29,478 nucleotides of DNA from positions 1-29,478 of IMG/VR virus record IMGVR_UViG_3300032232_001021; one strand, given 5' to 3'. This DNA is from a virus (Duplodnaviria; Caudoviricetes). This document shows positions 1 through 29,478 of the stretch, piece after piece. The notes beneath the pieces were generated by a model that was not told the origin of the DNA, searched no databases, and saw nothing but the letters and a program-made list of their open reading frames with translations. Position 1 is the first letter of the stretch, and the number at the start of each line of letters is the position of its first letter. A program made the position numbers and the translations under genes.

Positions 1-18
1 ATAATGAAAGGCAACTAA

Positions 19-1464
19 ATGAGTCTATCAAATAGACTGCGTAAATCAGGAGAAAAACGGACTAACAATCAATTTTTAGAACCGTTTCTACCTGGTCGTG
101 CTTTGTATGCAACTCCAGCTGGAGTAGATGTAAACTCTGATACTGCAATTCGTATGTCAACAGTTTATGCTTGTGTACGACTATTAGGTGACACTATTAG
201 TTCTCTTCCATTATCTGCTTATGTCCGTCGTGGTCGTTCTAGAATAAACTATGCATCTGTTTATGGCGAGATGCCTGCATGGATTAACAAACCAAATCCT
301 GATTCAACTCGTTTAGAGTTCTATGAGCAAGTAATCTCATCGCTAAACCTTCATGGTAATGCATTCATTCTGACCGTACGTGACGATATGGGCGACGTTC
401 AAGAGCTTTACTGCATAAACCCACTGCAAGTTCGTATACGTCGTCCTGATCCAATGGGCGAGATTGAGTATATAGTTACTATTGGTCAAAATGCACAAGA
501 TCCAGTAAATCAGTTCTATGACAACGCACAACCTTTTGATCCTTTATCAACAAAGACAATGGTTCTAACAAAGAATGAAATGCTACACATTCCTATGTTT
601 AGACTACCTGGTCAATTACTTGGACTTGGACCAATTGCAGCTGCTCGCATAACTCTAGGTTCTGCTATGGCCGCAGAAGTTTATGCAGCAAGTTACTTTG
701 GAAATGCAGCAAATCCTGGTGGAGTTATTGAATCTCCAGGTGAAATGACTGAAGAACAAGCTGCTGATATTGCTCGCAACTGGAATATGTCACATACAGG
801 ACCTTATCGTGCTGGAAAGCTTGGTATTTTAACTAGTGGAGCAACATTCAAACCACTTACTCTTAATGCTGCAGACGCACAACTTCTAGAAGTACGTCGA
901 TTTGGCGTAGAAGAAATTGCTAGACTATTCCGTGTGCCTGTATCTTTACTTGGACACCCTGTCGCAGGCGCAATGTCATTTGCATCTGTTGAAGCTCAGA
1001 ACTTGTCATTTGTGCAGCATTCTTTAAGACCTTTACTTGAAAGACTAGAACAAGCATTATCTCCTTTGCTTCCTGAATCAGATGGATTTATTAAGTTTAA
1101 CCTAGATGCGTTACTACGTGGAACAACACTAGAACGCTATGATGCCTATACAAAAGGTTTACGCGAAGGCTTCCTAAGCCTAAATGATGTCCGTTATGTA
1201 GAAGATCTTGCACCTCTTGGAGAGTCTGGAGATCAATACAGAGTTCCACTGCAAAATATTGATGCAGCAGACGCAAAAGATGTTGGCTTAAACCTACGTG
1301 CCGACATTGCAGCCAAGTTAATTCAAGTAGGTTTTGATCCACAATCAGTAATTGAAGCTGTTGGTTTACCTGATATGAATCACACAGGTTTGCCTTCAAA
1401 TCAATTGCAACCAATTTCAACAATCGATCCAACGGATCCCAAAGCGGCATACGAGGTGGAGTAG
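19..1464 (+). CDS. HK97-family phage portal protein
   Basis: 481 aa; motifs STVYACVRLLGDTISSLP, LNLHGNAF, YFGNAANPGG, EEIARLFRVP, FNLDALLRG typical of HK97 portals; RBS GAAAGG upstream. Confidence 0.95.
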   Translation: MSLSNRLRKSGEKRTNNQFLEPFLPGRALYATPAGVDVNSDTAIRMSTVYACVRLLGDTISSLPLSAYVRRGRSRINYASVYGEMPAWINKPNPDSTRLEFYEQVISSLNLHGNAFILTVRDDMGDVQELYCINPLQVRIRRPDPMGEIEYIVTIGQNAQDPVNQFYDNAQPFDPLSTKTMVLTKNEMLHIPMFRLPGQLLGLGPIAAARITLGSAMAAEVYAASYFGNAANPGGVIESPGEMTEEQAADIARNWNMSHTGPYRAGKLGILTSGATFKPLTLNAADAQLLEVRRFGVEEIARLFRVPVSLLGHPVAGAMSFASVEAQNLSFVQHSLRPLLERLEQALSPLLPESDGFIKFNLDALLRGTTLERYDAYTKGLREGFLSLNDVRYVEDLAPLGESGDQYRVPLQNIDAADAKDVGLNLRADIAAKLIQVGFDPQSVIEAVGLPDMNHTGLPSNQLQPISTIDPTDPKAAYEVE

Positions 1465-1496
1465 TGTTGAATGAAGAGAAAGACTCAAGGAGCAAA

Positions 1497-2276
1497 ATGA
1501 AAAAAATCGAACGGCGCACATATACTGTGCAAGATGTTGAAACTCGGGCAGATGACGATGGAAAGCTACGCTTGTCAGGATATGCAGCAAAGTTTGATAG
1601 TCCTAGCGTACCACTTCCGTTTATAGAGACTATTGCTCAAGGTGCTTTTAGAAAAACACTAACAGAAATCCCAGATGTTAGATTGTTAGTTAACCATGAT
1701 GGACTTCCATTAGCCCGTACTAAAAATGGTACGATGACGCTAACCGAAGATGATATCGGATTAAGATTTGATGCTGAACTAGCAGATACACAAGAAGCAA
1801 AAGACTTGCATGCTTTAATTGCCAGAGGCGATGTTGATCAAATGAGTTTTGCATTCCGTGTTATTAGACAAAAATGGAATGAAGACCGCACAATGCGTAC
1901 CTTGACAGAGGTATCATTAGCAGATGGTGATGTTTCAGTAGTTACCTATCCAGCTTACCCAGCCACTTCAGTAGAAGCCCGTGAGCATCTAAAAAATGCT
2001 ATCACAGCTGTTAAAGAAGGAAGAGAAGTATCTGGAGATTCTTTAATAGTCCTAAAAACTATTTTTGAAGATCTAAGTGAAGGCCATGACTATGTAATGA
2101 AGTCAGTAGAACTAATGGCTCAACTACTAGGAAATCAAGAAGTAGATATGGAAGATGTTGTTGAAGATGCAACTTATATGGACGATGAAGAAGAAAAAAG
2201 TCCAGTAGAAGAAGTTTCTGTGCCAAGATCTATATCTCTTCGTCTAGCAAAAGCAATTATAAACAATACAAAATAA
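1497..2276 (+). CDS. HK97-family prohead maturation protease
   Basis: GYAAKFDS, LLVNHD, QMSFAF, DVSVVTYPAYPAT motifs; ATG 1497 has an AGGAG RBS (track start GTG 1464 is the alternative). Confidence 0.93.
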   Translation: MKKIERRTYTVQDVETRADDDGKLRLSGYAAKFDSPSVPLPFIETIAQGAFRKTLTEIPDVRLLVNHDGLPLARTKNGTMTLTEDDIGLRFDAELADTQEAKDLHALIARGDVDQMSFAFRVIRQKWNEDRTMRTLTEVSLADGDVSVVTYPAYPATSVEAREHLKNAITAVKEGREVSGDSLIVLKTIFEDLSEGHDYVMKSVELMAQLLGNQEVDMEDVVEDATYMDDEEEKSPVEEVSVPRSISLRLAKAIINNTK

Positions 2277-2279
2277 TAT

Positions 2280-2390
2280 TCTGTTAGCAGATAGTTAACA
2301 GATACCGAAGTCGGAGCGAGACTCACACCCCAAAAGCGCCGTGATGCTTATCGCCACCACCTCGACCAAACTCATAAGGAGCAGAATACA
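2280..2390 (+). promoter_or_regulatory. Structured leader of the major capsid gene
   Basis: Hairpin TCTGTTAGC-AGATA-GTTAACAGA (2280-2302), GC-richer stretch, RBS AAGGAG; 13-mer AGCGCCGTGATGC (2335-2347) repeated at 2416-2428. Confidence 0.4.
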
Positions 2391-3734
2391 ATGTCATACC
2401 TTGACAAAGTAATCGAGCGCCGTGATGCAGTAAAGGTAGAAATGGATACAGTTCTTGAAGCAGTTGCTGCTGAAGAACGTACCGACCTAACTGCAGAGGA
2501 GACCGAGAAGGTTGACGCTCTTGTAGAAGAGTCACGTTCACTCGATGCAAAAATCGAAAAGCTAAAGACACAGGCTGATGCAGACTTAAAAGCTGCAGAA
2601 ATCCGTTCAGCAGTTGCACCAGTTGCAACTCCAGCAGGTGGCGCACGCGTCATCTCTGAAGCACGTACATATACACCAGAAGCAGAAGCTTCATTCGTAA
2701 AGGATGCGTACAACGCACAATTTAAGAATGACTTTGCTGCATCTGAGCGTCTTGCTCGTCACATGCGTGAAGAGAAAGTCGAAAACCGCGCGGTTGCCAC
2801 TGGCAACTTTGATGGTCTTGTGGTACCACAGTACCTAACAGATCTAGCTGCACCATTCGCACGTGCTGGCCGTCCATTCTTGGACGCTGCAACAAACAAG
2901 CACACACTACCTGCAAGCGGAATGACACTGAACATCAGCCGCATGACAACAGGTACAACAACTGCAATCCAAGCAACAGAAAACGCAGCAGTATCAAACA
3001 CTGATGCCGATGACACACTATTGACTATCAATGTGCGTACAGTTGCAGGACAACAGGACATCTCACGCCAAGCAATCGAGCGCGGTACAGGAATCGATCA
3101 GTTCATTCTTGCAGACCTAATTCGTTCATGGCACACAACACTAGACAATCAGTGCATTAACGGTGCTGGTACATCAGGAACAGTTCTTGGTCTTGATGCT
3201 TCTGGTGGAAATGCAATCACTTACACATCTACTGCTCCAACAGTTCAGCTTCTTTACCCAAAGCTTGCTGACGCTGTACAGCAGATTCAAACAAATGCAT
3301 TCCAGAATCCAACACACTGGGTTATGCACCCACGCCGTTTAGCTTATCTATTAGCTGCGGTCGATTCAAACAACCGTCCTTTGGTTGTACCAAACGCAAG
3401 CGGTCCAATGAACACAATGGCAGCAGGAGCTGGAGCAGTATCATACGGTAACTCAGGTTACTCATTGATGGGTCTTCCAATTGTTACTGATGCAAACGTC
3501 GGAACAACTTTCGGCGCAGCAACAAATCAAGACAAGATCTACTGCGTTGCAGCACCTGAAATGCACCTTTGGGAGCAAACAGGATCACCATTTGCATTGA
3601 ACTTTGATGCAACTAGTGCTGGTAGTTTGACAATTAAGTCTGTTGTTTATGGCTACGCAGCCTTCTCAGCAGGTCGTTACCCTCTAGCTGCCTCGATTAT
3701 TTCAGGCACTGGTTTGGTCGCGCCAACATTCTAA
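2391..3734 (+). CDS. Major capsid protein (HK97 fold, N-terminal coiled-coil delta/scaffold domain)
   Basis: 447 aa after the protease; coiled-coil N-terminus, GLVVPQY, WVMHPRRLAYL, LMGLPIVTD; strongly biased codon usage. Confidence 0.93.
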   Translation: MSYLDKVIERRDAVKVEMDTVLEAVAAEERTDLTAEETEKVDALVEESRSLDAKIEKLKTQADADLKAAEIRSAVAPVATPAGGARVISEARTYTPEAEASFVKDAYNAQFKNDFAASERLARHMREEKVENRAVATGNFDGLVVPQYLTDLAAPFARAGRPFLDAATNKHTLPASGMTLNISRMTTGTTTAIQATENAAVSNTDADDTLLTINVRTVAGQQDISRQAIERGTGIDQFILADLIRSWHTTLDNQCINGAGTSGTVLGLDASGGNAITYTSTAPTVQLLYPKLADAVQQIQTNAFQNPTHWVMHPRRLAYLLAAVDSNNRPLVVPNASGPMNTMAAGAGAVSYGNSGYSLMGLPIVTDANVGTTFGAATNQDKIYCVAAPEMHLWEQTGSPFALNFDATSAGSLTIKSVVYGYAAFSAGRYPLAASIISGTGLVAPTF

Positions 3735-3752
3735 GCAAAGCTTAGAACAATA

Positions 3753-3810
3753 GTGTAGAGCCGGTAAGACTCCCCCGACTTATCGGCTCTACACCTTTAA
3801 TGGGGGAAGT
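3753..3810 (+). promoter_or_regulatory. 16-bp hairpin after the capsid gene; loop complementary to the downstream RBS (terminator/attenuator or pseudoknot)
   Basis: GTGTAGAGCCGGTAAG (3753-3768) / CTTATCGGCTCTACAC (3779-3794); loop ACTCCCCCGA; RBS GGGGGAAGT 3802-3810. Confidence 0.65.
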
Positions 3811-4506
3811 ATGAAATCGTCGCATAAAGTTTCAATTGGAGCATGTGATCCAGGCACAGTTAATGCTGCTTGGGCATATACAATGATTCAACTGACACAA
3901 TCTCGTAGTTCGAGATTAGGTCCGTTTATAAGAATCGAAGGCTCTGGTTTACTGAGTAAGTTACGCAATCGCGTAGTTGCAACATTTTTAGATAATACAA
4001 AATCTGATTGGTTGCTGATGATAGATACAGATGAGCAATTAAGTGTACAAGCATTTGACAAGTTAATTGAAACTGCTCATGATAAAGATAGACCAGTTGT
4101 AGCAGGACTTTATTTTGCAGCTTGGGATGCAAATGAAAACCTATATCCTGTTCCTGTTCCATTGATCTTTAATGATACTACTAAAGGTTTTGCGCCTATA
4201 AATGATTACAAACGCAATGCAGTCTTTGAGATCGATGCTGCTGGTACTGGTTGCATACTAGTCCACCGTAGTGTACTTGAGAAAATGCGTGAGACAGCAG
4301 ATCCAAACCAAGGCACAAACTGGTGTTGGTTTTGGGACGGACCTATAAATGGTGAGTGGGTAAGTGAAGACTTGCTATTTTGCCGTAAAATCAAGCATTT
4401 AGGTTTTTCTATTTATGCCAATACAGGTGCCATATTGCCACATCAGAAAAGGTACTGGTTACATGAAGGCCATCATACTGAACGGCAAAGTAATGAAAAT
4501 ATTTAA
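3811..4506 (+). CDS. GT-A fold (GT2-like) glycosyltransferase
   Basis: LRNRVVATFL, WLLMIDTD (DxD), VVAGLY, AAGTGCILVHRSV, SEDLLFC motifs. Confidence 0.85.
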   Translation: MKSSHKVSIGACDPGTVNAAWAYTMIQLTQSRSSRLGPFIRIEGSGLLSKLRNRVVATFLDNTKSDWLLMIDTDEQLSVQAFDKLIETAHDKDRPVVAGLYFAAWDANENLYPVPVPLIFNDTTKGFAPINDYKRNAVFEIDAAGTGCILVHRSVLEKMRETADPNQGTNWCWFWDGPINGEWVSEDLLFCRKIKHLGFSIYANTGAILPHQKRYWLHEGHHTERQSNENI

Positions 4507-4651
4507 GAAAAAACAAACAGCAACAGCCTTGCCCGATTTAGAACGAGCAATGCAGCCTAAATTAGAGAAAAGGATAAAGCATGGCACTAACAAACGCCTA
4601 TTGCACCCTGTCGGATGTCAAGAATGCTCTTGCGATCGAGGACATCAATGA
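4493..4651 (+). CDS. Small basic hypothetical protein
   Basis: ATG 4493 (MKIFKKKQTATALPDLERAMQPK...) bridges the gap but overlaps the next gene by about 70 nt. Confidence 0.35.
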   Translation: MKIFKKKQTATALPDLERAMQPKLEKRIKHGTNKRLLHPVGCQECSCDRGHQ

Positions 4652-5189
4652 CGATCTAGCTATAGAAGCTGCAATTGTTGCTGCATGCAGAATGATTGAT
4701 GACTACACTGGTAGATTTTTTTATAAAGACGGCACAACTGCCGCGCCTGTAATTCGTTATTACACACCAAATGATTGGTGGATCTGTAACCTAGATGACT
4801 TTGTTTCACTGACTCAAATTGCAACTGATGAAAACTTTGACCAAAGTTACACAACCATTTGGGCTGCAACAGATTATATGGTAGAACCAATTAACAACCC
4901 ACGTAGAGGTTGGCCTTACACACGAATTTTAGCCGTTGATCGATACCTTTTCCCTCGTTTATATCCTCAAACTGTAAAAGTAACAGGAGTATGGGGATGG
5001 TCTGCGGTACCTGCAGAGATCAATTTAGCCGCACGTTTACAAGCATCTAGACTGTTTATCCGCAAGCAATCACCATTTGGAGTCGCCGGTTCTGTTGATA
5101 TGGGAACCGTAAGATTGACATCTAGATTAGATCCTGATGTCGAAGCATTGATCCGTCCACTTAAGAAGTTAAACGGAGTTGCATACTAA
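4581..5189 (+). CDS. Head-tail adaptor/connector protein
   Basis: YCTLSDVKNAL, ACRMIDDYTGRFF, WGWSAVPAEI, LDPDVEALIRP; position after the capsid gene. Confidence 0.85.
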   Translation: MALTNAYCTLSDVKNALAIEDINDDLAIEAAIVAACRMIDDYTGRFFYKDGTTAAPVIRYYTPNDWWICNLDDFVSLTQIATDENFDQSYTTIWAATDYMVEPINNPRRGWPYTRILAVDRYLFPRLYPQTVKVTGVWGWSAVPAEINLAARLQASRLFIRKQSPFGVAGSVDMGTVRLTSRLDPDVEALIRPLKKLNGVAY

Positions 5190-5596
5190 TGCTACCAAGT
5201 CAAGTCCGAGAAGGATTAAAAACAAATCTTCAAGAAATAGAAGGTCTTAGAGTTTATGATCTAGTACCTGATGTGATAGTTCCACCATGTGCAATAATTG
5301 GTCAGTTAGATCTTACTTTTGATCTTAACAATGCTCGCGGTTTAGATTCTGCAAACATAGATGTTATGGTAATTGTCCAAAGATTCTCAGAACGAACAGG
5401 TCAAGATAAACTTGACAAATACCTTTCTGGTTCAGGTGATTATTCAATTAAAGCAGCAATTGAATCAGATCGTACTTTAGGTGGAGCAGTCGATACACTT
5501 AGAGTTACTGCGGCTCAATCAGGAGTATATCAAACTGCTGACGTTGAATATTTATCATATCGATACCAAGTAACAATATATGGAGATGGAGCATAA
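5189..5596 (+). CDS. Tail terminator/completion protein (putative)
   Basis: 135 aa, TAATG coupling, SIKAAIESDRTLGGAV motif, precedes tail-tube genes. Confidence 0.65.
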   Translation: MLPSQVREGLKTNLQEIEGLRVYDLVPDVIVPPCAIIGQLDLTFDLNNARGLDSANIDVMVIVQRFSERTGQDKLDKYLSGSGDYSIKAAIESDRTLGGAVDTLRVTAAQSGVYQTADVEYLSYRYQVTIYGDGA

Positions 5597-5772
5597 TGTC
5601 ATATACAATTAAATCCGATAATTTTGTATTCGGAGATAAGAAAAAAGGTGAACAAATCACCGAAAAAGAATTACTCGATGCTGGTTGTAATCCTGAAGCA
5701 CTAGTCAAGGGTGACCACTTATCAAGTAATACACCAACCAAACCAGCAATAGAAAAAGGAGCGGACGAATAA
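5596..5772 (+). CDS. Small hypothetical virion-module protein (58 aa; not in ORF track)
   Basis: MSYTIKSDNFVFGDKKKGEQITEKELLDAGCNPEALVKGDHLSS...; TAATG overlaps at both ends, GGAG RBS. Confidence 0.75.
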   Translation: MSYTIKSDNFVFGDKKKGEQITEKELLDAGCNPEALVKGDHLSSNTPTKPAIEKGADE

Positions 5773-6179
5773 TGGCCGTTTTAGTTCTTACAAACGCGTA
5801 TATTACTATCAATGCAGTTAATCTTTCTGATCATATTGCAAGTGTCACTTTAACAACAAATGATGATGTTGTAGAAACAACAGCATTCGGTTCAACAGCA
5901 CGTACACGTATTAGTGGACTTGGCGATAATTCAGTGGCAATTGAATTTCATCAAGATTATGCAACTAGTAGTGTTGAAGCAACAATTTACCCATTACTTG
6001 GAAATACAACATCAGTTGTAGTTAAGCCAAATGGTGCAACAACAGCAGCTACAAATCCATCTTACACATTTACAGCCTTAGTCTCAGAATGGACTCCTTT
6101 AAGTGGAGCTGTTGGAGAATTAGCAACTGCATCTGTAACCTGGCCAATTAGCGGCGAAGTAACAAAGGCGGTTGTGTAA
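5772..6179 (+). CDS. Major tail (tube) protein, copy 1
   Basis: 135 aa, T/S/V-rich beta protein, VVETTAFG, GAVGELATASVTWPISG; upstream of the chaperone and tape measure. Confidence 0.8.
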   Translation: MAVLVLTNAYITINAVNLSDHIASVTLTTNDDVVETTAFGSTARTRISGLGDNSVAIEFHQDYATSSVEATIYPLLGNTTSVVVKPNGATTAATNPSYTFTALVSEWTPLSGAVGELATASVTWPISGEVTKAVV

Positions 6180-6568
6180 TGGCACGTATAGTTTTAACTA
6201 ACGTTGCTGTTACTTTCGGAACAACAGATATTTCATCTTATGTTACTTCTGTGACATTAGGATCTACTTATGATGTTGTAGAAACTACAGCTTTTGGCAA
6301 TACCGCACGCACACGTGTGGCTGGACTTGCTGATAACAGTGTTGCTCTTGAGTTTAATCAAGATTACGCTGCAGGAGCTTTAGAAGCAGTTATTTATCCA
6401 ACTCTTGGTACAGCAGTTTCAATTACTGTTCGTCCAGTAGCTGGCACGACACCGGCATATAGTTTTAGTGCACTAGTTTCAGAATGGACGCCACTAAATG
6501 GTGCCGTTGGTGAACTTGCAACTGCATCAGTAACTTGGCCAATTAGTGGTACAATCACTAAATCCTAA
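6179..6568 (+). CDS. Major tail (tube) protein, copy 2 (tandem paralog)
   Basis: Collinear with copy 1: shared DVVETTAFG, QDYA, IYP, ALVSEWTPL, GAVGELATASVTWPISG. Confidence 0.8.
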   Translation: MARIVLTNVAVTFGTTDISSYVTSVTLGSTYDVVETTAFGNTARTRVAGLADNSVALEFNQDYAAGALEAVIYPTLGTAVSITVRPVAGTTPAYSFSALVSEWTPLNGAVGELATASVTWPISGTITKS

Positions 6569-6586
6569 TCTAACAAGGGGGAAATC

Positions 6587-6865
6587 ATGGACGGTCTTGG
6601 AATCAAAGTAAAAACAGTTGATGGCAATGAAGTTAGTTATAAATTAACTCCTCGTGTCATTGTTGCATTTGAGCAGCAATATGGCAAAGGAATGCCTAAA
6701 CTCCTTGGTGAAGAACAAAAAATCGAACACGTTTATTGGTTAGCATGGAAGTGCATGCAATCTAATGGCGTGATTGTAAAACCATTTGGTCCAGAATTCT
6801 TAGACACAATTGCGTCTGCCGAATTGGATTCAGATGATTCTTTCGGATCCACCGAGACAGCTTAA
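6587..6865 (+). CDS. Tail assembly chaperone (gpG-like)
   Basis: 92 aa after tail-tube genes; RBS AAGGGGG; followed by an open -1 frame. Confidence 0.75.
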   Translation: MDGLGIKVKTVDGNEVSYKLTPRVIVAFEQQYGKGMPKLLGEEQKIEHVYWLAWKCMQSNGVIVKPFGPEFLDTIASAELDSDDSFGSTETA

Positions 6866-6987
6866 CGTATAACGTAGCAGCTATCTCGGTGGAAACTGGT
6901 ATTTCACCCATAGATCTAATAGATGCACCTGAAGGAATACTTGAGGCTATTACTATTTATCTTAAAGAACGAGCAAAGGGTAAATAA
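6838..6987 (+). CDS. -1 frame extension of the tail assembly chaperone (gpGT-like)
   Basis: Open frame ...RIHRDSLTYNVAAISVETGISPIDLIDAPEGILEAITIYLKERAKGK* with no ATG, ending directly before the next start; hairpin 6848-6893. Confidence 0.65.
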   Translation, partial: FFRIHRDSLTYNVAAISVETGISPIDLIDAPEGILEAITIYLKERAKGK

Positions 6988-7545
6988 GTGGAAGAAGACA
7001 CACGGATTATTTTGACAGGCATTGAGCCAACTATCAAAGCCCTTAAAGAGTTTGATAAAAAGGCTGTTGCTAAGTTTAACAAAATAGTTAACACTGAGTT
7101 AAATAGTGCCGAAGGCGCTGCTCATCGTTTAGTCGATAGTATTCAAAGTAGAACAACAAACACTCCAATGCGCAATTGGAGACCAACAGCAGCAGTAAGT
7201 GGAAGAACATGGGGCGGTGCTGGTTGGCCTGCTTGGGATACAAATACAATTAAAGCAGGAATTACTGTGTCCAAAGCACAAAGGCGCGCTCGTAAAGATT
7301 ACACAACTAGTGCTGGTGCTTTGTTAAATACATCTGATGCTGGTAAAGTATTTGAGCTTTCAGGACGTAACAAAAAAAGTGGATCATTTATTGAAAGACT
7401 TAATTGGTTTGGTAAAGCCTCTCGTCTTGTCTGGAAAGTTGTAGATAAAGAAAGACCACGTATTGAAAAAGTAGTGGCAAAAGCTTTAGAAGACGCAAAA
7501 CGTGAATTACAAAATCATCTAGATTCAGCGGGAAAGGTAGACTAA
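6988..7545 (+). CDS. Hypothetical tail-module protein, possibly HK97 gp10-like
   Basis: 185 aa basic helical protein, IILTGIEPTIKALKEFD N-terminus; lies between chaperone and tape measure. Confidence 0.55.
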   Translation: MEEDTRIILTGIEPTIKALKEFDKKAVAKFNKIVNTELNSAEGAAHRLVDSIQSRTTNTPMRNWRPTAAVSGRTWGGAGWPAWDTNTIKAGITVSKAQRRARKDYTTSAGALLNTSDAGKVFELSGRNKKSGSFIERLNWFGKASRLVWKVVDKERPRIEKVVAKALEDAKRELQNHLDSAGKVD

Positions 7546-7546
7546 A

Positions 7547-9115
7547 ATGGCAGTTGGTGCAGTAGTCGCCCGCATTCTTACTCAATACTCTGACAAAGGT
7601 ACAAAAGCTGCAGTCAAAGATATTAGTAAGATGGAAAAGAAGTTCGGTGATTTTGCTAATAGAACTGCAAAGAAGTTTGGCCTAGCTGCAATTGCAGCAG
7701 GAGCTTTTGCTGCAAAGATTGGCTATGATGCTGTTAAAGCAGCCATGGAAGATCAGAAGTCACAAGTACTTCTTGCTAATTCACTTAGAAATACTGTAGG
7801 AGCAACTGATTCACTAATTGCATCAACTGAAAAATATATTAGCGCAATGCAAGCAGAGTTTGGCTTTGCTGATGATGAACTTCGCCCTGCGCTTGCTGGA
7901 CTAGCTGCTGTAACCGGTGACGTGGATAAAGCTCAGAATCTAGTTGGCATTTCAATGGATATTGCAAGAGCAAAAACCATTGACTTAGGTACTGCTTCTA
8001 AACTTGTTGCTAAAGCTTACGGTGGCAATATTGGCGCTCTTAAAAAGTTATTCCCACAGATTTCTGCTGCAACTGTCAAATCAAAAGACTTTGCAGCCGC
8101 TATGCGTGAGATCTCTGGCGAAACAAAAGGTGCTGCAGCTGCCGCAGCCAATACATTTGCTGGACAAATGGAAAGAATTAAACTTGCATTTGGTGAGGCA
8201 TCAGAGTCGCTTGGCTATAAGTTAATCCCACAAATTAAGTCATTTGCTGATCTTATTATTAACAAAGCCATACCTGCAATACAAAAGTTTGTAGATGAAA
8301 ATGGCGATAAGATTGCAGCAGGATTTAAGACTTCTATACAATATGGTATTGCATTTGCAAAGTTAATGTACGATATGTTTAGTTTTGTAGCTAGAAACAT
8401 TAAAGTATTTGCAACATTAGGTGCAGTTATTATTGCTGCATTTATGGGAGCTAAAGTTGCTGGAGCAGTTACAGCTTTAATTACTGGAATTCAAGCAATT
8501 ATTAAAGTCATGAAAGCACTTCGTACCGTTTCACTTGCTTCCGCTGCAGCAACTGCATTAGCAACAGGTGGTCTTTCAGCTGCAGCTGGAGCTGCTGCAT
8601 TTGGCGTAGCACTTGTAGGTATGGGTCTTGCAGCAAATAAGTTTAATAAAGATTCAGATAAAGCAGCTGATTCATTAGGTAAGTTTGAGTTTAATGCCAA
8701 AGGCTTTACTTCAAAAGCTGATGATTACACAAAAGGCATTGACGGCATGACTACTGCAACTAAAAATCTAACAGATGCGCAAAAAGATGAGATAGCAGTT
8801 ACAAAAGGACTTGCTGCACTTAAAAAGTTTGGTTTGTCAAGCAAAGACTTAAAGTCTCAAGACCCAGTTACTCTTGAAGCTATTCGTAGAAATCAAATGA
8901 AACAAGCAAAATTAGGTCTTTCAAGTCCAACAATCTCATTGTTAGCATCTGCTGGACATGGAAACATTGCAAAAAATACAACAATGAATGGTGGAAACAT
9001 CACAGTGAATGTTGCTGGATCTGTTGTTTCACAAGGTGATCTTGTTAATGGTATTAAGAATGGTCTAGCAACTCTTATGCGTAGACGTGCTGGCAGTCAG
9101 TTTGCGGTGATCTAA
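7547..9115 (+). CDS. Tape measure protein (short)
   Basis: 522 aa Ala/Lys-rich helical protein with hydrophobic central segments; C-terminal NITVNVAGSV. Confidence 0.88.
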   Translation: MAVGAVVARILTQYSDKGTKAAVKDISKMEKKFGDFANRTAKKFGLAAIAAGAFAAKIGYDAVKAAMEDQKSQVLLANSLRNTVGATDSLIASTEKYISAMQAEFGFADDELRPALAGLAAVTGDVDKAQNLVGISMDIARAKTIDLGTASKLVAKAYGGNIGALKKLFPQISAATVKSKDFAAAMREISGETKGAAAAAANTFAGQMERIKLAFGEASESLGYKLIPQIKSFADLIINKAIPAIQKFVDENGDKIAAGFKTSIQYGIAFAKLMYDMFSFVARNIKVFATLGAVIIAAFMGAKVAGAVTALITGIQAIIKVMKALRTVSLASAAATALATGGLSAAAGAAAFGVALVGMGLAANKFNKDSDKAADSLGKFEFNAKGFTSKADDYTKGIDGMTTATKNLTDAQKDEIAVTKGLAALKKFGLSSKDLKSQDPVTLEAIRRNQMKQAKLGLSSPTISLLASAGHGNIAKNTTMNGGNITVNVAGSVVSQGDLVNGIKNGLATLMRRRAGSQFAVI

Positions 9116-10203
9116 TGCCAGCTAATGCACCTACACTTACAGTTTCGTTTAGTAACGGCGGAGCTTATACTGCGGTTAGCGCTGATCTTTTGTTGTCTGT
9201 TGAGATACGTAGAGGTCGTCAATATCAAAATGATTTCCTGGAATCAGGAACCGCCGATGTAGTTCTTAACAACCAATCTGGTGCTTTTGATCCAAGTAAT
9301 ACAACAAGTCCATGGTATGGAATTTTAATTGCTGGAATGCAAGTAAGAATTCAAGGTAATGCAACAACGATCTATACGGGTTATTTAGAAAACAATGAAG
9401 TAAACCAAGGTATTTATCCTACAGTTTCATTAACATTTGTTGACGGTCTTGCACAAATTGCAAAGGCAATTGCACCTGCTTTAGCAACTAGTGATTATTC
9501 AGAAACTGCAGCATTAAGAGCAACTAGAGCGCTTGATCTTGCTTCATGGACTGCTGCACGCAGTCTTACAGGAACCACTGTTATGCAAAAGACAAAACAA
9601 AATATGAGTTGTCTTGAAATGCTAGAACAATGTGCAAACTGTATTGGCGGACGTTTCTATGTAAGTCGCACAGGAACCGCAACTCTAGTCCCACTATCTG
9701 ACAAGTTTACGCGGCCAACTCAATTATTATTTAGCGATCAGGGCGATGCCAATAGTGTTGGTTATGACGGTATTATTACTAATCCAGGAACTGATTATGT
9801 TTACAATGAAGCAATAGTATTTAGAGGTCCAAAGAAAGCTCAAAAAACAGCAAAGTTTACATCTAGCGTTTCTACATATGGACTTAAATCTAAAAAACTA
9901 GATGCACCTATCTTAAACGAAACTAGTGCTGCCAATCTTGCTTTGTATGCTGCTAGAAAAGATGCTGATGCAGTTGTATTAGCAGAACAAATAGATTTTA
10001 CAGCAATAGGTATTGGTGCACTTGCCACAGATATGCTTGAAACTGAATTAAATGATCTTGTCCAAGTTAAGCGTCTTACATATGATGGTAGAAATATCAC
10101 CATCAATTGTGTTGTAGAAGGATTAGCTCACTCAATAACAGCAGATAATTGGAGAGTTAGTTACTTCACGTCTGTAGTTGATCCGTATACGATTACGATT
10201 TAG
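9115..10203 (+). CDS. Minor tail/baseplate hub protein
   Basis: 362 aa after TMP; VEIRRGRQ...GTADVVLNNQSGAFDPSN pattern typical of tail-tip proteins. Confidence 0.7.
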   Translation: MPANAPTLTVSFSNGGAYTAVSADLLLSVEIRRGRQYQNDFLESGTADVVLNNQSGAFDPSNTTSPWYGILIAGMQVRIQGNATTIYTGYLENNEVNQGIYPTVSLTFVDGLAQIAKAIAPALATSDYSETAALRATRALDLASWTAARSLTGTTVMQKTKQNMSCLEMLEQCANCIGGRFYVSRTGTATLVPLSDKFTRPTQLLFSDQGDANSVGYDGIITNPGTDYVYNEAIVFRGPKKAQKTAKFTSSVSTYGLKSKKLDAPILNETSAANLALYAARKDADAVVLAEQIDFTAIGIGALATDMLETELNDLVQVKRLTYDGRNITINCVVEGLAHSITADNWRVSYFTSVVDPYTITI

Positions 10204-10211
10204 GGGAAATA

Positions 10212-11765
10212 ATGCCACTTTGTCCGCAAATCACAATCACTCCGATTACAGTTACTTCAACTGGAATGACTCAGACTTCAATCATTCCTATTGTTGCAGC
10301 CACTACAGAAGAGACTGACGAACTTCAAGTTGAGATCAATTCTATTGAAGCATCTGTCAATGGTAAGAATCACATATATCGCCAAACAACTGCTCCTGAC
10401 GGATCAGTTTATCCTTTAACTGAAGGTGATGTTTGGTTTGATACAGATGATGGAAATAAACAATACTATTGGACTGGTACTGCTTGGGTTTCTGTTCAAG
10501 ATACCGGAATTGCAGCAGCAGAAGCTGGCGCAGCAGCAGCCGTAACTGCAGCAGCAGCAGCAACAGCGGCGGCATCAGCAGCGCAAACTACAGCAGATGG
10601 TAAAAATAAGATTTATAGGCAAGGCACAACTCCAACAGGAACTTTTTCAGTTGGAGATCTTTGGTTTGATACATCAAATGACAACCGCATTTCTCGTTGG
10701 GATGGTTCTAGTTGGGTTCAATATGGTCTTGGTAACCTTGCTATTGCAAACCTTGACGCGGGAAAGATTACAACTGGCTTTCTAGCTGCTGGTCGTATAC
10801 AAGCAGCATCTTTGGATGCTTCAGTACTTGTTGCAGGTTCAATTACCGCAGTTGAAATTGCTGCAGGCACGATCACCGGCGCCAAAATAGCAGCTGGCAC
10901 AATCGTTGCTAGCAACATTGCTACTGCGACTATTACTGCAACACAGATCGCTGCTGGCACCATCACTGGCGATAGGATAGATGTTGGGACCATTGAGGCG
11001 ATCAATATCGCCGTTGAGACCATCACGGCACTTGAAATCGAGGCTGGCTCAATTACGGTGGACCGTTTACAAGTTGGCACTTTGACCGCTTTCACACTTA
11101 GAACTTCATCAGGCGCTCGCCGAGTTACAGTATCGGCCTCTACAAACTCGATCTCATTCACAGAGTCCAGCTCAACCGTTGGCCACATTGGCCCAGCTTC
11201 TACCAGCGGCATCATTATGCATTACGGCTCAACATTTAACCCTGCTGCGACTACTTATCCGCATGCTTATGTTTCATCAGGTAGCGCTCAGATTGCCTAC
11301 AGTTCAGGCATTTACGTTATCGCGAACTCCACGGGCGTGCAAGTGAATGGCAACTTTTACACTTTTGACGCTTTTTACAATCAAGACTCATCAACCAGCG
11401 CGAACGCCGCAAACACCCGCATGGACACAGACGGACGTACTCGTCGTAGCACAGCTTCAAGCCAACGATATAAGGAAAACATTGTAGGTCTACGTACTAT
11501 TGATTACCTTGATCCGAATAAATTGCTTACATTGCCAGTTCGTGCATTTAGTTACAAAACAGACTATTTGGATTCTGCAGATGATCGTGCAGGACTTATG
11601 ATGCCAGGTTTTATTGCAGAAGAAGTTGCTGATATTTATCCAATAGCTGCGGATAAAGATAAAGGAATAGTAGAATCTTGGAATGACCGTATGATTGTTC
11701 CAGGTATGTTGGCTTTAATTCAAGATCTAAATACACGTATAAAAATACTTGAGGATAAGTCATGA
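10212..11765 (+). CDS. Tail fiber/receptor-binding protein with C-terminal intramolecular chaperone (peptidase S74-like)
   Basis: Two GD(V/L)WFDT..W.G..WV repeats, Ala-rich linker, 10-aa AGTITA repeats, SSQRYKENI cleavage motif, GFIAEEV, terminal coiled coil. Confidence 0.88.
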   Translation: MPLCPQITITPITVTSTGMTQTSIIPIVAATTEETDELQVEINSIEASVNGKNHIYRQTTAPDGSVYPLTEGDVWFDTDDGNKQYYWTGTAWVSVQDTGIAAAEAGAAAAVTAAAAATAAASAAQTTADGKNKIYRQGTTPTGTFSVGDLWFDTSNDNRISRWDGSSWVQYGLGNLAIANLDAGKITTGFLAAGRIQAASLDASVLVAGSITAVEIAAGTITGAKIAAGTIVASNIATATITATQIAAGTITGDRIDVGTIEAINIAVETITALEIEAGSITVDRLQVGTLTAFTLRTSSGARRVTVSASTNSISFTESSSTVGHIGPASTSGIIMHYGSTFNPAATTYPHAYVSSGSAQIAYSSGIYVIANSTGVQVNGNFYTFDAFYNQDSSTSANAANTRMDTDGRTRRSTASSQRYKENIVGLRTIDYLDPNKLLTLPVRAFSYKTDYLDSADDRAGLMMPGFIAEEVADIYPIAADKDKGIVESWNDRMIVPGMLALIQDLNTRIKILEDKS

Positions 11766-11917
11766 AGTACTATTTAGTCGGATTTAATGACGACGGCGTG
11801 TTGGTTACAGAGCAAGTCTCTGCCACAGATTCTGACAAAGCAAAAATAGAGGCACAATCTTTACACCCAGATTTACAGATAATTGCTGTAAAGTTACTAA
11901 AACAAGGGGGAAACTAA
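11762..11917 (+). CDS. Hypothetical protein (51 aa; not in ORF track)
   Basis: MKYYLVGFNDDGVLVTEQVSATDSDKAKIEAQSLHPDLQIIAVKLLKQGGN; ATGA overlap and GAGG RBS. Confidence 0.65.
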   Translation: MKYYLVGFNDDGVLVTEQVSATDSDKAKIEAQSLHPDLQIIAVKLLKQGGN

Positions 11918-12063
11918 TGGACGACAAAACAGAACTGGACATCAATGTTGTTATTGCTGTACTAAGAGAGCAGATTGGTCTGTTAGCTCTAGACAAAGCA
12001 ATGTTGACAGCTAGAGTGGGGGATCTCGAATTAAAACTCAAGGAGAAGAATGACTGTGAATGA
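11917..12063 (+). CDS. Small coiled-coil hypothetical protein (48 aa; not in ORF track)
   Basis: MDDKTELDINVVIAVLREQIGLLALDKAMLTARVGDLELKLKEKNDCE; AAGGGGG RBS, TAATG overlap. Confidence 0.7.
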   Translation: MDDKTELDINVVIAVLREQIGLLALDKAMLTARVGDLELKLKEKNDCE

Positions 12064-12277
12064 CTGGGCTGCTTTAATACTTGCGGTCATATCGATACTA
12101 GGTTCGTTTGTAATTGCCATACGTTGGCTAGTTAAACATTTCCTAAATGAATTAAAACCAAACGGTGGATCTAGTCTAAAAGACTCTGTTGCAAGATTAG
12201 AAACTCAAATGGAATTAGTAATAACAATGTTAACTCTAGGGGGCAAGGATGAAAAACCTAAAAGAAATAGCAACTGA
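12050..12277 (+). CDS. Membrane protein of the lysis cassette (holin-like)
   Basis: N-terminal TM helix followed by ELKPNGGSSLKDSVARLE; directly upstream of the endolysin. Confidence 0.7.
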   Translation: MTVNDWAALILAVISILGSFVIAIRWLVKHFLNELKPNGGSSLKDSVARLETQMELVITMLTLGGKDEKPKRNSN

Positions 12278-12716
12278 ATATATTGGTTATACAGAAGGCA
12301 AGAATAACGACACAATTTTTGGCAAGTGGTTTGGATTAAATAATCAACCTTGGTGTGCAATGTCCGCATCTAAGATTTATCACGAAGCCGGTTTAATAAG
12401 TCAAGTGGCTCCAAAAGCTAAACCAAAAGGCTATGCCTCTTGTGATGAATGGCTGAAGTATCTAACAAAAAACAATCAGTTAATACCAATCGGACAAGCA
12501 AAGCAAGGTGATCTTGTTTTCTTTCAGTTTGATACAGATGCAGAACCAGATCATGTCGGTATTGTCCAATGGCACAATACAACCTTAAAATACTTAAATG
12601 TCTGGGAAGGTAATACGTCGGACAGTAGAAATGGAAGTCAATCTAATGGTGACGGGTTCTATCTAAAACGCAGAAAGTACGATACAATTATGGCAATTGC
12701 ACGTCCAAAGAAATAA
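12249..12716 (+). CDS. Endolysin, CHAP-family amidase/peptidase
   Basis: PWCAM (catalytic Cys), GDLVFF, DHVGIV (His), EGNT. Confidence 0.88.
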   Translation: MKNLKEIATEYIGYTEGKNNDTIFGKWFGLNNQPWCAMSASKIYHEAGLISQVAPKAKPKGYASCDEWLKYLTKNNQLIPIGQAKQGDLVFFQFDTDAEPDHVGIVQWHNTTLKYLNVWEGNTSDSRNGSQSNGDGFYLKRRKYDTIMAIARPKK

Positions 12717-12725
12717 AGGAGTGTC

Positions 12726-12920
12726 ATGAAACTTAAAGCAAAGCACAAATCAGCAATCAAATCTTACTTAAGAGCGGTTCTTGCCTCTGGCATTACAGTG
12801 ATTCTTGCAATTGCAGCAGATATGCGTCCTGAGTATGCAGTCCTACTTGGATCTATTATTGCTCCAATTGTTAAGTCAATTGATCCAAAAGAAAAAGAAT
12901 TCGGTATAGGAAGTAACTAA
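12726..12920 (+). CDS. Putative holin
   Basis: 64 aa with two hydrophobic segments, SYLRAVLA and DPKEKEFG; follows the endolysin. Confidence 0.7.
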   Translation: MKLKAKHKSAIKSYLRAVLASGITVILAIAADMRPEYAVLLGSIIAPIVKSIDPKEKEFGIGSN

Positions 12921-13171
12921 TGATGAGCTCGGGGGACTTATCAAAAGCAATCAATGATCTTTTGAATGAACAGACTAAACCACTCTGTACGGTTGGCAAG
13001 ATTAAACTAGAGTTACTTCCATCTGATGCTGATGCTTTAGAAAACTTAATTCAATCTAAAGTTACTATTATACAAATTGTTAACCTTCTTAGAACACACG
13101 GTTTTCAATTAGGAAATACTGTACTCACAGTCCATCGCAAAAAACAATGCCCGTGTTTTAGGACCCCATGA
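12920..13171 (+). CDS. Small hypothetical protein (possible HTH/metal-binding)
   Basis: 83 aa, C-terminal HRKKQCPC; coupled to the phosphoesterase gene. Confidence 0.6.
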   Translation: MMSSGDLSKAINDLLNEQTKPLCTVGKIKLELLPSDADALENLIQSKVTIIQIVNLLRTHGFQLGNTVLTVHRKKQCPCFRTP

Positions 13172-14217
13172 CTTTATCTGACGACGCTAAGAAACTGCAA
13201 CTAGAAGTAGACGAATCAGTTTCAGAACTTCGTCAGACACTTGTACGGACACAAAAAGAATTATCTAAAGCAAAGCAACGTACCGAAGAATTAGTAGAAG
13301 CCACAATCCAAGCATGTAAAGATGCAACTTTGGCTTTAGGACCAATGAAGCCTATTGAAGGTCCAAAACCTGACAAACGCCGAAAGCGAGCAGAAGTTGC
13401 TTTATGGCATCTTACCGATTGGCAAGGCGCAAAAGTAACTCCTAGTTATAACTCAGAAATCATGAGAACTAGAGTCATGGACTTTACAACCAAGGCAACT
13501 AAAATTACTGAAATACAAAGACAAGACCATCCAGTCAATGATGTTGTAGTTTGCTTTGGTGGAGACATGGTTGAAGGTCTTTTTAACTATCCAGCTCAGT
13601 TATGGGAAATTGATCTTAGTCTTTATGATCAGTACATAACGGTTAGCCGTTTGATTGTAGATGTAGTAAGACAAGCATTAGCGATTTACGAACGCGTAAC
13701 TGTTATTGCAGAATGGGGAAACCATGGCAGAATCGGAAACAAAAGGGCGGATGTACCGAAGTCTGATAATTTTGATCGTATGTGTTATGAGCTTGCGCGT
13801 CAGTTATTATGTTCTGAAGAAGCGACTGCTAAAAGACTAACATGGGATCCACGTCATGGTGTTGAAGATATTCAACGCATTGAGATTGGCAATTATCGAG
13901 CTTTGCTTATGCATGGCGATGAAGTTGGTAGATCTGGTTTCGCTTCTCCGGCCGGATGGCAAGCAGCTGGAAACCGTTGGAAAGCCGGAGCGTACGACTG
14001 GGAATTTCAAGATATATACCTCGGTCATTACCATCGTCATGCACAAGAACCACTTTCAGATGGCCTTGGATCTGTATATTGGACCGGTTCGACAGAGTCC
14101 GATAACCGCTACGCACGAGACTCTATGGCCGCCTCAGGTGTTCCTTCTCAAAGATTGCACTTCATTGATCCCGAACGAGGTCGTGTCACTGCTTGTTATC
14201 AAGTTTGGTTAGACTAA
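13168..14217 (+). CDS. Calcineurin-like metallophosphoesterase with N-terminal coiled coil
   Basis: LTDWQ, GGDMVEG, WGNHGR, MHGD, LGHYH motifs in canonical order. Confidence 0.85.
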   Translation: MTLSDDAKKLQLEVDESVSELRQTLVRTQKELSKAKQRTEELVEATIQACKDATLALGPMKPIEGPKPDKRRKRAEVALWHLTDWQGAKVTPSYNSEIMRTRVMDFTTKATKITEIQRQDHPVNDVVVCFGGDMVEGLFNYPAQLWEIDLSLYDQYITVSRLIVDVVRQALAIYERVTVIAEWGNHGRIGNKRADVPKSDNFDRMCYELARQLLCSEEATAKRLTWDPRHGVEDIQRIEIGNYRALLMHGDEVGRSGFASPAGWQAAGNRWKAGAYDWEFQDIYLGHYHRHAQEPLSDGLGSVYWTGSTESDNRYARDSMAASGVPSQRLHFIDPERGRVTACYQVWLD

Positions 14218-14486
14218 TGAACCGCAAAGAGATCTTAGAAGAAGCAACTCGTTTAATTTATAATGATAGGCAAACAGATTATGGAACTCCACAAGAAAAC
14301 CATGATCGTATTGCAAAGCTTTGGAGTGTAGTTTTAGGCATTACCGTAGAACCTTGGCAAGTTGCATTATGCATGAATCAAGTAAAAGTTGCTCGATTAG
14401 TCCAATCACCTGAGAAATTAGATGGTTGGTTAGATGGTGCAGCTTATATGGCTATTGGCGGAGAACTGGCTACGGAGGAAAAATGA
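14217..14486 (+). CDS. DUF6378-like phage protein
   Basis: ILEEATRLIYNDRQTDYGTPQENHDRIAKLWS...KVARL...DGWLDGAAY pattern; ATG 14217 by TAATG coupling. Confidence 0.75.
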   Translation: MNRKEILEEATRLIYNDRQTDYGTPQENHDRIAKLWSVVLGITVEPWQVALCMNQVKVARLVQSPEKLDGWLDGAAYMAIGGELATEEK

Positions 14487-15079
14487 CAACACTCATTGCA
14501 TTTCAGCATGATGATTATTGCATCATCGCCGCAGATACACAAACTACTGGTTATGACATGAGAGCTGATTGTTCTCCTATGGGCAAAATTGCAGAGAATG
14601 GCAAATATTTAGTTTCAGCTGCAGGTTTAGTACGAGGTATGAATCTGATCCAACATGCTTTTAATCCACCAGCACCTCCAAGATCAAAGAATCTGGATAA
14701 GTTTATGGTGACTCAGTTTGTGCCAAATCTGCGTAAAACCTTTGGAATATCAGGTTATGATATTAAATCTGAAGGCTTTCCATCATCATTTGAGAATGAT
14801 TTCATAGTTGCCGTCCAAGGAACTTTGTACTTTATAGATGAAGTATATGGATTAGAAAAAACAAAAGATAAAGTTTATTGCACGGGAACAGGTGCAGCAA
14901 TTGCTCTAGGAGCTGCTCATGCATTAGGAATTGATGAAGCAGATGAATATGAAGATGCAATTGAGATCTTAGAACAAGCAGTCAAAATAGCAATTCGATT
15001 CGATATCAATAGTGGTGGACAAGTACAAGTAGCATTACAAACAAAAGCTGGAAAGAATCACATTGCATTCTTAGATTAA
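14483..15079 (+). CDS. Ntn-hydrolase peptidase (HslV/proteasome beta-like)
   Basis: Start ATG 14483 with GGAGG RBS gives MTTLIAF...IIAADTQTT (N-terminal Thr nucleophile), GKI, GTGAAIALGA, DINSGG. Confidence 0.82.
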   Translation: MTTLIAFQHDDYCIIAADTQTTGYDMRADCSPMGKIAENGKYLVSAAGLVRGMNLIQHAFNPPAPPRSKNLDKFMVTQFVPNLRKTFGISGYDIKSEGFPSSFENDFIVAVQGTLYFIDEVYGLEKTKDKVYCTGTGAAIALGAAHALGIDEADEYEDAIEILEQAVKIAIRFDINSGGQVQVALQTKAGKNHIAFLD

Positions 15080-15085
15080 AATAGC

Positions 15086-15127
15086 AAAAAAAAGCCCCTG
15101 CCTTTCGGCAGGGGACTAATTTTTTTA
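15086..15127. terminator. Bidirectional intrinsic terminator between convergent operons
   Basis: A8 run, stem CCCCTGCC-TTTC-GGCAGGGG (15095-15114), T-run downstream. Confidence 0.88.
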
Positions 15128-15131
15128 TTAA

Positions 15132-15497
15132 CTAAGCATTTGCTTTTTCTACCATAACAAAACCATCCTCTGAAACTAAGTACACAGGACCGTCTTGAAG
15201 TTCTACTGAAGTTTCAGAGCGATTGATCTGAACTGTATCGCCAATTGAAAGAGAAGTATGTGTGCGATTTTCTGGCAGTACTTTTTCAATTGAATTCCAT
15301 AACTCAATATATGGTAAAGAAAAACCAAAATCTGCAAGTTCAGATTTTAGATTAGTTGCATCGTAAATTACATTTAATAAAGTAGGATTTTTAATTTCGT
15401 TTAACTTTCCAGTTAATTCTACGGTTGCAGAAGTAACAAAGCGATTTGCTTCTGGACGATCTCCAAAAGCTTTCCATGTGATTACGATCTGTGACAT
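15132..15497 (-). CDS. Hypothetical protein with YodL-like C-terminal motif
   Basis: 121 aa, strong AGGAGG RBS; HTSLSIGDTVQI...YLVSEDGF resembles the YodL HSLSVSDVV...YYVD..GF signature. Confidence 0.6.
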   Translation of the reverse strand: MSQIVITWKAFGDRPEANRFVTSATVELTGKLNEIKNPTLLNVIYDATNLKSELADFGFSLPYIELWNSIEKVLPENRTHTSLSIGDTVQINRSETSVELQDGPVYLVSEDGFVMVEKANA

Positions 15498-15600
15498 TTT
15501 TTCCTCCTGGCGGTTGGTATGAGCTTGTGCTCATGGATACATTCTAAGGCCGTGGACATCTACTTGTACACTTCATTTAGAACTATTTTTAAGATCTTAT
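15498..15600 (-). promoter_or_regulatory. Promoter/leader cassette 1
   Basis: Minus strand: ATAAGATCTT ... TGTACA-18 nt (contains GTCCAC)-TAGAAT, hairpin ATGAGC-ACAA-GCTCAT, AACCGCCAGGAGGAAAAAATG. Confidence 0.75.
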
Positions 15601-15634
15601 TGTTACTGGCCAGTATATTACCTGCAAGTAACAT

Positions 15635-15673
15635 AAAAAAGGACCCCCTCCATTCGGAAGGGGCCCTTTTTTT
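15635..15673 (-). terminator. Intrinsic terminator after the DUF932 gene
   Basis: Minus strand GGGCCCCTTCC-GAAT-GGAGGGGGTCC followed by T6; two G-U pairs fix the strand. Confidence 0.85.
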
Positions 15674-15681
15674 GTTTATAC

Positions 15682-16650
15682 CTAGCGAACCATCTCCAAG
15701 ACTCGATCTGATAGAGATGTTCCTTGATTCATCATGAATCGCTCGCCAGCCGCAAAATCATTAGCTGAACGAGTCGTGCGGGTCCATTGTTCAAACTCTG
15801 TGAAAGCATTGACAATTCCCCATGCTGTTCCTTTGATGTTCTCTTGAGTCTGGCCGTTCCAGATACCTAGAAGCATTTGGTGACGCTCACGAACATTGTT
15901 TTGCTGACGCTCAGTCATGTTGTTTTCATCTAGAGGAAGAACATCTTTGACGATTGACCAGAAGTCAGAATTAGCAACTTTCTTATCAAATAGAGAAGAT
16001 GAAAGAAGGTTGAATTCTTCATTTGACTTAAGAACAACACCTAGAGTTTGACGAACATCTTCGATCTTGACATTCATACGAGCTGAATGGCGGAAAGAAA
16101 TAGAAGAAGCATTAGTCCAACGTGTCATTCCATTTGTACAGACTAAACGAAGATACTTGATTTCGAAGCGAAGTGAATCTGTTCCATCGTGAGTATTTGA
16201 TGCAACTAGAAATGCTTCGACTGGATCAACATTCTTGAGAGTAAGATCAAGAGTGTTAGGAAGCTTTGCAGCCATGAAGATTTTCTTGCCACCGCGTAGT
16301 TCACCAGCTGACTGGTAAATTGCACCGGCTTCATACATAACAGAATCCACAATGTTGACAATGTCGTTGTTCTGGACAATTGTATATGTAGGAGAAGTGA
16401 TACCAAGAACAGAAGCTGATCCGTCCTTATTGACACGAGTTGTAGCAACTTTGTCTTCAAGTTTGACGATTGTTACACCGTCATTGTTAATTGCTGTAGT
16501 TGAAAGTGAAGTGTGTTGAACTTCCCAGTCAAGATTTGCATTCTCAAGAACTTGAGCTGCAGAGATTTGCTCGTCACTTGAATTTACCCATGTTGCTGTG
16601 CTGATCCATGGAGCCTTGCGACGTGCTGCGTTTTGGATTTGTACTGACAT
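15682..16650 (-). CDS. DUF932-family phage/plasmid protein
   Basis: ANLDWEV, YTIVQN, AGELRGGKKIF, NTHDGT, RLVCTNG, FRHS, GTAWGIVNAFTE; start ATG 16650 behind AGGAGG (322 aa). Confidence 0.88.
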   Translation of the reverse strand: MSVQIQNAARRKAPWISTATWVNSSDEQISAAQVLENANLDWEVQHTSLSTTAINNDGVTIVKLEDKVATTRVNKDGSASVLGITSPTYTIVQNNDIVNIVDSVMYEAGAIYQSAGELRGGKKIFMAAKLPNTLDLTLKNVDPVEAFLVASNTHDGTDSLRFEIKYLRLVCTNGMTRWTNASSISFRHSARMNVKIEDVRQTLGVVLKSNEEFNLLSSSLFDKKVANSDFWSIVKDVLPLDENNMTERQQNNVRERHQMLLGIWNGQTQENIKGTAWGIVNAFTEFEQWTRTTRSANDFAAGERFMMNQGTSLSDRVLEMVR

Positions 16651-16677
16651 TTGTTCCTCCTGGCGATTTATTCTGAT

Positions 16678-16732
16678 GGACTCATCAGCAGTGTCATTTA
16701 ACACTGGACACTCCTTACGGAGTGTTTCGTCC
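16678..16732 (-). ncRNA. Type II hammerhead ribozyme
   Basis: Minus strand GGAC-GAA-ACACUCC-GUAA-GGAGUGU-C^-CAGUGU-UAAAUG-ACACUG-CUGAUGA-GUCC: core GAAA, GUC triplet, CUGAUGA and three perfect stems; fills the intergenic gap. Confidence 0.95.
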
Positions 16733-16983
16733 TAATTAAACTTTACTAATAACTCTGGAGCAAACTTATTTGCGCAAGTTTGTCCAATTGCAAAACAACC
16801 TTGTGAATTTTTTTCATCGCTATTTGGAGCAATTACTTCCCATGAAGTATTAACTTCAAAGAAAAGTGGATTTTTACCAAGCGCACGACCACATTCAGTG
16901 CATAGATCTCCAATTGAATCCAAAGCTTTGCGATTGCTTGGAGCTGAAGAACCTACATTGTACTTGTATGTTGTTGTTGACAT
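16732..16983 (-). CDS. Small Cys-rich (Zn-binding) hypothetical protein, 83 aa
   Basis: Start ATG 16983 behind AGGAGG; CTECGR ... GCFAIGQTCA. Confidence 0.75.
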   Translation of the reverse strand: MSTTTYKYNVGSSAPSNRKALDSIGDLCTECGRALGKNPLFFEVNTSWEVIAPNSDEKNSQGCFAIGQTCANKFAPELLVKFN

Positions 16984-17080
16984 TTTTTCCTCCTGGCGGT
17001 TATGGCAACCGGTTGGTTGCTCATAGGTACATTCAATACTGTCCACCGGCATTTGTACACTCTATTGAATAAGATCTTAT
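16984..17080 (-). promoter_or_regulatory. Promoter/leader cassette 2
   Basis: Minus strand: ATAAGATCTT ... TGTACA-17 nt (contains GTGGAC)-TTGAAT, TATGAGCAACC...GGTTGCCATA hairpin, AACCGCCAGGAGGAAAAAATG. Confidence 0.72.
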
Positions 17081-17262
17081 GGGAACCTTTTGACACCTTT
17101 TGGAGTCCGTTTAGTCCAGATCGAGCGGCCAGGTTTGTCCCAGGACGACGGACATATCGATCCGAGTATATTTATACTCACCACAAATGGACCCGCGTCC
17201 TGGTGGATCCTGGCGGTTCTGGTTAACTTATGTGCCACCGGCCAGAACAGATGTTCTAGTAA

Positions 17263-17366
17263 ATAAGATTTTTTAGAAACATTTCCACAAATGGTGGATA
17301 TATGTCCACAAACAGTGTATATTGATCCTATGAGCAACCGCTCATACTAACCGCCAGGAGGACAAA
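17263..17366 (+). promoter_or_regulatory. Promoter/leader cassette 3 (divergent) with palindromic operator
   Basis: ATAAGATTTT, near-palindrome GTGGATATATGTCCAC (17294-17309), -10-like TATATT, hairpin TATGAGC-AACC-GCTCATA, AACCGCCAGGAGGACAAAATG. Confidence 0.72.
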
Positions 17367-17561
17367 ATGTCACACGAAATGATAAAGGTACTTGATGATT
17401 CAAAAGTTGGATTTCATTATGTATCACCAAAAGGAAATGTCCGTGTAGTAAAAAATGTTAACGATTCATGGGTTATTTCTTTGAATAATAAAGAAATTGA
17501 AATGTACGGAGTTGGTTACACAGCACTTTGCGTCGCTTCACAGATTGCAGAGGCAAACTAA
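17367..17561 (+). CDS. Hypothetical early protein
   Basis: 64 aa, strong AGGAGG RBS. Confidence 0.75.
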   Translation: MSHEMIKVLDDSKVGFHYVSPKGNVRVVKNVNDSWVISLNNKEIEMYGVGYTALCVASQIAEAN

Positions 17562-17776
17562 TGAATACATTGTCACAGAACCAAATCTATTGGAACTCTT
17601 CATGTGGACTTCCTAGAACTTTCTTTGTACAAAAAATTGTACTTGGATATGCAGAAGGAAGTTACTCATTAGAAGAGTACACAGATTATTACAATCGCAT
17701 GACTTCAGTTGAGAAGCAAACAGCTGATGATCTATGTTCTGCAATCTTCCAAGCAATATTAGAGGAGGCAAAATAA
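17561..17776 (+). CDS. Hypothetical protein
   Basis: ATG 17561 via TAATG coupling, GAGG RBS; 71 aa. Confidence 0.7.
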   Translation: MNTLSQNQIYWNSSCGLPRTFFVQKIVLGYAEGSYSLEEYTDYYNRMTSVEKQTADDLCSAIFQAILEEAK

Positions 17777-18012
17777 TGGCACTAGTAACTATGGATGAAA
17801 AAGGAAACATAGTGGACACTTCAAAGCACAGATGGATGTTTGTTTGTGACCGTTGTGGTAACACAGTTCCTCATAGCAATTCAATGGAAATCTATAGATT
17901 AGCGTATAGAGAAGACGGCGGAGAAAACGATCACCGTTCATTTTGTTCTTCAATATGCGTATCTGAAATTATTAGACAAGAATCTAGAATAACTCCAATG
18001 GAAGTGAAATAA
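17776..18012 (+). CDS. Small Zn-finger-like protein
   Basis: ATG 17776, GAGGAGG RBS; CDRC ... FCSSIC. Confidence 0.7.
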   Translation: MALVTMDEKGNIVDTSKHRWMFVCDRCGNTVPHSNSMEIYRLAYREDGGENDHRSFCSSICVSEIIRQESRITPMEVK

Positions 18013-18164
18013 TGACTACTCAAATCTATATGTGCATATATTGCGATAATGAAGTTGCTGAAAATACTTATTGTGTACCTTGCCATGAGTACAAAAGCGT
18101 GGTCACAAAAGAAGAATGGATTCAGTTTAACTTAGAAAACCCTAGAGTAAAGGTAGGTTCATGA
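18012..18164 (+). CDS. Zn-finger miniprotein (50 aa; not in ORF track)
   Basis: MTTQIYMCIYCDNEVAENTYCVPCHEYKSVV...; two CxxC; TAATG and ATGA coupling. Confidence 0.7.
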   Translation: MTTQIYMCIYCDNEVAENTYCVPCHEYKSVVTKEEWIQFNLENPRVKVGS

Positions 18165-18322
18165 CAACTAAAAGATCTGGAAAACTTAAGTGTGCCGCAT
18201 GTGGATCTGATGTTATGGCTTCCAGTAGAGCGTATAGTGGAATGCCGCGATGGGTTTGTGTTGTTCCAATATGCATAAACTCTGAAATTGCTTGGGATTT
18301 GGATGAATCCAATGACTTGTAA
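18161..18322 (+). CDS. Zn-ribbon miniprotein (53 aa; not in ORF track)
   Basis: MTTKRSGKLKCAACGSDV...WVCVVPICINS...; ATGA overlap, AGGTAGG RBS. Confidence 0.65.
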   Translation: MTTKRSGKLKCAACGSDVMASSRAYSGMPRWVCVVPICINSEIAWDLDESNDL

Positions 18323-18428
18323 TCTATGTTACGGCAAAGGATATATCTATCATTCCCATCAAGAGGAATATGATGTTGAAGTTTGTCCATGCCAGCAAAC
18401 AAAGGAGACTAAAGATGAAACTAACTAA
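18303..18428 (+). CDS. Cys-rich miniprotein (41 aa; not in ORF track)
   Basis: MNPMTCNLCYGKGYIYHSHQEEYDVEVCPCQ...; CxxCxGxG motif; start could be 18312. Confidence 0.6.
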   Translation: MNPMTCNLCYGKGYIYHSHQEEYDVEVCPCQQTKETKDETN

Positions 18429-18561
18429 ACGTGGCAAACGAGTTAGAGCAGTATTGATCTTAATTGCTTTATGGTCTATTTGGCAAGTCTCTGGACATCT
18501 TTGGTGGGTTGAAGATCATTACTGTTGGGGAGAAATGGTTGAATGTTACTTTCCAAAATAA
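18415..18561 (+). CDS. Small membrane-anchored protein
   Basis: ATG 18415 with AAGGAG RBS; MKLTKRGKRVRAVLILIALWSIW: basic N-terminus plus TM segment. Confidence 0.7.
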   Translation: MKLTKRGKRVRAVLILIALWSIWQVSGHLWWVEDHYCWGEMVECYFPK

Positions 18562-18699
18562 TGGACGACCAACCGGAGAACCGCCAGGTAAACCGGTTGA
18601 TCGCTTGCGGATTATACATTGTATTTGCAATGTGTGTTATGTCCGATTATGAAACGAAACAAATCAATGATACAATGGTCACTACGGACAGATTAGGAT

Positions 18700-18888
18700 A
18701 TGCAAATGACAACTGAAAATAGAAAGTCCCTTACTACGGGGCAAGCTGCAAAGCTCATTGGACGCAACTCACGGACTGTTCGTCGTTGGGTTGATCTTGG
18801 AAAAGTCGAAGGTTATAAGACACCTTCCAACTTACGTTACGTTTATCAAGATGCATTAGATGCATTGATGAATGGAACCAAAAGCTAA
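18700..18888 (+). CDS. Excisionase/MerR-type HTH DNA-binding protein
   Basis: LTTGQAAKLIGRNSRTVRRWVDLGKVEGYKTPSNLRY; extended -10-like TGATACAAT upstream. Confidence 0.85.
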   Translation: MQMTTENRKSLTTGQAAKLIGRNSRTVRRWVDLGKVEGYKTPSNLRYVYQDALDALMNGTKS

Positions 18889-18963
18889 CTAACACAACGA
18901 CTAGGAGGCAACTATGTTTGTGTTTAATTACGCTGTATCTATCCGCCGTCAGAGGAACGATGT

Positions 18964-19413
18964 CTGAAGGTCATGGCAATCGCTGTAGCCTTTTTATTAG
19001 TAACACCAAATGCGAATGCGGTGGACTATAAATCAGCAGCAGCAAGAGTTCCAAAAGATCAAATTGCTTACGCACAATGCGTTAGCCATCATGAATCTAG
19101 AGGGAACTACAAAGCAGTAGGAGATGAGTCTTCAGCCAGAGGACGATGGCAATTCTTAGATAAGCAATGGAGACATGGTTTATCTTTTATGGTTGCAAAC
19201 AGATTAGTAGATTATGGAATGCCTAAGTCTAAGACTAAGAAGCTGGTGAAACACCTTCAATCAAAGTCCATAGATACATGGGAACCGATCTACCAAGATA
19301 TAGGATTTGTAGCAGTATTGAACGCAAAGTACCATTGGTCCGGTTGGACACATTGGGCGGTCAATTCTAAATGCAATGAACTAGTACCTAAACAACTAAC
19401 ACGAAAGGCATAA
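18964..19413 (+). CDS. Secreted lysozyme-like/Rpf-like transglycosylase
   Basis: Signal peptide ending ANA; CVSHHESRGNYKA, ARGRWQFLDKQW, GWTHW; start either CTG 18964 or ATG 18973. Confidence 0.72.
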   Translation: MKVMAIAVAFLLVTPNANAVDYKSAAARVPKDQIAYAQCVSHHESRGNYKAVGDESSARGRWQFLDKQWRHGLSFMVANRLVDYGMPKSKTKKLVKHLQSKSIDTWEPIYQDIGFVAVLNAKYHWSGWTHWAVNSKCNELVPKQLTRKA

Positions 19414-19414
19414 A

Positions 19415-19750
19415 ATGTCAGAAACCGCCAGGGAATGGTTTGAACCACGACAATTATCTTTATTGGCTGATCCGATTGATGAACAGTTTAACAAGTTCCA
19501 TCATGAGAATCCACATATTTATCGTCAACTAGTTGATCTAGCATATCAATGGAAAAATGCTGGACACGACATTTGTTCAATTGATTTACTAATTAACAAA
19601 CTAAGGTGGGAAATTGGTATCCGATCAACGGGGGATCAATTTGCTATCTCTAATAATTATGCAAGTCGTTACTCAAGACTAATTGAGGCAAACGAAAAAG
19701 GACTTGCCAATTTCTTTACCAAGAGAACTTTGAAGAGCTCATGGGACTAG
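19415..19750 (+). CDS. Phage hypothetical protein
   Basis: 111 aa; FNKFHHENPHIY ... LRWE ... ISNNYASRYSRLI; GAAAGG RBS. Confidence 0.7.
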   Translation: MSETAREWFEPRQLSLLADPIDEQFNKFHHENPHIYRQLVDLAYQWKNAGHDICSIDLLINKLRWEIGIRSTGDQFAISNNYASRYSRLIEANEKGLANFFTKRTLKSSWD

Positions 19751-20511
19751 AGAGAATTGAAACAAAGCGTGGGCATAAATATGTTCTTGATGGTCAACCT
19801 GTCAAAGGTGTAACAACTTTAATCGGTTCTGGTATGCCTAAACCTGCACTTCCATATTGGAGTGCAAAACTAGTTGCAGAATATGTCTTTGACAATTTTG
19901 CAAATCTTCCTAATCTAATAAACCGTGATAGAGAAGAAGCTGTCAAGTTTCTTAAGATGATTCCTTGGAACCAACGTGACAAAGCAGGAGCACGTGGAAC
20001 TGAGATCCATGCAATTGCTGAAACCATCATTCACGGTGGAGAAGCAGAAGTTGCAGGCGAATTTGCTGAATATGTCAATGGCTATGTAGAATGGTTAGAT
20101 CAATGGGAAGTAGTTCCTGTACTAACTGAAAAAGTTGTAGCAAATCGTGTACACGGATATGCCGGTACTTTTGATGCAATATTGACATTCCGCAACGGTC
20201 CATTAACTGGCAAGACTTATCTTTGTGATTGGAAGACAAGTTCTGGAGTTTATGGAGAGATGGCAATGCAAATTGCGGCATATGCAAATGCTGATTTTTA
20301 TCTTGATGACGAAGGTAATGAACATCAAATGCCTGAGGTTGATGGATTAGGAATAGTCCATGTATCTCCAAACGGTACAACATTCCATGAAGTGACGGAT
20401 GTAGATCTTGCATGGGATTCATTTCTAACTGTTATTGATTTGGCAAACAGATTAGAACACATTGAAGGTTTATTGACACAACTAGGGGGATTAAATGGAC
20501 AAGCGTCTTGA
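19741..20511 (+). CDS. PD-(D/E)XK exonuclease (RecB/Cas4-like)
   Basis: GVTTLIG, RGTEIH, YAGTFDAI, DWKTS, QIAAY motifs. Confidence 0.88.
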   Translation: MGLERIETKRGHKYVLDGQPVKGVTTLIGSGMPKPALPYWSAKLVAEYVFDNFANLPNLINRDREEAVKFLKMIPWNQRDKAGARGTEIHAIAETIIHGGEAEVAGEFAEYVNGYVEWLDQWEVVPVLTEKVVANRVHGYAGTFDAILTFRNGPLTGKTYLCDWKTSSGVYGEMAMQIAAYANADFYLDDEGNEHQMPEVDGLGIVHVSPNGTTFHEVTDVDLAWDSFLTVIDLANRLEHIEGLLTQLGGLNGQAS

Positions 20512-21046
20512 GAATTATGTAGATGTACCACAAAGAATTAAACTGTTCTACGAAAAGTATCCAGAAGGTTCATTGCAGATGGATCCTGATCTTCAATTTC
20601 AGACAGTTGGAGATCAAATCATTGTGATTGGTAGAGCTTATGCTTATCGCAATGCACAAGATGAAAAACCTGGCGTTGGTACAGCGCAAGAATATTTGCC
20701 TGGTAAAACTAACTTTACTCGAGGTAGTGAAATACAAAACCTTGAAACAAGTTGCTGGGGCAGAGCAATCGGAGCTTTAGGCATAGGCATTGATAAAGCA
20801 ATTGCAAGTAAAGAAGAAGTTGAACTTGCAATGGAACGCAACAAACCAGACAAGGTCATGATGAAACGTACAAATCCTGGTTTAAAGCAAATAGTAGAGT
20901 TGTTAGGAACACAAGGCATCACGGAGAAGGATGCAATCCTAGCGGCAGTACGCGGTTTAGTAGACCGTGAAATTAGTTCGAGTAATGATCTTACTGATGA
21001 TGAGGTCGCGCTTATTATCAAAAACCTGGCGGTTGTAGGATCATGA
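20495..21046 (+). CDS. Putative single-strand annealing recombinase
   Basis: YVDVPQRIKLF, NLETSCWGRAIGALGIG, IASKEEV; adjacent to the exonuclease. Confidence 0.65.
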   Translation: MDKRLENYVDVPQRIKLFYEKYPEGSLQMDPDLQFQTVGDQIIVIGRAYAYRNAQDEKPGVGTAQEYLPGKTNFTRGSEIQNLETSCWGRAIGALGIGIDKAIASKEEVELAMERNKPDKVMMKRTNPGLKQIVELLGTQGITEKDAILAAVRGLVDREISSSNDLTDDEVALIIKNLAVVGS

Positions 21047-21468
21047 CTCGAATGTCTTGGGACAAATATGGATTGGAGATTGCGAGAGCAGCCTCCTATC
21101 GCAGTGAAGATCCATATCTCAAAGTTGGTGCATGCGTTCTACGCGGGGATAGAAGCATAATAAGCATCGGCTACAATGGGGCTGCGCCTGGCGTTGATAT
21201 TCCTTGGAGAGATAGAGACGCTAGGCGTGGTTTTGTAATACATGCAGAAGTAAATGCATTACGCTATTGCACGCCAGATCAGACTAAGGGCGGATATTTG
21301 TACGTGACGCATCATCCTTGTTCTGAATGCATAAAAGTAATTGCTAGTTATGGAATTTCTAATGTCATGTATTCTGATTTGATAGATGTAGCAGTTTACG
21401 ATCTATCTTCAATTGCCGAATTGGCAAAAGCTTTTAATATTTCATTGAAACAGGAGGTACGGCAATGA
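21043..21468 (+). CDS. dCMP deaminase family protein
   Basis: RSEDPYLKVGAC, GYNG, HAEVNAL, PCSEC zinc-deaminase motifs. Confidence 0.92.
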   Translation: MTRMSWDKYGLEIARAASYRSEDPYLKVGACVLRGDRSIISIGYNGAAPGVDIPWRDRDARRGFVIHAEVNALRYCTPDQTKGGYLYVTHHPCSECIKVIASYGISNVMYSDLIDVAVYDLSSIAELAKAFNISLKQEVRQ

Positions 21469-21896
21469 GTTCTTTACAAATGATTTTGGATAATCAAAGA
21501 AAGTTACAGTTAAAATCGTATGGAGTAGATGTATCTACTTTAGATGGAGAAGAAAGAGCAGCTTACATTCGAAACATGTCTTTGGCATTGACAGATGAGT
21601 TGCATGAAGCATTAAATGAAACGGGTTGGAAACCATGGGCAACTAGTAGGCATCTAAATAGAGCAGCTTTTGCCGGAGAGATGATAGATGTACTTCATTT
21701 CTGGGTTAACCTAATGCTAGTTGCAGGAGTTACAGAACAAGACATACTTGATCTTTACTTTGCAAAAGCAGATAAAAATGCCAAGCGTCAATTAAATGGC
21801 TATGACGGCATTGACGGCAAGTGCAAGACTTGTGGACGAGCATTTGACGATGGCGCTGTTCTTTGCACTCCCATTGCTTGTGAACACATAGAATGA
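21465..21896 (+). CDS. All-alpha NTP pyrophosphatase (dimeric dUTPase / T4 gp56 dCTPase-like)
   Basis: DELHEALNETGWKPW, EMIDVLHF, YFAKADKNAKRQ. Confidence 0.85.
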   Translation: MSSLQMILDNQRKLQLKSYGVDVSTLDGEERAAYIRNMSLALTDELHEALNETGWKPWATSRHLNRAAFAGEMIDVLHFWVNLMLVAGVTEQDILDLYFAKADKNAKRQLNGYDGIDGKCKTCGRAFDDGAVLCTPIACEHIE

Positions 21897-22891
21897 AATA
21901 CGTTTTAGATGATGTAGTCACATCTTTCACTGATCGCATTGCAAGTCATAGATCTGCTTGGACACGTATGCAGAAATGTATGGTGGACAATACTTTCGAT
22001 ACAAAGTCTGAAATTGCTTTTGGCAATGCTGCTGCAGTAAAAGATGGCACTTGGTTGGTGTCTACTCCAATGGAATTCAAAGGTGAAGTATTTAATTTAT
22101 TTGGCGGATATACAAAAGAGACTCGAGACAGAATTGCACGAGTTTTGGATATGGATCTTGCAAATATCAAAGCTTTGGATATGCCTGTTGGTGACATTGA
22201 AAGAATTCTTCGTCCGCGTGCAGCAAAGACTGATTTTGATTTTACTGAAGCAGAATGGTCAAAAATCCGTGATCTAATGAAATGTGAAGTTATAAAGCAC
22301 GAAGATCTTGTCTTAGATATTCAAAGAGTAGTTATTGGCGACTCACATTCAATTTCAAGATACCGAGCAAATACCGTTGTTTATCGTCATGATGGTTTGA
22401 CTCTTCATGGTTTGACTGAAAGAGGAGTAGAACCTTATCTTCCTGATTACTTTGTACCACACTTAGTTATTTATGCGGGAAACGTAGACATTAGACACCA
22501 TTTGTGCAGACAGTTAGATCCTGAAGGATCCGCCAGGAGATTAGTGAGCAATCTGAGAATGCATCTTGAATATATGCAGCAAAAGGGAAAAATAGGAACA
22601 TTTGAGGTAACTGCTCCATATCCGATTGAGTTTGAAGAAAGAAAAATTCCAAAAACAGGATTTTATAAAGGTACAGCGTTCTATGGATCTCATCCTTTGC
22701 GTGACAAAGTTCGTCAAATTATGACTAACGAGATGAAGTATCAGTTTGATAATGTTCACGAGTGGCCAACTAATTGGTACATGATAGATCCAGAAGATTA
22801 TGCAAAAACATACATGGAAAAGCCTGGATCAGTCCACTTGTCGCCTGAGTTTTATGAATGGGATTTGGTTAACAATGCCGAAAATAACTGA
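21893..22891 (+). CDS. Hypothetical protein with C-terminal SGNH-like domain
   Basis: IGDSHS, GLTLHG, AGNVDIRHH, GSVHL resemble SGNH blocks I, II, III, V. Confidence 0.6.
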   Translation: MKYVLDDVVTSFTDRIASHRSAWTRMQKCMVDNTFDTKSEIAFGNAAAVKDGTWLVSTPMEFKGEVFNLFGGYTKETRDRIARVLDMDLANIKALDMPVGDIERILRPRAAKTDFDFTEAEWSKIRDLMKCEVIKHEDLVLDIQRVVIGDSHSISRYRANTVVYRHDGLTLHGLTERGVEPYLPDYFVPHLVIYAGNVDIRHHLCRQLDPEGSARRLVSNLRMHLEYMQQKGKIGTFEVTAPYPIEFEERKIPKTGFYKGTAFYGSHPLRDKVRQIMTNEMKYQFDNVHEWPTNWYMIDPEDYAKTYMEKPGSVHLSPEFYEWDLVNNAENN

Positions 22892-23927
22892 AACCATCTA
22901 TTGGGAAGACTTTAAGAAGTACTACGATAAAGCTGCAGTTTTGCAAAACATAAACATTGCAAGTGCAGGCGGTCGTGATACTTCTGAAGACTTACATGTT
23001 GATGATCCATTGCAGCATCACATTACTATCTATGACACAGTAGATCGTGAATTTGCTGGATTTAGCAATGCTATTCAACAGATTTGGTATGGATCAAACA
23101 ATCCAAAGAAGTGGCAAGTTGACAGTCGTTTTGATGGTTACAACTTGCACACAATGGATTGGTTTTATTTATTCATGATTCACAGAGTCACTGGATCAGG
23201 TGCTTCGTTTAGTTACGACCATGGATTTAGAAATAGCATACTTTCAGATATGGCTCTGAAGACAGATAACATGATTCATATGAGAAACTATGTGTTAAGT
23301 GAGATGAAAACTGGTAGGCCAATCTTTACAAGCATTGGTAATCAGATTCCACAATTCCCTAAGCCAAATGCAGAATATCCACGTGGATCTCAGCTTTACA
23401 TTTCAGAGTATATGCCGCACTTAGTTAAAGATTTCTATACTCATTTGTCTTACAATCCATTGACAATGTCAATTAGAGATGGAGTTGATTGGATCAATGA
23501 ATGGCACAAATCTCAAGGTCTAAAGTGTTTCCATTTTGTAATGACAGCATTTGTAATGGATGTTGCTCAATATTTTCCTACATTGATAGATCCATGGAGT
23601 CAAGTAAACTATGGCAGCAATGCAATTAAAGCTTTGAACTTATTGTTTAAGAATGAAGGTTACAAGCAAAAAGACTTTTTAGATGCTGCAATGGAAGTCA
23701 TTTGCAATCAGTTTAGATCTCCTTATGATCCGCGTGACCACGAAAGAAACTTAGGCAAAGGATTAAGTTTAGAAGATGTTGCATGTGACTATGTCCGATA
23801 CGTTGAATGTTATGTACCAAAAGGTTATGAACACTTAGAACCTTGGCAAGTAACAAACAAATCACTAATACCTCATCATGCAAAACATTGGACATACCAC
23901 AAACACTTGGAGGCTAAAAATGTTTAA
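22875..23927 (+). CDS. Divergent aGPT-Pplase1-like DNA base-hypermodification enzyme (helical, glycosylase-like fold)
   Basis: DPLQHHITIYDTVDRE, FVMTAFVMDVAQY, NYGSNAIKALNLLF, LEDVACDYVRY parallel the family's DPIL..NV.R, F.AY...DL.Y, GPGA..GL..LF and IE..LCE..KY motifs; operon context. Confidence 0.6.
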   Translation: MPKITETIYWEDFKKYYDKAAVLQNINIASAGGRDTSEDLHVDDPLQHHITIYDTVDREFAGFSNAIQQIWYGSNNPKKWQVDSRFDGYNLHTMDWFYLFMIHRVTGSGASFSYDHGFRNSILSDMALKTDNMIHMRNYVLSEMKTGRPIFTSIGNQIPQFPKPNAEYPRGSQLYISEYMPHLVKDFYTHLSYNPLTMSIRDGVDWINEWHKSQGLKCFHFVMTAFVMDVAQYFPTLIDPWSQVNYGSNAIKALNLLFKNEGYKQKDFLDAAMEVICNQFRSPYDPRDHERNLGKGLSLEDVACDYVRYVECYVPKGYEHLEPWQVTNKSLIPHHAKHWTYHKHLEAKNV

Positions 23928-24807
23928 GATAACTACAGACACTTCAAGTAAGTACTCACATCGGCATAGAGAACAATGGTTAGATCTTGCAGGTGATTGG
24001 ACAGATGAAACACAAGCACCAAACATAGGCTCCTTTCATGGTGCAACAATCTGGGATGATTCTGTGACTGGAGTCGGTACAAAAGGTCGTTGGGGAGATC
24101 TATTAGTTAAAACTATGGAATCAGATCATCTAGTTTACGTACAACCAAGAGTCGGTTGGGCAGGAGTTTCATTAGCTGCTCTTGCAAAGAAATATAACAA
24201 AAAGTTAACATTGTTTATGCCTTCCTCAAAAGTAGTCAGTGACCATCAATTAGTTTGTATCGAAAGAGGAGCAAATCCAATCTTTCGAAGAATCGCAGCA
24301 ATGCCAGTTCTCAACAAATATGCCAAAGATTGGGCAGAACAAAATAATGCTCAATTTGTGCCATTTGGTTTAGATCATCCCATAGTTGTTGCAGCTGGAG
24401 TTAAATCTACAATCCAACAATGGGGAGATCGAGATGAACCAAAAGATGTTGTATCAGTTATTAGTACAGGAGTTCTCACAAGAACTCTGCAAATTGCTTG
24501 GCCCAATGCAAGATTCCACGGAATTGCAGTTGCAAGAAACCTTCATGCAGGCGAGATCGGAAGAGCGGACGTTACAACTTACCATAAAGCTTTCAGAGAA
24601 AAAGCTGAGTATGCAGACAAAATCAACGAGGAAATTAACTCTGCACCAACATATGATTGCAAAGGTTTAGAAAGATTTATGTTGGACAAAACTCAAGCAC
24701 CAAAAACACCCTCGACTTTACTATGGAATGTAGCAGGTGACGTAAAACCAGTTATAATGGTCCATTCACAAGTTGAAAGTTTCAGAGAATGGGGTGAGTT
24801 TAGATGA
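23920..24807 (+). CDS. PLP-dependent enzyme, fold type II (TrpB/ACC deaminase-like)
   Basis: GTKGR (PLP Lys), GWAGVSLAALAKKYNKKLTLFMP, ISTGVLT, YDCK, LLWNVA; GGAGG RBS before ATG 23920. Confidence 0.78.
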   Translation: MFKITTDTSSKYSHRHREQWLDLAGDWTDETQAPNIGSFHGATIWDDSVTGVGTKGRWGDLLVKTMESDHLVYVQPRVGWAGVSLAALAKKYNKKLTLFMPSSKVVSDHQLVCIERGANPIFRRIAAMPVLNKYAKDWAEQNNAQFVPFGLDHPIVVAAGVKSTIQQWGDRDEPKDVVSVISTGVLTRTLQIAWPNARFHGIAVARNLHAGEIGRADVTTYHKAFREKAEYADKINEEINSAPTYDCKGLERFMLDKTQAPKTPSTLLWNVAGDVKPVIMVHSQVESFREWGEFR

Positions 24808-25247
24808 TTACCATCATCGAAGGTTCTGATGGAACAGGCAAAACAACTTATGCACAAAAACTAACTGAAAGATACAATGCAAAGTATTTGCATGCTGAAC
24901 AACCTAGATCAAGAATATGGTCAGATGAATACATTAGACCTTTAACTTCTGACAATATGGTTCTTGATCGATGGCATTTAGGTGAAATTGTTTGGCCTAA
25001 AATCTACGGAAGAGTTTCATTATTTGATGAAACAACATTTGATTATTGCAATTGGGAACTTGCCAAACTAGGAGCTAGGTTAATCTTATTAACAAGATCT
25101 GAAGATGCAATAGCAGAAGAATTGCTAAGACGAGGTGAAGAATTGCAAATAGATTTTGTCTTACATTCAAGATCTTTATTTATAGAAGCTTTTAGACAAG
25201 TAAAATACTTAGATAAAACAATAATCCATAGTGAGGTGGTTAGGTAA
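24804..25247 (+). CDS. P-loop nucleotide kinase (thymidylate/dNMP kinase-like)
   Basis: IIEGSDGTGKTT Walker A and LDRWHLGE motif. Confidence 0.85.
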   Translation: MITIIEGSDGTGKTTYAQKLTERYNAKYLHAEQPRSRIWSDEYIRPLTSDNMVLDRWHLGEIVWPKIYGRVSLFDETTFDYCNWELAKLGARLILLTRSEDAIAEELLRRGEELQIDFVLHSRSLFIEAFRQVKYLDKTIIHSEVVR

Positions 25248-26056
25248 TGCATATTATTACAGAAAATCCAAGCGAAGCTTTAGAATTAGCAACTCAATAT
25301 GTGATTGAGCATGGTGAAGCAATATCTCCTCGTGGCATGGTCACGAGAGAACTTCTCAATGTCACTTTACAAGTAGAAAAGCCATGGAACATACCAGTGT
25401 CTATGGAAAATAGAAAACTTAACCACAATATTGGAATTAAAGAAGCTTTACAACTTGTTGGACAAGTTACTGATCCAGAAGCAATGACAGATACAAGTCA
25501 AGTCTTTGGAAAGTATATGGATAATGGAATTCTTCATGGAGCTTATGGTCCAAGAATTCACGGTAATCTCAACAAAGTTGTAGATCAATTAAAGAAAGAT
25601 TACTCTACCAGACAAGCAGTATTGACCATATTTGACTCAAATAAAGATCTAAACGTTGACGTGAAAGATGTTCCATGTACTCTAAACTTGCAATACTTCA
25701 TTCGAGACAATAAGTTAATTGCTAGAACAAACATGAGAAGTAATGACGTATTCTTAGGTCTTCCATATGATCTAACACAATTTATTGCCCTTCAAGGCGC
25801 AATTGCAAAGGCTTTAGATATAGAAATGGGCCAATACGTACATGTCGTCGGTAGTTTACATATTTATGATGAACATATTCCAAGTGCACAATGGATTAAA
25901 GCATATTTTAATGGATCATTCAAAGATTATGAACCAATGTGGACTGGAAATAGCATTGGTGAGATAAGTCATACAGCAAGATCTATTCTAAAAGGTAATA
26001 TTCCAAATACTTTGACTAGGTTTGAAAGATTTTTGTCAGGTAAAGTAAATGATTAA
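25247..26056 (+). CDS. Thymidylate synthase superfamily enzyme, probably a dCMP (hydroxy)methylase
   Basis: AYGPRI, TRQAV, VPCT (Cys144), MRSND, GLPYD (Asp175), GSLHIY. Confidence 0.88.
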   Translation: MHIITENPSEALELATQYVIEHGEAISPRGMVTRELLNVTLQVEKPWNIPVSMENRKLNHNIGIKEALQLVGQVTDPEAMTDTSQVFGKYMDNGILHGAYGPRIHGNLNKVVDQLKKDYSTRQAVLTIFDSNKDLNVDVKDVPCTLNLQYFIRDNKLIARTNMRSNDVFLGLPYDLTQFIALQGAIAKALDIEMGQYVHVVGSLHIYDEHIPSAQWIKAYFNGSFKDYEPMWTGNSIGEISHTARSILKGNIPNTLTRFERFLSGKVND

Positions 26057-26195
26057 AGAACCTATTGAAAGATGCGAATCTTGCGGTGTATGGACTTACT
26101 TATACCCAATAGATAAGCTTATGGGACATCCACATTTTTGCTCAGACTGTAAAAACAAACAGAAAGGAAAGCGCCGTGTTACCAAATCAAAGTGA
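26049..26195 (+). CDS. Zn-finger miniprotein (48 aa; not in ORF track)
   Basis: MIKEPIERCESCGVW...HFCSDCKNKQKGKRR; two CxxC; fills the gap. Confidence 0.6.
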   Translation: MIKEPIERCESCGVWTYLYPIDKLMGHPHFCSDCKNKQKGKRRVTKSK

Positions 26196-26529
26196 AGTAG
26201 TTAAAAGACTTAGCGAGCTTTCTCGTATGCTTGATGCTGCAACTGATGAAATTGCTGCGTTAGATGATAAGGCAGTTCGTGCAAAAGGATCTTATGAAGT
26301 TGCATATGCCAAATCTTTCCTAGAATCTAATGGTTCGATGGATGTGCGACGCCAAGAAGCAATTCTTGTTTCTGCTGATCTTAGATTGACGATGGAAATT
26401 GCAGAAGCACAAGTTAGGGCCATAAAAGAGCGTATAAACACACTTCGATCTCAAATATCTATAGGACAATCATTATCTGCCGCGATTAGACAACAATTTA
26501 GTGCTGAAGGCGTCGGGCAATACACATGA
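26176..26529 (+). CDS. Coiled-coil hypothetical protein
   Basis: 117 aa helical; GTG start with AAAGGA RBS. Confidence 0.7.
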   Translation: MLPNQSEVVKRLSELSRMLDAATDEIAALDDKAVRAKGSYEVAYAKSFLESNGSMDVRRQEAILVSADLRLTMEIAEAQVRAIKERINTLRSQISIGQSLSAAIRQQFSAEGVGQYT

Positions 26530-26792
26530 GAGCTAGAAGTAAGAAAATGACTAAGAAATATGTTGAGAGAAGAAAATTAGTAGTTTATATGCTAGATCTT
26601 CATCCAGTATGCCAAAGATGTAATGAAAAGGCCTCTGAAGAAGTGCACGAAGTTCTTAGTAGAGCTCGTGGTGGAGATATTTTAGACATTAACAATTGCA
26701 GAGCATTGTGTCACATGTGTCATTACTGGATTACAACAAATCCTGCAGAAGCGGTCAAGACTGGTTGGTTGAAGAATTCTTGGGATAAATGA
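26526..26792 (+). CDS. HNH endonuclease-like protein
   Basis: CQRC, EVHEVLSRARGG, NCRALCHMCH. Confidence 0.8.
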   Translation: MRARSKKMTKKYVERRKLVVYMLDLHPVCQRCNEKASEEVHEVLSRARGGDILDINNCRALCHMCHYWITTNPAEAVKTGWLKNSWDK

Positions 26793-26956
26793 TGCCGACT
26801 TATGACTACAAATGTGAAAAATGTGGAATTACAGTCGAAGTCAGTCACTCAGTATCGGATCACGGTCCTAGATGTGATTGTGGAGAGATTATGCAAAAGG
26901 TTTTTACCGCTATACCCGCTATTTTCAAAGGTGAAGGATGGGGAGGAAATAAATGA
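26792..26956 (+). CDS. FmdB-family zinc-ribbon protein (54 aa; not in ORF track)
   Basis: MPTYDYKCEKCG ... CDCGEIMQKVF ... IFKGEGWGG. Confidence 0.85.
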   Translation: MPTYDYKCEKCGITVEVSHSVSDHGPRCDCGEIMQKVFTAIPAIFKGEGWGGNK

Positions 26957-27291
26957 CTAACCTATCTAGAAAACGACGAGGTAGAGAGACTGAATTGATC
27001 TTTGCTGAATATCTTAAGCGTCAAGGTTGGATTTATGCAGAAGCTAGTAGTTCATCGGCAGCAGGAACGGATATAAAAGGAGTTATCGGAGTTGATTGGG
27101 AACTTAAAGCCAGAGCAGACTTTGATCCTAAATCAGCAATGAAACAACAAGCAAAAAGAATAAAAGAAGGCGTAATCCCCATCGCTGTGTTAAGACAGAA
27201 TGGACAAGGTGAAGCCGACATTGAGAATTGGCCAGCATGTGTTCCAGTAAGCATAATGATCCAATTACTCAAAGAAGCAGGTTATTTGTGA
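26953..27291 (+). CDS. Putative Holliday junction resolvase (PD-(D/E)XK)
   Basis: RKRRGRETE ... GTDI ... WELKAR. Confidence 0.7.
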   Translation: MTNLSRKRRGRETELIFAEYLKRQGWIYAEASSSSAAGTDIKGVIGVDWELKARADFDPKSAMKQQAKRIKEGVIPIAVLRQNGQGEADIENWPACVPVSIMIQLLKEAGYL

Positions 27292-27566
27292 CGATAAGAG
27301 ATTTAGAGTTCAAGGTAGAATCAGCCGCTTGGATGAAAGATGCTAATTGCACTGATCCAAGTATTGATCCTAATTGGTTTTTTCCAGATAGCGAACATCC
27401 AACCAATTTAGAACAAAGAGCGGCTTTAAGTATATGCCAAAATTGTCCAGTACAAATGAATTGTCTTGGATATGCAATAAAACATTGGCCAGTATATGGA
27501 GTTTGGGGTGGCATGAAAAATAAAGATATTAAAGACATAGTAAAACAACTAAAGGAGCAACAATGA
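27288..27566 (+). CDS. whiB: WhiB-family transcription factor
   Basis: WMKDANC, WFFP, CQNCPVQMNC, YGVWGG; likely GTG start at 27288 (GTGA overlap). Confidence 0.92.
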   Translation: MTIRDLEFKVESAAWMKDANCTDPSIDPNWFFPDSEHPTNLEQRAALSICQNCPVQMNCLGYAIKHWPVYGVWGGMKNKDIKDIVKQLKEQQ

Positions 27567-27961
27567 GTGCAGCAATCACAATAAAAGGTCGAATAGGTAA
27601 AGATATGGACATAAAGTTTACGCAAGCAGGTAAAGCTTATGTTCCATTCAGTGTCGTGTCCAATACACGAAAGAAAGTTAACGATGAATGGGTAGATGCA
27701 GATACAAGTTGGTGGGAATGCAAAGCCTTCGGAGGTTATGCTGAGGCTCTTGTAGATAACATCAAACGAGGCGATCTGGTAACCATTACAGGAACAATTA
27801 AGCAAACAACATGGATTGACAAAGACGGAAATAAACGCTCGTCATATGAGGTTCTGGTAGATACTATTGCAAAACAAATTATAGTGCAGAAGTATCACGG
27901 AACACCAAGAACAAAGAATCCAGATCCTGTAGCATGGGATCCTACTGAAGGAGTATTTTAA
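27563..27961 (+). CDS. ssb: Single-stranded DNA-binding protein
   Basis: ITIKGRIGKD, KFTQAGKA, W.DADTSWWEC, GDLVTITG, WIDKDGNKRS. Confidence 0.92.
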   Translation: MSAAITIKGRIGKDMDIKFTQAGKAYVPFSVVSNTRKKVNDEWVDADTSWWECKAFGGYAEALVDNIKRGDLVTITGTIKQTTWIDKDGNKRSSYEVLVDTIAKQIIVQKYHGTPRTKNPDPVAWDPTEGVF

Positions 27962-28422
27962 TGTCAGTTAAAGCAATGACCTACGTATGGGAAAACTCTC
28001 CCTACAATGGCAATGCTTTAATTGTCCATTTGGCATTGGCAGATCATTGCGATGATCAAGGCATTTGTTGGCCAAGTCAGCAATATTTGGCAGATAAATG
28101 CAAAATCAGTGTTAGGCAAATACGTAGAATCATCCATCAAATGATCTCTGATAACTATTTGTTTATAGAACAACACTCAAGAGCTGGCATTTCTAATAAT
28201 CGTTACAGATTGTTATACAAAAAGCCGCAGGTCACTGATGTCCTGTCCACGCAACATGACTACCCTGAAAGTCCTGCGGATGAGGTCACAGCTGTGGCCA
28301 GCGGTAGAGGTCAAGCTGGTGGCCACCCTAATCATCATATAACCATCAATAATCATCAGAGAAAAGGTCCACCAGAAGAAGTTAAATTGTTAATGGAAAG
28401 GCTAAGAAAGAAAAATGGATAA
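27961..28422 (+). CDS. HTH replication-initiator-like protein
   Basis: LALADHCDDQGICWPSQQYLADKCKISVRQIRRII ... NRYRL winged-HTH pattern. Confidence 0.8.
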   Translation: MSVKAMTYVWENSPYNGNALIVHLALADHCDDQGICWPSQQYLADKCKISVRQIRRIIHQMISDNYLFIEQHSRAGISNNRYRLLYKKPQVTDVLSTQHDYPESPADEVTAVASGRGQAGGHPNHHITINNHQRKGPPEEVKLLMERLRKKNG

Positions 28423-29029
28423 ATGCCTTAGTTGTCGTGGGGTAAGTGAGAAAGGTGCTTGTCCACATTGCAGAAAAAGATTAAAGAAAATGCTTAATGA
28501 GCTAATTGCCTTTATTGATCTTCTTATTGCAAGTCCTTCCCTAAGACAACAGGTATCTTCTAAGCAAGAAGGTAGAGGTTCATTATCAGATAGATCACCA
28601 ATCAATGTCCAGATTGTAGATCTTATTGCTAAGACAGGTGTTCAAAGTGTTCTACAATCGTGGTGTGAATATGTAGTAGAAACAAGAGAGTTAAATACTG
28701 ATTGCTTAAAGTCTACAAAAGAAACAAACAAACTACACATATTGCATCATGTATTAGATACTCATACTGATTGGTTAGCTGATAATGAACTATGGACTGA
28801 TTACTACAATGAGGTTAAAGAACCATGGACAACATTAAGACGTATTATTTATGGTGAGAGAAAACCACCTGAGGCAGTCAAATGCCCTGTACAAGATTGT
28901 GTTGGTACATTAAGATTAGAATCTAACGGTGATGTCCATTGTCTACATGATAACACACATCAATGGGTATATGAACAGTGGTCGAGGTTAGCCAAACTAA
29001 TGGTAGAAACCTCTGTACAATCACAGTGA
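28415..29029 (+). CDS. Hypothetical protein with terminal Cys motifs (possible late regulator)
   Basis: CLSC..CPHC at the N-terminus, CPVQDC..C..H at the C-terminus; last gene before the putative late promoter. Confidence 0.6.
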   Translation: MDKCLSCRGVSEKGACPHCRKRLKKMLNELIAFIDLLIASPSLRQQVSSKQEGRGSLSDRSPINVQIVDLIAKTGVQSVLQSWCEYVVETRELNTDCLKSTKETNKLHILHHVLDTHTDWLADNELWTDYYNEVKEPWTTLRRIIYGERKPPEAVKCPVQDCVGTLRLESNGDVHCLHDNTHQWVYEQWSRLAKLMVETSVQSQ

Positions 29030-29042
29030 TGTGATTTATAAT
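29014..29042 (+). promoter_or_regulatory. Putative late promoter with an inverted repeat in the spacer
   Basis: TGTACA (29014-29019)-17 nt-TATAAT (29037-29042); AATCACA-GTGA-TGTGATT (29019-29036). Confidence 0.65.
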
Positions 29043-29083
29043 ATGGATCACCGAGCTACAGCTATCTAACAAATCGGACGCTA

Positions 29084-29395
29084 ATGAATAAACCATGCTT
29101 AGATTGTGGTGTGTTAGCAAATAAACCTAGATGTCCTATCTGCAATAAGAAGTATCAGAAGTTTAAAGCAACCTCTCGTCCTTCACGTGCTGATAGGGGT
29201 TACGATGCAAATTGGAAAAGGTTATCAAAACAACTTAGATTGCTACAACCTTATTGCACTATTTGTAAAGCAACCAACGATTTGACTGTGGATCACGTAA
29301 TCCCTTTATCAGGTGGTGGTCTCACAGTTGAATCCAACCTTCAAGTCCTATGTCGAAGGTGCAACAGCAGCAAAGGCACTTCCAGTCCCGAATAA
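29084..29395 (+). CDS. HNH endonuclease (terminase-associated, HK97 gp74-like)
   Basis: RGYDANWKRL, CTIC, TVDHVIPLSGGG, NLQVLCRRCNSSKG. Confidence 0.9.
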   Translation: MNKPCLDCGVLANKPRCPICNKKYQKFKATSRPSRADRGYDANWKRLSKQLRLLQPYCTICKATNDLTVDHVIPLSGGGLTVESNLQVLCRRCNSSKGTSSPE

Positions 29396-29478
29396 CGATT
29401 TGTTACACTAAATCTCATAGAGGGCCAACGGGTGGTATGGTATGGCCTATAACTACATGCAAAAAGCGCGCTGGATAC

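Follow-up and report, generated by a model that had tools for sequence, protein, structure and literature searches.

A type II hammerhead ribozyme motif between a variable small gene and a DUF932 gene in a probable actinobacterial phage

The window, by which we mean the entire stretch of 29,478 nucleotides that was analysed, is a 29.5-kb virus contig, about 80% complete and with a G+C content of 40%, whose genes include those for a portal, a prohead protease, a capsid protein, a WhiB protein and SSB; no tRNA was found in the record. Most of the 475 phage records with a DUF932 match, all at less than 60% identity, infect actinobacteria, and we infer an actinobacterial host. On the plus strand, genes for a dCMP deaminase, a dUTPase, a threonine-dehydratase-like protein, a kinase and a thymidylate-synthase-like protein are clustered at 21043-26056, which may point to a modified DNA base. 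The hammerhead sits in a short minus-strand island bounded by terminator-like hairpins at 15075-15135 and about 15635-15673, which have T runs on both sides and are probably bidirectional. The features of the locus are as follows.

About 17059 to 16978, minus strand: promoter-like cassette (putative function) with TGTACA at 17059-17054, TTGAAT at 17036-17031, a 5' hairpin at 17024-17002 and the ribosome-binding motif.
16983 to 16732, minus strand: slot gene, 83 amino acids, with no Pfam or PHROG family in family searches; relatives have unrelated small genes here.
16733 to 16678, minus strand: type II hammerhead ribozyme motif with stem II open, including the 5' flanking A16733 (sequence, Rfam RF02276 at 28.6 bits, covariation).
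16733, minus strand: A of the upstream stop codon, standing in for the loop II A in the contact with U1.7 (putative contact); A in all 54 family loci.
16732 to 16729, minus strand: 5' strand of stem II, GGAC, pairing with GUCC at 16681-16678; the upstream UAG (16734-16732) ends in its first G.
16728 to 16708, minus strand: GAAA core (16728-16725) and stem III hairpin (7 bp, ACACUCC/GGAGUGU, 16725-16708, GUAA loop), from the sequence and its relatives.
16707/16706, minus strand: predicted cleavage site GUC^C, after C17 (16707), placed by the established hammerhead consensus, with nearby RNA contig ends as a weak hint.
16706 to 16689, minus strand: stem I hairpin CAGUGU/ACACUG, 6 bp, with loop UAAAUG and U1.7 at 16700 (folding, covariation, survey).
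16688 to 16682, minus strand: catalytic core CUGAUGA, invariant in 9 of 9 distinct family sequences.
16678 to 16673, minus strand: anti-core tail CAUCAG, complementary to CUGAUG, predicted to form a 6-bp hairpin (16688-16673) that excludes stem II (folding, survey).
16668 to 16648, minus strand: ribosome-binding motif AAUCGCCAGGAGG..AUG, a repeat with near-identical copies before three other genes (repeat family D1; inverted pairs I1, I2 and I5).
16650 to 15682, minus strand: DUF932/TIGR03299-family gene, 322 amino acids (PF06067, E 3.7e-43).
About 15673 to 15635, minus strand: intrinsic-terminator-like hairpin 3' of the DUF932 gene, closing the two-gene unit.

The hammerhead consensus of CUGANGA, GAAA and NUH at a three-way junction is complete here, down to every core base, and with stems I and III closed by loops and stem II open the arrangement is the type II permutation as defined by Perreault et al. 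2011 (PMC3088659). An earlier, sequence-only reading had recognised the core nucleotides and three perfect stems on the minus strand, had let the motif begin at the last G of the upstream UAG and had put the cut 56 nt before the DUF932 start codon. The positions of the bases agree on each count, the predicted cut at 16707/16706 lying 56 nt upstream of the ATG at 16650, and the DUF932 identity of the downstream gene also held. The Rfam comparison which that reading had proposed gave a divided answer: Hammerhead_II (RF02276) is the best family at the site and matches over the full model length, with an E value of 2.4e-4 in a 141-nt search and 1.2e-5 in a genome search, but its 28.6 bits fall short of the 37-bit gathering threshold, and Rfam scans of the whole window or of 4.2 kb listed no hammerhead match. 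The hammerhead resembles the RF02276 family but lies below curated-threshold membership. A descriptor with stems of at least 4/3/4 bp matched once in the window and in none of 150 first-order resampled windows, and the loosest form (3/2/3) gave a single chance match in the 150; neither the descriptor nor the Rfam genome search found a second hammerhead in the record. Judged by its sequence, the element at 16732-16678 is a real type II hammerhead motif, an identity that covariation upholds.

The first search returned 36 loci, of which 7 without upstream DNA were dropped, and the ribozyme is present in all of the remaining 29. Alignment-based searches added 28 close loci with the gene start (truncated L184, L201, L207-L210 and L228 were left out): 25 carry the full motif, two are contigs that begin inside it with a matching 3' half, and L177 is without it. 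The hammerhead thus precedes DUF932 in 54 of 57 close relative loci, a count that includes many identical contigs from two collections or near-identical strains and comes down to nine distinct, related sequences. Over these nine, pairing is kept in 153 of 153 cells, and two-sided changes affect 7 of the 17 pairs (two in stem II, one in stem III and four in stem I), around an invariant core; this covariation stems from few events, the changes in stems II and III sitting in one sequence. Stem II reads GAGC/GCUC in L183 and L206, and the stem III loop is GCAA, UUCG or UUAC in relatives in place of GUAA. The change in stem II of L183 (2918-2981) turns CTGATGAG/CTCATCAG into a perfect palindrome of 16 bp and leaves the anti-core hairpin in place. 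The sequence-only reading had pointed to the leaders of DUF932 genes in related phages as the place to look, and the yield depends on distance: the motif stands at 54 of 57 close loci, yet the descriptor matched at 0 of 53 distant DUF932 homolog loci (27-33% identity). At L265 and L266 a small gene lies directly before DUF932 with no ribozyme within the 300 nt viewed. The association of hammerhead and DUF932 is therefore clade-specific.

What lies upstream of the ribozyme is far less constant. Nine unrelated protein groups of 46-163 amino acids fill the slot between cassette and ribozyme across 54 rows (the window and 53 loci; L182 was left unscored), and in 51 of the 54 the slot gene ends with its stop codon against or within stem II, the stop lying 2-3 nt away in the other 3. 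The slot-gene leaders of relatives have the same cassette layout as that upstream of the window's slot gene, in the order TGTACA, 17-18 nt, a -10-like hexamer, a 5' hairpin and then AACCGCCAGGAGG. In the window this promoter-like cassette stands upstream of three genes, those at 16983 and 15497 and, there with another -35 box, that at 17367. The DUF932 leader has the ribosome-site repeat, with the ribozyme occupying the place of promoter and hairpin. In L177, sister to the ribozyme-bearing L202 (support 96/94), the promoter/hairpin cassette comes directly before DUF932 and there is no ribozyme; pairwise alignment with L202 shows that a deletion between two ribosome-site repeats took slot gene and ribozyme together. 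DUF932 is therefore found either as the first gene behind a promoter and hairpin or as the second gene behind a ribozyme. Since the repeat deletion explains the loss mechanically, it is not independent proof of purpose. Two earlier proposals fit this layout, namely that the two genes form one transcription unit, for which there is one promoter-like cassette upstream and one terminator-like hairpin downstream, and that the ribozyme replaces the promoter/hairpin cassette, as the arrangement in L177 illustrates.

Several further observations concern the cassettes and the DUF932 gene. The repeated cassette (15490-15570 and about 16978-17059 on the minus strand, 17296-17374 on the plus strand) consists of a -35-like box, a 5' hairpin and AACCGCCAGGAGG..ATGTCA; its spacer contains the word GTGGACA/TGTCCAC in either orientation, a possible regulator site, and the repeat doubles as a recombination point, as in the L177 deletion. 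Between two promoter cassettes, 17080-17330 is a gene-free divergent region with a GC-rich patch, similar in L177 and with a further CCGCCAGGA copy near 17208-17222, and is a possible origin or regulatory region. A -35-like motif before distant DUF932 genes was counted in 35 of 51 versus 111 of 255 under loose settings and in 33 of 50 versus 63 of 250 under strict ones, counts that give no support because the sequences are related. An in-frame GUG at 16704, behind UAAGGAG in stem III (a 340-amino-acid ORF), was rejected as a conserved start, being open in frame in only 3 of 12 relatives checked. The AlphaFold model of the DUF932 protein, a confident one (pLDDT 86), has no Foldseek match at E <= 0.001 and a best VIA-align Z of 5.6, too weak to interpret; its PHROG, 1221, carries no function, and the name DUF932 is absent from the main text of PMC11541004.

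The sequence-only reading had proposed a pseudoknot in which the 5' tail GUUUAA pairs with UUAAAU at loop I. This did not survive comparison: GUUUAA belongs to the end of the slot gene's coding sequence in this phage and recurs only in three loci with the same slot gene (L004, L005 and L189). A pseudoknot with the 3' tail is also unlikely, as loop I and tail share at most AUG/CAU, 3 bp that use one stem II base, show no covariation and are broken in L203 without compensation; the motif falls outside the pseudoknot subclass, for which loop I and the tail 3' of stem II must form 4 bp or more. To place it among other phage hammerheads, we surveyed viral contigs with the type II pattern. The survey covered 19 of 64 parts and yielded 140 stretches (of an estimated 430 or so) with 137 distinct cores; after removal of 5 whose stems were weak and 3 that belong to this family, 129 remained (104 short-stem-I and 25 long-stem), a biased subset in that the pattern fixed GAC/GUC in stem II. 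U at position 1.7 occurs in 101 of the 104 short-stem hammerheads, A 5' of the 4-nt stem II strand in 101 and both in 99, as against both in only 2 of the 25 with long stems. At least four pairs between loop and 3' tail, in turn, occur in 20 of the 25 long-stem hammerheads, the pseudoknot class, versus 13 of the 104. The short-stem counts fit the trans-Hoogsteen contact between U1.7 and a loop II A (O'Rourke et al., described in PMC11875169) and the 'U Nm Y N - R Nm A' motif scored in type II ribozymes in Fig. S5 of Perreault et al. (PMC3088659). That sequence motif is complete here (U16700, U16696-G16695, A16677 and A16733), and the tertiary contact is likely to be one between U1.7 and the A of the UAG stop codon.

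The survey also bears on the setting of these elements. A stop codon (of an ORF of at least 35 codons) ends -2 to +4 nt from the ribozyme in 70 of 99 short-stem hammerheads and in 17 of the 25 long-stem ones, compared with 0-7 of 99 at offset control positions and 3% at AG-matched positions; it contains the contact A in 45 of 99. A ribosome site and ORF lie 3' of the ribozyme in 113 of 129. Two of the 111 downstream ORFs scanned are DUF932 (L086 and L110) and most are without a family; genes behind the surveyed hammerheads include those for ArdC-N, DUF3846, YuA gp49, resolvase, AAA and SNF2 proteins. Weinberg et al. 2015 reportedly list ribozyme-associated genes. At L086:2480-2565 and, in L110, upstream of 1469 on the minus strand, pseudoknot-type hammerheads come directly before distant DUF932 genes of unrelated phages, which suggests independent recruitment to DUF932. 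Many contigs in the range L037-L176 have two or three type II hammerheads a few hundred bases apart, each lying between a stop codon and a ribosome site.

Of the anti-core tail, CAUCA is present in all nine family sequences and the final G in seven. ViennaRNA puts the tail-hairpin fold at -24.4 and the active fold at -21.6 kcal/mol, a gap of 2.8 in a calculation that ignores tertiary contacts, and the predicted probability of stem II falls from 0.98 to 0.03 as the transcript extends from 16676 to 16673; once CAUCAG has been made it is close to 0, and it is at or below 0.02 in 16 of 16 contexts. Before cutting, the tail could thereby slow or gate the reaction. The tail recurs in 22 of the 104 unrelated short-stem hammerheads and in none of the 25 with long stems; at least five complementary bases occur in 26 of the 104, against a shuffled mean of 3.4 and maximum of 10. 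Pair counts are silent on the anti-core helix because the fixed core prevents covariation. In the predicted 3' product the first six nucleotides are paired with a probability of at least 0.95 and two stacked hairpins run from the first nucleotide, as expected from the earlier proposal of a hairpin-protected end. The computed cost of opening the ribosome site after cutting is lower in 11 of 16 contexts, higher in 4 and unchanged in 1, so that the model lends weak support to translational insulation by cutting. With a gain this small and mixed, stability and uncoupling are more likely roles than translational rescue.

RNA assemblies were compared as assembled contigs, which do not give strand or true ends, for 8 of 14 listed RNA runs. 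Four of these (X1, X3, X4 and X13) reach the ribozyme and four (X2, X5, X10 and X11) do not. The contigs of X1 and X3 end at 16691 and that of X13 at 16689, in three separate studies. All three ends are 15-17 nt downstream from where the cut is predicted and coincide with the 3' foot of stem I; the contigs run through the tail hairpin and have no loose ends. In X1 the slot gene is on a separate contig (16729-16988), and in X13 a further piece aligns as far as 17001, where the promoter hairpin has its foot, in the same pattern as at stem I. X4 has an 11.4-kb contig across the site, which is likely to be DNA carry-over because it covers the divergent promoter region too. X2 and X5 share another end at 16637, so coincident contig ends can arise otherwise, and reverse-transcriptase stops at structure could also cause them; the contig ends are a weak hint of cutting. 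All shares of the RNA runs are small, and for this reason we make no claim about habitat. A different contig in X4 (record 9) shares 16672-16709 and has another stem III and start of stem II; it is another hammerhead of the same subclass with the same tail.

At the level of sequence, the motif, its covariation, the variable slot and the joint loss of gene and ribozyme in one relative are established. On this basis we propose that the hammerhead probably cuts a predicted two-gene mRNA at 16707/16706 and would provide DUF932 with the same hairpin-capped 5' end whatever slot gene lies upstream. Transcription would run from the cassette near 17024 to the terminator near 15635, and the ribozyme would fold while being made, aided by contact between U16700 (U1.7) and A16733 of the stop codon. 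The cut would release two RNAs, that of the slot gene with the stem III hairpin at its end and that of DUF932 with a 5'-OH. The leftover core would then pair with the CAUCAG tail, so that two hairpins stacked on each other would form the new 5' end and leave no base unpaired there; an unstructured spacer would separate them from the ribosome site. Decay that depends on the 5' end, by RNase E and RNase J, is slowed by a 5'-OH and by terminal hairpins. The hairpin end would block both religation and such decay, uncoupling the lifetime of the DUF932 mRNA from that of the slot gene, and the ribozyme product would mimic the benefit that first genes draw from their promoter-plus-hairpin cassette. 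This reading is supported by the presence of the motif at 54 of 57 loci, covariation, the nine slot families, L177 and stop-codon adjacency, and further by L086 and L110, the predicted 3' product, the RNA contig ends and the cleavage of comparable phage hammerheads. Against it speak the ViennaRNA preference for the tail hairpin, the X4 contig that crosses the site, and L265, L266 and the distant homologs without a ribozyme.

The most serious competitor, which we nevertheless hold to be unlikely, is a gated ribozyme that the tail keeps off by default, in which timing would decide about the cut. While a ribosome terminates at the slot stop codon, stem II and A16733 would be covered and the tail hairpin would prevail; if the message is untranslated or uncoupled, the ribozyme would fold and cut within the 5 nt that are transcribed before the tail emerges. 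The predicted collapse of stem II between 16676 and 16673 speaks for such a switch, as does the recurrence of the tail, or of at least five complementary bases above the shuffled mean, in unrelated hammerheads; on the other side, 82 of the 104 similar hammerheads are without the tail. The placing of the contact A in the stop codon (45 of 99) and the abutting stops of the family (51 of 54) fit the same idea, but the pseudoknot class, in which the A plays no part, shows stop adjacency just as often (17 of 25), so that compact packing explains it. A post-cleavage hairpin, moreover, fully explains the tail, and the RNA contigs hint that cutting is common. Extended to many phage type II hammerheads, the gating idea would make them translation-gated gene separators, in which the stop codon gives the tertiary A, CAUCAG closes a window of about five nucleotides and ribosome timing at that codon determines whether the downstream gene is given a cut message with two hairpins at its end; here the element would be a natural socket for swappable small genes that leaves DUF932 undisturbed. 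We offer this generalisation as speculation and doubt that it is correct.

It is less probable still that the cut serves the upstream product, with DUF932 a bystander. The slot-gene RNA would then gain a hairpin and a 2',3'-cyclic phosphate 25 nt past its stop, and the predicted cut would set the dose or lifetime of the variable slot gene. Stem III would indeed close the 5' product at its 3' end as a hairpin, in the type II geometry each of the two new ends carries a hairpin, and stop codons generally abut the ribozyme; yet the ribozyme travels with DUF932 and not with any one slot gene, and unrelated hammerheads are also found before distant DUF932 genes. This reading and that of a defined DUF932 end are not mutually exclusive. 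Finally, an inactive motif, or one kept for a DNA-level or structural reason such as the imperfect palindrome CTGATG..CATCAG or use as an anchor when slot genes are swapped by recombination, would agree with the sub-threshold Rfam score, a predicted minimum-energy fold that differs from the active one and the 4 of 18 consensus hammerheads reported inactive in PMC3088659, but is very improbable given the invariant unpaired catalytic bases and the covariation of three stems, neither of which a DNA homology anchor needs.

Intercistronic phage hammerheads have been known since 2011, when Perreault et al. (PMC3088659) described type II hammerheads flanking phage genes that cleave in vitro and in E. 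coli and proposed that long phage transcripts are processed to operon- or gene-length mRNAs; classes of ribozyme-associated genes are likewise described (PMC5737381), and a 2019 review calls the purpose of phage hammerheads unresolved. To this the locus adds its slot, a natural deletion, the stop-codon A and the tail, and these make that functional question testable: in this compact test case a single ribozyme and a fixed gene come with nine natural upstream partners and, in one relative, a natural loss of the ribozyme. An incomplete literature search, by listing, found no publication that links a hammerhead to DUF932 or deals with the stop-codon A or the anti-core tail; the DUF932 link may be in print.

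The closest relatives of the element are the type II hammerheads of PMC3088659, with which it shares permutation, core and a position between phage genes. Their consensus, as presented there, has a pseudoknot between loop I and 3' tail and often a 2-bp stem II, whereas the hammerhead described here has a 4-bp stem II, a short loop I, an anti-core tail and at most three loop-tail pairs, without covariation; it is also a single copy in its record, in contrast to the clusters reported. Compared with the known U1.7/loop II A contact, the element agrees in having a U seven bases past the cut, in ending loop I with Y-N, in the purine that comes after stem II and in the A directly 5' of the other strand, and the difference is that loop II is open here and the A comes from the upstream stop codon. 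HHphage of the haloviruses HF1 and HF2, for which the mapped 5' end of a transcript is no more than 3 nt from the cut site (PMC3088659), is similarly a hammerhead just upstream of an early phage gene, but is a core variant, belongs to an archaeal virus and lies before the first ORF of a polycistron. The engineered analogue is RiboJ, a synthetic insulator composed of a hammerhead and a downstream hairpin that has been used in an actinobacterium (PMC8942793). Hammerhead, hairpin and ribosome site follow in the same order, and the ribozyme would work like RiboJ in giving a uniform 5' end whatever lies upstream. Unlike RiboJ, the present element is natural, type II and intercistronic, and its hairpins are its own stem I and the core paired with the tail, its insulating role being the predicted part of the comparison. 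As a putative 60-nt natural insulator of a likely actinobacterial phage, it could serve as a useful part.
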